A stretch of 64,000 nt of DNA from Candidatus Latescibacterota bacterium (GCA_965248355.1 OZ252098.1:2976001-3040000), one strand, 5' to 3'; positions 1 through 64,000 are shown, counted from the stretch's first letter. Notes: generated by a model not told the origin, from the sequence alone. Numbers and translations are program-made.

Positions 1-155
1 TACCTCCTCGGGGGGCGCTAGTATACGGTCCCGCCGCCCGGGGGCAGAACCCGCTGCAAGCCCCCGCGGGGCCGCTGGCGGCCAGGGGCAGGCTCCCGCG
101 GCCGGGCGGTCCGGCGACTGGCGGCCGGCCCCGGCGCGCCCCACATTAGCCGCCC

Positions 156-1250
156 ATGTCCGACAAGCTGACCGTCGCCGTCATCGGGTGCGGCCGCCTG
201 GGCCAGCACTACGTGGAGGTCTACAACACCCTCCCCGACACCGAGGTCGTGGCCCTCGTCGAGCCCAACCCCGGCCGCCGCCAGGCCGTGGGCGAGCGCT
301 TCGGCGTCGACGGCCTCTTCGCCGACGTCGATGAGCTCTACCGCCGCATGACCCCGGATCTGGCCGCCGTGGTCCTGCCCGCCAAGTTCATCCAGGAAGT
401 CGTCACCGCCAGCGCCGAGGCCGGCGTGCGCGGCGTCTCCACGGACAAGCCGATCGGCGCCCGGCTGGCCGACGTGGACGCCATGATCGAGGCCTGCGAG
501 TCCCGGGGGGTGGTCTTCGCCGGCGGCAACCTGGTGCGCGCCATGAGCGAGGTGCAGGAGGCCGCCGCCTGGCTGCGGGCCGGCGACTTCGGCGAGCTGC
601 GGGGCGCCGCCGTCCACTCCTGGAGCACCGAGATCTCCGGCGGCGGCTGCCAGCAGATCGCCGTGATGCGCCTGTTCACCGGCGCCGAGGTGGCCGAGGT
701 CACCGCCTGGGGCTCCCCGCAGGAGGCCCTGGAGTCCGGCACGGACGAGGACCTCGCCATCAACGGCCGCTTCCGCCTCAGCAGCGGCCTCGAGTGCCCC
801 GTCTTCAGCTCCCGCGCCCCCTGCCGCGGCGTCGACGTCTGGACCGACGACGCCCTCGTGCGCTGGAACTGGGCGCCGCCGGAGATCTGGCAGGGCTTCG
901 ACTCTTCCGGCGCGCGCGTCCGCGTCGAGCGCCCGTACGCCCCCGTCGAGCACCCGCGGTTCTCCTACCTGGGCACCTCGATCCGCTCCTTCGTCGACGT
1001 GGTCCGCCACGGCGGCGAGCTGTTCATCTCCGGCCGCGACCTGCTCCAGTCCCTGGAGGTCGCCGTCGCCGCCCGGGAGTCCGCCCTGCGCAACGCCGCC
1101 CCGGTCTCCCTGCCCCTGCAGGACCGCTCCCTCACCCTCTACCCGCGCCGCTACCGCTGGCTCGGCGGCGACCACTCCGGCCGCGAGCAGAGCGTCGAGG
1201 AAGCGCGCACCATGTCTCTCTTCATCCTCTTCGGAATCCATTCCTCCTGA
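156..1250 (+). CDS. Gfo/Idh/MocA family oxidoreductase
   Basis: N-terminal Rossmann motif VAVIGCGRLG and a STDKP variant of the EKP motif; typical length. The last ~12 codons look atypical. Confidence 0.85.
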   Translation: MSDKLTVAVIGCGRLGQHYVEVYNTLPDTEVVALVEPNPGRRQAVGERFGVDGLFADVDELYRRMTPDLAAVVLPAKFIQEVVTASAEAGVRGVSTDKPIGARLADVDAMIEACESRGVVFAGGNLVRAMSEVQEAAAWLRAGDFGELRGAAVHSWSTEISGGGCQQIAVMRLFTGAEVAEVTAWGSPQEALESGTDEDLAINGRFRLSSGLECPVFSSRAPCRGVDVWTDDALVRWNWAPPEIWQGFDSSGARVRVERPYAPVEHPRFSYLGTSIRSFVDVVRHGGELFISGRDLLQSLEVAVAARESALRNAAPVSLPLQDRSLTLYPRRYRWLGGDHSGREQSVEEARTMSLFILFGIHSS

Positions 1251-1267
1251 CGGACACGACCGCTCTC

Positions 1268-1987
1268 ATGGATTCACGCCGGCATCTGGCTCTCGAAGGC
1301 ACCCTGAACGTCCGCGACCTCGGCGGCTACCCGACCGCCGACGGCCGCACCACGCAGTGGCGCCGCTTCCTGCGCGCCGACGGCCTCCACCAGCTCGCCG
1401 ACTCGGCCCGCGATGAGCTGCTGGGCCTGGGGCTGCGCACCGTCCTCGACCTGCGGCGGGGCAGCGAGCTGGCCGAGCGGCCCAGCGTCTTCGCGGCCTC
1501 GGAGGGGGTCGACTACCGCCACGTGGACTTCGTCGGCGAGGGGCCCACCGACCCCTCCCAACCGCTGCTCGAAGGCGCCGAGCGGACCGGCGACATCTAC
1601 TGCCAGTACCTCGAGGTACGCCGCGAGCAGGTGCTGGAGACCCTGCGCACCCTCGCCGAGCCCGGGGCCGTGCCCGCCCTCTTCAACTGCGCCGCCGGCA
1701 AGGACCGCACCGGCGTCACCGCCGCCCTGCTCCTCGGCCTGGCCGGGGTGCCCGACGACGTGATCGCCGAGGACTACGGCCTCAGCGGCTGGTTCCTCTT
1801 CCACCGCCTGGAGGAGGGCGACACCCGGACCCGTCAGGAGTACCAGGAGCAGGCCTCCCCCACGAAGGCCATGGAGATCGTCCTCGACCACCTGAACGGC
1901 CGGTACGGCGGCTTCGAGCCCTTCGTGCGCGCCATCGGCCTGTCCGCCGAGGAGGTGACACGGCTGCGCGCCGGCCTGCTGGAGTGA
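1268..1987 (+). CDS. Tyrosine-protein phosphatase family protein (Y_phosphatase3/PtpB-like)
   Basis: NVRDLGGY, DLRRGSE and P-loop FNCAAGKDRTG. ATG at 1268 lies inside track ORF 794..1987. Confidence 0.9.
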   Translation: MDSRRHLALEGTLNVRDLGGYPTADGRTTQWRRFLRADGLHQLADSARDELLGLGLRTVLDLRRGSELAERPSVFAASEGVDYRHVDFVGEGPTDPSQPLLEGAERTGDIYCQYLEVRREQVLETLRTLAEPGAVPALFNCAAGKDRTGVTAALLLGLAGVPDDVIAEDYGLSGWFLFHRLEEGDTRTRQEYQEQASPTKAMEIVLDHLNGRYGGFEPFVRAIGLSAEEVTRLRAGLLE

Positions 1988-3321
1988 GGCCATTGAGCGG
2001 CGACCGCCTCTTCCACCGCGTCCGCAAGGACCGCTGGCTGCGCGTCGACCGCGGCGAGGGCTGCTGGCTCTACGGCGACGACGGCCGCGCTTGGCTCGAC
2101 GCCTGCGCGGGCGTCCACGTGGTCAGCATCGGTCACGGCGTGCCCGAGATCGCCGACGCCATGCAGGCCCAGGCCCGCAAGGTCGCCTTCACCTACTCGC
2201 GCTTCCTCACCGAACCACAGGTCGACCTGGCCGACCGCATCGCCGCCCTGACCCCGGGGGACCTGAACCGCGTGTTCTTCGTCTCCGGCGGCTCCGAGGC
2301 CACCGAGTCGGCCATGAAGATCGCCCGCAAGTACCACCTGGAGACGGGCAATCCCGGCAAGCACAAGATCGTCTCCCGGTGGCAGAGCTGGCACGGCAAC
2401 ACCGTGGGCGCCCTCTCCATGTCCGGGCGCTCGCCGTGGCGCCGCGACTACGCGCCCTACCTGCTCGACTTCCCCCACATCCGCCCCTGCTACCCGTACC
2501 GCTGCCCCTGTTGCCGCGACGAGTGCGCCATGACCTGCGCCGAGGACCTGGAACGCGTCATCCTGCAGGAGGGCCCCGAGACGATCGCCGCCTTCATCGC
2601 CGAGCCGGTCCTCGGCACCTCCTGCGCCGGCCTGACGCCCCCGCCCGGCTACTTCCGCACCATCCGCGAGATCTGCGACCGCCACGACGTGCTCATGATC
2701 GTCGACGAGGTGGTCACCGGCTTCGGACGCACGGGCGTCGACTTCGGGATCGACCACTTCGACGTGGTCCCCGACATCCTGGCCACCGGCAAGGGCCTGA
2801 GCAGCGGCTACACCCCGATCGCCGCCACCGTCGTGAGCGACCGGATCTACGACGCCATCTACGAGAGACAGAGCCACTACGTGCACGGCCACACCTACGG
2901 CGGCAACCCTCTCTCCTGCGCCGTGGCCCTGGCCGTGCAGGACTACGTCGCCGCCCACGACCTCGTGGACCGCTGCCGCCGCATGGGCGACCTCATGCTG
3001 GAGCGCCTCGAGCCCCTGCTGGACAACCCCATCGTCGGGGCGGTGCGCGGCAAGGGACTGCTCACGGGGGTGGAGTTCGTCGCCGACAAGCAGACCCGGG
3101 AGCCCTTCCCCGTGGAGCGGGGCGTGACCGCCGCCGTGGTCGACCGCGTCTTCGAGCGGGGCGTGCTGATCATGCCCGGGGCGCCGGGGCTGGTGGACGG
3201 CGTCCGGGGCGACCACATCGCCATCAGCCCGCCCTTCACCGTCGACGAGGACGAGGTGGAGACCACGGTGCGCGCCGTGACCGAGGCGGTGGAGGAGACG
3301 GCGCGGGAGCTGGGCCGCTGA
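1984..3321 (+). CDS. Class-III PLP aminotransferase
   Basis: SGGSEA, SWHG, AAFIAEPV, DEVVTGFGRTG, PDILATGKGLSSG and GHTYGGNP motifs; GTGA overlap with the upstream gene. Confidence 0.92.
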   Translation: MRPLSGDRLFHRVRKDRWLRVDRGEGCWLYGDDGRAWLDACAGVHVVSIGHGVPEIADAMQAQARKVAFTYSRFLTEPQVDLADRIAALTPGDLNRVFFVSGGSEATESAMKIARKYHLETGNPGKHKIVSRWQSWHGNTVGALSMSGRSPWRRDYAPYLLDFPHIRPCYPYRCPCCRDECAMTCAEDLERVILQEGPETIAAFIAEPVLGTSCAGLTPPPGYFRTIREICDRHDVLMIVDEVVTGFGRTGVDFGIDHFDVVPDILATGKGLSSGYTPIAATVVSDRIYDAIYERQSHYVHGHTYGGNPLSCAVALAVQDYVAAHDLVDRCRRMGDLMLERLEPLLDNPIVGAVRGKGLLTGVEFVADKQTREPFPVERGVTAAVVDRVFERGVLIMPGAPGLVDGVRGDHIAISPPFTVDEDEVETTVRAVTEAVEETARELGR

Positions 3322-3331
3322 GGCGCGGGTA

Positions 3332-3374
3332 TTGACTCGGGAAGTACGAATACTTACTTCTCAAGCACGTATTC
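3332..3374 (+). promoter_or_regulatory. Putative promoter/operator of the AbrB-VapC module
   Basis: TTGACT (3332-37)-N17-TACTTC. Inverted repeats GAAGTA/TACTTC (3341-46/3355-60) and GAATAC/GTATTC (3348-53/3369-74). SD AGGAGG follows. Confidence 0.55.
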
Positions 3375-3390
3375 AACAGGAGGGGATGAC

Positions 3391-3612
3391 ATGAAGGCGA
3401 CACTCTCTCAGAGAGGGCAGGTGACGATCCCCAAGACCTGCCGGGACAAGCTCGGGCTCAAGACGGGCGCGGTTCTGGATTTCGAGGCCAGGGACGGAGT
3501 CCTCGTGGCGCGCAAGGTCCAGCCCGAGGACGTGTTCCGCAAGTGGAGAGGGCGCGGCCGGCTTCCGCTCGGGCTCGGAGTCGACGAGTACCTCGACGAA
3601 GTACGGGGATGA
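3391..3612 (+). CDS. AbrB/MazE/SpoVT family antitoxin (VapB-like)
   Basis: SQRGQVTIPK..RDKLGLKTG swapped-hairpin signature; 73 aa; ATGA overlap with a PIN gene. Confidence 0.9.
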   Translation: MKATLSQRGQVTIPKTCRDKLGLKTGAVLDFEARDGVLVARKVQPEDVFRKWRGRGRLPLGLGVDEYLDEVRG

Positions 3613-4022
3613 TCTCGGCCGTCGATTCATCCATCCTTCTGGACGTCGTCACCGACGATCCCCGTTACGCCGATGAATCCGAAGAGGTCCTTCGCCGTGT
3701 GTCGCGCGAAGGGCAGGTCATCGCTTGTGAATGCGTCCTCGCCGAGATCTATCCGGCCTTCGAGGGTCCGGACTCCTTCGAGGAGTTCCTCGCAGACTGG
3801 CAGGTAGAGTTCGTCCCATCCTCGCGACCGAGCGCGATCCTGGCCGGCCGCCACTTCGCCGCATATCTGGAACGGGGAGGTTCACGCCGTCGAATCCTGG
3901 CTGACTTCCTGATCGGCGCCCACGCGCAGACGCAGGCCGACCGGCTCGTGGCCCGCGACCGGGGATTCCTGCGGGACTACTTCTCCGGCCTGCAGTTGCT
4001 CGATCCCTCCACAGGGGCCTGA
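3609..4022 (+). CDS. vapC: PIN-domain VapC toxin
   Basis: AVDSSILLD, LAEI, LADFLIGAHA and LVARD PIN acidic motifs; ATG at 3609 overlaps the antitoxin stop. Confidence 0.9.
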   Translation: MISAVDSSILLDVVTDDPRYADESEEVLRRVSREGQVIACECVLAEIYPAFEGPDSFEEFLADWQVEFVPSSRPSAILAGRHFAAYLERGGSRRRILADFLIGAHAQTQADRLVARDRGFLRDYFSGLQLLDPSTGA

Positions 4023-4065
4023 CCCCGTCGCCCGCGCCCAGGGCGGCCGGAGTGAGGTGGAGGGC

Positions 4066-5166
4066 ATGAAGCGCAAGATCCTGCTCGTGGTCAGCACGCG
4101 CCCCAACTTCGTGAAGGTGGCGCCCATCCTCGCCCAGCTCCGCCGGCGCGCGGAACGTTTCGCCACCTGCCTGGTCCACACCGGCCAGCACTACGACCCC
4201 CTGCTCTCCGACGTGTTCTTCGACGACCTCGATCTGCCGCCGCCCGACCATCACCTGGGGGCCGGCTCGGGGACCCACGGCGTGCAGACGGGCCGCATCA
4301 TGGCCGCCTTCGACCCGGTTCTGATGGAGGAGAAGCCCGATCTCGTGGTCGTCGTGGGGGACGTGACCGGCACCATGGCCTGCGCCCTCGGCGCGGTGAA
4401 GCTCCACGTCCCGGTGGCCCACGTGGAGGCCGGCCTGCGCAGCCGCGACCGCCGCATGCCGGAGGAGATCAACCGCATCGTCACCGACGCCGTCTCCGAC
4501 TACCTGTTCACCCCCTCCCGCGACGCCGACGCCAACCTGCGCGCCGAGGGCATCCCCCAGGAGCGGATCCACTTCGTCGGCAACGTCATGGTCGACTCCC
4601 TGCAGCGGGCGCTGAACTCCCTGCACCGGTCGACGGCGCTGGAGGACCTCGGCCTGGAGCCGCGGGGCTACGCCCTGCTCACCCTGCACCGGGACTTCAA
4701 CGTCGATTCGGAGCCGCGCCTGCGGCAGGCCCTGGACGCGGTGGAACGCGTGCAGCGGCGCCTGCCGGTGGTCTTCCCCGTGCATCCGCGCACCCGGGAC
4801 CGCATCGAGAGCTTCGGCCTGGAGCAGCGGCTGGCGGAGAGCCCGAACCTGCGCCTCGTCGAGCCGGTGGGCTACCTCGACGCCCTGCGCCTGCAGAAGG
4901 AGGCGCGCCTCGTGCTCTCGGACTCGGCCGGCCTGCAGGAGGAGTCGACGGTCCTCGGGGTCCCCTGCCTGACCCTGCGCCCGAACACCGAGCGTCCGGT
5001 CACAGTGCAGGTGGGAACGGCCACCGTGGTCGACCTGGACGCCGACCTGATCGAGCGCGAAACCGATCGGGTTCTGGACGGGAGCTACAAGAAGGGCGCC
5101 GTCCCCGAGCTGTGGGACGGCGCATCGGCCCGGCGCATCGTCGATCTGCTCGCCGAGCGGCTGTAG
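4066..5166 (+). CDS. wecB: UDP-N-acetylglucosamine 2-epimerase (non-hydrolysing)
   Basis: TRPNFVK, HTGQHYD, HVEAGLRS, MPEEINR, DSAGLQEE and TERP motifs. Confidence 0.95.
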   Translation: MKRKILLVVSTRPNFVKVAPILAQLRRRAERFATCLVHTGQHYDPLLSDVFFDDLDLPPPDHHLGAGSGTHGVQTGRIMAAFDPVLMEEKPDLVVVVGDVTGTMACALGAVKLHVPVAHVEAGLRSRDRRMPEEINRIVTDAVSDYLFTPSRDADANLRAEGIPQERIHFVGNVMVDSLQRALNSLHRSTALEDLGLEPRGYALLTLHRDFNVDSEPRLRQALDAVERVQRRLPVVFPVHPRTRDRIESFGLEQRLAESPNLRLVEPVGYLDALRLQKEARLVLSDSAGLQEESTVLGVPCLTLRPNTERPVTVQVGTATVVDLDADLIERETDRVLDGSYKKGAVPELWDGASARRIVDLLAERL

Positions 5167-6814
5167 CGGAGCGGCGCCCCAGTCGGGGTGGAGGCAACCC
5201 CCGCACCCCGCTATTGTGGGACCGAGACATCGACTACGCATACTGAAATCAAGCGCTGTTCCCGACCGTCAAGCGATTCCTGGATCTTCAACTTGACATC
5301 CTCCGCCGTCTCCGGAGTCCACCCCGAGCACTTCGTCGTGCATTTCTCCGTGTCACCGAACCAGAACACGAGGTAAATCCCGTAACCTGCGGCCCCGGGA
5401 TCCCGCGTGTACTTGGCGATCAACTGTTCGTGGACCGCCGTCCAGAGATCATCGTGGCAGCTTCGCTTGATCTCCACCGGAACGTTGAATCCGCCGAAGC
5501 TGACGCGGATGTCCGACCTCTTGTCGTCGGCGTAGGGGCCCTCCCGCTGGGCGTCGATTCCTAGGCGTTCAAGCCGCTCCTGCAGATGTAAGAGAATCGT
5601 GTCCCGGCAGGCGTTCTCGGGCCTCGGGTGCATTGCGCGGTTGTAGCCATCAAGGTTCCAGTACTGGCGCCAGGGCGACGTGCTTCCGTCTCGAGTCCTG
5701 CCGGATAAGTCCGCCAGTTCATGGTTCACGAGTGCCGCGAGATCTCCCGCGTTCGCTGGCGTACCTTTGTCGAGGGTTTGGACCACCTCCCCGATGTCGC
5801 CATGCCGGTACTCGTGCTCGCGGCGTTTCCTCGCCTGTCGCTCCTTTGCGTCAGTGAGAGCGGGCCCCCAAGCTACAGCATCACACACTCTCGAGAGCTC
5901 CTCGATCGCCTCCGTTGCGGCGCCACTCGGGTCGCCGCCGAGGGTGGCGATCAAGTCCGTCGTGGACCAATACGCCCTCTCCGTCAAACCATCACGCCGG
6001 AGAGCTTCTCCCAGCGCGCTGACGAGCGGTACGAAGTCGCCCGGGCCGAAGCCCTGCGTGAATTCCCTCGGGAATCTTCCTGCCGCCACGAACATCGCCA
6101 GCGACTTCAATCCCTCCTCGTCGTCCGCCAGACTCCGAAGGTCCTCCCGGTATCGTTCCGGCGCCACGAGATATCCCGCGGCCAGCCAGCAGCCACGTTC
6201 CCCCGCTCCCTGTCCGCCTCGCCCGATGCGATCCTTGATCACGCGGTGCACTGCCGTCCAGTCGCAACACTTCAACGCCGCGTTGAGCGACCAGCAAAGC
6301 GCCTGGAGTGCCTCGTCAGTCTCCGCCTTCGGGAAGTGCTCAAGCACGGACTGGGAGATCAACTCGGCAACGTCCTGATGGTCCTCCGCATTGGCCAGCT
6401 CGTGTAGTTCTATCGCCAACTGCACGCCGGTCTTGAGCTTCCGCGCCGCGCTGCGGCGCAGTACGTCCGCGACCAGCGCCGGATCTTGGCACAGTAGAGT
6501 CCGAAACCAATCCGGTCGGTACACGCTGCTTCCGTCGTTGCTATCCGGGTCGAGCATCCGCCGCGGAAGCAAGTAGAGAATCGTGACCGCCAAGCGGGTC
6601 TGGCTCTCGTTCAGGTCGCCAACCGAGAGCCGGCCCGACTGTTCCAAGCTGTGCAGTCCGGCGACGAAGGGCAGCACGAGACTATTGACCCGGTTCCGGT
6701 CGAACAGCCGCACTACATCGTCGCAGCCCGGCAGATCCTCTCGCGTGATGGTCCCTTCCATCCCCGCCAGGAGGAGGTCGATCAAGTCAACTCGGCTGCC
6801 AATCAGATCGCCTA

Positions 6815-7936
6815 GTGCTCACTTGCGTGAGTTCTTGTCAGAATGTATCTTGGGGGGCATGGCCCGACCTGCGACCCCCATTACGTTGACGGAAGAAGAT
6901 CGCGCCACGCTGTCGCAATGGGCGCGGTCGGGAACCACGGAACAGCGGCTCGCCTGGCGGGCGCGCATCATTTTGGGCGCGGCGGACGGCCAGGCGTCGG
7001 CGACGATCGCCGAGCGGCTGGGGCTGCGCCACGGCACGGTGAGCAAGTGGCGGACGCGCTTTGCCGCGCACGGCCTGGACGGGTTGCAGGACGCGCCGCG
7101 GCCGGGCCCGCCCCGGCGGTATGACGAGGAGACGGAGCAGCGCATCCTCGACGTGGTGTCGCAACCGCCGCCGGCCGGCCACGCCACCTGGACCGGGACC
7201 CTGGTGGCCGAGGCTCTGGGCGACGTGTCGGACCATCACGTGTGGCGGGTGCTGCGGCAGCAGGGCATCCATCTGCAGCGGCGGCGGTCCCATGAGGTGA
7301 GCACGGACCCGGAATTCACGGCCAAGGCCGCCGATGTCGTGGGGTTGTACCTCGATCCCCCCGAGAACGCCGTGGTGCTGTGCGTCGACGAAAAGCCCTC
7401 CATCCAGGCCTTGGAACGAGCCCAGGGGTATCTGCGCCGGCCCAACGGCCAGGCGATGAGCGGCGCCAGCCATCGCTACCAACGCCACGGCACCACCACC
7501 TTGTTCGCCGCCCTCGAGGTCGCCACGGGGCGCATCCAGGCCGGGCCCGCGAAACGACGCCGGCGCCGGGAGTTCCTCGACTTCATGAACGACCTGGTCC
7601 GAGAGTATTCGCCCGACCAGGCCCTTCACGTGATTCTGGACAACCTCAACACCCACAAGCCCAAGCGCGACCGCTGGCGGGCCCGTCATCCCAACGTGCA
7701 CTTCCACTACACGCCCACCAACGCCTGCTGGCTGAACCAGATCGAGACCTGGTTCAGCATCCTCAGCCGCCGCGCCTTGCGCGGAGCCAGCTTCACCTCG
7801 CCCCGGCAACTGCGTCAGGCCATCGACGCCTTCATCGCCGCCTACAACTCGACGGCTCAGCCCTTCGAGTGGAAAAAGCGACAGGTCTTCTCTACCCAGT
7901 TGCATGATAACTACGCTGAATTGTGCAGGTAAGCAC
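6815..7936 (+). mobile_element. IS630-family insertion sequence (about 1122 bp) with TA target duplication
   Basis: Imperfect terminal IRs GTGCTCACTTGC / GCAGGTAAGCAC (10/12). TA at 6813-14 and 7937-38, both in a CTAG context. The flanks rejoin into one ORF. Confidence 0.93.
6859..7932 (+). CDS. IS630 family DDE transposase
   Basis: N-terminal HTH (WRTRFAAHGLDGLQDAPRPGPP); DDE motifs CVDEK, ILDNLNTH and WLNQIETWF; the stop codon lies in the right IR. Confidence 0.95.
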   Translation: MARPATPITLTEEDRATLSQWARSGTTEQRLAWRARIILGAADGQASATIAERLGLRHGTVSKWRTRFAAHGLDGLQDAPRPGPPRRYDEETEQRILDVVSQPPPAGHATWTGTLVAEALGDVSDHHVWRVLRQQGIHLQRRRSHEVSTDPEFTAKAADVVGLYLDPPENAVVLCVDEKPSIQALERAQGYLRRPNGQAMSGASHRYQRHGTTTLFAALEVATGRIQAGPAKRRRRREFLDFMNDLVREYSPDQALHVILDNLNTHKPKRDRWRARHPNVHFHYTPTNACWLNQIETWFSILSRRALRGASFTSPRQLRQAIDAFIAAYNSTAQPFEWKKRQVFSTQLHDNYAELCR

Positions 7937-9673
7937 TAGTCGTTGCCGGGGCGACGCCCCCGCAAAGTCCTCTTGGAGTCCCAGGTACGCCTCGGCTGCC
8001 CGATGGAGCAGTTGCGGCGCACCGCGCCCCCTTCGCAACGCTGGCGCCTCCGCCGCAATCTGCGCCTGCCAAGTCTGTTGTTCCGTCGTGTCCTCCGCCG
8101 ACTCCAGGTCCGTTGCCGACTCCGATGCTGTCCGGGCCTCGGTCCGGGTCTCTACGCCTGATCGACGTTCTACCATCTCATCGAACTCGTTCACCAAAGC
8201 CCCATTCGCCGCTAAATCCGCACGAACCCCTTCCTTCAGCGCGTCCGAATTCCACTCCAGATCAAACTTGATCAGGACGGTTTCCCTCTCCGGCAAACAC
8301 AGGTCTGGGTCCGAGACCACACCCAGCCATTTGTACAGACGGTCAGCGGCGACCCTCCCGCCGGGGTTCCTCGGGCGAATCTCCCGCAAAACCCGGTTCA
8401 ACGGCTCCACCGGTAGCTGGCCCAACCGCGTATATCGGCCGACATCACCCACCATGAACGGTCTGTATTCCGCGAACCGCTCCGCGATGCCGTCCAGCAG
8501 CTCAGCCAGCTGTTCCGGCGTCGACTCCCTGGGAATGTGCTCCGTCCAGAAGTCGGCGTACTCACCGGTCGTCGTCACGAGCTTCGGTTCCCTCAAGTAC
8601 CGCTGAACTTCCTCGATGGACAGTACGTTTGGGTAGAGCGCCTTCAGCAGAATCCCCAGGAGCTCGTCCTGCGGATCGTCGAGCGAGCCGTCCTTGATCT
8701 CGCCAACCATTCTCGTGAGCGTCTCGGCTTCAAGGCGACCACGAGCGTGGTAGCTGGTCAGCACGTCGAGAGCAGTACACCGGACGCCCTGATTCCAGGT
8801 CCGATCGCGTACTATCTGTTCCAGCACGTCCGAAAGCGCCGGAAGCGGCTCGCCGTCCGCCAGCATCTGCATCAGGAGCATCACGTAGGACTGGTGTTCG
8901 TGGCCACGCTCTCCGTCCGTCAGGATTTCCCGAAACGTCCCTTCGAGTTCCGGCGACACGATCCCGCCGATGCCCGACACCTTGGACACCCCACGGGTAC
9001 ACCACGGGTTCCAGTTAGACTCCTGGCGGAGATCCCGCACGATGTCTCGCTTCTCGTCGGCCGAATAGGTCTGTCGGTCGCCGTCGTATATCAGCCCGCT
9101 GGGATTCAGCTGGCTGAGCGTTTTCCTGGACTGCTTGTTGTGGACCGCCAGCCAGGACGCCAAGTTGCGAAACGATGGCACCAGTTCGCCGTCGAAACCG
9201 GTGATCAAGGCGAGAATCCTCCCCAAGGGGAGCCCCTGGGCGAGGATAACCGAGAGATACTGGGCAGCCAGAAACTCAGCGATCTGCCGGTGCGTCGGCG
9301 CCAGCTTACCCTCAGACACGCCTTCGAAAAGGCGGGTCCCCAGGACGGTCCTCGCGGTGCCATTCCCCTCCCCACCGTAGACTTCCGTGAAGGAGGGATA
9401 GTCGTCGTCGGGTTCCGCCCTGTCGGGTAGCGTGTACCCCGCCACGCCGGAGAGAAGCCGGGGTACGGACATGGGCTTCGGCTACGTCGGGCGCGAGAAG
9501 ACCCGGTCGACCCCCCCCGGGGGAGGCCCTGGCTTCCGTGACCTCGACGGGCTCGCCGTCAATGGTCAGGCTGATTCGCTGCAGGAGGCTGCTTGCGACC
9601 TCGGCGATCGCCGCCTTCTGGCTGGCGGCTCGGGAGGTCCACACCTCACGAGCCTTGTCCTTTCGAGGATAGC

Positions 9674-9701
9674 TGTTATCATTGAATCACAAGTGATAAC
9701 A
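9674..9701 (+). promoter_or_regulatory. Palindromic operator for the RHH-VapC module
   Basis: TGTTATCA-N12-TGATAACA, a perfect inverted repeat immediately upstream of the antitoxin, with the same 8-12-8 geometry as the FitA operator. Confidence 0.7.
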
Positions 9702-9715
9702 TGGAGATACCCAAG

Positions 9716-9967
9716 GTGGTCCGTACACAGATTCAGTTGACCGAAGACCAGGCGCGGCACGTCAAGCGGATCGCCGCCGAGCGGCGGGTTTCGATGGCGA
9801 CGGTGATCCGCCAGGGGGTGGATCTGCTGCTGCGCTCGGCGGAGACGGCCGTCAGCGATGACGAGCGCGCAGACCGGGCGATCTCGGCGGCCGGCCGGTT
9901 CCGTTCCGGCGGCGGCGACGGGGCCGTGGGGCATGACCGCTACCTGCGGGATGCCTACCGCGGGTGA
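9716..9967 (+). CDS. CopG/ribbon-helix-helix antitoxin
   Basis: MVRTQIQLTEDQ...AAERRVSMATVIRQGVD RHH pattern; C-terminal HDRYL typical of VapB; GTG start after GGAG. Confidence 0.88.
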   Translation: MVRTQIQLTEDQARHVKRIAAERRVSMATVIRQGVDLLLRSAETAVSDDERADRAISAAGRFRSGGGDGAVGHDRYLRDAYRG

Positions 9968-10413
9968 CGGTCTTCGTCGACACCTCCGCCCTGTACGCGA
10001 TACTGGACGCCGCCGACGACCAGCATTCGCGGGCCGAGGCCGAGTGGCGCCGCCTGGTGCGCGGTCTCTCCGGCCTCCTGACGACCAGCTATGTCCTGGT
10101 GGAGACCACGGCCCTGGTGCAGCACCGGCTCGGCATGGAGGCCGTGGGCGTGCTGGAGCAGGACATCCGGCCCGTCCTGCGGGTCGAGTGGATCGACGAG
10201 GCCCTGCACGCCACCGGAATGGCCTCGATGCTCGCCGCCGGCCGCCGGGGGCTGAGTCTCGTGGACTGCATCAGCTTTGCGGTGATGGCACGCGCCGGCC
10301 TGCGCCAGGCCTTCGCCTTCGACGATCACTTCACCGAGCGGGGCTTCTCATGCCTCCCGGCGGTGGAGACCAACCCTTCCGGTGCGCCGCGGGGCGAGCC
10401 GGAAGGGGCCTGA
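9964..10413 (+). CDS. vapC: PIN-domain VapC toxin
   Basis: VFVDTSA, VLVET, LSLVDCISF and AFAFDDHF motifs; GTGA overlap with the antitoxin. Confidence 0.92.
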   Translation: MTVFVDTSALYAILDAADDQHSRAEAEWRRLVRGLSGLLTTSYVLVETTALVQHRLGMEAVGVLEQDIRPVLRVEWIDEALHATGMASMLAAGRRGLSLVDCISFAVMARAGLRQAFAFDDHFTERGFSCLPAVETNPSGAPRGEPEGA

Positions 10414-10422
10414 GGCGGCCGC

Positions 10423-11403
10423 TCAGTTGTCGCGCGGCACTGCCATCATGCGCTCGAGGGACCGGCGCGCGCCCTCGATGATGTCGTCGTCGAGGTGGAT
10501 CTCGAAGCGCTCCTCGGCGAGCGAGAAGTACACGTCCTGCAGGCCCGTGACCTTCATGTAGGGGCAGTGCAGGCGGCACCCGATACAGCCGTCGGCGGGG
10601 ACGAACTCCTTGCCGGGATAGCGCTTCTTGAGTTGGTGGATCATGCCCTCTTCGGTGGCGATGATGAAGGTCCGGGCCTCGGGGTACCTGCCGACGGCGT
10701 TGATCATGCCCGTCGTCGAGCAGACCACGTGGGCGGCCTCGACCACGTCCTGGCGGCACTCGGGGTGGGCGATGATGACGGCCTCGGGGAACTCCCGCCG
10801 GGTGCGGTCGACGGTGGCGTGGCGCAGCACGTCGTGGGTCGGGCAGACGCCGTCGTAGGCGACGATCTCCTTCTCCGGCACCTGCTCCGCCACCCAGCGG
10901 GCCAGGTTCTTGTCGGGCGTGAACAGGATGCGGTCCGACTCGAGGCTGCGCACCACGGAGACGGCGTTGGCCGAGGTGCAGCAGATGTCGGACTCGGCCT
11001 TCACCTCGGCCGAGGAATTGACGTAGGTGACCACCGCGTGGCCGGGATAGCGCTCCTTCCACTCGTAGAGGCTCTCCACGGTGATCGAGTCGGAGAGGGC
11101 GCAGCCCGCCCCCAGGTGCGGCAGGAAGACGCGCTTGAGGGGGCTGAGGATCTTGGCCGACTCGGCCATGAAGTGGACGCCGCAGAACACGATGATCTCC
11201 GCGTCGGTCCGTGACGCCTCCACCGACAGCCCCAGCGAATCGCCGGTGACGTCGGCCAGGTCCTGGATCGGCGGGATCTGGTAGTTGTGGGCCAGGATGA
11301 CCGCGTTCTTCTCCACCCGGAGGCGGTCGATCTGCTCGATCAGCTCCTCTTCGGGGATGTGGTCGAACCGGGTCTGGCCGGCAGGGGGGGCAACCTGGGT
11401 CAT
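10423..11403 (-). CDS. nadA: Quinolinate synthase
   Basis: ILAHNYQ, GDSLGL, FCGVHFMAE, YVNSSAEVKA, AHPEC and CPYMK motifs. Confidence 0.97.
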   Translation of the reverse strand: MTQVAPPAGQTRFDHIPEEELIEQIDRLRVEKNAVILAHNYQIPPIQDLADVTGDSLGLSVEASRTDAEIIVFCGVHFMAESAKILSPLKRVFLPHLGAGCALSDSITVESLYEWKERYPGHAVVTYVNSSAEVKAESDICCTSANAVSVVRSLESDRILFTPDKNLARWVAEQVPEKEIVAYDGVCPTHDVLRHATVDRTRREFPEAVIIAHPECRQDVVEAAHVVCSTTGMINAVGRYPEARTFIIATEEGMIHQLKKRYPGKEFVPADGCIGCRLHCPYMKVTGLQDVYFSLAEERFEIHLDDDIIEGARRSLERMMAVPRDN

Positions 11404-11618
11404 GGCTCGCTCACCTTCGCCCCCGCGTCGAGGGGGACGGTCTCGGTGCCGTTGGGGAAGACGCGCCAGAACTCCTTGCGGATGAGGCCGGTGATCATGG
11501 CGCTTTTGCTGCTTCCGTGGTAGCGTGCGATCACCTCCAGCATCTGGAAATCTCGATCGGGGGCTGAAAAGGTCCGCGGCCTGGAACGGTCGCTCTTGGC
11601 CTTCGGTGCTGCGGGCAT
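11400..11618 (-). CDS. Small ribbon-helix-helix-like DNA-binding protein coupled to nadA
   Basis: 72 aa; RPRTFS beta strand followed by helices (DFQMLEVIARYHG-SSKSAMITGLIRKEF). SD AGAGGA; its stop overlaps the nadA start (ATGA). Confidence 0.65.
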   Translation of the reverse strand: MPAAPKAKSDRSRPRTFSAPDRDFQMLEVIARYHGSSKSAMITGLIRKEFWRVFPNGTETVPLDAGAKVSEP

Positions 11619-11648
11619 GGATCCTCTTGGAGCAAGGGGGTTGAGAAG

Positions 11649-11681
11649 TCTTACTTAATTATTCCTTAATCAATGTGCAAT
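11649..11681 (-). promoter_or_regulatory. AT-rich promoter of the RHH-nadA operon with 11-bp direct repeats
   Basis: Minus strand TTGCAC (11675-80)-N17-TAAGTA (11652-57). Plus-strand units TCTTACTTAAT / TATTCCTTAAT (9/11 identical) / CAATGTGCAAT. Confidence 0.55.
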
Positions 11682-11791
11682 TAGTAGTCCCGCGCGCGGC
11701 GTCTGTCAAGCTGTGTGACGAAAAAGTGTCGAGGCGGAGAGAGCCGGGGAGGGCGGACGATGGCTCCGAGCCCCGCGGCGGGTGACCGCGG

Positions 11792-13018
11792 CTAGAGGGC
11801 GCGGATGCGGCTCAGGGCTTCTTCCACCAGGGGGCGCTGCTGGAAGGCGGAGAGGCGCACGTAGCCCTCGCCGGCGGCGCCGAAACCGGCGCCGGGGGTG
11901 CAGACCAGGTGGGCCTCCTGCAACAGGCGGTCGAAGAAGTCCCAGCTGCCGGCGCCTCCGGGGCAGGCGATCCACAGGTAGGGGGCGTTGTCGGCGCCGT
12001 GCACGGTGTAGCCCGCCTCGGTCAGATCCCGCTTCATGAGGCGGGCGTTCTCCTGGTAGAAGCAGACGAGCTCGCCCACCGCCGCCTTCCCCTCCGGCGT
12101 GTAGCAGGCCGCCGCCCCTTTCTGCACCGGGTAGGAGACTCCGTTGTACTTGGTCGACTGGCGCCGGTCCCACAGCCCGTGGAGGGGCACGGCCTCGCCC
12201 GCGGCCGTATACCCCATCAGCTCCTGCGGCACCACGGTGAAGGCGCAGCGCACACCGGTGAAGCCCGCCGTCTTGGAGTAGGAACGCATCTCGACGGCCA
12301 CCTCGCGGGCGCCCTCGATCTCGTAGATCGAACGGGGGACGGCCGGATCGGTGATGTACGCCTCGTAGGCGGCGTCGAAGAGGATGACGGCGCGCTCGCG
12401 CCGGGCGTATTCGACCCAGGCGGCCAGATCCGGCCGCGTCATCGCGGCGCCGGTGGGGTTGTTCGGCGAGCACAGGTAGACGAGGTCCACGTGGCCGTCG
12501 GGCAGGGGCGGGCGGAACCCGTTGGCGGCCGTGCAGGGCAGGTAGACGAGCCCCTCGTAGCGTCCCTGCCCGTCGGCGGCGCCGGTGCGCCCCGCCATGA
12601 CGTTGGAGTCGCAGTAGACGGGGTACACGGGGTCGGTGAGGGCCACCCGCTGATCGAGGCCGAAGATCTCCTGGATGTTGGCCGAGTCGCACTTGGAGCC
12701 GTCGGAGAGGAAGATCTCGGCCGCATCGACGGGGACGCCGCGGGCGCCGTACTCGTGCTCGGCGATGGCCTCGAGGAGGAAGTCGTAGCCTCGGGCCGGG
12801 GGATAGCCGTGGAAGCTGTCGTCGTGGGCGAGCTCCTCGCAGGCCGCCTTCATGGCCTCGGCCACCGGCCGGGGCAGGCCGCGCACGACGTCGCCGATGC
12901 CCATGCGGATGAGGTCGGCGTCCGGATGGGCCTCGGCAAAGGCCGTCGTGCGCCGGCCGATCTCCGGGAACAGGTAGCCGGCGGCGAGCTTCAGGTAGTG
13001 CTCGTTGAGGAGGGCCAT
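11792..13018 (-). CDS. dapL: LL-diaminopimelate aminotransferase
   Basis: [35 protein letters not shown] and [13 protein letters not shown] motifs. Confidence 0.95.
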
Positions 13019-13107
13019 GATCCTCTTTTCTTCTTAGATTTCCGGGCTCGATCCGAGTGAGAGATCGGAATTTACGGCAGCCACTCCCTGACGACCACGG
13101 AGAACCG

Positions 13108-14796
13108 ATGGAGAGCGAGGACGGCGGACGCCCCCGCGACTTCCTGCGCGAGGCGGTCGCGGCGGATACCGCTTCGGGCCGTTACGACGGCCAGGTGGTG
13201 ACCCGCTTTCCGCCCGAGCCGAACGGCTACCTGCACGTGGGCCACGGCAAGGCGATATGCGTGAACTTCGGCATCGCCGCCGACTTCGGGGGGCGCTGCA
13301 ACCTGCGCTTCGACGACACCAACCCGGTGCGCGAGGAGCAGGAGTTCGTCGACGCCCAGATGGAGGACATCCGCTGGCTCGGCTTCGACTGGGGCGAGCG
13401 GGAGCTCTACGCCTCCGGCTACTTCGAGCAGCTCTACGAGTGGGCCTGCCAGCTCATCCGCAAGGGCCTGGCCTACGTGGACGACCAGTCGGCCGACGAG
13501 ATCCGCCGGACCCGCGGCACCCTCACCGAGCCGGGCCTCGACAGCCCCTTCCGGGACCGCACCGTGGAGGAGAACCTCGATCTCTTCGCGCGCATGCGCG
13601 CCGGCGAGTTCGCCGACGGCGAGAGGGTGCTGCGGGCCCGCGTCGACATGGCCTCGCCCAACCCGGTCCTGCGCGATCCGGTCATGTACCGCATCCTCCA
13701 CACCCCCCACCACCGCACCGGCGACCGCTGGTGCATCTACCCCATGTACGACTGGGCCCACGGCCAGAGCGACTCCATCGAGGCCGTCACCCACTCCCTG
13801 TGCACCCTGGAGTTCGAGGCCAACCGCCCCCTCTACGACTGGTACATCGAGCAGCTCGGCATCTTCCCGTCGCGGCAGATCGAGTACGCCCGCGGCAACC
13901 TCACCTACACGGTCACCCACAAGCGCCACCTGACCCGTCTGATCGAGTCGGGCCGGCTCTCCGGGTGGGACGACCCGCGCATGCCCACCCTTCGCGGACT
14001 GCGCCGGCGCGGCGTGCCGCCCGAGGCGATCCGCCGGTTCTGGAGCGAGGTGGGCGTGGCCAAGCGCGACAACAACATCGAGGTCTCGCTGCTGGAGTTC
14101 TGCATCCGCGACCACCTCAACAAGGTGGCGCCGAGGGTGATGGGGGTGCTGCGGCCCCTCAAGGTGGTGATCACCAACTATCCACCGGGCGCCGGCGAGG
14201 AGCTCGAGGCGGTGAACAACCCCGAGGACGAGTCCGCCGGGACCCGCCGGATCCCCTTCGGGCGCGAGCTGTGGATCGAGGCCGACGACTTCATGGAGGA
14301 CCCGCCGCGGCGGTTCTTCCGGCTCGCCCCCGGGCGCGAGGTGCGCCTGCGCTACGCCTACTTCATCACCTGCCGGGAGGTGGTCAGGGACGCCGCCGGC
14401 CGCGTCGTCGAGCTGCGCTGCACCTACGACCCGGCCACCCGCGGCGGCGACGCCCCCGACGGCCGCAAGGTGAAGGCCACCCTGCACTGGGTCTCGGCGG
14501 CGCACGCGGTGGAGGCCGAGGTGCGGCTCTACGACCGGCTCTTCCGGGTGGAGAACCCCCTCGAGGTGGCCGATGGCGAGGACTGGATGGACAACCTGAA
14601 CCCCGACTCGCTGGAGGTGTTGCCCCGCTGCTGGCTGGAGCCCGGTCTGGCCGGGGCCGCGCCGGGGACGACGGTGCAGTTCGAGCGTCTCGGCTACTTC
14701 TGCGCCGACCCCGACTCGACGCCGGAGAGGCCGGTCTTCAACCGCACGGTGACCCTGCGCGACGCCTGGGCCAACATCAGGAAGCGGGGCGGCTGA
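13108..14796 (+). CDS. glnS: Glutaminyl-tRNA synthetase
   Basis: [47 protein letters not shown] and QFERLGYF motifs; ATG after GGAG (alternative GTG at 13057). Confidence 0.96.
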
Positions 14797-16297
14797 CCCG
14801 GTCCCGGGCCTCGGCCCAGTCCTTCTCCAGTCTGCGGGACTTCCTCTTCGACAGGCCGCCCAGGACCTCGACCGCCTCCAGAAGCCGCGCCCGCGTCAGG
14901 TCGATGTCGAGGAGCACCATCGACTCGTAGAGCGGCGGTCCCACGGGCTGCCCCATGACCGCCGCGTAGAGGGGCCGCGTCAGGTCGCGGATCGGCCACT
15001 CCCGGAACGCGGCGACCCCCTTCAAGGCCGCTTCCACCCCCTCCCGGCCCCAGGGCGTCACCTCCGCCAGGGACCAGACGACGCACTGCAGGACCTCGGC
15101 CACCTCCTCCGGGGTCCGCTTCTTCGGCAGCAGGTCCTCCTGGCGCGGCTCCACCCGGCGGGCAAAGAGGAAGGCGCACCTCGGGAGGAAGTCGCCCAGG
15201 GTCTCCATGCGCGGCTGCATGAGCGGCACCAGGCGGCTGAAGGTGTCGTCGTTGAGGGCCCAGTCGCGCAGCGCCGCCAGCAGCTCGCCGGGGCTCAGGT
15301 CCTCGCGGATGTAGCGGCCGTTCAGCCAGCTCAGCTTCTCCAGGTCGAAGACCGAGCCGCCCAGGTTGATGCGCTCCAGTTCGAAACGGCCGGTGAGCTC
15401 GTCGAGGCCGAATTTCTCCTCGTCGCTTCCGTCGTCGGACCGAGCCGGCGGATAGGCCATGAGGGCGAGGTAGTTGAGGACCGCCGCCGGCAGGTATCCG
15501 GCGCGGCGGTAGTAGTCGATCGACGTCGGGTTGCGACGCTTCGACATCTTCGAGCGGTCGGGGTTCAGCAGCAGAGGCAGATGGGCGTGCCGCGGCGGCT
15601 CCCAGCCGAGCCATTCGTAGAGGAGCAGGTGCTTGGGCGTGGAGTTGATCCACTCCTCGCCGCGGATGACGTGGCTGATGCCCATCAGGTGGTCGTCGAC
15701 GACGACCGCCAGGTGGTAGGTGGGGAAGCCGTCCGACTTGAGCAGGACCTGGTCGTCGAGGCCGGCGTGGTCGAAGCGGATCTCGCCGCGCAGCAGGTCG
15801 GGCACGACGCAGGTGCCCTCGCGGGGCGCCTTCATGCGGATGACGCAGGACTCGCCGGCCGTCCGCCGCCGCCGGCCGTCCCCGGGATCGACCTCGCGCT
15901 CGGCCTCGTACGGGGGCGGCTGACCCGCCCTCTGCCCCCCGGCTCTCCAGGCCGCCAGTTGGCCCGGGGTCGCGAAGGAGTAGTAGGCGCGGCCGGCCTC
16001 GACGAGCCCCTCGGCGGCCCCCCGGTAGTGATCGAGGCGCTCGCTCTGCCGGTAGGGGCCCGAGCCGCCGCCCACGTCGGGGCCCTCGTCCCAGTCGAGC
16101 CCCAGCCAGCGAAGGGCCGCGATCAGGCGGCGCTCGTGGTCCGGGTGGGACCGCGAGCGGTCGGTGTCCTCGATGCGCAGGACCAGCCGGCCGCCGTGGC
16201 GGCGGGCGAAGAGGCGGTTGAAGAGGGCGATGTAGGCCGTGCCCAGATGCGGGGCGCCGGTGGGGGACGGGGCGACACGGAGGCGAACGTCGGCCAT
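14777..16297 (-). CDS. gltX: Glutamyl-tRNA synthetase
   Basis: [43 protein letters not shown] and KMSKR motifs; 3' end overlaps glnS by 20 bp. Confidence 0.96.
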
Positions 16298-16417
16298 GGG
16301 CGGGACTCTCGGAAACGATGCAAGTGGTTACTGCGACAGGGGGGATATCAAAGATACCCCCGGCTCGGGGAGGGGCAACGTCCCCCGCTCCGGCGGGTTC
16401 GGGCAGAGGTTGCGTAA

Positions 16418-16447
16418 TTGCAGATATTTCATATTATCAGGTAGAAT
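16418..16447 (+). promoter_or_regulatory. Putative sigma-70 promoter of the DEAD-box helicase
   Basis: TTGCAG-N18-TAGAAT within an AT-rich patch, implying a 5' leader of about 140 nt. Confidence 0.5.
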
Positions 16448-16596
16448 TGTATCAAGTGAGATTTTCCCTCCCCGGCCGGCCCTCCAGTTCCCCCAGCTTG
16501 CCGCACCCTCAGACCTCGGATCCGCCTCCGCTCCGTCCCGCGCACGCCTTGCGGGACGCTCAGTGCGAGCACGATCAGGAAGGACTCAGTATCGCC

Positions 16597-17859
16597 TTGA
16601 AATTCACGGACCTGGACCTCAAGCCCGAGATCCTGTCGGCCCTCGACGAGATGGGCTACGAAGACATGACGCCCATCCAGGAGCAGGCCATTCCCCAGGT
16701 GCTCGGCGGCCACGATGTGGTCGGCCTGGCCGAGACCGGCTCGGGCAAGACCTCGGCCTGCGCCGTTCCCCTGGTGCACATGACCGACCCGGAGCGCCGG
16801 GTCGTTCAGCACCTGGTCCTGGTGCCGACCCGCGAGCTGGCCCTGCAGTACGTGCAGGAGATCGACGACGTGGCCCGGCACACGGAAGTGGTGCCCTTCG
16901 CCGTCTTCGGCGGCTTCGACATCGGCGTGCAGAAGAGCAAGCTCAACCACGGCGTGCACATCCTCGTGGCCACGCCGGGACGGCTCATCGACCTGATCTG
17001 GAACACCCGGATCGACCTGCAGCAGGTGCGCACGGTGGTCCTCGACGAGGCCGACGAGATGCTCGACATGGGCTTCATCGAGGACGTGGACTTCATCCTC
17101 GCCTGCCTGCTGCAGGAGCACACGGTGCTGCTGTGGTCGGCGACCATGCCTCCCGAGATCGAGAAGCTCACCGCCAAGTACCTCAAGCAGCCGGTGAAGG
17201 TCGAGCTGAACGCCGACCAGCGCGCTCCGCGTTCGCTGCAGCACCACTTCCTGCACGTGCGCGGGGACCGCGTCGACTCGCTCACCGACTTCCTCTCCGT
17301 CGAGGAGGGGGTGGACCAGGTGATCGTGTTCTGCAACTCCCGCGACAAGGGGGGGGAGCTGTACCGGAAATTCCGCCGCTCCTTCCGCTCGGTGGAGTAC
17401 ATCCACGGCGGCCTCGACCAGGACCGGCGCACCTCGATCTTCGGCCGCTTCAAGGGGCGGGAGATCAAGTACATGATCGCCACCGACGTGGCCGGTCGCG
17501 GCCTCGACTTCACCAACGTGAGCCACGTGGTCAACTTCGACTTCCCCTTCAACCCCGAGATCTATGCCCATCGCACGGGGCGCACGGGGCGCATGGGCCG
17601 CATCGGCATCGCCCTGACCCTGGTCACCGACCGCGACCTGGGCAACCTGAAGCGCATCGTCAATGCGCGGGAGATCGAGCCCCGGTGGCGCGGCCACGAG
17701 CCGGACCTGAAAGCGGTTCGATCCGGCGGACGGGGCGGGCGGCGCAGGGGGACGGGCCAGGGCCGGGGGCCCGGCGGCCGGCGACAGGAGCATCACGGCC
17801 CCCCGCACCATCGCGAGCACCACCCCGGCGGCCGGGGCGCCGCCCGAGGCTCGCGCTAG
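16597..17859 (+). CDS. DEAD-box RNA helicase
   Basis: Q motif (TPIQEQAIP), AETGSGKT, PTRELA, TPGRL, DEAD, SAT and HRTGRTGR; Gly/Arg/His-rich tail; TTG start after AGGAAGGA. Confidence 0.93.
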   Translation: MKFTDLDLKPEILSALDEMGYEDMTPIQEQAIPQVLGGHDVVGLAETGSGKTSACAVPLVHMTDPERRVVQHLVLVPTRELALQYVQEIDDVARHTEVVPFAVFGGFDIGVQKSKLNHGVHILVATPGRLIDLIWNTRIDLQQVRTVVLDEADEMLDMGFIEDVDFILACLLQEHTVLLWSATMPPEIEKLTAKYLKQPVKVELNADQRAPRSLQHHFLHVRGDRVDSLTDFLSVEEGVDQVIVFCNSRDKGGELYRKFRRSFRSVEYIHGGLDQDRRTSIFGRFKGREIKYMIATDVAGRGLDFTNVSHVVNFDFPFNPEIYAHRTGRTGRMGRIGIALTLVTDRDLGNLKRIVNAREIEPRWRGHEPDLKAVRSGGRGGRRRGTGQGRGPGGRRQEHHGPPHHREHHPGGRGAARGSR

Positions 17860-18077
17860 TTCCTGGGCCGCCGTATCTTCGCCACGGCGGCCCTCTCCCC
17901 GCACAAACTCCCCTCCCCGGCGGCCCGTCCCACGGCCGGACCGGCAGCGCCCGACCCATCCTCCCCGAGGTTCCCCCGCCCGCTCCGGCCTCCATGGCGG
18001 GCGCCACGCCGAGGGGCCCGGACCCTCCCTTGGCCTGCCCGCATGCGGGCGGAGACTCGACGACGACGGACCCGCGA

Positions 18078-19937
18078 ATGACGACGACGCATCCGGACCT
18101 GTTCACCCCCCCGGCGCGCAAGGCCGCCGGTAACGGCGCCAACGGTTACGACGAGAGCACGATCCGCACGCTTTCGTCCCTCGAGCACATCCGCCTGCGC
18201 ACGGGGATGTACATCGGCCGTCTCGGCGACGGCTCCGATCCCGACGACGGCATCTACGTGCTGCTCAAGGAGGTGATCGACAACGCCGTGGACGAGTTCC
18301 TCATGGGCCACGGGCGCAAGGTGGAGGTGGAGATCGACGACGACGGCGGCGTGCGGGTCCGCGACTACGGATCCGGCATCCCCCTGGGCAAGCTCGTGGA
18401 GTGCGTCTCGGTGATCAACACGGGAGCGAAGTACAACGACGACGTCTACCGGTTCTCGGTGGGCCTGAACGGCGTCGGCACGAAGGCGGTGAACGCCCTC
18501 TCCCGCCGTTTCCGCGTCGTCTCCTATCGCGGCGGCCGCTACGCCGAGGCGGTCTTCGCGGCGGGCGACCTCAAGAAGGAGACGAAGAGGGGATCGGCCG
18601 CCGGCGTGCCCGACGGCACCCTGGTGGAGTTCCTCCCGGACCCCGAGATCTTCGAGGCCTACGACTACGACCTGGGGTTCGTCGAGCGCCGGCTGTGGAA
18701 CTACGCCTGCCTCAACCGCGGGCTGACCCTGGTCCTCAACGGCCGCTCCTTCACCTCGAAGAAGGGGCTCCTCGACCTGCTGCAGCGGGAGGTGGGCGCC
18801 TCCGAGGAGGGGGTGGCCTACGAGCCCGCCCACCACGCCGGCGAGCATCTCGAGTTCGCCTTCACCCACGTGGACGGCTACGGCGAGACCTACTGGTCCT
18901 TCGTCAACGGCCAGTACACCTCCGACGGCGGCACCCATCAGTCCGCCTTTCGCGAGGGCCTGCTGAAGGGGGTGAACGAGTTCTACCGCAAGAGCTTCAA
19001 CGGCGTCGACGTGCGCGAGGGCATCGCCGGCGCCGTGGCCGTGCGGCTGAAGGACCCGGTCTTCGAATCGCAGACCAAGAACAAGCTGGGCAACACCGAC
19101 ATCCGCGGCTGGATGGTGACCGACGTGAAAGCGGCGGTGGCCGACTTCCTGCACAAGAACCGGGACGCCGCCGGGGCCCTGGAGGCGCGCATTCTCAACA
19201 ACGAGAAGCTGCGCAAGGACCTGAACGCCGTGAAGAAGGAGGCCAAGGAGAACGCCCGGAAGATCTCGATCAAGAACCCGAACCTGCGCGACTGCAAGTA
19301 CCACCTGGGCCACCGCAAGCACGGCGACGAATCGACCCTCTTCATCACCGAGGGCCAGTCGGCGGCCGGCTCGATCGTCTCCTCCCGCGATCCGAACACG
19401 CAGGCCATCTTCGTCATGACCGGCAAGCCCCAGAACGCCTTCGGCCGCAGCAAGGCCGCCGTCTACAAGAACGAGCTGCTCTACAACCTGATGATGGCCC
19501 TCGGCGTGGAGGACGGCATCGAGGGCCTGCGCTACAACCGCGTCGTGCTGGCCACCGACGCCGACGTGGACGGCTTCCACATCCGCAATCTCCTGCTCAC
19601 CTTCTTCCTCACGTACTTCGAGGAACTGGTCGTGGCCGGCCACATCTACATCCTCGAGACGCCCCTCTTCCGCGTGCGCAACAAGAAGGAGACCCGCTAC
19701 TGCTATTCCGAGAAGGAGCGGGACCAGGCGCTCAAGGCGCTGAAGGGCCCCGAGGTGACCCGCTTCAAGGGGCTGGGCGAGATCTCGCCGAAGGAGTTCG
19801 GACGGTTCATCGGAGAGAAGATGAAGCTGGTGAAGACGAGCATCGAGAAGATGTCGGACGTTCACCAGACGCTGGAGTTCTACATGGGGAAGAACACGCC
19901 CGAGCGCCGCGAGTACATCATGGAGCAAATGGTGTGA
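18078..19937 (+). CDS. parE: DNA topoisomerase IV subunit B
   Basis: EHIRLRTGMYIG, EVIDNAVDE, GLNGVG, FESQTK, TDADVDG and RFKGLGE motifs; Bacteroidota/spirochete-like type. Confidence 0.92.
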   Translation: MTTTHPDLFTPPARKAAGNGANGYDESTIRTLSSLEHIRLRTGMYIGRLGDGSDPDDGIYVLLKEVIDNAVDEFLMGHGRKVEVEIDDDGGVRVRDYGSGIPLGKLVECVSVINTGAKYNDDVYRFSVGLNGVGTKAVNALSRRFRVVSYRGGRYAEAVFAAGDLKKETKRGSAAGVPDGTLVEFLPDPEIFEAYDYDLGFVERRLWNYACLNRGLTLVLNGRSFTSKKGLLDLLQREVGASEEGVAYEPAHHAGEHLEFAFTHVDGYGETYWSFVNGQYTSDGGTHQSAFREGLLKGVNEFYRKSFNGVDVREGIAGAVAVRLKDPVFESQTKNKLGNTDIRGWMVTDVKAAVADFLHKNRDAAGALEARILNNEKLRKDLNAVKKEAKENARKISIKNPNLRDCKYHLGHRKHGDESTLFITEGQSAAGSIVSSRDPNTQAIFVMTGKPQNAFGRSKAAVYKNELLYNLMMALGVEDGIEGLRYNRVVLATDADVDGFHIRNLLLTFFLTYFEELVVAGHIYILETPLFRVRNKKETRYCYSEKERDQALKALKGPEVTRFKGLGEISPKEFGRFIGEKMKLVKTSIEKMSDVHQTLEFYMGKNTPERREYIMEQMV

Positions 19938-19978
19938 CCGCCGCCGCCCTGGCGGGCCGTCTCTGAGGGAAGAACGCC

Positions 19979-21865
19979 GTGGCCTACATCCGGCAGATCT
20001 ACGACAGGAACTTCATCGAGTACTCCTCCTACGCCATCAAGGAGCGGGCCATCCCGCACCTGGAGGACGGGCTCAAGCCGGTGCAGCGCCGGATCCTGCA
20101 CACCCTCCACGAGATCGACGACGGGCGTTTCCACAAGGTGGCCAATGTGGTGGGCCAGTGCATGCGCTATCACCCCCACGGGGAGGCGTCGATCTTCTCG
20201 GCCCTGATCGTGCTGGCCAACAAGGACCTGGCCATCGACCGGCAGGGCAACTTCGGGAACATCTACACGGGCGACATGGCCTCGGCGGCCCGCTACATCG
20301 AGTGCCGGCTCACCGACATGGCACGGCAGGTGATCTTCGATCCGAAGGTCACGGAGTACGTCGACTCCTACGACGGCCGCAACCGGGAGCCGGTGGTGCT
20401 GCCGGTTCGCATTCCCCTGCTGCTGGCTCAAGGGGCCGAGGGCATCGCCCCCACCATGGCGACCAGGATCCTTCCCCACAACCTGATCGAGCTCCTCGAG
20501 GCCCAGGTGGCCTTCATGAGGGACGAGCCCTTCCAGGTGCTTCCCGACTTTCCCACGGGCGGCCTGGTGGACGCCTCCGGGTACGAGGACGGCAACGGCC
20601 GGGTCCTGGTGCGGGCCCGGCTCGACGTCTCGGACGAGAAGCGCATCGTCGTCCGCGACATCCCCTACGGCTGCACCACCGAGACCCTGATCGCCTCCAT
20701 CGAGGACGCGGCCCGCAAGAACAAGGTGAAGGTCGCCGCCATCCACGACTTCACCGCCGAGAAGGTGGAGATCGAGATCAAGCTGCCGCGCGGGGTCTAC
20801 GCCGCCGACGTGGTGGACGCCTTGTACGCCTTCACCGACTGCGAGACGTCGATCTCCGTGAACCTTCTCGTCATCGACGGCGAGCTGCCGCGGATCATGT
20901 CGGTCACCGAGGTCCTGCGCCACAACGTCGACCGCCTCGTGGACATCCTCCGGGCGCAGCTGCGGGTCGAGGAGCAGGAGGTGGCCGACCGCCTCCACGC
21001 CCGGACCCTGGAACGGATCTTCATCGAGCACCGCATCTACCAGGCGATCGAGCAGGAGCGCACCCAGGAGGGGGTGGAGCGGGCGGTTCTCGAGGGGCTG
21101 GCTCCGCACCGGGAGAGCATCGGCCGGGAGGTCACCGGCGAGGACGTGGAGGCCCTGCTGCGCATCCCCATCCGGCGGATCTCCCTCTACGACATGGAGC
21201 GGTCCGCGCGGGAGATGCGCGAGCTGACGGCGCGGCTCAAGCAGATCCGCCTCCACCTGCAGGAGATCGTGGCCTACGCCATCGGCTACCTGGAGGACCT
21301 CATCGAGACCTGCCGGGAGGCCTTCCCCCGGCGCACGGAGATCACCTCCTTCGAGCGCGTGGAGGCGCGCGAGGCCGCCAAGCGCGACCTGCGTCTGTGC
21401 TACGACCGGGCCGCGGGCTACCTGGGGCACCAGGTGGCGGGGGGGCACGTGGCCGACGTCTCCCCCTACGACCGCGTCCTCGTGATCCGCGCCGACGGCA
21501 CCTACTCGGTGATCGACGTGCCGGACAAGCTCTTCGTCGGCAAGGGCATGGCCTACGCCGGCCTCCCAGACAAGGAGCAGGTCTTCACCGCCCTCTTCCG
21601 CGACGCCGGGGGCGGCACCTGCATCAAGCGCTGCCGCATCGACTCCTACATCCTCAACCGCACCTACAGCCTGGTGCCGGAGGGGGCGAAGCTGCTCAAG
21701 CTCACCACCGACGAGGAAGCCACCATGGAGCTGGTCTACAAGCCGAAGCCGCGGCTGCGGGTGCTCGAGGAGAGCTTCGCCGTCGCCGACTACCCGGTGC
21801 GGGGCCAGCGGGCCGGCGGCATCCGCCTGAGCCGCAAGGAGCTCAAGTCGGTGCGGGTGGGATGA
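19979..21865 (+). CDS. parC: DNA topoisomerase IV subunit A
   Basis: RAIPHLEDGLKPVQRRIL, YHPHG, AARYIE (catalytic Tyr) and PDFPTGG motifs; short CTD without a GyrA box. Confidence 0.92.
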   Translation: MAYIRQIYDRNFIEYSSYAIKERAIPHLEDGLKPVQRRILHTLHEIDDGRFHKVANVVGQCMRYHPHGEASIFSALIVLANKDLAIDRQGNFGNIYTGDMASAARYIECRLTDMARQVIFDPKVTEYVDSYDGRNREPVVLPVRIPLLLAQGAEGIAPTMATRILPHNLIELLEAQVAFMRDEPFQVLPDFPTGGLVDASGYEDGNGRVLVRARLDVSDEKRIVVRDIPYGCTTETLIASIEDAARKNKVKVAAIHDFTAEKVEIEIKLPRGVYAADVVDALYAFTDCETSISVNLLVIDGELPRIMSVTEVLRHNVDRLVDILRAQLRVEEQEVADRLHARTLERIFIEHRIYQAIEQERTQEGVERAVLEGLAPHRESIGREVTGEDVEALLRIPIRRISLYDMERSAREMRELTARLKQIRLHLQEIVAYAIGYLEDLIETCREAFPRRTEITSFERVEAREAAKRDLRLCYDRAAGYLGHQVAGGHVADVSPYDRVLVIRADGTYSVIDVPDKLFVGKGMAYAGLPDKEQVFTALFRDAGGGTCIKRCRIDSYILNRTYSLVPEGAKLLKLTTDEEATMELVYKPKPRLRVLEESFAVADYPVRGQRAGGIRLSRKELKSVRVG

Positions 21866-23724
21866 TGAACTGGGATCTGACCAGCTACTTCCCCCGCTTC
21901 GACGGGCTGGAGATGCGCGACTTCCAGCGCGCCCTGGCCGAGGATCTGGCGGCCCTGGTGACACGCGCCGGGGCCCTGCCGACGCTGAGCGCAGGCAACG
22001 CCTCCGCCTGGGAGTCCGTGCTCCTCGACGGGGAGGCCCTTTCGCGCCGCCTCCATCACCTGGGCTCCTACCTCGGCTGCCTGACCGCCGCCGCCGCCGG
22101 GAACGAGGCCTACAAGAAGGCGGAGGCCGCCTTCGCCCGGATCGAGGCGGAGGCCGAGAAGCTCGAGGTCGAGCTGCAGCGCGGGCTCAAGGAGACGGGC
22201 GCCGCCGCCCTCGAAGGGCTGGCCCGCCGCCCCGCCCTCGACGGCTGCGCCTACTACCTGCGGCGGCTGCGCGAGGAGGCCCGGCGGACCATGAGTCCGG
22301 CCGAGGAGCGTCTGTCCGCCGATCTCGGCGTCGACGGCATCCACGCCTGGGGCCGCCTCTACGACACTCTGTCCGGAAAGCTCCAATTCGACATGGAGTG
22401 GCCCGACGGCCGCACCGAGCGCCTGCCCATGGCCCAGAGACGCTCCCTCATGTCCCATCCCGACCGCGCCGTGCGCCGCGCCGCCTTCGACGGCGGCAAC
22501 GCCGCCTGGGAGGCCGTGCAGGACGTGACCGGGGCGGCCATCAACGCCATCGCCGGCGCGCGCCTGACCCTGAACCGCCACCGCGGCGTCGACCACTTCC
22601 TGGACACCGCCCTGTTCCAGGCCAGGATCACGAGGCGCTCCCTGGAGGCCCTGTTCGAGGCGATCTACGACCGCGCCGAGCTGGCGCGCCGCGTCTTCCG
22701 CTTCAAGGCCCGGGCCATGGGCGCGCCCGGCGTCGCCTGGTACGACCTGGAGGCGCCGCTGCCGGCCGCCGGCGAGGAGAGGTCCCTCTCCTGGGAGGAG
22801 GCCCACTCGTGGGTGCGGCAGGCCTTCGCCGCCGCCTACCCGGCCCTCGGGGAGTTCATGGGGCAGATGGTCGAGCGCCGCTGGATCGAGTGGGAGCCCC
22901 GGCCCGGCAAGCGGCCGGGGGCGTTCTGCACCGGCTCGCTGCTGACCATGGAGCCGCGGGTCTACATGAGCTTCAACGGCCGCCTCGGGGACGTGCGCAC
23001 GCTGGCCCACGAGGCCGGTCACGCCTTCCACCACCACGTCCTGCGGCGGAGCCGTCCGGTCCTGCACGACTACCCGATGACCCTGGCCGAGTCGGCCTCC
23101 ACCTTCGGCGAGATGATCCTCACCGAGGGCGTCCTCGGCGATCCCGCGGTCAGCGACGAGGACAAGCTCCGCGTCCTCGACATGGAGGCCGCCCACGGCG
23201 CCGTCTACCTCATGGACATCCCGGTGCGCTTCGAGTTCGAGAAGGCCTTTCACGAGGAGCGCCTGGAGGAGGAGGTCGAGATCAGCCGCCTGTGCGGGCT
23301 GATGGCGCAGACCCAGCGCCGACTCTTCGGTGACGCCCTGGAGGAGGGCGGCGAGGACCCCCTGTTCTGGGCCTCCAAGCTGCACTTCTACATCACCGGC
23401 CTGACCTTCTACAACTTCCCCTACACCTTCGGCTTCCTGCTCAGCCGCGGGCTCTTCGCCCGCTTCCGCGAGGAGGGCGCCGCTTTCCTGCCCCGCTACG
23501 AGGACTTCCTGCGGCGCGCGGGAGCGGACACGGCCGAGAACGTGGCCCGGGAGTCGATCGGCGCCGACCTGGAGTCTACCGGCTTCTGGCTGGAGGCCAT
23601 CGACACCCTGCGGGAGCCGATCGAGCGGCTGGAGGACCTGTGGTCGCGGCAGGCGCCGCGGCCGGCACCCGCCGCCGGCGGGGCCGAGTCGCTGCCGGGG
23701 GCTCCCGGGCGGGAACCCCGCTGA
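21862..23724 (+). CDS. M3 family oligoendopeptidase (PepF-like)
   Basis: MNWDL start, GKRPGAFC, TLAHEAGHAFH (HExxH), LAESAS and FYNFPYTFG motifs. Confidence 0.92.
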   Translation: MMNWDLTSYFPRFDGLEMRDFQRALAEDLAALVTRAGALPTLSAGNASAWESVLLDGEALSRRLHHLGSYLGCLTAAAAGNEAYKKAEAAFARIEAEAEKLEVELQRGLKETGAAALEGLARRPALDGCAYYLRRLREEARRTMSPAEERLSADLGVDGIHAWGRLYDTLSGKLQFDMEWPDGRTERLPMAQRRSLMSHPDRAVRRAAFDGGNAAWEAVQDVTGAAINAIAGARLTLNRHRGVDHFLDTALFQARITRRSLEALFEAIYDRAELARRVFRFKARAMGAPGVAWYDLEAPLPAAGEERSLSWEEAHSWVRQAFAAAYPALGEFMGQMVERRWIEWEPRPGKRPGAFCTGSLLTMEPRVYMSFNGRLGDVRTLAHEAGHAFHHHVLRRSRPVLHDYPMTLAESASTFGEMILTEGVLGDPAVSDEDKLRVLDMEAAHGAVYLMDIPVRFEFEKAFHEERLEEEVEISRLCGLMAQTQRRLFGDALEEGGEDPLFWASKLHFYITGLTFYNFPYTFGFLLSRGLFARFREEGAAFLPRYEDFLRRAGADTAENVARESIGADLESTGFWLEAIDTLREPIERLEDLWSRQAPRPAPAAGGAESLPGAPGREPR

Positions 23725-23727
23725 ACC

Positions 23728-24573
23728 TCAGTTGCGGGAGAACTCTCCGAGCACCTCTCCGCAGTGGTCGCGCAGCTTCGCCAGGGCGCGGTTGCGCAGT
23801 TGGCGGACGCGCTCGCGGGTGACGCCCAGGGAGTCGCCGATCTCCTCGAGGGTCATGGGCTCGGCGTCGCCGAGGCCGAAGTAGGCGCGCACGATCTCCT
23901 TCTCGCGCTCGTCGAGCAGGCTCAGGCACGACGACAGCCGGTCGCACATCTCGGCCTCCTCGTAGCGGTCGTCGATGGCGGCCTGGGGCGCCGCGTACAG
24001 GGACAGCAGGGGCGCGGCGTCGCCGGGGTAGGCGGGCGCGTCGAAGGACAGGTCCTGCTGGCTCACGCTCATGGCGTTGCGGGTGCGCTCGGCGCTGATG
24101 TCGACGCGCTCGGCGATCTCGGCGCTGGTGGGCGCGCGGCCGAGGCTCTGGGCGAGCTGTCCCGCTTCCCGCTCGATCTTCTGCAGGTCGTTGATCTGGC
24201 TCATGGGGGGCCGCGCGATGCGGCCCTGCTGGGCCAGGGCCTTGAGGATGGCCTGCCGGATCCACCACACCGCGTAGGTGATGAACTTGAACCCCCGGGT
24301 CTCGTCGAAACGCTTCACCGCTTCGAGGAGGCCCACGTTGCCCTCGGAGATCAGCTCCGCGAGGGAGAGGCCGTAGTCCTTGTAGTCGCGGGCGACGCTG
24401 ACCACGAAGCGCAGGTTGGCCTCGATGATCCGCTGTCGGGCCCCCTCGTCGCCCACGCGCAGGCGCGCGAACAGCTGGACCTCGCGCTCGCGGCTGAGGG
24501 GCTTCGTGTCCTTGATCTCGCGCCAGTAGAGCTCGGCTGCGTCCGTGGTGCTCGTGGACCTGCTGGCGGTCAT
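23728..24573 (-). CDS. RNA polymerase sigma-70 factor, RpoD/SigA-like paralog lacking region 1.1
   Basis: ANLRFVVSVA, LISEGNVGL, FDETRGFKFITYAVWWIRQAI and TLEEIG...VTRERVRQ motifs. Confidence 0.93.
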   Translation of the reverse strand: MTASRSTSTTDAAELYWREIKDTKPLSREREVQLFARLRVGDEGARQRIIEANLRFVVSVARDYKDYGLSLAELISEGNVGLLEAVKRFDETRGFKFITYAVWWIRQAILKALAQQGRIARPPMSQINDLQKIEREAGQLAQSLGRAPTSAEIAERVDISAERTRNAMSVSQQDLSFDAPAYPGDAAPLLSLYAAPQAAIDDRYEEAEMCDRLSSCLSLLDEREKEIVRAYFGLGDAEPMTLEEIGDSLGVTRERVRQLRNRALAKLRDHCGEVLGEFSRN

Positions 24574-24587
24574 TGCGCGCTCCGGCG

Positions 24588-24618
24588 GATTCAACCTTAA
24601 CGTGAACGTAAAGGTCAA
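24588..24618 (-). promoter_or_regulatory. MerR-type promoter with a 22-bp dyad upstream of the sigma factor
   Basis: Minus strand TTGACC followed by the dyad ACCTTTACGT-TC-ACGTTAAGGT (9/10 symmetric) filling a ~19-bp spacer; the -10 element (TGAATC) is weak. Confidence 0.6.
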
Positions 24619-24689
24619 GGATAGGGGGGCTGCCGAACAGTGGCAAGCCTTCTGCCACCCCAGTTGGACGCCCAAGCGGGCGGATCGGT

Positions 24690-25136
24690 TCACTCCGAGT
24701 CCGGGCGTCTCCGGAGGCCCTTTTTCCGGGAGTGGCGCGTCTTGGCCTCGCGGCGGCGGGCGATCGCCGCCCGGCCCGGCCTCGTCTGCCGCCGCCGGGG
24801 GGCGGGAGGACGCAGGGCTTCCGCCATGAGGGCGCGGAACCGCTCGATGCAGTCCAGGCGGTTGCGGCTCTGGGAGCGGTGCCGGGAGGAGGCGACCACG
24901 AGCTGGCCGGCGCGGTTGAGACGGGGGCCGAGGCGGGCCAGTGCGCGCCGGCGCAGGTCGACGGGCAGGCAGGGGCAGGCCGGCACGTCGAAGCGCAACT
25001 CGACGCGGGTGTTGACCTTGTTCACGTGCTGGCCGCCGGGGCCGGGACTGCGGGCGAAGGAGAAGCGCAGCTCGGAGAGAGGGATGCGGACGCCCTCCGG
25101 CAGCTCGATCGCGTTGCGGGTCTGGAGAGGCTCCAT
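24690..25136 (-). CDS. arfB: Alternative ribosome-rescue peptidyl-tRNA hydrolase ArfB
   Basis: ARSPGPGGQHVNKV (GGQ), RSQSRNR and a basic C-terminal tail. Confidence 0.93.
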   Translation of the reverse strand: MEPLQTRNAIELPEGVRIPLSELRFSFARSPGPGGQHVNKVNTRVELRFDVPACPCLPVDLRRRALARLGPRLNRAGQLVVASSRHRSQSRNRLDCIERFRALMAEALRPPAPRRRQTRPGRAAIARRREAKTRHSRKKGLRRRPDSE

Positions 25137-25189
25137 GAGCGGTCCTTATACTACCGGACCCCGAACGTCGACGACAGAGAGGGACCTCC

Positions 25190-26365
25190 ATGCCCGCGAA
25201 GTACACAGCCGCCATCGTCGGATGCGGCGGCATCGGACAGGCCCACATGGCCGGCTACGACCTCGTGGACGAGGTCGAGGTGGTGGCCGTGGCCGATCCC
25301 GTCCCCGAGGCCCGGACCCGTTACATCGAGGAGGCCTACCCCCACCTGAACCTGCGGGGCTTCGAGAGCGTGGAGCGGATGCTGGCCGAGGCCCGGCCCG
25401 ACATCGTCAGCGTGTGCACCTGGCACCTGCTGCATCCGGCGCCGACGATCGCCGCGGCCGAGGCCGGCGCCAGGGCGGTGATCTGCGAGAAGCCCATGGC
25501 CATCGGCCTGGGCGCCGCCGACCGCATGGTGGAGGCCTGCGAGGCCAGCGGCACCCGGCTCGTGGTCAGCCACCAGCGGCGCTTCACCAAGGGCTGGGAG
25601 AAGGCCCGCGAGCTGATGCGCCAGGGCGCCGTGGGCGAGGCCGTGATGGTCACCAACAAGGTCGCCGACGGGCTGACGAACTGGGGGACCCATTCCATCG
25701 ACGGCTCGCGCTTCGTCCTCGGCGATCCGAACCCACGGTGGGTGATGGGCGCCGTCGAGCGCCTCACCGACCGCTACGAGCGCGGCACGGCGATCGAGGA
25801 CTCCTGCCTGGGGCTGGTCCATTTCGACGGGGACGTGCAGCTGCTGATCCAGTCCGACCTGATGCGGGAGGGAGCCACGGCGGGCTCCTTCCAGATCCGC
25901 GGCACCGAGGGACTGATGGAGGTCAGCGAGGGCCAGGTGCGGGTGATGAACGCCGGCGCCGCCGGCTGGCAGGAGATCGACCTGGAGCTGCGGGAAGGAG
26001 ACCTGGCCATCGGCGGCAACACCAACGCCGCCCAGGTGCGGGAGCTCGTCCAGTGGCTCGAGGGCGAGGTGGACGAGCACCGCGGCTCCGGCGCGCAGGC
26101 GCGGGTCACGGTGGAGATCATGATGGGGCTGTACGAGTCGGCCCGCCGCCGCCGGGTCATCCACTTCCCGCTGCAGGAGAAGGGATACCCCCTGGACCTG
26201 ATGATCGAGGCGGGGGAGCTGCCGGTGGAGGTCGACGGCCGCTACGACATCCGCGGCTACAAGAGTTGGGACGGCGTCGACCGCGGGCGCTACCAGGCCC
26301 TGCGCGGCGAAGGGCTGGCCCACCACGAGGCCATGCGCCGGCTCCACGACGAGATGGAGGGATAG
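25190..26365 (+). CDS. Gfo/Idh/MocA family oxidoreductase
   Basis: AIVGCGGIG, ICEKPMA, SHQRRF and WGTHSID motifs. Confidence 0.9.
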   Translation: MPAKYTAAIVGCGGIGQAHMAGYDLVDEVEVVAVADPVPEARTRYIEEAYPHLNLRGFESVERMLAEARPDIVSVCTWHLLHPAPTIAAAEAGARAVICEKPMAIGLGAADRMVEACEASGTRLVVSHQRRFTKGWEKARELMRQGAVGEAVMVTNKVADGLTNWGTHSIDGSRFVLGDPNPRWVMGAVERLTDRYERGTAIEDSCLGLVHFDGDVQLLIQSDLMREGATAGSFQIRGTEGLMEVSEGQVRVMNAGAAGWQEIDLELREGDLAIGGNTNAAQVRELVQWLEGEVDEHRGSGAQARVTVEIMMGLYESARRRRVIHFPLQEKGYPLDLMIEAGELPVEVDGRYDIRGYKSWDGVDRGRYQALRGEGLAHHEAMRRLHDEMEG

Positions 26366-26367
26366 GG

Positions 26368-27180
26368 ATGTACTCGGTTTCCTACGACGGCTCCAACCGG
26401 AAGATCCTGTGGCAGGAGATGCTGCGGCACGAGTTCGAGGAGGCCGTCACCCAGGCCCCGGTGGTGATCGTGCCCGTGGGCTCGGTGGAGCAGCACGGCC
26501 CCCACTGCCCGATGGACGTGGACATCTCCGCCCCCTTCCACATGGCCGCCGAGGTGGCGCGGCGGGTCGAGGACTTCCCCGTCATCGTGGCGCCGCCGAT
26601 CTGGTCGGGGTTCACCCACTACAACATGGGCTTCGCCGGGACCATCTCCCTGCGCCTGGAGACCTTCCAGGCCCTGGTGGCCGACGTCTGCCGCAGCATC
26701 CACGCCAACGGCTTCGAGCGCATCGTCACCCTCAACGGGCACGGCGGCAACGCGGCGCCCTGCCGCGCCGTCAGCTGGCAGCTGGCCGAGGAGGACGTCT
26801 TCACCCTCAGCTTCAGCTGGTGGGACGCGGTGGCCGCCGAGCTGCGGGAGTGGAGCGCCACCTGCGAAGGGGTCGGTCACGGGGGCGAGTGGGAGACGGC
26901 GGTCCAGCTGCACCTGCGGGCCCAGATGGTCGACATGGAACGGGCCTCCGCCGACGACTCGCTGACGGCTCCCTTGGAAGGGCTGCCCTTCGCCGAGTTC
27001 GCCGAGCGCCGCCGCGACACGGCCGCGGGCACCGGCATCATGGGCGACGCCCTGGCGGCCTCTGCGGAAAAGGGCGGGCGGATCTTCGAGCTGACCTGCC
27101 GGCGGCTGGAGGAGTTGGCCCGCCGCTACCACGAGCTGCCGGTCCGCCACTACCGCGAGTTCGGCAGCTTCAGCCGCTAG
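26368..27180 (+). CDS. Creatininase/amidohydrolase family protein
   Basis: PVGSVEQHGPH, NGHGGN and HGGEWET motifs. Confidence 0.92.
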   Translation: MYSVSYDGSNRKILWQEMLRHEFEEAVTQAPVVIVPVGSVEQHGPHCPMDVDISAPFHMAAEVARRVEDFPVIVAPPIWSGFTHYNMGFAGTISLRLETFQALVADVCRSIHANGFERIVTLNGHGGNAAPCRAVSWQLAEEDVFTLSFSWWDAVAAELREWSATCEGVGHGGEWETAVQLHLRAQMVDMERASADDSLTAPLEGLPFAEFAERRRDTAAGTGIMGDALAASAEKGGRIFELTCRRLEELARRYHELPVRHYREFGSFSR

Positions 27181-28537
27181 GCGCGCCCGGCGCCGGCCGC
27201 AGAACCGCCCCGGGCCCCCCATCCGGCGGATCCCGCCGCTGGAACAGGATCCCGAGCAGGACCCAGAAGGCCCCCGCCGTGGCGGGCATGTGCAGCGGAT
27301 AGCTGACCAGCCCGTGGACCATGACCGCCGCGCAGGCGCCGAGGGCGGCCCGGATCACGGGGTCGCCGGCGCGCCAGGCGGGGCCGAGGGCCCCCAGAAC
27401 TCCCCCGGCGATCAGGCCGATCAGCGGCAGGAGGCCCGCGAGGCCGGACTCGGCGGCCGCCTGCAGCAGCTCGTTGTGGGCGTGGCGGGGAATGCCCCCC
27501 CTGACGGTGGCCAGCAGCCGGGCCTCCTGCCCGTCGGCCAAGAGCGCCCCCGCCGCCGGAAACCGTCCGGGGCCCGCCCCGAACCAGGGATCGGTCACGA
27601 ACAGGCGCCAGGCGAGGCTCCGGAGCACCCGCCGGTGCACCAGAGTGGCGTCCTGGTCGGCCGCATCCCCGGCCACGTTCAGCATCGCCTTCAGCCGCTG
27701 GCCCACCGAGACCTCCCCCTGGCGGTTGCTCATGACCGGCTGGTGACGGAGCATCAGCGCCACGCCCCCGGCGGCCAGCAGCAGCAGGAGCGCTCCCCAG
27801 GGCCGGGCCCGGCGCCGTCCCAGGCGCGCGGCGCGGGCGTGGCCCGCGAGGACCACGGCGGTCCCCGCCAGGCCGCCGGCCAGCGCCCCCCGGCTTCCGG
27901 CCAGCAGCAGGACGCCGAAGAGGAGGAGGCCCGCCAGACCCAGCCCGACCGCCGGACGCCAACGGACCCCGCCGGTGGCGCCCCAGGCTCCCAGGCAGGC
28001 GGTCAGCACCAGCGGCAGGGCGGCGGCCAGGAAGCCGGCGAGATGATTGGGGTTGGCGAAGGGTCCCACGACCCGGTCGGGGAAGTGGTCGACCCGGGGA
28101 ACCGGGTCCCAGCCGGCGTGCTGGGCGGCGGCGTGCAGGGCGGCCACGACCGCGCCGGCGGCGATGCCGGCCATGGCGATCCGGGCGTCCGCGCCGCGAT
28201 GGAGCTGCCAGCCCACGAAGAGGGCCCCCGCCCCTAGCAGGGCGGGCAGGAGGGCGGCGGGCTCGAAGGATCGGCTGAGGATGGCGCTGATCACCAGGCC
28301 CGCGACCCAGGCCGCCGCCGGCCAGAGCAGGCGCCGGGGGGGCCGCCGGGGGGAGCGCCGGAGAAGGCCCGCGGCCAGGAGGGCGGCGGCCGCCGTCAGG
28401 CCGAGGGCCAGGGGGCCCCGCGACCCCAGGGCGGGGGGGAGGAGGGCGAGGAGCCCGAGGGAGAGGGAGACCCAGCGGGCGAGGATGGAGGACTCGCTCC
28501 AGCGTTGACGGAGAGAGAGGTCCCCCCTAGCTTCCAA
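27170..28537 (-). CDS. O-antigen ligase (WaaL-like) family membrane protein
   Basis: Multiple TM helices; GPFANPN, LAGSRG, FGAGPG, HAHNELLQAAAESG and HGLVSYPL motifs. Start uncertain. Confidence 0.8.
   Translation of the reverse strand: MEARGDLSLRQRWSESSILARWVSLSLGLLALLPPALGSRGPLALGLTAAAALLAAGLLRRSPRRPPRRLLWPAAAWVAGLVISAILSRSFEPAALLPALLGAGALFVGWQLHRGADARIAMAGIAAGAVVAALHAAAQHAGWDPVPRVDHFPDRVVGPFANPNHLAGFLAAALPLVLTACLGAWGATGGVRWRPAVGLGLAGLLLFGVLLLAGSRGALAGGLAGTAVVLAGHARAARLGRRRARPWGALLLLLAAGGVALMLRHQPVMSNRQGEVSVGQRLKAMLNVAGDAADQDATLVHRRVLRSLAWRLFVTDPWFGAGPGRFPAAGALLADGQEARLLATVRGGIPRHAHNELLQAAAESGLAGLLPLIGLIAGGVLGALGPAWRAGDPVIRAALGACAAVMVHGLVSYPLHMPATAGAFWVLLGILFQRRDPPDGGPGAVLRPAPGAPSG
28505..28533 (+). 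promoter_or_regulatory. Sigma-70 promoter for rpsR
   Basis: TTGACG (28505-10)-N17-TAGCTT (28528-33), about 65 nt upstream of rpsR. Confidence 0.65.
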
Positions 28538-28598
28538 GGCTCACCCGCCGCATTCGTCCTCCCGTCGGCGGCCCCCTCATGCACAGGAGGCTAGCGCC

Positions 28599-28820
28599 AT
28601 CGCCCGGGTCAATCGCAAAGAGTTCACGGCCAAGCTCAAGCCCGAAGAGATCGACTACAAGCGGCTCGACGTGCTGTCGCGCTTCCTCACGCCCTTCGGC
28701 AAGATCGAGCCAGCCCGCCGGACCGGCGCCAGCCGGTCCCAGCAGACGAAAATCGTGCGCGCCATCAAGCGGGCCCGCCATCTCGGGCTGCTGCCCTTCA
28801 CTATCAACGATACGCGTTAG
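28599..28820 (+). CDS. rpsR: 30S ribosomal protein S18 (cysteine-free), ATC start codon; absent from the ORF track
   Basis: Manual translation (M)ARVNRKEFTAKLKPEEIDYKRLDVLSRFLTPFGKIEPARRTGASRSQQTKIVRAIKRARHLGLLPFTINDTR*. AGGAGG at 28585-90 is 8 nt before ATC; there is no in-frame ATG/GTG/TTG back to the TGA at 28506. Confidence 0.92.
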   Translation: MARVNRKEFTAKLKPEEIDYKRLDVLSRFLTPFGKIEPARRTGASRSQQTKIVRAIKRARHLGLLPFTINDTR

Positions 28821-28835
28821 CCCGCCCCTTCCCAC

Positions 28836-29300
28836 GTGCCCGGGTCCGCCATCGGACTGATCGAGACCCGCGGCCTGGTCGGCGTCATCGAAGCCGCCGA
28901 TACCGCGGCCAAGACCGCCGATGTCCGGCTCCTTGGCTTCGAGCGCATCGGCGGCGGCTTCGTCTCTCTCAGCTTCCGGGGCGACACGGCCTCGGTGAGG
29001 ACCGCGGTCGAGGCCGCCCGCGAGGCGGCCTCTCGCGTCGGCGAGGTCGTGAGCGCCCACGTCATCCCGTCGCCGCGGATCGACGTGGAAGCCCTCGCCC
29101 CGGCGGCGCCCGATCCACGGCCGGAGAGGGACGCCCCCGAGCTCCCGGAGGTTCCGGAAGATCTCGAGGCGCTGCCGGTCACCCGGCTGCGCGGGCTGGC
29201 CCGGCAGACGGCCGGGCTCGGCCTCCAGGGCCGGCAGATCTCGCGCGCGAACAAGCAGCAGCTGATCCAGGCGTTGCGCCAGGCTCTGGGCGGCGCCTAG
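28836..29300 (+). CDS. BMC hexamer shell protein with a C-terminal Rho-N/HEH-like extension
   Basis: AIGLIETRGLVGVIEAADTAAKTADV...RGDTASVRTAV...HVIPSP is Pfam BMC-like; a Pro/Glu linker leads to LEALPVTRLRGLAR...ISRANKQQLI. Confidence 0.88.
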   Translation: MPGSAIGLIETRGLVGVIEAADTAAKTADVRLLGFERIGGGFVSLSFRGDTASVRTAVEAAREAASRVGEVVSAHVIPSPRIDVEALAPAAPDPRPERDAPELPEVPEDLEALPVTRLRGLARQTAGLGLQGRQISRANKQQLIQALRQALGGA

Positions 29301-29318
29301 CCGGTCGGGAGAGTGAGC

Positions 29319-29705
29319 ATGGACAGGACGTGGGATTCCATCAAGCGCGGGTTCCTTGAGGGCGCCGCCGCGGCCGCCCTCAAGGCGGGAGAGCTGACCC
29401 GCATCGGCCGCGCCCGGCTCGACATGGCCGCGGCCAGGACCCGCCTTTCGCGCCTGCACACCGAGCTCGGGCTGAAGACCTTCCGGCTCCTGGAGGAGGG
29501 CCGGGGCTCGGAGCTGGCCAACGACCACGGGGTTCGCGACCTGCGGCAGCGCATCCGCGAGGCGGCCGCCGACTTGCAGGAGTCGGAATCCGCGTACCAG
29601 CAGGTGCGCGGCGAGTCGGCCCAGCCGGAGGAAGCCCCGGAGCCCGAAGAAGCCCCGGAGCCCGAGGAGGGCCCGGAGGCGGAACAAGCCCCGGAGCGGA
29701 AGTAG
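29319..29705 (+). CDS. Hypothetical coiled-coil protein with an acidic repeat tail
   Basis: Helical ORF in the same orientation with good codon bias; the tail is four PEEAPE-like units. Confidence 0.7.
   Translation: MDRTWDSIKRGFLEGAAAAALKAGELTRIGRARLDMAAARTRLSRLHTELGLKTFRLLEEGRGSELANDHGVRDLRQRIREAAADLQESESAYQQVRGESAQPEEAPEPEEAPEPEEGPEAEQAPERK
29625..29696 (+). repeat. Four imperfect 18-bp coding tandem repeats
   Basis: ccggaggaagccccggag / cccgaagaagccccggag / cccgaggagggcccggag / gcggaacaagccccggag. Confidence 0.8.
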
Positions 29706-29706
29706 C

Positions 29707-29769
29707 GGGGCTACCCGCGGGCGGTCCGGGGTTCCAGCGGGACCACCCGGCGCCCGTGGCAGCAGCCCC
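29707..29769. terminator. GC-rich long hairpin between convergent genes (possible terminator)
   Basis: Nested complementary segments GGGGCT/AGCCCC, CCGCGGGCG/CGCCCGTGG and CCGGG/CCCGG; no U-tract. Confidence 0.35.
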
Positions 29770-29779
29770 TCCTGCAGTG

Positions 29780-30760
29780 TCAGCGGCGGCCCAACTCCCG
29801 GAACAAGCGCTCGGCGTTGCCCCAGAAGTGGTCCTCGATCTCGGACCGCGTCAGTCCCAGCATGTCGGCCACCTGCCGTTCCTGGCGCAGCTGCTCGTAG
29901 ATGACCCAGGTCCCCTCGGGATCGCAGTGGGGCAGGGCGGGGTCCCCGGCGTGGAAGTGCCAGGCGCCGGCGTAGGTCACGTACTTCCCGCGGATGCATC
30001 CGGCGACGACGTTGTCGGAGCCGAACATCACCCGTCGCCGGTCCTCGTGCTTCATCAGCAGGTAGTGGGCGTAGAGGTCGTTCACCGCCGAGGTGTCGTA
30101 CCAGATCCCGGGCAGCCCCTTGAGGAAGTGGATCGCCTCCTCGAGGAAGACGGCGTTGAAGCCGCGGGCGCAGTGGGCGAGGATCCAGCGGACGCCGGGG
30201 TAGACGCGGGTGTAGCGCTCCAGGTCGGCCAGGTTCTCGAAGTCGGCGGGACCGGCCCGCTTCGACAGGTGCATGGTCACGGCCAGGCCCCGCTGGTGGG
30301 CCACCTCGATGAGCGGCTCGGGCAGGAAGTCCCGGATCGGCGCCTCGGCGGGGTCGGGTGCGAAGGTCCGGTAGGGCTTGAGGCCGACGAAGCCGTGGCG
30401 CTCCACCATGGCGTCCACGTACTCGGCGCTCATGGCGGGGGTGACCATCATGTTGACGCCCGACCGCGGATCGGCGGCCATCTGCGCCGCCAGCCACTCG
30501 TTGTGGCCGTGGGCGTCCATGCCGACGATCGGCGTGGCCAGCACCAGGAAGTGGATCTCCCGCCCCGGGTACAGGGTCTCGGCCCAGGCCAGGTGGTCCT
30601 GGTAGTCGATCTCCCGCCGCAGGCCGCCCGGCTCCGAGTCGCCGGCGTGGGCCTCCGACCACATGTGCACGTGCATGTCGTAGAGGCGCCGCGGGACGAA
30701 GTCCTCGAGATCCCCCTCCCAGATCCGGCGGTCGATGTCGCGGTGGTCGATGGCGGTCAT
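29780..30760 (-). CDS. Amidohydrolase family protein (Amidohydro_2)
   Basis: YDMHVH, GFVGLKPY, TMHL, ILAHC, WYDTSA and VMFGSD motifs. Confidence 0.88.
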   Translation of the reverse strand: MTAIDHRDIDRRIWEGDLEDFVPRRLYDMHVHMWSEAHAGDSEPGGLRREIDYQDHLAWAETLYPGREIHFLVLATPIVGMDAHGHNEWLAAQMAADPRSGVNMMVTPAMSAEYVDAMVERHGFVGLKPYRTFAPDPAEAPIRDFLPEPLIEVAHQRGLAVTMHLSKRAGPADFENLADLERYTRVYPGVRWILAHCARGFNAVFLEEAIHFLKGLPGIWYDTSAVNDLYAHYLLMKHEDRRRVMFGSDNVVAGCIRGKYVTYAGAWHFHAGDPALPHCDPEGTWVIYEQLRQERQVADMLGLTRSEIEDHFWGNAERLFRELGRR

Positions 30761-30838
30761 GGCATCCTTTCGATGTGAGGGCCGTAGTTTATGGGCCCCC
30801 CATCGATGCCGCCATAACCCGACCGGGAGATCCCGCTC

Positions 30839-31726
30839 ATGGACCACCGCCTCGCCCGCGACCGAATCGCCTACCGCTTCGACAAGGCCCTGGAGCCGGT
30901 CCTCGAGATCGACCCCGGGGACCGGATAACCTTCGAGACCTTCGACGCCCGCACCGGCACCATCCTCTCCGACGGGGACCTGCTCGACCGGCCCCACCCG
31001 GCGGGGGCCAACCCGGCCACGGGTCCGGTTCGCGTGCGCGGCGCCGGGCCGGGGGACGGGTTGTGCGTCGAGATCGAGCACATCGAGCTGGCCGAGGCGG
31101 GCTTCCTGGCGGTGAAGAAGGGGGAGGGGCTGCTGGCGGCGCGCGCCGGGAGCTACGCCACGCGCATCGTCCCCGTGGCCGGCGGCATGGCCCGCTTCGG
31201 CGGCCTGCGCTTTCCCGTGCATCCCATGGTCGGCGTCATCGGCACGGCGCCGGCCGGGGAGCCGGTCTCCACCAGCTTCGCCGGACCCCACGGCGGCAAT
31301 ATGGACAACAAGCACGTGGGAGCCGGCGCCCGCGTGCACCTGCCGGTGGCCGTGCCCGGCGCCCTGCTCGGCCTCGGCGACGTGCACGCCGCCATGGGGG
31401 ACGGGGAGATCACCTTCATCGGCCTGGAGATCTGCGCCGAGGTGACGGTGCGGGTCGAGCTGGACCGGGGGGCGGGAACGAGGCGGCCCCTGGTCGAGAC
31501 CGCCGACCACTGGATCACCACCGGCGAGGGCGACAGTCTGGCCGCGGCGGCCCGGCTCGCCGCCGGCGAGATGGTCGACCTGATGCAGGCGCGGCTGGGT
31601 CTCGGCTTCGAGGACGCCTACATGCTGTCCAGCGCCGTGGTGGACGTGCAGATCTGCCAGTGCTGCGAGCCGGGGGCGTTTCCGGTGACGACCCGCGCCG
31701 TGGTGTCGAAGCAGGTCGTGCCCTGA
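30839..31726 (+). CDS. Acetamidase/formamidase family protein
   Basis: NPATGPVRVRGAGPGD, HGGNMD and GDVHAAMGDGEI motifs. Confidence 0.92.
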   Translation: MDHRLARDRIAYRFDKALEPVLEIDPGDRITFETFDARTGTILSDGDLLDRPHPAGANPATGPVRVRGAGPGDGLCVEIEHIELAEAGFLAVKKGEGLLAARAGSYATRIVPVAGGMARFGGLRFPVHPMVGVIGTAPAGEPVSTSFAGPHGGNMDNKHVGAGARVHLPVAVPGALLGLGDVHAAMGDGEITFIGLEICAEVTVRVELDRGAGTRRPLVETADHWITTGEGDSLAAAARLAAGEMVDLMQARLGLGFEDAYMLSSAVVDVQICQCCEPGAFPVTTRAVVSKQVVP

Positions 31727-31742
31727 GGGCGGGCGCCTTGCG

Positions 31743-32492
31743 CTAACGGGTGAAGACCGTGCCCCTCACGTACTCGCCGTCGTCGGAGGCGAGGAAGGCC
31801 AGCACCTTCGCCACCCCCGCGGGGTCCCCGAGGGAGCGCCGGGCCGCGGCCACGGCGGGCTCGGGATCCTCCCCCCGGGCCTCGGCGCCCTGGGCGATGT
31901 TGAGCAGCTTCAGCGGCGTGGCGATGCCGCCGGGGCAGATCACGTGCACGCGCGTGCCGCCCCCTCCCAGGTCCTGCTCGAAGTTGTACTGCATCCCGTG
32001 CATGCCCGCCTTGCTGGCGGCGTAGGCATAGGACGAGGAAGCCCCGCGCACGCCGGCGCCGGAGGAGACCAGGAGCAGCACGGAACGGCCCGCCGCCCGC
32101 AGCAGGGGAGCGGCGGAGCGTACCGTCAGGTAGGTGCCCTTGAGGTTGGTGTCGATGGTGACGTCCCACTCCTGCTCCGGCAGGTCGGAGATGCTCCGGT
32201 AGGCGCCGTCGAGCACGCCGGCGCTGCACAGGAGCACGTCGACGCGGCCGTGGCGCTCGGCGATCTCGCGGAAGACGCCGGCCGTCCGCTCGCCGGAGCG
32301 CACGTCGAGGGGGTGGAACTCGGCCCGCCCTCCGGCGGCGGTCACCCGCTCGACCGTGGACCGGCCCTCCTGCTCGTTGAGGTCGAGGATGACGCTCAGG
32401 GCGCCGTCCGCGGCGAACCGCTCGGCGGCGGCGCCCCCGATGCCCGTGGCCCCGCCGGTGACCACGGCGACGCGGCCTTCCAGCCTACCCAC
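31743..32492 (-). CDS. SDR family oxidoreductase
   Basis: VTGGATGIG and YAASKAG (YxxxK); GTG start overlaps the upstream stop. Confidence 0.92.
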   Translation of the reverse strand: MGRLEGRVAVVTGGATGIGGAAAERFAADGALSVILDLNEQEGRSTVERVTAAGGRAEFHPLDVRSGERTAGVFREIAERHGRVDVLLCSAGVLDGAYRSISDLPEQEWDVTIDTNLKGTYLTVRSAAPLLRAAGRSVLLLVSSGAGVRGASSSYAYAASKAGMHGMQYNFEQDLGGGGTRVHVICPGGIATPLKLLNIAQGAEARGEDPEPAVAAARRSLGDPAGVAKVLAFLASDDGEYVRGTVFTR

Positions 32493-33081
32493 CGGTGCTT
32501 CCGGAAACGATGCCGGGCAGCCCGCGGACGAAGGCGGCCACCGCCTCACCGAGCAGCCGGCTGCCCTCGTCGGTAAAGTGGACGCCGTCGTCGCGCAGCA
32601 GGGACTGCCGGCCGGCGGACTCGACCACGCCGAAGAGGTCGTTCACGGCCACCCCCGCGGCTTCGGCGGCCCCCAGGGCGGCCCGGTTGTAGGCCTCCAC
32701 GTCGGCCTCGAAGCGGTCGAAGCTCTTGTTGCGGTGGTGGAGGACCTCGTCCACGGGGGTGATCGTGGCCCAGACGGGGCGGATGCCGGCGGCCTGGACG
32801 CGCTCGAAGATGCGGGCCACGTTGCCGCCGTATTCCTCCAGCGGCACCCTGGCCTGGCCCGAGTCGAAGGGCGTCGCCAGGTCGTGGAGGCCGCAGTTGA
32901 GGTGGGCCACGTCCGGCGGACGGTTCAGCACCCACTCGTCGAGATGGTCCAGGACGTTGCGCGAGTGTCCGCCGTTGGGCTCCGGCGCCCGGACGCGGAT
33001 CCCCGGCTCCAGCTCCCGCCGGACCGTCTCCTGATAGCCCCCGCGGATCGAGTCGCCGATGAGGACGAGTTCCGTGGTCAT
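32485..33081 (-). CDS. SGNH/GDSL hydrolase
   Basis: LIGDSIR, NCGLHD and DGVHF motifs. Confidence 0.9.
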   Translation of the reverse strand: MTTELVLIGDSIRGGYQETVRRELEPGIRVRAPEPNGGHSRNVLDHLDEWVLNRPPDVAHLNCGLHDLATPFDSGQARVPLEEYGGNVARIFERVQAAGIRPVWATITPVDEVLHHRNKSFDRFEADVEAYNRAALGAAEAAGVAVNDLFGVVESAGRQSLLRDDGVHFTDEGSRLLGEAVAAFVRGLPGIVSGSTGG

Positions 33082-33094
33082 GGGGTGGCCGCGC

Positions 33095-33565
33095 TCAGCG
33101 GCGCGGCTTCCACTCCTCGTGGTACTCCCAGTTGACCACCTGCTGCAGCGTCTCCAGCTCGCGGGTGCGCTCCTGCAGGGCGCTGCGGATGACGTCGCCG
33201 ATGGAGAGCAGGCCGATGAACTCGCCGTCCCGGTCGATGAGGAGGTGGCGCAGCCGCAGGCCGAGGAACTTGTCCATCAGCTCGTAGGCGGTATCGGTGT
33301 GGGGGGCGTACTTCAGCCCCCGGGTCATGTAGTCGCCGATACGGGCGGCGGCGGGGTCGAACTCCGGATCGATGGTGTTGCGCATCAGGTCGCGCTCGGT
33401 GTAGATGCCCACGAGGCGGCGGCCCTCCGCCACCAGGGTGGACCCGACCTTGTTCTCAACCATGAGGCGCAGGGCCTCCAGGATCGTCGCGTCCTCTCCC
33501 ACCGAGTAGAGCTCGCCGCCCTTCTCCTGCAGGATCTGCTCGGCCGTCTTCACGTCCTGCGCCAT
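33095..33565 (-). CDS. CBS domain-containing protein
   Basis: Tandem CBS motifs (LVGIYTERD; RHLLI...IGLLSIGDV). Confidence 0.92.
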   Translation of the reverse strand: MAQDVKTAEQILQEKGGELYSVGEDATILEALRLMVENKVGSTLVAEGRRLVGIYTERDLMRNTIDPEFDPAAARIGDYMTRGLKYAPHTDTAYELMDKFLGLRLRHLLIDRDGEFIGLLSIGDVIRSALQERTRELETLQQVVNWEYHEEWKPRR

Positions 33566-33722
33566 GACAGGCTCTCTTTCCGGCGCTCGGCGCGCCTGAC
33601 GGGGGCGGGTCGGAGGGCGACCCGGGGGACCGCTCCAAAAGGACCACTCCGGGGCCGGTTCGAACCCCGGGAGGGCCGGGCAAGATACGAACTGCGCGGG
33701 CGGGTCCCACAGGCCGGGGTCC

Positions 33723-36700
33723 TCAGACGTTGCGCAGAAGGATCAGGTTCCGGTGGTCCCGCCGCAGGTCGAACTGGGCGCCCAGGACCTCGGCGAAGGG
33801 GCTGGCCGCCGCCGGCCCGCCGTCGATCGTCTCGATCTCCAGCTGGCGCACCGGCTGCCGGGCGCGGGTCAGGAGGTGGTCGAGGGGCGCCAGGTACTCG
33901 GGCAGGCGCGGGTCGTCGGGGGCGACGTGGAAGACCAGCCGCCGGCCGTTGCGCCTCGACTCGAGGACCAGCCGCGCCCCGTGGTAGACCAGGTGCGTGC
34001 CCGCCACCCGCCGGGGCAGGGAGGCGCGCAGGCCCTCCAGCCCGAGGCCGCAGGCGGAGGCCGGATCGGCCGCCGAAAGCCAGTACACGGCCTCCTGAGG
34101 CAGGCCGCGGGAGAGCAGGCGGAAGGCGCGGTGGCTGGCGAACTGGGGCCCCGGCACGCCCTCGAAGAAGTGTCCGGCGAGGATCTCGCCCGACAGCTCC
34201 ATCAGCCGCAGGGCGCGGAAGAGCCCCTTCCACCGCAGGGCCGGCAGTTCGCGCTGCAGCAGCTCCCGGAAGAGCACGCCGTAGCGGTCGAGAAGCAGGC
34301 GCACGCGGTCCTTGTTGCGCTCCTCCTCCTCCAGCGGGTCCCCGGCCGGCTGCGGCTGCGGCAACAGCTGCCAGCTTCCGGGGTAGACGGCCGATCCCCG
34401 CCAGCGCCCGGCGGCCCGGCGCGACAGGCGGCCCCCCCGCGAACCGGGGCCGCGGAATTCGCCGCGGAGTCCGCCGCCCGGGCGGGAGTCCTCGATGGGG
34501 GCGGTCTCGGGCGGGCGGAAGCCGGTGTCCAGGCCGCGGCGCACGGCGGCGAAGGAATCGTTGCCGACGCGGCCGCACCAGGCGCCGTCCCACAGGGCCG
34601 CGGCCAGGGAGGCGGCGTCGCGACCGGCCACCTCCTGGAGGGTGGGGAAGTCGTAGCGGCCGTGGGGGTCGGGGAAGAGGGTGTCCACGCCGTTGCCGGG
34701 GCCGGCCGGCTCCTCCTCCTCTTCAGGGGACGGTCCGGAGAGCAGGTCGAGATCGTGCTCGAAGCAGAAGGTCAGGCGCTCGCGGCCGCAGCCGACCCAG
34801 CGCAGGCCGCTCTCCTGCAGGACCCCGTCGAGCAGCGAGGTCTGGTAGGAGCGCAGGCGCGCCGGCAGGATCTCGGTCTCCCACAGGGCGGCGGGGGCGC
34901 CGTAGCCGAGGAGGGGCTCCAGGCGGCGGCGCAGGGCCTCGGGCGTATCCCCGGGCTCGTGGAGGCCGTGGAAGACGGCCAGGAAGAGGGGCAGCTGGTC
35001 CACGGGCAGGGCCTGGAAGGCCGGCGTCGCGGCGGCCCGGGCCATGCGCAGCAGGGACTCGAGGTTCTCCGCCTCGCAGACCTGGTCCCGCTCCGCCCCC
35101 TCCACCAGGGGACCGACGACGACGGCCTGCTCGCCGGCCAGGTCGTCGAGCACGGACGGCAGGAGGTGGTCACCGAGGCCCAGGGTCCCCGCCAGCCGCC
35201 TGCAGTCGACCGGGCCGTAGTAGGAAAGCCAGCCGGCGACGGCGGCCTCGAGGGCGGGCTCATCCTGGACAGGCTCTTCGTCCCCGTCGCCGCGGGGGGT
35301 CTCGATCTCGAGGACCGCGCTGTCGAGGGCGGGCTCCTCCCGTGCGTCGCCGTCCCCGCCGCCTCCGCCGGTGTCGATCTCCAGGCCCGACTCCTCCGGC
35401 TCTTCGGCGCCCCCGTCGGCGCCCCTGTCGCCGCCACCGTCGCCGCCACCGTCGATCTCCGGCCCCCGCTCCTCCCGCCCATCTTCGGAGTTCCCTCCGC
35501 CTCCGCCGCCCTCGATCTCCAGTGCGGCGCCGTCCAGAGTCGTCACCCGCGCCGCGGGCCACCACGGAAACACGGCGAGCCGGTCCAGGGCCTGGCGGGC
35601 GGCGACCACCGGTTCGGCCAGGGCTCCGGCCTCGATGCGCACAAGCCGCCCATTCCATGCGCCCCCCTCCTCGATCCATCCCTCCTCCCCGGCGTCGTCC
35701 GAGTCCCGCGCCGCGGCGCCGAGCAGGGCCTCCCATTCGCTCCACGGGATCAGCAGCCGCTCGTCGACCCAGTCGACCAGTTCGCGCGCCTCGGACGGCG
35801 CGTACCCCGGATGCAGGCGCTGGCGCTTCTCCTCGAAACGGCGCACCACCTGACCCGGGAGGGCCGGCCGCAGGTCCGGGGTGAAGACGACCTCGCGCAA
35901 CAGGTCCGAACGCAGCTCCGAGGTCCGCCGGCCGGGGGCCTCGTCGCCCATGTACATGTACTGGTTGACCTGTCCCCAGGCGACGGAGCGGGAGAAGGGG
36001 CTGGGCCGGCTGGTGCGGCACTCCGACCACTCGATGGCGCCGGACTCGAGCTCGGAGAGCACGAGGCGCAGGGCCGTCAGGTCGAAGCCGTCCTGCAGGC
36101 AGGTGCGCCAGGCCTCGACGAGGATGGGGAAGTCCTCGTAGCGCATGACGGCGTCGAGCAGCCGCTGTGAGCGCAGGCGGCTCAGCCACAGGGGCATCCG
36201 TTCCGTCAGGCTGCGCCGCGTCAGCAGCAGGGCGCGCTGGGCGCACTCGCGGAAGCGGGCCCCGAAGTAGCCGGAGGCCTCCAGCCGCCGGCGCAGCAGC
36301 TCCTCCACGCGGCCGGAGGTGACCAGACTGAGGATCTCCTCGGAGCCGGTCTCTCCTGGCAGGACGAGGACGATGCAGTCGTTGGACGGGTAGACCTCGA
36401 TGCGGCCGCCGAAGCGCTCGTCCCAGGCGGCGTCGAGGGCCAGCGAGAAGGGCTGGTTGACGCGCCCGCCCCAGAACGTGTGCAGGACCACCTGGCTGCC
36501 CATGTGGCCCCCCGGCGCCGAGGCCACGTGCTCCACCAGCAGGTGATGGCGGTGGGGCAGGGGGGCGCCGGTGACCTCGCGCTGGCGGCGCAGGAAGTCG
36601 AGCAGCTGGCCGGCGGCGGTGTCGTCCATGTGGTGCCGCTCGGTGAGCCGCTGCCGGAAGGCGGGCGTCTCGAGGCTGGTCTCGGCCTCCTCGAGGAAGC

Positions 36701-38477
36701 TGCCGATGGCGCTGGAGAAGTGGAAGTCGCGGTTGGCGCCCTCCCCCTTCCAGAAGGGCAGGTCCACGGTCCGGGCCGGCGCCGGGGTCACGAAGACGTC
36801 GTTGTGGGTGATCCTGCGGATCGTCCAGTTCTGCGTGCCCAGGGTGAAGGACTGGCCCTCGGAAGACTCCCACACGAACTCCTCGTCCAACTCCCCCAGC
36901 TTCGCTCCGGAGTCCTCCAGGCGCAGGTTGAAGAGGCCGCGGTCGGGGATCGTGCCGCCGGACATGTAGAGCTGGCGCAGGGCCCCCTTGCGCGCCTCCA
37001 CCGTGTTGTCGAGGCGGTCCACGGTCAGGCGAGGCCGCAGGTCGCGCACGCGGCTGCCGGCGTAGCGGCCGGCGAGCATGTCCACGACGAGGTCGAACTG
37101 CCGGCGGCCCAGGTGCCGGTAGGGGAAGCTGGCGCGGACCTCGTCGTAGAGCTCGTCCAGGTCCCAGCTCTCGGTGCCGGCCATGGAGACCAGCACCTGG
37201 GCCAGGACATCGAGGGCGCCGGTGACGGGTTGGATCTCCTCGATGTCGTGAGCGTCGATCTGCGCCGCCAGCACCGCCGCCTCGAGGAAGTCGTGGCCGT
37301 GGGTGGGATAGAGGGTGGCCTTGCTCACCTCGCCGACCTGGTGGCCGGCGCGGCCGGCGCGCTGCACGGCGGAGGAGACCGATGGCGGCGACTGCACGAG
37401 GACGACCTCGTCCAGGGCGCCGATGTCGATGCCCATCTCCAGGGAGTTGGTGGCCACGATCGCCTTCAGCCCGCCCTCCTTCAGGCGGCGCTCCACGACC
37501 TCGCGGATCTCGCGCGACAGGGAGCCGTGATGGGCGTAGGCCAGGGGCTGCTCGCGGCCCTCGTTGAGGAAGCGGGTGATCTTCTCGCACAGGCGGCGGG
37601 CGTTGACGAAGAGCAGGGTCGAGCGGTTGCCGGCGATGATCTGTTCGAAGGCCTCGGCCATGGCCGGCCAGATCGAGTCGTCCTGATTCTCACCCTCGGC
37701 GTCGGCGGCCTCCGGGAAGCGCACGGAGACGTCGTAGCGCTTGGAGGCCGAGGAGCGCAGCACGGCCACCGGCCGCGGCTCGTAGCGCTCGCCCGGCAGG
37801 CGCCGGAAGCCGCCCACGAAGGCCGCCACCCGGTCCAGGGGTCGGACCGTGGCCGACAGGGAGAGGCGCTGGAACTCACCCGACAGGCGCACGAGGCGCT
37901 CCACGGCGGTGATCAGGTGGACGCCGCGCTTGCTGCCGACCACGGCGTGGATCTCGTCGAGGATGACGCATTGCAGGCCGGTGAGCAGGCCGCGCCCGCC
38001 CCCGGAGGAGAGCAGCAGGTTGAGGGACTCCGGGGTGGTGATCAGGATCTCCGGCGGCTGCCGCAGCATGCGGCGCCGGTCCTCCGGCGGCGTGTCCCCG
38101 GAGCGGGTGAGGGCGCGGATGGAGGGGAAGGGCTCGCCGGCGGCCCCGAAGCGCTGCCGCAGCTCCTCCAGCGGCCCCAGGAGGTTGCGCTGGATGTCGT
38201 TGTTGAGCGCCTTCAGGGGGGAGACGTAGAGGACGCTGGTGGCGCCCTCCGGCCAGTCGCCGCGGACCAGCCGGTCGAGGGCCCACAGGAAGGCGGTCAG
38301 GGTCTTGCCGGAGCCGGTGGGCGCGGTGACCAGCAGGTGCTCGCCGGCGGCGATCCGCGGCCAGGCGGCGGCCTGCACGTCGGTGGGGGTGCCGACGCGC
38401 TCGGCGAACCACCGGCGCACGAGGGGATGGAACAGCTCGAGGGCGTCCTCCGCCCCCGGCGGCGCGGCGGTGCTCAC
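33723..38477 (-). CDS. lhr: Lhr-family ATP-dependent helicase (long form)
   Basis: APTGSGKT, YVSPLKALNND, TTPESL, DEIH, SAT, HHGSLS, LEMGIDIG, QRAGRAGH and SGGTIPDRG motifs plus C-terminal winged-helix repeats; GTG start at 38477. Confidence 0.92.
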   Translation of the reverse strand: MSTAAPPGAEDALELFHPLVRRWFAERVGTPTDVQAAAWPRIAAGEHLLVTAPTGSGKTLTAFLWALDRLVRGDWPEGATSVLYVSPLKALNNDIQRNLLGPLEELRQRFGAAGEPFPSIRALTRSGDTPPEDRRRMLRQPPEILITTPESLNLLLSSGGGRGLLTGLQCVILDEIHAVVGSKRGVHLITAVERLVRLSGEFQRLSLSATVRPLDRVAAFVGGFRRLPGERYEPRPVAVLRSSASKRYDVSVRFPEAADAEGENQDDSIWPAMAEAFEQIIAGNRSTLLFVNARRLCEKITRFLNEGREQPLAYAHHGSLSREIREVVERRLKEGGLKAIVATNSLEMGIDIGALDEVVLVQSPPSVSSAVQRAGRAGHQVGEVSKATLYPTHGHDFLEAAVLAAQIDAHDIEEIQPVTGALDVLAQVLVSMAGTESWDLDELYDEVRASFPYRHLGRRQFDLVVDMLAGRYAGSRVRDLRPRLTVDRLDNTVEARKGALRQLYMSGGTIPDRGLFNLRLEDSGAKLGELDEEFVWESSEGQSFTLGTQNWTIRRITHNDVFVTPAPARTVDLPFWKGEGANRDFHFSSAIGSFLEEAETSLETPAFRQRLTERHHMDDTAAGQLLDFLRRQREVTGAPLPHRHHLLVEHVASAPGGHMGSQVVLHTFWGGRVNQPFSLALDAAWDERFGGRIEVYPSNDCIVLVLPGETGSEEILSLVTSGRVEELLRRRLEASGYFGARFRECAQRALLLTRRSLTERMPLWLSRLRSQRLLDAVMRYEDFPILVEAWRTCLQDGFDLTALRLVLSELESGAIEWSECRTSRPSPFSRSVAWGQVNQYMYMGDEAPGRRTSELRSDLLREVVFTPDLRPALPGQVVRRFEEKRQRLHPGYAPSEARELVDWVDERLLIPWSEWEALLGAAARDSDDAGEEGWIEEGGAWNGRLVRIEAGALAEPVVAARQALDRLAVFPWWPAARVTTLDGAALEIEGGGGGGNSEDGREERGPEIDGGGDGGGDRGADGGAEEPEESGLEIDTGGGGGDGDAREEPALDSAVLEIETPRGDGDEEPVQDEPALEAAVAGWLSYYGPVDCRRLAGTLGLGDHLLPSVLDDLAGEQAVVVGPLVEGAERDQVCEAENLESLLRMARAAATPAFQALPVDQLPLFLAVFHGLHEPGDTPEALRRRLEPLLGYGAPAALWETEILPARLRSYQTSLLDGVLQESGLRWVGCGRERLTFCFEHDLDLLSGPSPEEEEEPAGPGNGVDTLFPDPHGRYDFPTLQEVAGRDAASLAAALWDGAWCGRVGNDSFAAVRRGLDTGFRPPETAPIEDSRPGGGLRGEFRGPGSRGGRLSRRAAGRWRGSAVYPGSWQLLPQPQPAGDPLEEEERNKDRVRLLLDRYGVLFRELLQRELPALRWKGLFRALRLMELSGEILAGHFFEGVPGPQFASHRAFRLLSRGLPQEAVYWLSAADPASACGLGLEGLRASLPRRVAGTHLVYHGARLVLESRRNGRRLVFHVAPDDPRLPEYLAPLDHLLTRARQPVRQLEIETIDGGPAAASPFAEVLGAQFDLRRDHRNLILLRNV
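35245..35525 (-). repeat. Degenerate acidic/Gly-rich repeat insertion within lhr
   Basis: Four units beginning (L)EI[ED] followed by Gly/Asp runs and EE(P); tcgatctc recurs near 35302, 35374, 35452 and 35512. Confidence 0.65.
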
Positions 38478-39313
38478 GGGGCCGTCAGGCGCGCCGCCTC
38501 GACGACGGCGCGGAACTCGTCCATGCCGGTGCCCACGCCCCGCACCCAGCGGTTGATCCACTCCTTCATCGCCACCGTGACATCGTGCTCGCGCTCCGGC
38601 TCGCCCTTCTCCCACGGGGCCACCGGCCACACGGCGTGCCCCTGCTTGTCGCACAACTGATGGCGCCGGTCGTTCAGCTTCAGCCGCAGGCGCCTGCGGT
38701 CCAGCCACTGCGGCGTGAGGCGCGGCTGGAAGGTGGCGGCGCCGGTGCCGTCGTGGCACTCGAAGAGCCAGGCTTCGACATCGCTGCCGGGGAGCGCCAG
38801 CGGCTCCCAGCGCCGCGCCTGGTGCAGGAAGCGGGAGTCGTACACGGTCATCTCGAAGCGCATCCGCGGCGCCCGGGCCAACCCCAGGTGATGGGCGAAG
38901 GCCCCGCCGTACCCGGGCACGCAGCCCTCGAAGGACTCGCCCCACAGCTCGGAGGTCGCCGCCGCCGGGTCGAGGGCGAGATCGTGGCGGCGCAGGTGCT
39001 CCAGGAGTTCGTCCTTCAGGCGCCGGTAGTACTCGGTCAGATCGCCGCTCTCGGGGAAGGGACTCTGCAGCAGCAGGGCGCCGCCCTCGCCGAGGGAGTC
39101 CGCCGCGGCGCCCCGCAGGCAGGCCGGCCCGCCGAGCTGCGCGAAGAGGGTGCCCTCGCCCCGTTCGGCGAGGTCGGTCAGCCAGCGCGCCTTCACCTCC
39201 TCCTCCCGCTCGAGGAAGAGCCGCAGGCCCTCCCGCCGGATGCGCTCCGCCTCGAGCGGCTCGTAGCAGCACGGATGGACGAGGAAGATCAGGTGCTCCA
39301 CGGGCACGGGCAT
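38474..39313 (-). CDS. Hypothetical protein translationally coupled to lhr
   Basis: ATG at 39313 (MPVPVEHLIFLVHPCCYE); good codon bias; GTGA overlap with lhr. Confidence 0.75.
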   Translation of the reverse strand: MPVPVEHLIFLVHPCCYEPLEAERIRREGLRLFLEREEEVKARWLTDLAERGEGTLFAQLGGPACLRGAAADSLGEGGALLLQSPFPESGDLTEYYRRLKDELLEHLRRHDLALDPAAATSELWGESFEGCVPGYGGAFAHHLGLARAPRMRFEMTVYDSRFLHQARRWEPLALPGSDVEAWLFECHDGTGAATFQPRLTPQWLDRRRLRLKLNDRRHQLCDKQGHAVWPVAPWEKGEPEREHDVTVAMKEWINRWVRGVGTGMDEFRAVVEAARLTAP

Positions 39314-39400
39314 GCGGGCTCCGGGATGACTCGGCGGCGGGGGTGAAGGGTCTCCAGATGCTATTGCCACGGTGGAACCGCCGCCACAGCTTGAAGCCCC

Positions 39401-40864
39401 ATGTCGACGACGTTCGTGCCCACGCCCACGTCGGTGCTGCGCATCGGTCACGCCCATGGCGACATGACGCCGCCGGTGGGCATCTACCACCGCATGTGGG
39501 GCGCCGCCCGCCACGACCGGGCCACCGGCGTGCACCGGCCCCTGCAGGCGGACGTGCTGGTCCTGGAGCCCGTGGGACGCCCGGAGGAGCGAATCCTGCG
39601 CGTGCAGCTCGACCTCGTGCTGCTCACCGACGAACAGACCGACGAGGTGGTGGCGGACCTGGTGAGAGCCGGCGTCGACCGGGACCGCGTCCTCGTAACC
39701 TTCTCCCACTCCCATGCCGCCGGCTTCTTCCTGCCCGACCGCATCCCCCTGCCCGGAGGCGAGCACATCGAGCCCTACCTGGCCGGGCTCAAGGGAACCC
39801 TCGGCTCCCTCGCGCGGGAAGCCCTGGAGAATCTGGAGGAGTCCGTGGTCAGCTACGCCGCGGGCCGCTGCAGCATGGCCGCCAACCGCGACTATCATGA
39901 CGAGGAGCGCGGCCTCCGGGTCACCGGCTTCAACCCCGGCGAGGCCGCCGAAGACCTGGTGCTCGCGGCCCGGGTCACCGCCGCCGACGGCACCCCCCGC
40001 CTGCACCTCGTCCACTACGCCTGCCACCCCACGACTCTATCCTGGGACAACAGCCTCCTGAGCCCCGACTTCGTCGGCGCCGCCCGCCAGGTGGTCAGCG
40101 ACCACACGGGCACACCCTGCGTCTACCTGCAGGGCCCCTGCGGCGAGCTGGGGCCCCGCGACGGCTTCACCGGCGACACCGAGGTGGCCGACCGCAACGG
40201 CCGCCAACTGGGCTTCGCCGCCCTGTCGGCCCTCGCCGGCCTGGGTCCGCCCGGCCACGACTTCGCCTACCAGGGGCCGGTGCTCTCCGGCGCCACCATC
40301 GGCACCTGGGCGTGGATGCCCATGGACGGTCCCCGCGCCGGGGCGGTGCGCCGCTGGTCCGGAGGCCGCTTCGAGATCGACCTGCCCCTCAAGCCGCTGC
40401 CCGACGCAGATCAGCTGCGGGAGGACCTCGACCGCCACACGCGCGAACAGGCCCGAGCCGACTCCGCCGGCGATGCCCTGGCCGCGCGCGACGCCGGTGC
40501 CCGCGCCGAACGCTGCCGCCGATGGCTGCGGCGCCTCGCCGAGCTGCCGCCCGGCGACCGCTGTCCCTACCGGTTCTCGGTCCACGAGATAGGCGACGCC
40601 ATCTGGATCACCTGTGCCGCCGAGCCCTACAGCCTGCTGGCCGGCGAGCTGCGGCGGCGCTTCCCGGACCGGACCGTGCTCGTCATACCCATGGCCGGGG
40701 ACCCACAGCTGGCCTACCTGCTGCCGCGGGACCGCTACGGCCTGGGGCTCTACCAGGAGGAGCCCTCGTGCCTGGCGCCCGGCTGCCTGGAGGCGGTCCT
40801 GGAGGCGATGACCGAGGCCGTGGAAGAGCTCACCGGCGCGGGGGCGGCCCGGCAGGGCGGATAG
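39401..40864 (+). CDS. Neutral/alkaline ceramidase-like hydrolase
   Basis: DMTPPVG, TFSHSHA, HYACHPT, LSPDFVG and YLQGPCGE motifs. Confidence 0.75.
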   Translation: MSTTFVPTPTSVLRIGHAHGDMTPPVGIYHRMWGAARHDRATGVHRPLQADVLVLEPVGRPEERILRVQLDLVLLTDEQTDEVVADLVRAGVDRDRVLVTFSHSHAAGFFLPDRIPLPGGEHIEPYLAGLKGTLGSLAREALENLEESVVSYAAGRCSMAANRDYHDEERGLRVTGFNPGEAAEDLVLAARVTAADGTPRLHLVHYACHPTTLSWDNSLLSPDFVGAARQVVSDHTGTPCVYLQGPCGELGPRDGFTGDTEVADRNGRQLGFAALSALAGLGPPGHDFAYQGPVLSGATIGTWAWMPMDGPRAGAVRRWSGGRFEIDLPLKPLPDADQLREDLDRHTREQARADSAGDALAARDAGARAERCRRWLRRLAELPPGDRCPYRFSVHEIGDAIWITCAAEPYSLLAGELRRRFPDRTVLVIPMAGDPQLAYLLPRDRYGLGLYQEEPSCLAPGCLEAVLEAMTEAVEELTGAGAARQGG

Positions 40865-40986
40865 GGCCGGCCGCGTTCCGGACCCTTGCCCGCCGGGGCG
40901 CGGCCGGGCCACCAGCTCCCGGTCCTCCCGACAATAGAGCCCGTCCGGCGGGCCGTCGCCGGCGCACCACAAGGAGGAGGAGGCCT

Positions 40987-42129
40987 GTGAACCTCGAGGA
41001 GATCCGCGCCCACTACCCCGGCCTGGGCCGGGGGATCCAGCTCAACACCGGCGGCGTCGGGCTGCCGTCCAAGGAGGTGCACGCGGCGGTCCAGGCCGGA
41101 TTCGACCAGCTCTACGAGGAGCACGTCCCCCCCATCGAGTGGTATACCCTGACCCGCCAGGCGGCCGACGCGGCGCGGGCCAGGCTGGCCGCCTTCCTCG
41201 GAGCGCAGGAGAGCGAGATCACCCTCACCGTGAGCACGGCGGACGGCCTCGCCGCCGTCATCGGCGGCATGTCCTGGGAGCCGGGCGACGAGGTGCTGAT
41301 CACCAGCGAGGAGCACCCCGTGCCGCACCAGGCCGTGCTCGGACTCCAGGAGCGGTACGGCGTCGTCTTCAAGGCCGTGGAGATCGACCCCGACCCCGCC
41401 GTCGTCCTGGAGCGCACCCGGCAGGCCCTGACCCCGCGCACCCGCCTGATCTGCATGAGCCACGTCACCACCGACACCGGCCTGGTGGTGCCGGCGCCGG
41501 AGATCAGCCGGCTGGCCCGGGAGCGGGGCGTCCCCACCCTGTGGGACGGCTGCCAGGCCGTGGCCCAGATCCCCGTGAACCTGCGCGAGATGGGCTGCGA
41601 CTACTACGCCTCGAACTGCTACAAGTGGATGCTCGGCCCCGTGGGGACCGGCTTCCTCTACGTCAGCGAGGAGGCGCAGCAGAGCTTGAAGCCCCTCCTC
41701 CGTCCCCACGATCCCGAGGCCGGCGCCGCCCAGTACGGCCTGAGTACCCCCGCCTACGCCCTCTACGCCGGCGTGGCGGCAACCATCGACTACATGGAGA
41801 GCATCGGCGGCGTGGAGGCGATCCAGCGGGAGTCCGCCCGCAAGGCGGAGGCCCTGAAGGCGAGCCTCGACGCCGTCCCCGGCGTCCTCGTCCTCAGCTC
41901 ACGGCGCCCCGACTCCCAGACCGGCACCGTGACCTTCGCCATCGAAGGCGTAGACGGCGGCCAAGTGTCGACGGCGCTCAAGGACCGCTGGCAGATCGTG
42001 CAGCGGGCCACCTACCTGACCGACCCGAGCGGCGTCCGCATCTCGGTTGCGTTCTACATCAGCGAGGAGGAGCTGGAGGTCCTGGTGGAGGCGGTGAGGG
42101 TGCTGGCGGCGGAGGCGGGGTGGGGGTGA
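40987..42129 (+). CDS. Class-V PLP-dependent aminotransferase/cysteine desulfurase-like enzyme
   Basis: LNTGG, SEEH, SHVT, WDGCQA and NCYKWMLGP motifs; GTG after AGGAGG. Confidence 0.88.
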   Translation: MNLEEIRAHYPGLGRGIQLNTGGVGLPSKEVHAAVQAGFDQLYEEHVPPIEWYTLTRQAADAARARLAAFLGAQESEITLTVSTADGLAAVIGGMSWEPGDEVLITSEEHPVPHQAVLGLQERYGVVFKAVEIDPDPAVVLERTRQALTPRTRLICMSHVTTDTGLVVPAPEISRLARERGVPTLWDGCQAVAQIPVNLREMGCDYYASNCYKWMLGPVGTGFLYVSEEAQQSLKPLLRPHDPEAGAAQYGLSTPAYALYAGVAATIDYMESIGGVEAIQRESARKAEALKASLDAVPGVLVLSSRRPDSQTGTVTFAIEGVDGGQVSTALKDRWQIVQRATYLTDPSGVRISVAFYISEEELEVLVEAVRVLAAEAGWG

Positions 42130-42144
42130 GGGAGGAGGGGTGAG

Positions 42145-43227
42145 TCAGGCGCGGTGCGCGTCGATGCGATCGGCGATTTGCCGGAGACGTTTCACCACAG
42201 CATCGAGCACCGCGTCGTATTCGACCGCAGTCGGAAGGACGATGGGCACAAGGATCGCCTGATTCTCTTCCAGGCACTCGGGTGGGTCACTTCGCTTGAG
42301 AGGCTCGAGGGCCCTACGCGTTTCCGGCCACCGGGCCTTGTACTGCTCATCTGTCGATAGCCCGAAGGAAAGCCAGAGGGGGGTATCCGAATAACCCCCC
42401 CGGGCCCACCAATTGAGGCCGATGCCAAACCAGGCGATGGCGCCTCTCAACGAGAGAAACCGTCCGTATCCGCGCGGGCGCCCGTATCTCGCCGGATACG
42501 GGGTGACATTCAACCCCCTGATATCCGCGTATCCTTGTTCCACGGCCCGGGCCGTGGCGTCGCGGATGAGGCGCTCCAGGCTGAGCAGCCGGCGGGGGAT
42601 CTCCGGCGCCAGCTCTTCCGGCCGGAGCGGGGGAAACCCACTCTCCTCATCCACCCGATGCGTAAGCCCCCGCAACTGCTGTATCTCGTTCCTTGAGGCG
42701 GAATCGGCCGCACCTTCGAGGCGGTCGAGCAGATGCGCCCAACTGATCATCATCAGGTGCTTCCCCTCATCAGTCGCGGCGCTCTTGAAGGCAGCCTTGT
42801 CGAGGACGGAGAGCAGGCGGTCAGCGCCCGCCCGGCGACGCAGTTCCGGCCAGAGCGTCTCAAGCCTCGATTCGGGCGCGATGAACAGCAGGGCCTTGCC
42901 CGGGGCCAACCTGTCGAGGTAAGCCCTCGGCTGGTTGGCGGTGAGGCCGGCCCAGAACTTCGCCTCCATCAACGCGCACTCCGTGCCTTGTCCGTCAAGG
43001 GCGACGAGATCCGGCCGCGTCTCTCCCTCCCCGCTGACCTGGGTCTGGACCCTGGCAATCGTTCCGACATCCGCGCGCCCATCCTTCAGCACTTCCTCGA
43101 TGACCCCACAACCCTCCGCGGACCTCAGGATGAACCCCAAGGCTTCCACCGCGATGTCCTCGTGGCGGGAGGAGAGTTTCCAGGCGAGATGGGCGAGCAG
43201 GGTGTCGCCTTCAGTCTTGTCTTCCAT
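42145..43227 (-). CDS. PD-(D/E)XK nuclease-like protein
   Basis: N-terminal E (HEDIAVEAL), RPDL, MEAKFWA and NQPRAY restriction-endonuclease-like motif; lower GC; SD GAAGGAG. Confidence 0.7.
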   Translation of the reverse strand: MEDKTEGDTLLAHLAWKLSSRHEDIAVEALGFILRSAEGCGVIEEVLKDGRADVGTIARVQTQVSGEGETRPDLVALDGQGTECALMEAKFWAGLTANQPRAYLDRLAPGKALLFIAPESRLETLWPELRRRAGADRLLSVLDKAAFKSAATDEGKHLMMISWAHLLDRLEGAADSASRNEIQQLRGLTHRVDEESGFPPLRPEELAPEIPRRLLSLERLIRDATARAVEQGYADIRGLNVTPYPARYGRPRGYGRFLSLRGAIAWFGIGLNWWARGGYSDTPLWLSFGLSTDEQYKARWPETRRALEPLKRSDPPECLEENQAILVPIVLPTAVEYDAVLDAVVKRLRQIADRIDAHRA

Positions 43228-43326
43228 GGTTCTCCTTCACCCCAATGTCTGTGACGTACATGCTGATCCATTCTACTCGCACAGCAGATCTATCCTCTCA
43301 TCCCGATGCCTGCGCGTGCCAATTCC

Positions 43327-46140
43327 TCAGGATCGCCAGGTGCGCCGGATATCCCGGGCAACCTCCGCGACCTCCTGAGCCACCCGGGGCATGCGGCCGA
43401 GTTCCTGTTCCAGTGCCGTGGTGAGAGGCAGCAGCAGCTTCGCCGATGGAGATGCCTGGATAAACTCGATCATGGGCTCCGGGCCGAGCTCGATGCTGAC
43501 TTGCATCAGTTCGTGGAAGCTTTCTGCTGGCAGAGGATCGCACTGGGGGAGGATCTGGAGGATCGTTTTGATTTCCCTCTGGCAGCAGGTCGGGTGACCG
43601 CTGCGCAGGCTGGCTTTGGCCCGTACCAGGTGACCACGCCACCGGTTCTCCTGCGATTGCGGGTTGCTCTCGTCCAGTACCCGGCCAGCGGTACATGCGG
43701 CTGCTTCGTAACGCCGGCACTCCAGCTCCAGTTCCGCTTTCTCGAGGAGGGCGTCCTCTACCCGTGCACGGAGTATGGGGGAATCATCTACCCCGAACCG
43801 CCGCACCACCTCCTCCAGTACAGCCAGGCCTTCCTCCGCCCGGTTCTGTTCCCCAAGTGTCATCCCCTTGTAGGTCAAGGCTATAGCCTGCGCTTCAAGA
43901 AGGGCCGATATCTCGCTTTCCCCGAATCGCTGGATTACCTCCTCATAGGCGGCCAGTTCTTCCTCTGGTCTGTCCAGCTCGCCGAGCGCGGCACCCTTGT
44001 TGACAAGGGCATTGGCAACCATCTCCAGAAGATCAGCTGTTTCGCTCTCCTCGAATCGGCGCACCACCTCCTCGTAGACGGCCAGCGATTCCTGGGTCCG
44101 GCCCAGCTCGCCGAGGGCGACCCCCTTGCGGAGGAGGGCCCTGGCGAGCAACGCCAGATGCACCTCCGTATCGCTCTCTCCGAGTCGGCGTCCCACCTCG
44201 TCATAGGCGGCCAGTGCCTCCTCCCGTCGGTTCAGGGCGGCTAGAGCGATGCCCTTGCAGAAGAGGGCTGCGGCGACCGGTTCAACAACCTCTGGTGACG
44301 GGCACTCGCCGAATCGATGCACGACCTCCTGGTAGGCGGCCAGTTCTTCATCCCTTCGATTCAAGCGGCCGAGTGTGCCTCCCTTGTTGAGAAGGGCCTT
44401 GGCGACCGTTTCGAGAGGGGCTGAAGTCTCACCCTCCGTGAATCGACCCACCACCTCATCGAAGACAGCCAGCGATTCCTCTGCTCGGTTCAGCTCTCCG
44501 AGTGTGACCCCCTTGTTGAGAAGGGCGTTGGCGGCGATCTCGACATGAACATCCGTATCCTCCTCGTCGAATCGTCGTCCCGCCTCCTCATAGGCGGCCA
44601 GTGTTTCCTCATAGCCCGCAAGTGCTTCCTCCGGTCGGTTCAGCTCTCCGAGGGCCTCCGCTTTGCAGAGGAGGGCTAGGACGACCAGTTGGAAGACCTC
44701 GGGTGACCGGCTCTCCCCGAACCGCCGCACCACCTCGTCCCAGGTGGCCAGCGCCTCCTCCGGGTCTTGCTCCTGCAACTCGACCGCTCTGTGCAAGAGC
44801 GCCTTAGCAGCCGCCAGCCCTTCGGGTTCCTCCTCGGGGAGGAGCGCAAGCAACTCTTCTCGATCCCCGGCCAGCACCGGCAGCTGCACCAGCTGTTGAA
44901 CCGCCGTTCGGTGGAGAGATCGCATCTCCCCGTCCAGGGAGCGTGCCTCCCGGGCCATTCTTTTGCTGATGTCCCTCAACTCAGACCGAGAGTAGAACGA
45001 CTCCATGAATCGGATGAGGGCATGGATCAACGAGTCCGGACCGCCGTTGCGGCGCAACAGGTAGTAGATGTTGTACAGGCGCTCGCTCAGGTAGTACTCC
45101 TTGCGGCGGGCGTTTCCGCCCGTCACCTGGACGACGCCTCGTTCGATGAGACGGGTGAGCTGGGCGCTGCACTTGCTCGTGTCGACGCGGGAGCGCTCCG
45201 CGATCTCCCTCGTGGTCGCCGGCTTCCACAGGTCGGCCAGCGCCAGGTAGACCCGCCGCTCCTGGGCGGGGAGGGACTCTATGTGACTCTTGAAGTACTC
45301 CGTGTGCTCGTCGACGAGGTCGAGGAGGTCGTCCATCAGCTCGCGGAAAGAGAGTTCCGCGCCGAAGCGGGCTACGATGGCCACGAGGCGGGGGCTGCCG
45401 CCCGTGAGGATCTCCAGGGGCCGGATCGTCTGGCGCGGGGGGCGCTGGCCGGAGATCGTTTCCCACAGCGCGGCGCACTCATCGGTGTCGAGGGGTTTCA
45501 GCGTCCGTACCCGGAACAGGTCGTACAGGGCGTGGTCGGGGTTGTCGATCTCGGCGAAGCGGCTGGTGGCGCTGGCGAGCAGGATGATGCGCGGCTCGGT
45601 CTGGAGGATCTTGCGCAGCCGCCAGCCGGCGTCGCGGTCCGCCATGTCCCGGAACATCATGTTCAGGTTCTCGACCACCAGCACGAGTCGCTTGCCCTCG
45701 CGGTCGGAGAAGTCGAGGAGGGCACCGAGGCAACGGTCGCCGAGGGTCTGGTCGTCCTGAATGGTGCGCAGGTCCCGGTAGGTGCGATGCAGGTCCGGAG
45801 CGTCGTCCCGGGACGGCGCCTGGTCCGCCAGGCGGGAGAGGGCCTCCAGCCAGAACTCCCCGACGCTGGAGACTTCGTAGCTCTCCTCGGCGAAGACGAT
45901 GGGAAAGAAGCCGTGCGACAACTCCGGGTCCCGGCGGACCTCGGCCGCCACGCGCAGGAGCAGGCTGGTCTTGCCGCTGCCGCGGGGGCCGATCACGATC
46001 TGATGCGGATTCGAGGGGCCGCTGCATTCGCGCAGCAGTTCGACCATGGAGTCGTACTCGGCCGTGCGCACGCAGAACGAGGTAGTCAGTTCCTCGTCGG
46101 TGAGGAACCCCGGGTTGTACTTCCTGACGGCCATGGTCAT
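43327..46140 (-). CDS. STAND-like P-loop ATPase with winged HTH and 43-aa TPR-like repeats
   Basis: Walker A IGPRGSGKTS; atypical Walker B LVLVVENLN; GGSPR; HTH TTREIAERSRVDTSKCSAQLTRLIERG; eight TPR-like repeats. ATGA overlap with the upstream ATPase (alternative ATG at 46134). Confidence 0.85.
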   Translation of the reverse strand: MTMAVRKYNPGFLTDEELTTSFCVRTAEYDSMVELLRECSGPSNPHQIVIGPRGSGKTSLLLRVAAEVRRDPELSHGFFPIVFAEESYEVSSVGEFWLEALSRLADQAPSRDDAPDLHRTYRDLRTIQDDQTLGDRCLGALLDFSDREGKRLVLVVENLNMMFRDMADRDAGWRLRKILQTEPRIILLASATSRFAEIDNPDHALYDLFRVRTLKPLDTDECAALWETISGQRPPRQTIRPLEILTGGSPRLVAIVARFGAELSFRELMDDLLDLVDEHTEYFKSHIESLPAQERRVYLALADLWKPATTREIAERSRVDTSKCSAQLTRLIERGVVQVTGGNARRKEYYLSERLYNIYYLLRRNGGPDSLIHALIRFMESFYSRSELRDISKRMAREARSLDGEMRSLHRTAVQQLVQLPVLAGDREELLALLPEEEPEGLAAAKALLHRAVELQEQDPEEALATWDEVVRRFGESRSPEVFQLVVLALLCKAEALGELNRPEEALAGYEETLAAYEEAGRRFDEEDTDVHVEIAANALLNKGVTLGELNRAEESLAVFDEVVGRFTEGETSAPLETVAKALLNKGGTLGRLNRRDEELAAYQEVVHRFGECPSPEVVEPVAAALFCKGIALAALNRREEALAAYDEVGRRLGESDTEVHLALLARALLRKGVALGELGRTQESLAVYEEVVRRFEESETADLLEMVANALVNKGAALGELDRPEEELAAYEEVIQRFGESEISALLEAQAIALTYKGMTLGEQNRAEEGLAVLEEVVRRFGVDDSPILRARVEDALLEKAELELECRRYEAAACTAGRVLDESNPQSQENRWRGHLVRAKASLRSGHPTCCQREIKTILQILPQCDPLPAESFHELMQVSIELGPEPMIEFIQASPSAKLLLPLTTALEQELGRMPRVAQEVAEVARDIRRTWRS
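43709..44760 (-). repeat. Eight 43-aa (129-bp) TPR-like repeats with higher-order triplet structure
   Basis: Consensus EEALAAYEEVVRRFGES.......VA.ALLNKG..LGELNR; unit 2 carries a 7-aa internal duplication. Confidence 0.85.
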
Positions 46141-47399
46141 CGCCCTTCGATGGGGACGAAGTGCCCGCCGTGCCGGGCGCGCCACCAGTCCTCGAGCAAG
46201 CCGGAAACGAACCGGTAGCCGTCTCCGTGCCGCTCCAGGTACCCGTCGTGTTCGAGCACGCGGAGCACATCCTCGACCGGGACCGTATCCGCGTTAGCCT
46301 CGGCCTCGTTCCGGGACCCACCTTGGAGATACTCGCGGTAGCGGCCAATCGTATCGCCGCTCAGCGAGCCGTCACCGACGGCAGCCTCAGTCAGAATCTC
46401 CAGCGCGGTCCGGTAGCCCTCCCTCCCCAGAACCATCCTCAGCCGGCCTTCGTAATGCTCCAGGTCCATCTGTCCGCGGACGCCGAGCATCTCGTTGGTG
46501 TACACGCGCTCCACGTCTTCCATCGTGGCTTCACGCCGGCCGGCGCGGCGCAGGTCCTCGTGGAGGTTGTCGAAGAACTGCTGTACGTGGTGGGGGATCT
46601 GGCACCGCAGCCGGCGGCACATCTCCCGGCGGACGGCGAGGGGAAGGTCGAGGCGGTAGGTCTGCGCCAGCTTCGCGAGGCAGGCGGCCGCCGTCTGGTC
46701 GTCCCAGGGCTCCAGGTTGAAGGGGGAGTAGATGTTCGCGTGAGCGCTGAGGCCGGCCTGTGCCAGGATCGGCTCCAGGCTGACGCTGCCGGCGAGGATC
46801 AGGATGACCCGGCCCCGATGGGTCTGGCCGTTCTTGCGGAGCCAGCCCATGAACTCGTCCACCGCCTGCCGCCGCTCCGGGGTGATGTGGTGTTCAGGTC
46901 CCTTGAGCAGCCGGTTGACGAGGATCGGCAACTCGTCGATGGCCAGCACCACCGGCCGGTCGCTCTCGGCCAGGGCGGCGAAGACCTCGTCCCCCTTCTG
47001 CCGCCAGTTCCCGGTGTCGATCCCCGCCCGAAGCTTGACCTGGACCTCGGCGATGGTCACCAAATCGACTCGATCGCCGGCCTCTCTCAGGGCGTTGGCG
47101 AATCCCGACTTGATGCGCGGCCACGCGCCCTGCACCGACCTCGACCGGGCCCCGATCTCGGCGACGGCGTCCGCCGGGGCGGCGGCGTCCTCCAGGTCGA
47201 CGAAGACCGTCTCGAAGCGGCCCTCTTCGTCCAGGCGGCGCAGCAGCTCCCGGACCAGGCTCGTCTTGCCTATCCGCCGCTGCGCGGTCAGGAGTGTGTG
47301 AGTGCCGTCCCGAACCCGTTCGGCGAGCGCCTCGAGCTCAACCTCCCGGTCGAAGAACCGGTCCCCGTCAACCCAGTTGGCCCCGGCTTTCCTGAGCAT
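46137..47399 (-). CDS. STAND-like/archaeal-ATPase-type P-loop ATPase with C-terminal winged helix
   Basis: FFDREVEL, Walker A TAQRRIGKTS, Walker B VLAIDELP, LAGSV and C-terminal LEHDGYL...YRFVSGLLEDWW; SD GAGGAGG. Confidence 0.85.
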   Translation of the reverse strand: MLRKAGANWVDGDRFFDREVELEALAERVRDGTHTLLTAQRRIGKTSLVRELLRRLDEEGRFETVFVDLEDAAAPADAVAEIGARSRSVQGAWPRIKSGFANALREAGDRVDLVTIAEVQVKLRAGIDTGNWRQKGDEVFAALAESDRPVVLAIDELPILVNRLLKGPEHHITPERRQAVDEFMGWLRKNGQTHRGRVILILAGSVSLEPILAQAGLSAHANIYSPFNLEPWDDQTAAACLAKLAQTYRLDLPLAVRREMCRRLRCQIPHHVQQFFDNLHEDLRRAGRREATMEDVERVYTNEMLGVRGQMDLEHYEGRLRMVLGREGYRTALEILTEAAVGDGSLSGDTIGRYREYLQGGSRNEAEANADTVPVEDVLRVLEHDGYLERHGDGYRFVSGLLEDWWRARHGGHFVPIEGR

Positions 47400-47409
47400 G
47401 GCCGTCCTC

Positions 47410-47478
47410 CTCTCCAACGAATTCGTTGGCAACAATCGTGTTGGCAACGAATCTGTTGGCAACGCCGGGGCATGTCAA
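47410..47478 (-). promoter_or_regulatory. Promoter with three 15-bp-period GTTGCCAAC operators
   Basis: Minus strand TTGACA (47473-78)-N17-CAGATT. Plus-strand GTTGGCAAC at 47425, 47440 and 47455, plus the perfect palindrome CCAACGAATTCGTTGG at 47414-29. Confidence 0.8.
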
Positions 47479-47600
47479 GAGGTTTTTCGCCGCGCCTTGG
47501 ATTCGCAGCAGTTGCCCCGAATCGGCCCAAGGCGCCGGCCATGGATCAGATCCCAGTCCTGGGAATGTTCGGCCGGATACCTTCGCTCAACGGGGCAAGT

Positions 47601-47816
47601 TCACCGGGACTCGGCCCGCTGCCTGCAGAGCGTGCGCCGCCGGATTTCAAGGTCGGCGCGATCGAGGGCCGGATCGTGGGGGGGCATCTCCGGGTGCAGG
47701 GGGTAGCTCGACCGGAAGACCTCGAGGGTATCGGGCCGGGAGGCGTCAGCAGCGAGGGAGTCCTTGTTCGCCGCCCAGATATCCCGGCATGTCTCGAATA
47801 TCGTTGCGACCGTCAT
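47601..47816 (-). pseudogene. Short gene relic, possibly a deleted DUF499-type ATPase
   Basis: Coupled to vapC (ATGA). TIFETCR and FRSSYPLHPE resemble distant parts of DUF499 proteins, from recall only. Confidence 0.3.
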
Positions 47817-48268
47817 TGGTTCCGTGGCCGGGCGGTCCAGGGGTCAACGGTCTCGACGCCGGTGTTGCGGAACTCGCCCGTGTTCCGCGTGACGATGCCG
47901 AGCCCGCGCGTTGCAGCCGCTGCCGCGAGGAAGGCGTCCGGCATGTGATCGTCCAGCGCCTCGCCGCGCCTGCGCTTGTCCTCCATGATCCGTGCGCATG
48001 CCTGTGCATCGGCGAGGGCCCAGTGGACGATCCGGTCCTCGAACAACTCGTCGAGAAGATCGCGAAACCGTTCCGAGAGGCCGCGTCGGCGCCGGCCGGG
48101 AGCCAGACGACCGATGCCGTCAAGCACCTCCCAGACGGTGATGGACGCGAGGCCAATGCCTTCGGGCTCGATCGCATCGAGAAAGGCGGCGACCTGCGGT
48201 TCGGGCCGCGGGCGCATCATCTCGGAGACGACGTTGGTGTCTATCAGCCACGCGAGCGGGGAGGTCAT
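47813..48268 (-). CDS. vapC: PIN-domain VapC/FitB-like toxin
   Basis: LIDTNVVSE, ITVWE, PDAFLAAAA and VTRNTGEF...VDPW motifs. Confidence 0.92.
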   Translation of the reverse strand: MTSPLAWLIDTNVVSEMMRPRPEPQVAAFLDAIEPEGIGLASITVWEVLDGIGRLAPGRRRRGLSERFRDLLDELFEDRIVHWALADAQACARIMEDKRRRGEALDDHMPDAFLAAAAATRGLGIVTRNTGEFRNTGVETVDPWTARPRNQ

Positions 48269-48522
48269 CCCTCCTCTCCACCGGAGAACGACAGCGGCCT
48301 GTAGCCGTAACGAATCGGGGGCGGAAGTTCGATGCCGTGATCCTCCCCGAAATGCCGGGCGAAGGCCTCGGACGGCTTCGGCCGGCGCTCGGTCTTTGTG
48401 CGCTTCTCGTGGATCAGCCTGCGGACCAGTTCTTCCATCGACACTCCGGTCTGCCGGGCTTCGCGCCGGAGCCAGGACTTGTCTCCGGGGTCGATATCGC
48501 GAACGGTGATGCTGGTGCCCAT
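48265..48522 (-). CDS. FitA-like ribbon-helix-helix antitoxin
   Basis: SITVRDID...LRREARQTGVSMEELVRRLI; SD AGGAGG; ATGA overlap with the toxin. Confidence 0.88.
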   Translation of the reverse strand: MGTSITVRDIDPGDKSWLRREARQTGVSMEELVRRLIHEKRTKTERRPKPSEAFARHFGEDHGIELPPPIRYGYRPLSFSGGEEG

Positions 48523-48613
48523 GCCGGCGCCTCCTGTTCGGTCGGGAGCCCTTCCAGATGTCCCATCCAACAATCAAATTATGCTATCACGGCGCGGTCC
48601 ACCACTGTTCCGG

Positions 48614-49342
48614 TCACTCCACCGACCCCTGCCCCAGCGGCTTGATCACCAGCTCCGAGACCACCACGTGCGGAGGCAGCCCCGCCACGTAGACCACCAC
48701 GTCGGCGATGTCCTCGGGCTGCAGGATGCGGGCCTTGTGCTCGTCGGAGACCTTCACCGGGCGCTGGTCGAGGATGGGGGTGTTGATCTCGCCGGGGGAG
48801 ATGACGCAGGCGCGGATCCCGTGCCTGGCCTCTTCGAGGTTGACCGTCTGGGTGACGACGGACATGGCGTGCTTGGCGGCGGAGTAGGCGGCGCCGGCGA
48901 GGACGCCGGGGGCGGTGCCGGCCACGGAGGAGATGGCGATCACGAGACCGCCGCCCTGGCGGCGCATGTGGGGCAGGACCTCGTGGAGGGTGTTGAAGGC
49001 GCCGGTGGCGTTGATGTCCATCTGCAGGTCCCAGTTCTCCGGGGACAGCTTCTCCAGCGAGCGGTCGACGACGTTGACGCCGGCGTTGTTGACGAGCACG
49101 TCCACGCGCCCGAACTCGCCAAGGGTCCAGTCGACGATCTCCTTCACGCGGGCGCGGTCCCTGACGTCGCCGGCCATGGGGTATGCGCGGTCGCCGGCCT
49201 TGGCGCAGGCGGCCCTCAGCCTGGCCTCGTCGCGGCCCATGGTGACCACGCGCGCGCCCTCCCGCACGCAACTCTCGACGATGGCGGCGCCGGCCCCGGA
49301 GCCGCCGCCGGTTACGATGAAGACCTGGTCCTTCAGCTTCAC
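48614..49342 (-). CDS. SDR family oxidoreductase
   Basis: VTGGGSGAG, VNNAG, YSAAKH and SPGEINT motifs; GTG start. Confidence 0.92.
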   Translation of the reverse strand: MKLKDQVFIVTGGGSGAGAAIVESCVREGARVVTMGRDEARLRAACAKAGDRAYPMAGDVRDRARVKEIVDWTLGEFGRVDVLVNNAGVNVVDRSLEKLSPENWDLQMDINATGAFNTLHEVLPHMRRQGGGLVIAISSVAGTAPGVLAGAAYSAAKHAMSVVTQTVNLEEARHGIRACVISPGEINTPILDQRPVKVSDEHKARILQPEDIADVVVYVAGLPPHVVVSELVIKPLGQGSVE

Positions 49343-50160
49343 TCCACCACCTCCTCGCCGAAGATCTGGGTGCGGTTCATGATGCGGCGCTGATCGCCGG
49401 GGAAGGCCAGGCGGCGGTGGCTCGTGGGCCGGTTGTCCCACATCACCAGGTCGCCCACCCGCCAGCTGTGGGTCCAGATGAACCGCGGCTGGTCCATGTG
49501 GGCGTAGAGCTCGGACAGCAGGGCGCGGCTCTCCTCCTCGCTGACGCCGTGGATGTGGTGGGTCAGGTGGGGGCTCACGTACAGGGACCGCCGCCCGGTC
49601 TCGGGATGGCGGCGCACCACGGGGTGGATGGTCGGCTCGGGCGGGTTCTGCTCGTCCACGTGGTGGCGGTGCACGGCGCGCAGCTTCTGCAACTCGGCCT
49701 GGCGCTCCGGGGGCAGGGCGTCGTAGGCGGCGCGGCCGTCGCACCACTGGGTGTCGCCGCCGGTGGGGGGAATCTCCACGGCGTAGAGCAGGGAGAGGGT
49801 CCCCGGCTTTGGCAGGTAGGAGAGGTCGGAGTGGAAGTCGATCAGCTCGCTGCCGAGGGCGCCGATGGGCTCGCCGTTCTCCTTCACGTTGGAGATGATG
49901 AAGATCTCCTTGACGCGGCGCTCGCGCTGCTTGCGGACGTGCTCCACGGGCCGGCCGAAGTACGAGGTGAAGCGCACCTGGTCCTCGTCGCTGATGCGCT
50001 GATCGCGGAAGACGAGGACGCAGTGCTCCAGCAGGGCGGCGCGCACCTGCTTCACCTGCTGCGGGGTCAGCTCCCGGCCCAGGTCGAGGCCGCGGATCTC
50101 GGCGCCGAGGGGGCCGCCGGAGGGCAGGACGCGCAGGTCGGCGCCGGTGGTGAGGGTCAT
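49339..50160 (-). CDS. TauD/TfdA family Fe(II)/2OG dioxygenase
   Basis: LGAEIRGLDL, FHSDLSY, GGDTQW, HPVVRRHPETG and WDNRPTSHR motifs. Confidence 0.92.
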   Translation of the reverse strand: MTLTTGADLRVLPSGGPLGAEIRGLDLGRELTPQQVKQVRAALLEHCVLVFRDQRISDEDQVRFTSYFGRPVEHVRKQRERRVKEIFIISNVKENGEPIGALGSELIDFHSDLSYLPKPGTLSLLYAVEIPPTGGDTQWCDGRAAYDALPPERQAELQKLRAVHRHHVDEQNPPEPTIHPVVRRHPETGRRSLYVSPHLTHHIHGVSEEESRALLSELYAHMDQPRFIWTHSWRVGDLVMWDNRPTSHRRLAFPGDQRRIMNRTQIFGEEVVE

Positions 50161-50177
50161 GCCGTTCTCCCAGGGTC

Positions 50178-50939
50178 TCAGACGTCGCAGGTGGCGAAGG
50201 TCGCTCGCAGGGACGCGACGGGATCGCCCTTGGGCGAGTACTCGTGGCCCACGAAGCCGCCGTAGCCGGTGGCGGCGATGGCCCGCATGACGGCGGGATA
50301 GTGGATCTCCTGGGTGTCGTCGGGATCGTTGCGCCCCGGGTTGCCGGCGGTGTGGAAGTGGGCGATCCACTCGATGTTGTCGGTGATCGTGCGGATCAGG
50401 TCGCCCTCCATGATCTGCATGTGATAGATGTCGTAGAGCAGCTTCACCCGCGGCGAGGCGACGGCCCGGCACAGGCGCGCCCCCCACTCGGTGCGGTCGC
50501 ACTGGTAGTCGGGGTGGTTGACCCTGCTGTTGAGCAGCTCCATGCACAGGTTGACGCCCTTCTCCTCGGCGTACCCCTTCACCCGCAGCAGGCCCTCCAC
50601 GCAGTTGTCGAAGCCCTCCTCGTGGCGGCGATCCTCGAGGTTGCCGGAGAACGTGATGAGCGACGGGATGCCGTGCTCGGCGGCCTTGTCGACGCTCTCC
50701 TTCAGCTCCGCCTCGATGCGGCCGTGGTTGCCGCGGTTGTTGAGGCCGTCGGGCAGCGAGGCGTGGCCGACGACGATGGCGATGTCGAGACCGTGGTCCC
50801 GCACGAGAGGCCAGTGCTCCTCGGGAAGCATCTCCACGGAGGCGAAGCCGATATCCGCGGCGGCGGCGATCGCCCGGTCGGGGCGGTCGAAGCCGCGGGA
50901 GAGGGGGCCGAAGCAGACGGACTGGCGGATCGAGGTCAC
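50178..50939 (-). CDS. Hydroxypyruvate isomerase family TIM-barrel protein
   Basis: MELLNS.VNHPDY, LYDIYHMQIMEG, HTAGNPGR and GHEY motifs. Confidence 0.9.
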   Translation of the reverse strand: MTSIRQSVCFGPLSRGFDRPDRAIAAAADIGFASVEMLPEEHWPLVRDHGLDIAIVVGHASLPDGLNNRGNHGRIEAELKESVDKAAEHGIPSLITFSGNLEDRRHEEGFDNCVEGLLRVKGYAEEKGVNLCMELLNSRVNHPDYQCDRTEWGARLCRAVASPRVKLLYDIYHMQIMEGDLIRTITDNIEWIAHFHTAGNPGRNDPDDTQEIHYPAVMRAIAATGYGGFVGHEYSPKGDPVASLRATFATCDV

Positions 50940-51030
50940 GGGGCGGGCTCCTGGGTCGCGGCCTGCGGCGCGGGACCGTCCGATCGGTATCCGCGCCGGC
51001 GCCGGGTGAGAATCAGGTGTGAGAGGATGG

Positions 51031-52212
51031 TCAATCGGCGGCGGCCCGCAAGTACCCGAGCTGCCAGCGGGCGACCTCGTCCTCCGGGTCCAGCTCGAGG
51101 ACCTGGCCGTAGCGGCGGGCGGCGCCCTCGGCGTCGCCCTTCATCCGCAACAGGTTCGCCAGGCCGTGGAGCAGGTCCTTGCGGGGCGGCAGCCGCTCCT
51201 CCAGGGCCAGCAGCTGCAGCTCGGTGTCCACGAGGTAGTCGGGCAGGTGCGGCCGGCCGCCGCTGCCCGCGAGGCGGCCCATCGTGCGCGCCACGGCGCC
51301 GCCCAGGCCGCCGCCACCGCCCACACCGCCGCCGCCCGGTGAGAGGTTGGCCTCCATGCGCTCCACCCCCCGGCCGGCGCAGCGCAGGAAGGCCTCGGCC
51401 GCCTCCTCGGCCCGCCCCAGCTCGAGGAGCACGGCGGCGCGATTGTAGTGCACGGCGGGATTGCCGGCGTCGGTCTCGGCCAGCTCGTCGTACACGGCCA
51501 GCTCGCCGGGGCGGTCCCCGGCCTCGTCGCGTTCCCGCGCCAGCCGGTGGAGGCGCCGCACCGAACGCCGTCCGGTGCCGGTGGCTTCCATGGCCTCGTC
51601 GCGGCGCTCGGGGGGCACCAGCAGGGAGGTGGTGGGATCGCCCTCCGGGGTGAAGGGGGGCCCGCGCAGCACGTGGGGGATCCCGGCTTCGGCGAGCCGG
51701 TCCGCCAGGGCCCGCACGTCGTCGGCCTCCTCGCTGCGGACCACGGTCTCCCAGTCGTCGAGGTGATGGCCCTCGCCCGCCTGGTCCCGCCAGTCCCGCA
51801 AGGCCAGGAAGGTTTGCAGCAGCGCCCGCGCCGGCTCGGTGCCCTCCACCAGGTAGGACAGACCGTAGCTCTCCTCCTCGTAGTTGTGGGCGACCCAGCC
51901 CCAGGCCTCGCGCTGCAGGAGCAGGGTATCGCCGAGGCAGTCGGTGAAGGCGGCCACCGCGCCGCGGGGGACCTCGTCGTTGACGAGGGCCGCGGCTTCG
52001 GCCACGGTGACAGTGGTCTCCCGGTCGCGGCCGAGGCGCACGGAGACGCGGTCCACCACCGCCTCCACGGTGAGCCCGCGGCGGTCCAGCTCGCGGCCGG
52101 CCTCGTCGATGAGGGCGGCCGAGTTGGTCTCGCGGTCGACGGTGAGGGCGCGCACGAGGCCGGCGTCGTCGAGGCCGGCGCAGTGCTCGCGGATGGCGTG
52201 GCGGTCTTCCAT
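51031..52212 (-). CDS. TPR protein with a central DUF2007-like domain
   Basis: ADRLAEAGIPHVLR...SLLVPPERRDEA (DUF2007-like) followed by TPRs (HYNRAAVLLELGRAEEA; YGQVLELDPED). Confidence 0.75.
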   Translation of the reverse strand: MEDRHAIREHCAGLDDAGLVRALTVDRETNSAALIDEAGRELDRRGLTVEAVVDRVSVRLGRDRETTVTVAEAAALVNDEVPRGAVAAFTDCLGDTLLLQREAWGWVAHNYEEESYGLSYLVEGTEPARALLQTFLALRDWRDQAGEGHHLDDWETVVRSEEADDVRALADRLAEAGIPHVLRGPPFTPEGDPTTSLLVPPERRDEAMEATGTGRRSVRRLHRLARERDEAGDRPGELAVYDELAETDAGNPAVHYNRAAVLLELGRAEEAAEAFLRCAGRGVERMEANLSPGGGGVGGGGGLGGAVARTMGRLAGSGGRPHLPDYLVDTELQLLALEERLPPRKDLLHGLANLLRMKGDAEGAARRYGQVLELDPEDEVARWQLGYLRAAAD

Positions 52213-52216
52213 CGCG

Positions 52217-52387
52217 CTACAGGGGCAGGCGGCGGCGGGGCCGGGGCTCGGCGGCGGCCTTGCCGCGGAAGAGGCCGACGACCCGGCTGGCCGCCCACCA
52301 GATGAGGACGAAGAGAGCGGCGAGGCTGTACTCGAAGGCGTCGGACTGGATCCAGCGGGAGAGCTGCCGGTAGAGGTCTTCGAGCAC
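52217..52387 (-). CDS. Small single-pass membrane protein (56 aa); absent from the ORF track
   Basis: GTG start; MLEDLYRQLSRWIQSDAFEYSLAALFVLIWWAASRVVGLFRGKAAAEPRPRRRLPL*; fills the gap between neighbours with 9-nt and 4-nt spacers. Confidence 0.65.
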   Translation of the reverse strand: MLEDLYRQLSRWIQSDAFEYSLAALFVLIWWAASRVVGLFRGKAAAEPRPRRRLPL

Positions 52388-52396
52388 GGCGTCGGC

Positions 52397-54043
52397 TCAG
52401 GCGGCGCGGGCGGAGGTGAACCCGGAGAGCAGCCGCACCAGGGACGGCTCCGGGGTGCCGCGGCCGGCGCGCAGCCGGTCGAGGGGGGTGTGGCCGCGGC
52501 GGTCCGTGCGCCCGGCGTCGGCGCCCTCCAACAGCAGGAAGGCCACCAGGTCGGGGTCGCGCCGGGCCGCCGCCCGGTGCAGGACCGTGGCCCCCGAGCC
52601 GCCGGCGGCGTCGATGTCGGCGCCGGCCTCCAGCAGCAGCTGCATGGCGGCGATCACGTCGGCGCCGCGGCCGCCCTTGAGGGTGTGGTGCAGGGGGGTC
52701 TCGCCCAGGCGGTCGCGGGCGTCGACGCGGGCCCCGCGGTGGAGGAAGAGCGCCATCGTTTCGAGGAACCCGGCCTTGGCCGCCGCGTGCAGTGGACACC
52801 GTCCGTCGGCCTGCGGCGCGTTGACGTGGGCGCCGAAGTCGAGGAAAGCCCGGGCGAGGGCCGCGCCGCCGCTGCGGCTGCGGCTGCGGATGTCGGCGGA
52901 GCAGGAGAGGCGCACCCAGCGCGAGTGCGCGAGGTTGGCGGCGCTCGCGGCCAGCAGGTCCGCGAGGGTGGGTTCGACGACCCAGGGGCCGGGGATCACC
53001 TGGGCCGGGTCGGCGCCGTGATCGAGCAGGAGCCTCACCAGGTCGACACGCTTCAGGCGGGCGGCGCGGTCGAGGAGGCCGCGGCTGTGGGGGCGCACCT
53101 CGGCGCCGCGGGCCAGGAGCAGCTCCACGGCCCCGATGCGGCCGGCGCCCACGGCGTGGGCCAGCGGCGTTACCGGCCATACGTCTTCGGCGCGCTGGGT
53201 CTCGTGGACGCGGGCGGGATCCGCGTCCACGAGGCGGCCCAGCTCCTCCAGATCTCCGAGGAAGGCGGCGGTGAAGACGTCCACCCGGGCGCCGCGGTCT
53301 CGCAGCAGGTCCGCCGTCTCCGGGTGGCCCCGCCAGAGGGCGGCGCACAGGGGGGTCAGCATCAGGTCGGCGCCCACGGCGTCGAGGCGGGAGGCCGTGG
53401 AGCTGAGGCCCGGCTCGCAGGGGTCGGCGCCGCGGTCGAGGAGAAAGCGGGCGATCTCCAGCCGTCCGCGCCAAGCCGCCTCCCACAGCAGGGTGCGGCC
53501 CCCCGGACCGCTCACCCGGGGCAGCAGGGGGTCGTCCTCGAGGAGGGCGCGCAGGCCCGGCAGATCGCCGGCGGAGATGCGGGCCACGGGCTCGCGGAAG
53601 AGCCTGCTGCGCACGCAGCGCAGGTCGCGCGGCATCAGGGGCCGGCGCTCCTCATGGTCGTTGACCACGTGCCCTGCCAGACGCCGGAGGGCGGCCATCA
53701 CCTCGGCGGCGGCCGGGGCGCCCACCTGCCGCAGGGCCCCCTCGAAGTGCTCCAGCCAGCGCCCGGAGAGGCCCGGGGTGATGAAGAGGTGGCCGTGGAA
53801 GCGGCGCATGCCGGTGCGGGCGGTCCGGGAGTAGCCCGGCGGACCGCCCAGCCACTCGACGAAGAACTCCTTCACCCGCTCCCGTCCGCGGTTGAGGTGG
53901 AACTCGTGGAAGAGCGGCTTCAGCTCCTCGTCGCCGGCGATGGAATCGTAGAAGGCGTCGATCAGGCGGTGCACGCCTTCCGGGCCGCCGAGACGGCCCA
54001 GCAGCGACGGGTCGGGGTGGAAGGGGGTCCGGGGGGCGGGCAC
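52397..54043 (-). CDS. Group II truncated hemoglobin fused to ankyrin repeats
   Basis: N-terminal LGGPEGVHRLIDAFYD...WLGGPPGY...MRRFHGHLFI...RWL, followed by about 8 ankyrin repeats (GRTLLWEAA, TPLAHAV, CPLHAAA, GETPLHH, GATVLHRAA). The GTG start is inferred. Confidence 0.85.
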   Translation of the reverse strand: MPAPRTPFHPDPSLLGRLGGPEGVHRLIDAFYDSIAGDEELKPLFHEFHLNRGRERVKEFFVEWLGGPPGYSRTARTGMRRFHGHLFITPGLSGRWLEHFEGALRQVGAPAAAEVMAALRRLAGHVVNDHEERRPLMPRDLRCVRSRLFREPVARISAGDLPGLRALLEDDPLLPRVSGPGGRTLLWEAAWRGRLEIARFLLDRGADPCEPGLSSTASRLDAVGADLMLTPLCAALWRGHPETADLLRDRGARVDVFTAAFLGDLEELGRLVDADPARVHETQRAEDVWPVTPLAHAVGAGRIGAVELLLARGAEVRPHSRGLLDRAARLKRVDLVRLLLDHGADPAQVIPGPWVVEPTLADLLAASAANLAHSRWVRLSCSADIRSRSRSGGAALARAFLDFGAHVNAPQADGRCPLHAAAKAGFLETMALFLHRGARVDARDRLGETPLHHTLKGGRGADVIAAMQLLLEAGADIDAAGGSGATVLHRAAARRDPDLVAFLLLEGADAGRTDRRGHTPLDRLRAGRGTPEPSLVRLLSGFTSARAA

Positions 54044-54045
54044 GT

Positions 54046-54972
54046 TCAGTCGCGGCGCAGCCACAGGCGAACGTAGTGGCGCCGGTCGGCTGCTTCCGGG
54101 TGATCGGTGAAGGCCGTGCGGTTGTGGAGGATCCAGTGGTTGTTGGTGAACAGCATCTGTCCCGGACGCAGGTCGAACTCGACGCGCATCCCGGGCCGCG
54201 CCAGGACCTCCTCCACGGCCTCGAGGAGGCGGTCCTGGGCGGGGCCCAGGGGCTCGCCGGCGCGCTGTTGGCCGACCTCGATGTAGTAGGCCATGTAGCG
54301 CATGGAGAGGTCGCCGCCCTGCCGGGTGAAGAGCCGCCGGCGGGCGATGGGCGGCTCCCCCGGCCGCTCCTGGCCGCGGCGGTCGAACCAGAAGTCGCCG
54401 TGCAGGACCTCGGGATCGACGGCAGCCAGGACCTCGTTGTAGAGAGCCAGGGCGTTGATCAGCTGGCTCCGTCCCCCCTCGAGGGCGGCGCGCCGGCAGA
54501 GGAGCCCCACGAAGTCGGGCAGCTCGTCGTTGAAGGCGTTGTCGGTGTGGAAGGTGCTCTCGGCGCGGGTCACGGAGAACCGGGCCCCGTCGGCCACGGA
54601 GCGGCCGGTGTCGCGCACGTCGTAGAGCAGGGCGCCGCCCACGTCCTGGGCGAAGGGGCGGCCCAGGAGCCGGCCCAGGGCCCAGTAGGCGGCCACGGCG
54701 GCGCCGCCGAAGCGGGACTCGTCGAGAGGCTCCAGGATGGCGAACCCCCGGCCCCGGTCCAGCTCCTCGCGCACCGGGTCCAGCTGCCGCGCGCAGGACG
54801 GCAGCCGGGGGCGGTCGAGGCTCGGCGAGTCCATGTCCTCGCCGCCGGAGAGGGCTTCCAGCTCTTCGAGGGACTCGCCGCCGAGGACGGTGGTCCAGGT
54901 CGAGGCGTCGTCGGCGGTGGCCGCGGTCCACACCCGCCGGCCGAGGATCGGCTCCATGGTCAGGCTCTGCAT
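54046..54972 (-). CDS. TauD/clavaminate-synthase-like Fe(II)/2OG dioxygenase
   Basis: FHTDNAF, VGLLC, GGRS, LRPGQMLFTNN, HNRTAF and RHYVRLW motifs. Confidence 0.88.
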   Translation of the reverse strand: MQSLTMEPILGRRVWTAATADDASTWTTVLGGESLEELEALSGGEDMDSPSLDRPRLPSCARQLDPVREELDRGRGFAILEPLDESRFGGAAVAAYWALGRLLGRPFAQDVGGALLYDVRDTGRSVADGARFSVTRAESTFHTDNAFNDELPDFVGLLCRRAALEGGRSQLINALALYNEVLAAVDPEVLHGDFWFDRRGQERPGEPPIARRRLFTRQGGDLSMRYMAYYIEVGQQRAGEPLGPAQDRLLEAVEEVLARPGMRVEFDLRPGQMLFTNNHWILHNRTAFTDHPEAADRRHYVRLWLRRD

Positions 54973-55120
54973 GGCGGGAAAAGATAGGGCCCCGCGGAAC
55001 CCGGCTCACACCTCTCCCGGTGGTGCGCCGCTCCCGGTGGTCGCTATCTTTGCCGCGTCATCGGGGGAGATCCGGGCGGTGACGACGGCGATACACAGTC
55101 CACTCCAACCGAGCCGGCCA

Positions 55121-56242
55121 GTGAACGACGAACTCGAGCGCGACCATGGCGCCGCCCCCCGGGACCTCCTGCGCCCCGAGGTTCTGGCGGCCTTCGACCG
55201 CGAGTCTTTCGAGCGCCAGGGCTACTGGGTCTGGGACGGGGTCCTCACCGGCGAGGGCCTCCGCCGATGGACGGCCACCCTGCAGCGGCTCCAGGCGATG
55301 AACGACGCCGTCCTCACCGGCACCGACTGGGGGGCCATCGACTACGCCGCCCGCGGCCTCCCTGCGCCCGATCCGGAGGTCCATACCCCCGAGTTCCTGG
55401 CCACCTGCCGCGGCGGCTCCGAGCAGATGCGGGTCATCCAGACGACCCCCGGCCTGCGCGACTACATGAAGGACCACGGACTCTTCGGGTCCGGGACCGT
55501 CCCGGCGGCCGACGGCGCCGGGTGGGAGGGGGTCATGCCCGAGTACTTCGCCCCCGCCTACGACGACTTCATCCTCGACGTCACCACTACCCACCCGCAG
55601 ATGATGGAGGTCTTCGGCAAGCTCCTGGGGCCGCGGTTCCTGCTGGATCACATCCTGATGCTGAACCGCCCGCCGGGGTCGACGGGCCGGCGCTGGCACG
55701 CCCACGGCTACCGCCAGGGCCAGCACGAGACCGAGGACGTCTACGGCGGCGGCAACGACCGCCCCCCGAAGCCCGAGTACTTCCCGATCCAGTGCGTGCG
55801 CACCCTGTGCTATCCCGAGGGCATGGGCGCCGCCGACGGAGGCGGCGAGCTGGCCGTGGTCCCCGGCGCCCACCTCTACCGCAGCCCCTACCTGTGGAAC
55901 ACCCGGCGCAGCGAGTACGACGAGCAGTTCGAGGCCGGCTGGATGCGGGGCCGGGTCCACGCCTTCACCGGGGAGCCCCTGCGCATCGAGCCCCTCTCCC
56001 TGAATCCGGGCAGCATGGTCTCCTTCGTCCATCACATGCCCCACCGCGTCGGCTTCCGCGACGACGACGCCCCCACCCGCTGGGGGCTGCTGATGGCCTA
56101 CCGCACGCCGGACCCGGATGAGGCGGAGCCGGCGCCCTGGAACGAGGGCGTCCCGGCCCACTGGATCGAGCGTTGGGAGGCCGCGGGGCGGATCACGGAA
56201 CCGATGCGCCGGGTCTTCGAGGGCGACAACCCGCCGGCCTGA
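55121..56242 (+). CDS. Phytanoyl-CoA dioxygenase (PhyH)-like protein
   Basis: FERQGYWV, WHAHGY, GELAVVPGAH, PGSMVSFVHHMPH and TRWG motifs. Confidence 0.75.
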   Translation: MNDELERDHGAAPRDLLRPEVLAAFDRESFERQGYWVWDGVLTGEGLRRWTATLQRLQAMNDAVLTGTDWGAIDYAARGLPAPDPEVHTPEFLATCRGGSEQMRVIQTTPGLRDYMKDHGLFGSGTVPAADGAGWEGVMPEYFAPAYDDFILDVTTTHPQMMEVFGKLLGPRFLLDHILMLNRPPGSTGRRWHAHGYRQGQHETEDVYGGGNDRPPKPEYFPIQCVRTLCYPEGMGAADGGGELAVVPGAHLYRSPYLWNTRRSEYDEQFEAGWMRGRVHAFTGEPLRIEPLSLNPGSMVSFVHHMPHRVGFRDDDAPTRWGLLMAYRTPDPDEAEPAPWNEGVPAHWIERWEAAGRITEPMRRVFEGDNPPA

Positions 56243-56290
56243 TCGGCGCCGCCGGCGCCGGCAGGGTCGGCCTACTCAGGAGCGAGAACG

Positions 56291-57160
56291 ATGGACACTT
56301 CCTTCACCAATTCGAAAGAGAGCCTCCCCGGGGCCCGCCGCGACGAGCGCGACTACGCCGGCCTGACGCGGGCCGAGCAGATCCGCGCCATCGAGCTGGA
56401 GGGCTACGTGGTGGTGCCCGACCTGCTGTCGCCGGAGACGGTGGAGACCCTGCGCCAGGAGTTTTCCCGGCTGCCGACCCGCGGCGTCGACTACAGCCCC
56501 CACCAGCGCGGCAGCCGCGAGGTCCAGTGGACGGACTCGCCCACGGCGATCGAGACGATCGGCCATCCGCCGACGGTGGAGCTGCTGCGCGACCTCTTCG
56601 GCGACGACCTGATCTGCACCTCCTGCGGGTTCTCGATGTCGGAGCCCGGACATCCGGGCATCGCCGTGCACACCGACTCCCAGCCCTACGGCTCCGGGAT
56701 CTTCGGCGTGCAGTCGAGCGCGCCCGTGCTGGCGCGGGTCCTCTACTACCTGGACGACCAGACCCCGGAGCGCTCCCCCTTCAAGGCGATCCCGCGCTCC
56801 CACCTGTCCATGCACCGCAACGCCAACCCCTACCTGCGCTACCTGAGCCACCCCGAGGAGGTGATGGTCTGCTGCAAGGCGGGCTCGGCGGTGATCATCA
56901 ACCAGAAGCTGTTCCACGGGAACTACCCCAACCACTCCGACTCGGTGCGCCGCATGTTCGCCATCGCCTACCGCCCGGCCTGGGCCGGCCCCATCGGCGA
57001 GGTGGATGACTATGACCCGGCCCAGGTGGCCACCCTGCCGGAGCCCATCCAGCCCTTCTTCCGCAGCCTGAACACGCGCGAGATCGAGTTCGACCTGCCC
57101 AACCGCCCCGACGGCATGGCCCGTGAGGCGGCCGGCATCGGCCCGAGCCGCTGGGGTTGA
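56291..57160 (+). CDS. Phytanoyl-CoA dioxygenase (PhyH) family protein
   Basis: ELEGYVVVPD, VHTDSQPY, YYLDD, IPRSH, KAGSA, FHGN and RRM motifs. Confidence 0.88.
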   Translation: MDTSFTNSKESLPGARRDERDYAGLTRAEQIRAIELEGYVVVPDLLSPETVETLRQEFSRLPTRGVDYSPHQRGSREVQWTDSPTAIETIGHPPTVELLRDLFGDDLICTSCGFSMSEPGHPGIAVHTDSQPYGSGIFGVQSSAPVLARVLYYLDDQTPERSPFKAIPRSHLSMHRNANPYLRYLSHPEEVMVCCKAGSAVIINQKLFHGNYPNHSDSVRRMFAIAYRPAWAGPIGEVDDYDPAQVATLPEPIQPFFRSLNTREIEFDLPNRPDGMAREAAGIGPSRWG

Positions 57161-58038
57161 TAGTTGTCGCGCGCGTGATCAAGTGGATCAACCTGCTGTT
57201 GGTCTGTGTCCTGTCCGTGCAGGCCAGCCTCGCCCAGGACAGCGGGGAGACCCGCGCCGACTCGCTGGTGTCCATCTCCCTGGCTGATGGCACCCTGATC
57301 GAGGGCACCATCATCGAGGAAACGGAGACGCACGTCCTCGTCCGGACGCCGGCCGGCCTGGAAGTAAGGGTGCCGAGAACGTCCATCGTCGCCATGGAAG
57401 AGCGCCGCCCCGGCGCCTTCTCCCGTCCCGACCCGAACTACACCCGCCTGATGTTCGCACCTACCGGCCGGCCCTTGCGCCAGGGGGACGGTTACTTCTT
57501 CAGCCATTGGGTCATCTTCCCCGGGGTGGCCTACGGTTTCAACGACCGCCTTGGCGTGGCGGCAGGTCTGTCGGTGATCCCCGGGGTGGGGTTGGACGAG
57601 CAGATCCTGTCGCTGGCCCCCAAAGTCGGCCTCTACGACAGCGACGATACCGCCCTGTCCGCGGGGGTGCTCTATTTGCGTGTCCGCGGCGATGCTGCAG
57701 GCATGGCGTTTGTGGCAGGGACCAAGGGCAGCCCCGACAAGAGCTTCACCTGCGGCCTCGGCCTGGGCTACATCGCCGAGGAAGACGAGGCCGTGGATTT
57801 CGCCGAGCACCCGGTCCTCCTCCTCGGCGGCAATATCCGACTCTCCGAGACCATGGCCCTGGTCTCCGAGAACTGGATCATCACCGGCCAGGATCGCGGG
57901 CTTGGCGAACAGCCGCTGGGCATCGCCCTGCGCTTCCTCGGCTCCAGGATCGCTGTTGACGCAGGTGCCATCCTCCTCCTCGAGGAGGAGGGATTTCCCT
58001 TCCCATGGCTCTCTTTCGTCTACAACTTCGGCGACTGA
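57157..58038 (+). CDS. Secreted/outer-membrane beta-barrel-like hypothetical protein
   Basis: Signal peptide (LLLVCVLSVQASLA), amphipathic beta strands and C-terminal PWLSFVYNF; start uncertain. Confidence 0.65.
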   Translation: MIVVARVIKWINLLLVCVLSVQASLAQDSGETRADSLVSISLADGTLIEGTIIEETETHVLVRTPAGLEVRVPRTSIVAMEERRPGAFSRPDPNYTRLMFAPTGRPLRQGDGYFFSHWVIFPGVAYGFNDRLGVAAGLSVIPGVGLDEQILSLAPKVGLYDSDDTALSAGVLYLRVRGDAAGMAFVAGTKGSPDKSFTCGLGLGYIAEEDEAVDFAEHPVLLLGGNIRLSETMALVSENWIITGQDRGLGEQPLGIALRFLGSRIAVDAGAILLLEEEGFPFPWLSFVYNFGD

Positions 58039-58073
58039 GCCACTCTGAGGGAACATGCTCCACAAGGCCGCCC

Positions 58074-58828
58074 TCAGCCGACGACCGGCCAGGCGCCCCG
58101 GATGCTGCCCTCGTGCCGCACCAGATCCGGGAAGCGGTCCGACCGCGGATCGGGCGTCACCGGCCTCTGTCCATCGAGATAGAGCATGCCCACCTCCCCG
58201 GGAGGCAGGGCCTCCACCAGTTCCCGGGCCTCTTCGAGGGCCTTGAGCCACGTTCTCTTGAGGGACCTCAGATCCAGGGGTTTTCGCAGGCTGAGACGAT
58301 CGACGTCGGCCTGCGAGTAGGCCGCGTGGCGCGCCGCCTGCTCGAGCAGGAATCCGGGCGTGAACCCCGGGTCCTTTCCGCAGGCCGCCCAGGCCAGGCA
58401 GCCGAGGTGCAGGTAGGAGTCGTGGAGGTGAAGGATGTCGACGTAGTCGCGGACCTCCTGCCGCCCCGCCAGTGCCAGAACCTTGTTCACCGCGGCGTCG
58501 GCATGGTGCAGGCGGTACCCGCGGAAGGAGCTGTCCTGCGCCCACTCGATCCGCAGCTGCTCCCCTTCCCCCGACAGGACCGCCCGGTAGAAGGCCGGGG
58601 TCGCAGAAGCCAAGTCAGCTCGAAACCCGCGTCGCGCAAGGTGGCGGCGTCCGTTTCCGCGCACAGGGCCACGCTGTCGGCGAGATCGTGAAAGAGATCG
58701 AGATCCTGGGAGAAGCGGGGCGTATCCCGTTTTCGATGGAGGACCGTTGCGCCGGCCAGGTAGCTGTCCGGACTGCGGTTCGCGGCGATGGTCCTGAGCG
58801 CCCGCGCCTGAATCGAGGTCAGCGGCAC
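58074..58828 (-). pseudogene. AbiEii-like nucleotidyltransferase toxin, frameshifted
   Basis: The N-half (YLAGATVL...RFSQDLDLF) is in track ORF 58487..58942 and the C-half (NKVLALAGRQEVRDYVD) is in 58074..58664; the frame switches near 58601. Confidence 0.75.
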
Positions 58829-59094
58829 AGTCTGGCTGCGAGGAGGAACCCCCGGCGGCCTCCGTGCTGCCGCAGACCGCGGGCCACCTCCGGTACGTCC
58901 TGCAAGGTGATCTCCATATCGGATGGCATGTACCAGAAGCATTGGGCGTGGAAGTCGCGGAATGCGCGGCGGGCTTCGCGGACCCGCACCATGTCGAGGG
59001 CGTCCTCCCTGGACAGGTGCCGGCGGCTCTTCCTGCCGCCCTTGCGCCCGATCTCCGACAACCAGGCGCTTACGTTTGCTGGAGGGCTATCCAT
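58819..59094 (-). CDS. Small putative antitoxin/regulator with a KGG motif
   Basis: 91 aa; SEIGRKGGRKS and CFWY; overlaps the start of the nucleotidyltransferase. Confidence 0.7.
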   Translation of the reverse strand: MDSPPANVSAWLSEIGRKGGRKSRRHLSREDALDMVRVREARRAFRDFHAQCFWYMPSDMEITLQDVPEVARGLRQHGGRRGFLLAARLCR

Positions 59095-59115
59095 TTTCTC
59101 CCGCGGGGCGTGTAT

Positions 59116-59137
59116 CGTAAGCTGCTTACGTTAAGCA
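59116..59137 (-). promoter_or_regulatory. Overlapping palindromes upstream of the AbiEii-like module
   Basis: CGTAAGC-T-GCTTACG (59116-30) and TGCTTA-CGT-TAAGCA (59123-37). Confidence 0.6.
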
Positions 59138-59283
59138 CGCCCAGAACGGCCCTGTCCGCAAGTGCCTGCCGGGTGCCCGCGCCGGAGCCGGGTCGCGGCT
59201 GACTTCCCGCCCGGCCGCCGCGCCTCTTATGATTGGGCAAGGAGAGCGATGGCACACCCGGGACGGGCGAAGGGGTTCCTGGC

Positions 59284-61479
59284 ATGGCTTCACGGGAAAT
59301 GGACAAGGCGCCGGATCGACGGCAGGGGGCGCACCGCCCCGGGGCGCCGGGGTTGACCGACCTGTCAGCGGGCGATCTCCGCCTGCTCCTCAACGGCGAG
59401 TGGGAGTTCGCCGAGGGCCCCGACGGAAGCCCCCCGGCGGCCGGCTGGGGGCGGGTCCGGGTGCCCCACCGCTCCCGCGAGTTCGAGGACGAGCCCCCCG
59501 CCTCGGGCTGGTACCGCACCACCCTCGAGGTTCCCGCCGACTGGGAGATCGGAGACCGCCGCCTCGTTCTCGACCCGGGGCGGGTCCGCCACTTCGGCCG
59601 CCTCTACCTCGACGGGGGGTCCATCGGCGAGCATCGCGGCATGCGCCTTCCCTGGCGCCTCGACCTCACCTCCCTCGTCGATCCCGGCTCCGTCCACGAG
59701 CTGCTGCTCTTCACCCACAGCTGCACCGGCCCCTACGCTCATCCCACCAGGACCTCCCTCAGCGAGGACGCGGAGACCGCCCTCGACACCCGCTTCTGGC
59801 ACACGAGCGCCGCCACCATCGGCCTGGAGTCCGACATCCGGCTGAGCCTGGAGTCCCGGGTGCGGATCGAGGACGTGCACGTGACCACCTCGGTGCGCGA
59901 GGGCACGCTCACCGCCGACCTTACGGTGCGCAACGCCCGGGAGACGCCCTTCGCGGGCCAGGTTCGGCTGCGGGTCCGGCGCGAGGGCGGGACCGTGTTG
60001 GAGTTGCCGGGTTGCGCCGTCGAGGTGGCGCCGGGGGCGGCTCAGCGCGTGAGCGCGTCAGCCCCGTGGAAGGACCCCGTGATCTGGGGCCGCCCGCCGT
60101 ACGGCGAGCCCGTCCTCTACTTCCTGGAATCGGTCCTGCACGAGGCCGGCCCGGGGCCGGCGGCGGGACCGGCCGTGCACGCCGAGGTGACCCGCTTCGG
60201 CTTCCGCGAGATCTGGGCCGAGGGCGACCGGCTGCTGCTCAACGGCACCCGGCTCATGCCCTGGGGCGACCACACCGTGCCGTACGTGTACGAGCGCCAG
60301 TGGCTGACGCGGAAGTTCGTCGACCTGGCCGACGCCAACGTCAGCATCGTCGAGCACCACCGCTACGATCCGCCCTCCGTGCTCTACGACGTGGCCGACG
60401 AGCTGGGCGTCTTCGTGGTGGGCGCCAACTTCTGCGTCGGCACGGGACAGGTCTTCCCCCCGGACATGGACCCCGCGGAGAAGGCGCTGGTCATGGAGCA
60501 CCACCTGACCGTGGCCGACCACTGGATCCGCCGGGTCCGCAACCATCCGTCGATCCTGTTCTGGGACATCACCGACGCGCGGGATCCCGGATACTGCGTG
60601 CCCCTCCTGCGCAAGGTGAAGGAGCTGGACGAGAGCCGCATCGCCGAGGTGACCTTCGACCCTTCCGTGGCGGACGCCGAGCTGATCGAGCTGATCGACT
60701 GCTACCGGCTGTTCAGCAGCCTCGAGAGCATCGAGCAGAGCATGGAGACGATCCGCGGGGAGCTGCCCGTGAAGCCGGTGCGCGTGGGCGAGGCCGGCAT
60801 CTTCGAGAAGGGCAGCTGGGGCGACGACGAGGAACCGCCTCTGCAGAAGGGCTGGTGGGAGTTCCTGACCACCATGGGGGAGCGCAACATCCACGGCCTG
60901 CAGACCTTCTTCCTCGCCGACATGGACTACCGCGGCTTCGAGGACTCGGTGCCCGGCATGCTCGCCGCTGACCTGGATTTCCAGGTCTCCTGGCCGTCGC
61001 AGTCCGGCGCCGACGCCCGCATCGACCCCTTCTCCGAGGACACGCCCGCCGCCCGCGGCAAGCGCCGCCTCAGCCTCAACTGGTGCGACCCGAAGCAGCC
61101 GGTGTCGCGGCCCACGGCCACGGCCGCCTGGTGGCGGCACCTCTTCCGCCGGATCGCCGGGCGCGACGTGGGGCCCCTGGCGAGCGAGCGGGTGCCGGAG
61201 GTGCTCGTGCGCGTGACCCGCGGCGGCGAGCCGGTCCCCGGGGCCTGCGTCCTGGCGGCTCCGCTGGCCGGGCAGACGGTCCCGCCCCACGCCGTGCGGG
61301 CGGACCTGCAAGGCACGTCGTGGTTCGTGCTGCCCGAGGCGGGGGCCTACCGCTTCACCTGCGGGGGCTCGGGCGTGGAGGTGGAGACCCGCAGGCGGCC
61401 GACCCGGGCGCCGGGTGGGTACGGCCACGTGCAGGAGGTGATCCTGTCCGTGCCGGAGGGCGGCGGCGGGCCTCGGTGA
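59284..61479 (+). CDS. Glycoside hydrolase family 2-like protein
   Basis: LNGEWEF, GWYRT, PVLYFL, RFGFREI, LLLNG, ADELG and RNHPSILFW motifs; start uncertain (59233/59284/59299). Confidence 0.8.
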   Translation: MASREMDKAPDRRQGAHRPGAPGLTDLSAGDLRLLLNGEWEFAEGPDGSPPAAGWGRVRVPHRSREFEDEPPASGWYRTTLEVPADWEIGDRRLVLDPGRVRHFGRLYLDGGSIGEHRGMRLPWRLDLTSLVDPGSVHELLLFTHSCTGPYAHPTRTSLSEDAETALDTRFWHTSAATIGLESDIRLSLESRVRIEDVHVTTSVREGTLTADLTVRNARETPFAGQVRLRVRREGGTVLELPGCAVEVAPGAAQRVSASAPWKDPVIWGRPPYGEPVLYFLESVLHEAGPGPAAGPAVHAEVTRFGFREIWAEGDRLLLNGTRLMPWGDHTVPYVYERQWLTRKFVDLADANVSIVEHHRYDPPSVLYDVADELGVFVVGANFCVGTGQVFPPDMDPAEKALVMEHHLTVADHWIRRVRNHPSILFWDITDARDPGYCVPLLRKVKELDESRIAEVTFDPSVADAELIELIDCYRLFSSLESIEQSMETIRGELPVKPVRVGEAGIFEKGSWGDDEEPPLQKGWWEFLTTMGERNIHGLQTFFLADMDYRGFEDSVPGMLAADLDFQVSWPSQSGADARIDPFSEDTPAARGKRRLSLNWCDPKQPVSRPTATAAWWRHLFRRIAGRDVGPLASERVPEVLVRVTRGGEPVPGACVLAAPLAGQTVPPHAVRADLQGTSWFVLPEAGAYRFTCGGSGVEVETRRRPTRAPGGYGHVQEVILSVPEGGGGPR

Positions 61480-61645
61480 CGGATGTCGCTGATGGAGTCT
61501 GAGGGCGGCCTTCAGAGACTCGGGTGGATGGCGGAGAAGCGGCTCCTCCAGCCCAGAGCTGTGGCCTTGCTTCACCGAGAGTGCGGAGCGTACTTCTTTC
61601 GATTGGAAACGCACGGTACCCTTGTCTTAGGAGGAGGCAAATCCC

Positions 61646-61873
61646 ATGTCCAAGAAGAGCCAGCATGTGACCCCACGGGACGGGGGGAAATGGGCTGTCA
61701 GGAGTTCGGGATCCTCGCGAGCTTCGAGTGTACACCAGAATCAAAGAGAGGCCATTGCGGAGGCGCGACGGATTGCTAAAGCCCAGAAGACGGAGTTGTA
61801 TGTCCATGGGCGTGACGGACGGATCAGGGACCGAAGCTCCTATGGCAACGACCCACATCCTCCCAAGGGCTAG
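61646..61873 (+). CDS. DUF2188 domain protein
   Basis: QHVTP...WAVR...QREAIAEAR...ELYVHGRDGRIRDRSSYGNDPHPPKG; strong SD AGGAGG. Confidence 0.88.
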   Translation: MSKKSQHVTPRDGGKWAVRSSGSSRASSVHQNQREAIAEARRIAKAQKTELYVHGRDGRIRDRSSYGNDPHPPKG

Positions 61874-61876
61874 CCA

Positions 61877-62505
61877 TTGTCGCAACCTCCCTTCGAGAAA
61901 TCGGTCTTTATCAATTGTCCCTTTGATAAAGACTACGAGCCAATTCTGCAGGCGATTCTCTTCTGTGTCCTCTATTTGGGTTACTATCCCAGGATTTCGA
62001 CGGAACAGAGTAACTCATTCCAGAGCAGGATAGACAGAATTCAAGACTTGATAAGAGACTCGAAATACTCAATCCATGACTAAGCAGATGTCAGGCGGTT
62101 GAGAAGGGGGACTACTTCAGACTGAACATGCCCTTTGAACTCGGAATGGATTTTGGTTGTCGGCAGTACTCCGGCGATGCAAAGGGCGACAAGAGAGGTC
62201 TTGTTCTGGAAGAGGAGAAGTACCGATACCATGCCGCGATTTCTGATTTCTCGGGCTTCGATATCCAACATCACCGAGGGGACTATCGTGAGGTAGTGAG
62301 AAAGGTACGCAATTGGTTTGCAAACGAAGCGGGTACGAAGGTCGATGGAGCCGGACGAATCGTGAATGCCTACGAAGACTTCCAGGAGTGGCATTACAAT
62401 AGGCAATTGTGCAGAGGCTTCACTGAGAGAGACATTCAGGACTATCCTACCAATGAGTTGGTGGCGGCCATGAAGGAGTGGATTTCAAAGGACGGCCCGG
62501 CATAA
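61877..62505 (+). pseudogene. TIR/nucleoside-deoxyribosyltransferase-like protein, frameshifted
   Basis: VFINCPFD...SRIDRIQDLIRDSKYSIHD then a frame shift near 62081; the second frame continues SRCQA...RLNMPFELG...ISDFSGFDI. Low GC. Confidence 0.7.
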
Positions 62506-62630
62506 GCACGAAGGGTGTAACCCATCCCCTGCCAGATTCCCGACCCAGTCAAGTAGAGTTCCCAACTGCAGTACGCCCGGCCCCCCCGGGCTTCATCCGA
62601 TTTCGAACCCACCTCTTGAAGGACACTCCC

Positions 62631-63038
62631 ATGCATCGCAAGCAGCCCTCCACCACCGACAATCTGTTCGAAGGCCTCCGGCGGCTGTCGAGGTTCGTCC
62701 TCCGCCTGATCGCCTCCCTGCTGTGCGCCGGGCTGATCGCCGCGGCGGCGCCGGCGGCGGCCCAGGACGGCGATGACGACTGCGCCAACGGCGTGGTCGT
62801 GCCGGATCCGCAAACCGCCCACCGCGTGGCCGACGCCGGTCCGGTGCGGGTCGAGAGCTACAACCTCCTCGGCCAGCCGGTGAACACCCTTGTCGATGAG
62901 GTCCAGTCCGCCGGCCGGTACCAGGCTTCCTGGGACGCCCGCGACCGGCAGGGGCGGCAGGTGGTGACGGGGGTCTACCTGATGCAGCTGCACTACCCCG
63001 GCGGGACCGAGGCGCGGCAGCTGCTCTACCTCAAGTAA
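62631..63038 (+). pseudogene. Internally deleted surface protein: signal peptide joined to a partial FlgD-Ig/sorting C-terminal domain
   Basis: Signal peptide and CANGVVVPDP fused directly to YNLLGQPVNTLVD...AGRYQASWDARD...GVYL...LLYLK. Confidence 0.6.
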
Positions 63039-63071
63039 GGCTCGCCGCGGCGTGCAGCGGTCAGGCTCGCG

Positions 63072-64000
63072 CTAAAGGCTCCGCAGGGCGAAGAGATCGG
63101 CGTCCTGCAGCGCCACCCGCAGGCGGACCGGACGCCCCCGCAGGCCGGAGAGATCGCCCCCCGCCTTCCAGGCCACCGGCGCGTCGAGCTGGTCTCCGAA
63201 GACCGGGTCCATCTCCTCCAGCGACAAGCCCGGCAGCGGCTGGCCCGACTCGTCCTGAACCTCCACCCGCAGCGATCCCGCCGCCGAGGTGGCGTAGTTC
63301 AGCCGCAGGGCGTCTCCCACGAGCAACAGCGGCCGGGTGACCAGCTCGCCCCCTCCGTACCCGGCCCGCACCGAGGCGAGACCGTGGGGCCGCACCACCA
63401 CGCGGCGCAGGCGGTTCGTCGACCACCCGTAGTTCTCCGAGATGTACATGGACCACTCGTCGGCGGCCGTCTGCACCAGGCCGGGGGCGGGGGTGCAGCT
63501 GCGGTGGGACCAGTTGCGCTGGTCCCGGCCGGGCCGCAGCCAGGCCTCCATGAAGGTGCGGTCCCAGTGGACGCCGTCGCGGCTGGTCATGAAGACGGCG
63601 TCGGAGAGGCCGGACCCCGGGTAGGGCATGCCCGCCGTGTCGAGCTCGCGCTCGGGCAGGAAGCGCATGGGGAAGGAGAGGAGGATGTGCTCGGCGCCGG
63701 GGCAGGGCGTGGTGGCGTTGGTGTAGAAGTGCTCCAGCGGCACGCCGTCGGCGTACTGGTGGGGCTGCGGCTCGGTCCAGTGGACGAAGTCCTCGGAGGT
63801 GCAGCTCTGGATCGCCCGCACCCGGCCGCCCTCGGTCTCGAAGTAGCGGCTGAAGAGGCGGTAACGCCCGACGTGGGGATCCCACAGGGGGACGTTGAGG
63901 GAGTCGAAGGCGCCGGTCACCTCCAGGGGCCCCTCCTTCACCGGGGTCCAGCGCAGGCCGTCGGGCGAGGCGAAGCCGTGCAGGTTCGACCGGCCCGTGC
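63072..64000 (-). CDS. Beta-propeller glycoside-hydrolase-like hypothetical protein (5' end outside the window)
   Basis: FDSLN, SEDFVHW and SRDGVHW (Asp-box-like) plus C-terminal GELVTRPL...DADLFA. Confidence 0.7.
   Translation of the reverse strand, partial: TGRSNLHGFASPDGLRWTPVKEGPLEVTGAFDSLNVPLWDPHVGRYRLFSRYFETEGGRVRAIQSCTSEDFVHWTEPQPHQYADGVPLEHFYTNATTPCPGAEHILLSFPMRFLPERELDTAGMPYPGSGLSDAVFMTSRDGVHWDRTFMEAWLRPGRDQRNWSHRSCTPAPGLVQTAADEWSMYISENYGWSTNRLRRVVVRPHGLASVRAGYGGGELVTRPLLLVGDALRLNYATSAAGSLRVEVQDESGQPLPGLSLEEMDPVFGDQLDAPVAWKAGGDLSGLRGRPVRLRVALQDADLFALRSL

Follow-up and report, generated by a model that had tools for sequence, protein, structure and literature searches.

A co-evolving pair of STAND-related ATPases behind a conserved palindromic operator: a probable, unnamed intruder-sensing unit from Candidatus Latescibacterota

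A stretch of 64,000 nucleotides from a Candidatus Latescibacterota bacterium (GCA_965248355.1 OZ252098.1:2976001-3040000; hereafter the window) encodes two STAND-like ATPases, ATPase-1 and ATPase-2, that form a conserved, co-evolving pair with no match to a named system and no fused effector, which supports the original prediction for this locus. Judging from its sequence and that of its relatives, the pair is probably an unnamed intruder-sensing unit. The reading we prefer, held tentatively and with slightly less than even confidence, is that of a mobile two-gene cassette in which a self-repressed sensor would restrain a costly ATPase partner and act against invaders. To our knowledge, the bacterial NLR-like immune proteins described so far bear their effector within the same polypeptide, and the paired STAND operons described so far are predicted systems in which an effector is fused to an ATPase; the present family is large, spans many phyla and has no recognisable effector domain. 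If the defence reading is true, the cassette would be a bacterial sensor-helper pair uniting pattern recognition with transcriptional self-control; if it is false, the cassette is still an uncharacterised widespread switch.

The anatomy originally described for positions 42145-47478 was borne out in its motifs, gene overlap, intergenic gap and upstream genes. The ATPase-1 gene (46137..47399, minus strand, 420 aa) overlaps the ATPase-2 gene (43327..46140, minus strand, 937 aa) by the ATGA at 46137-46140, and 99 bp separate ATPase-2 from an ORF for a PD-(D/E)XK-fold nuclease-like protein (42145..43227, minus strand, 360 aa). Upstream of ATPase-1 lie an unstranded array of three palindromes (47415..47464), the candidate binding site of a winged helix-turn-helix (wHTH), and a TTGACA at 47473..47478 (minus strand), the putative -35 hexamer of the cassette promoter. 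Further upstream, all on the minus strand, are a chimeric gene relic (47601..47816) and, identified with Pfam, genes for a PIN toxin (47813-48268) and a FitA-like RHH antitoxin (48265-48522). The lower-GC island that had been described stands out from its flanks (65.4% vs 73.1%) but only weakly from the genome as a whole (68.9%), in which 14% of windows of equal size have GC as low. Contigs of one sequencing run, possibly that of the source sample, together span the region and are identical to the window where they match; among the sequencing runs listed, no RNA run carried the locus.

ATPase-1 has the Walker A motif AQRRIGKTS and an intact Walker B, VVLAIDE, with D155 and E156 kept in 63/63 homologues. 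It falls in the Pfam family ATPase_2 (PF01637; 34.4 bits against a curated cut-off of 33.2), matches AAA_35 weakly (E 0.002), and has 2qen as the best PDB match of its profile. By the PF01637 and 2qen matches ATPase-1 is an archaeal-type (PF01637) STAND-related ATPase. The recognition-helix region of its C-terminal winged helix varies among homologues. Conserved His residues in ATPase-1 raised the idea of a hidden catalytic site, but plasmid-borne homologues at greater distance have other residues at these positions, and the idea was rejected. ATPase-1 and ATPase-2 are paralogue-like, with an hhalign probability of 95%.

ATPase-2 has an intact Walker A (GPRGSGKTS) and a variant Walker B, VVENLN, whose hhhhEN form is family-wide (E157 in 151/151 homologues, N158 in 150/151). 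Its GxP-type motif is TGGSPR, and TGG[NS]PR is near-invariant across the family. Pfam matched AAA_16, a TrmB-type wHTH (residues 293-349) and TPR families; on ATPase_2 the protein scored 18.5, under the cut-off, whereas it passed AAA_16. Of the 150 best representatives, nearly all have an NTPase that begins no later than about residue 10. In ATPase-2 the NTPase is followed by a conserved wHTH (~290-365), by TPR-like repeats at ~447-790 and, at ~790-937, by a conserved C-terminal cap whose profile matches 215/222 homologues. The eight 43-aa TPRs claimed earlier can be read as eight units of ~43 aa, the first partial and one with an insertion, and TRF found a 129-bp period in the repeat region. 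Among homologues this variable region spans 100-1000 aa and is accompanied by a conserved cap. Between congeners the wHTH is the most conserved part of the protein (91-93%) and the TPR region is under relaxed selection (dN/dS 0.38-0.39), with no positive selection on the repeats at the whole-region level. A model of ATPase-2 (pLDDT 79.8) gave 2qen and 2fna as its best fold matches, the core aligning to 2qen with Z 21.7 and rmsd 3.8 over 325 residues and to 2fna with Z 19.9. The core family numbers 1452 clusters at 50% identity (E up to 1e-30) in many phyla. Because its Walker B is of the hhhhEN type, ATPase-2 would hydrolyse ATP poorly, and we consider it reasonably probable that it binds the nucleotide while ATPase-1 is the hydrolysing partner.

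Kin inflate all of the locus and genome counts that follow. When genome loci were selected by ATPase-2, ATPase-1 sequence, whole or broken, lay upstream in 75/80; when metagenome loci were selected by ATPase-1, ATPase-2 came next in 75/80, and of the 5 exceptions 4 break off no more than 137 bp further on. The pairwise identities of the two proteins correlate (rho 0.90, 63 pairs). Among 121 genomes sampled evenly across the phylum, 47 had ATPase-2 and 40 had ATPase-1, and none of the 40 was without ATPase-2. Loss is likewise lopsided: ATPase-1 is broken or absent in 15/78 informative loci, and the ATPase-2 cap is lost in 1/80, at a locus that is also without ATPase-1. Two counter-cases, L153 and L211, have an intact ATPase-1 and a broken ATPase-2, and the L211 genome carries four other ATPase-2 copies. 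Solo copies of ATPase-2 are under purifying selection (dN/dS 0.09-0.36), so ATPase-2 is more than a brake on ATPase-1. The N-domains of ATPase-2 are 74-80% identical in several phyla, and genomes of the same class carry ATPase-1 at 41-44% identity; on such comparisons the gene pair is a mobile cassette moving between distant bacteria. No relatives were found in viral contigs or annotated phages.

The array, which the original prediction did not mention, sits between the putative -35 and the ribosome-binding site and consists of three exact CAAC-N6-GTTG palindromes starting at 47415, 47430 and 47445, a 15-bp period. A tandem pair of such units was present in 62/72 upstream regions vs 5/9021 control windows, and TTGAC lies <=45 nt before the last unit in 36/72. 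The -10 of the cassette would lie within the operator, and its match to the consensus is too poor to be picked up by a scan; a promoter scan did not call the cassette promoter. In the 5.5-Mb genome the only tandem site is the cassette's own promoter, so that the search for a second tandem site in that genome gave no regulon; the 24 single units are not in excess vs other spacings (18-77). The operator is kept directly upstream of 7/7 solo ATPase-2 genes in genomes with no ATPase-1 match, all seven of one genus, and also upstream of solo copies on Agrobacterium and Sphingobium plasmids. In one case, L089, a changed operator, CAAG-N6-CTTG, accompanies a change at the otherwise near-invariant R330. 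The DNA-binding role proposed for the wHTH thus gains the backing of a family-wide operator, and we consider it very probable, on this conservation, that the wHTH of ATPase-2 reads the palindromes. Since solo ATPase-2 genes retain the operator, ATPase-2 is likely to be the repressor of its own promoter. The conservation of a 14-bp operator in distant hosts makes DNA binding by an NLR-type winged helix testable.

We take PAB2304 (2qen), SSO1545 (2fna) and PF01637 to belong to the MNS clade, which is said to have been defined by Leipe et al. in 2004; Npun2340/2341 is presumably a paired family of that clade. The cassette resembles PAB2304 and SSO1545 in the core fold of ATPase-2, in the best sequence matches of the ATPase-1 profile, and in joining an NTPase, a helical lid with a GxP-type motif and a wHTH. 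Unlike them, it has two coupled paralogue-like subunits, one with a TPR array and cap, it stands behind a conserved operator, and its identity to the solved proteins is 14-16%. Kaur et al. 2021 (PMC8195603) name the Npun2340/2341 family and describe nSTAND2, a mobile operon of two STAND NTPase genes with a proposed hetero-multimer, in which one NTPase is predicted to be less active; its motifs are eroded and it is fused to a GT4 or HEPN effector. The two systems are alike in having two adjacent, mobile STAND NTPase genes; unlike nSTAND2 as described there, our ATPase-2 has an intact Walker A, an invariant Walker B variant, and a TPR array plus cap as its fusion. Neither protein gave a Pfam match to nSTAND2 (PF20702) at E up to 0.1; a genome search for PF20702 was blank, and its controls gave no signal either. 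Avs1-21, as described by Lee et al. (10.64898/2026.01.04.697583), share with ATPase-2 a STAND-like NTPase and a C-terminal TPR-like helical sensor, and in Avs7 a conserved C-terminal helix helps to hold the inactive state, which the ATPase-2 cap may parallel. Unlike Avs as presented there, the cassette lacks an N-terminal effector but has a further ATPase gene, a Walker B variant and its own operator; its family may be listed, unnamed, among the clades of that work. PADLOC, with a library that dates from 2023 and is without newer families, gave no match better than E 1e-4 (best 1.4e-4, over short P-loop stretches), and none of the five proteins encoded here passed the cut-off of an NCBIfam family. 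No effector domain was found in ATPase-1 or ATPase-2 with Pfam or PADLOC. A literature search found no paper describing the pair or the operator; an earlier listing under another name is possible.

In the mechanism that we prefer, ATPase-2, the large and NLR-like partner, is likely to bind the palindromes of its own promoter and is likely to restrain the small ATPase-1; an invader-derived signal reaching the TPR array would probably end this restraint. We lean slightly towards the two proteins co-assembling and towards the C-terminal cap keeping ATPase-2 off, much as the C-terminal helix of Avs7 does. That a TPR ligand would release repression, and that the assembly would itself be a costly output, e.g. 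growth arrest, protecting against phage or mobile DNA, we hold with not quite even confidence; the output step is a guess because neither protein has an effector domain. An extended version seems rather unlikely: a paired-NLR-like machine without a separate weapon, in which ATPase-2 would be sensor, sequence-specific autorepressor and brake, bare ATPase-1 would be the effector once released, and several sensors might serve one helper, or a sensor alone be repurposed to regulate neighbouring anti-phage operons.

The same operator and losses can be read in other ways. ATPase-2 might be a signal-responsive transcription regulator, with the logic of MalT or IniR, that controls itself and neighbouring cargo, for example defence operons; ATPase-1 would then be an accessory subunit that resets it, and nothing in the pair would be toxic. 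That solo ATPase-2 genes keep the operator and are themselves under purifying selection fits such a regulator, as does a solo copy on an Agrobacterium plasmid that is divergent (head-to-head) from a cyclase-cyclase-ThiF operon, with the operators lying in the 160 bp between them. In PMC5760070 the IniR ATPase is predicted to resemble SSO1545, a top fold match here, and MalT and IniR share with ATPase-2 an ATPase, a helical-repeat sensor and a DNA-binding domain; unlike theirs as described there, the putative DNA-binding wHTH lies between NTPase and repeats rather than C-terminally, no regulon was found, and the operon also encodes a partner ATPase. This placement is that of Orc1/Cdc6, and no LuxR-type HTH was matched among the Pfam families shown. 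BrxR, CapW and RptR are described as repressors of defence operons, a likeness that lies in control at a nearby operator. We nevertheless consider a pure regulator unlikely: its own genome offers no second tandem operator and no excess of single units, two of the extra arrays near homologous loci are relic or deleted cassettes (four have no such explanation), and the downstream gene is on the same strand within 150 bp in only 12/79 loci; apart from a DUF1156 methylase at two loci, these genes have no family in common. More improbable still is a selfish addiction module, in which ATPase-1 would be costly and ATPase-2 its antidote and repressor, with no protection of the host. Several features suit addiction: the architecture is one of autorepression, the cassette has spread widely by horizontal transfer and sits among genes unrelated to it, and ATPase-1 has repeatedly suffered internal deletions that leave the ATPase-2 frame open. 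An own-promoter operator that stays with one gene, its binding predicted, recalls an autoregulated toxin-antitoxin module, and the lopsided loss of ATPase-1, with its two counter-cases, would speak only indirectly for a toxic product neutralised by its partner. Variable repeats of 100-1000 aa with a conserved cap would, however, be an expensive build for an antidote and nothing more, ATPase-2 remains conserved where ATPase-1 has been lost, and congener G002 deleted the whole unit.

The original prediction had offered the downstream nuclease as a separate effector. The protein had no Pfam match, and its model had no Foldseek match at E up to 0.001; D73, E88 and K90 are invariant in 59/59 homologues, residues 8-177 of the predicted model match many restriction-enzyme folds at a modest Z of 5-7, and PDDEXK_4 appears in 22/30 atlas matches (12% of members in the best such cluster). 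By motif and modelled fold it is a PD-(D/E)XK-fold nuclease-like protein, with the PD...(D/E)xK motif on a restriction-enzyme fold and a putative activity. That the pair senses an invader and activates this nuclease as a dedicated third component draws on its position behind ATPase-2 in the window and two congeners (99-bp gap, overlap and ~40-bp gap), with no terminator-like site found between the genes on that strand, on purifying selection (dN/dS 0.26-0.27), and on a fourth congener that lost the ATPase pair and the nuclease in one deletion. The link had been made to depend on co-occurrence, however, and a profile of the 59 homologues matched only two congener loci among 196, which include 0/160 from other organisms; 103 of these 160 extend 1 kb or more downstream. 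In G019 and G029 the nuclease homologues are far from the pair or in a genome where the pair is absent. The linked copies represent a single orthologous locus, and beyond the window adjacency is confined to two genomes of the same genus. A dedicated third component is therefore highly improbable and, as a family feature, largely refuted by these comparisons; the nuclease is, on the same comparisons, a local passenger and not the weapon of the pair, and it may be co-transcribed with the pair in this genus only. This result shrinks the candidate unit to two genes and their promoter.

The FitAB-like genes, drawn into the original picture by their position, proved not to be part of the unit, a PIN homologue being present at 1/80 loci; by that count they are variable local cargo in a slot upstream of the pair, and with the nuclease they would be passengers in a defence-cargo slot. 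An enrichment of defence genes around the pair, as a defence island would require, found weak support: PADLOC defence matches were 14/150 among nearest vs 3/104 among distal genes (p=0.07), and Pfam defence or toxin-antitoxin matches 27/150 vs 8/104 (p=0.025), in counts that were classified by hand and include non-independent kin. Neighbours came from a simple gene caller, with the shortest 4/154 nearest genes dropped and proteins cut to 600 aa, and generic matches (ABC/SMC, sigma-54, kinases, IstB; 4 near, 5 distal) were removed by hand. The majority of neighbouring genes have housekeeping functions or no annotation, and in 50/79 loci the gene that comes next lies on the opposite strand. Plasmid copies adjoin Pycsar/AbiE, a cyclase-ThiF operon, a WYL regulator and a GIY-YIG nuclease. 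In congeners the upstream slot is occupied by AbiEii, Mrr and PtuA/PtuB, as genes or as relics. Part of the chimeric relic at 47601-47816 corresponds to the C-terminal end of a PtuA-like ATPase, of the kind that occupies the same slot in congeners.

Re-reading of the sequence bore out the original gene calls and their motifs, with the overlap at ATGA and the gap of 99 bp, for ATPase-1 (46137-47399, minus strand, 420 aa), ATPase-2 (43327-46140, minus strand, 937 aa) and the 360-aa third ORF behind them (42145-43227, minus strand). ATPase-1 is a member of Pfam ATPase_2, with a score slightly above the cut-off; ATPase-2 matched AAA_16, a TrmB-type winged helix and TPR families, and the third ORF matched no Pfam family. 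Each gene is present in one copy in its own genome. The prediction that no named system matches the pair held, with PADLOC and NCBIfam yielding just weak P-loop and TPR matches. The proposed lower-GC island stood against both flanks (65.4% vs 73.1% GC) but was weak against the genome, whose mean is 68.9%; of windows of this size across it, 14% have a GC content as low or lower. Left of this island is a large Lhr-like helicase gene (33723-38477, minus strand) that is kept in the congeners and split in one of them, G007.

The two ATPases travel together. Among 7999 scored candidates, 2024 were relatives of ATPase-1, while a search with ATPase-2 residues 1-370 returned 4252 clusters (50% identity), of which 1452 reached E 1e-30 or better; the best 150 ATPase-2 relatives range from about 270 to 1590 aa in total length. 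In the best 80 of 113 confirmed genome loci, selected on ATPase-2 without use of ATPase-1 or the ATPase-2 tail, ATPase-1 sequence lay directly upstream of ATPase-2 in 75. A reverse search of metagenomes with ATPase-1, from which 80 of 417 confirmed loci were kept, likewise found ATPase-2 next in 75/80, the remainder being four short contigs and one interrupted locus. Pairwise identities of the two proteins are correlated (rho 0.90, 63 pairs), and their profiles can be aligned with each other at 95% probability. Copies in Proteobacteria, Acidobacteria, Binatia and others are 74-80% identical whereas same-class relatives are 41-44% identical, which points to horizontal spread of the cassette. 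Distant pairs, at 22-27% identity, were found on plasmids of Clostridium, Moraxella and Segatella. In the distant pairs of Moraxella (L117:3620-3830) and Clostridium (L118:4600-4812), palindromes recur whose 6-nt spacer is A/T-rich but whose half-sites differ.

ATPase-1 keeps RRxGKTS and DE in 63/63 intact copies. ATPase-2 retains Walker A, and its Walker B reads hhhhEN, with E in 151/151 and N in 150/151 sequences; this variant has been kept by selection across the family and does not reflect decay. Going by the chemistry of P-loop proteins in general, ATPase-2 with such a Walker B is predicted to hydrolyse weakly. The modeled ATPase-2 core best matched the archaeal ATPases 2qen and 2fna, and next Orc1/Cdc6 and NLRs. 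A variable repeat array is followed by a conserved C-terminal cap, which was detected in 215/222 homologues; none of the 222 showed an effector domain after the repeats. All parts are under purifying selection relative to two congeners, the repeats being least constrained (dN/dS 0.38-0.39). The architecture is like that of Avs and paired-NLR sensors, but the cassette has neither an effector nor an Avs profile match and thus falls outside Avs. It also resembles the predicted nSTAND2 operon of PMC8195603, but lacks the nSTAND2 effector and profile features. Our literature search found no description of the pair or its operator, although the pair may have been listed earlier in STAND surveys; the examined passages of PMC7159879, PMC12839542 and 10.64898/2026.10.19.760177 concern other inactive-STAND or ParA systems.

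The operator consists of three CAAC-N6-GTTG palindromes at 15-bp spacing (47415-47464), with TTGACA (47473-47478) on one side and the ribosome-binding site on the other. Tandem units were found in 62/72 upstream regions (one from the window and 71 from the 80 loci, the other nine lacking a usable ATPase-1 start) vs 5/9021 control windows, and a genome-wide scan found no tandem operator elsewhere in the source genome. At least one unit precedes 80/80 metagenome copies. Several observations point to ATPase-2, via its winged helix (wHTH), as the candidate operator reader: the wHTH is conserved, in contrast to the equivalent part of ATPase-1; the operator is kept with solo ATPase-2 genes, preceding 7/7 in one genus as well as solo plasmid copies; and one locus (L089:8620-8760) combines a variant operator, CAAG-N6-CTTG, with wHTH changes that include near-invariant R330 to H, making it a candidate natural specificity switch. 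Tandem operator-like arrays also occur off the cassette promoter, at L031:2628, L031:11062, L035:8257 and L069:6168, with no relic traced; that at L031:11062 sits before a gene resembling a DNA methyltransferase.

The original prediction offered the third gene as one possible partner through which the pair acts. It is likely a PD-(D/E)XK nuclease, given invariant D73/E88/K90 among homologues, restriction-enzyme fold matches (Z 5-7) and an atlas lead. Its partnership did not survive: the gene adjoins the pair just in two congeners, at an orthologous site, a 59-sequence profile found no match in 196 loci beyond those two, and homologues in other places stand away from the pair. A further congener, G002, has an orphan operator joined to the last 27 nuclease codons (L110:7709-7800), the footprint of a single deletion of the whole unit. 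Because the nuclease link is local and the gene after ATPase-2 is often on the opposite strand (50/79 loci), the conserved unit is therefore two genes plus promoter, and a three-gene system including the nuclease is very improbable.

The two genes are lost unequally. ATPase-1 is broken or missing in 15/78 informative loci (one with an assembly gap) vs loss of the cap in 1/80, with p about 1e-4 from loci that include non-independent kin; in one further locus the N-terminus of ATPase-2 is gone, and ATPase-1 is absent from this locus and from the cap-less one. Among 121 genomes sampled evenly from the phylum, ATPase-2 was found in 47 and ATPase-1 in 40, always alongside ATPase-2, and several phylum genomes carry internal ATPase-1 deletions ahead of an open ATPase-2. 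Conversely, L153 and L211 have an intact ATPase-1 and a broken ATPase-2. These counter-cases, and the purifying selection that still acts on solo ATPase-2 copies, disfavour a strict toxin-antidote reading, and we consider an addiction module improbable. A role purely in regulation is unlikely. We tentatively favour a self-repressed sensor, though the whole chain is slightly less than an even bet: the sensor would repress its own cassette, would hold a costly ATPase partner in check and would fire on an invader signal. Genus g17 has a conserved second ATPase-2 of about 820 aa, with its own operator and under purifying selection (L200-L206, L214, L215, L104-L106); some genomes have it downstream of the pair, and seven others have it by itself. 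At L116:1286-9195 (NZ_CP039924.1), a solo ATPase-2 stands head-to-head with an operon of two cyclase genes and a ThiF gene, and an operator array fills the shared 160-bp gap; this is possibly a sensor regulating a defence operon.

Defence-gene enrichment near the pair is modest but real-looking. Across 80 loci, Pfam defence and toxin-antitoxin families account for 27/150 nearest vs 8/104 distal genes (p=0.025), and specific PADLOC matches gave 14/150 vs 3/104 (p=0.07); the distal controls are just 5-10 kb off, and four near matches are one related methylase. No two of the four congeners have the same content in the slot that separates a dehydrogenase gene from the pair: it holds FitAB and a PtuA relic in the source genome, AbiEii/Mrr/PtuA in G006, PtuA/PtuB in G007, and genes without an assigned family in G002. 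At L011, L013, L014 and L015, from different classes, a DUF1156/HmaB-like methylase operon lies downstream of ATPase-2, suggesting that the cassette is inserted there in one larger mobile defence element. The source genome has five more homologues of the window's PIN toxin gene elsewhere, at 31-37% identity.
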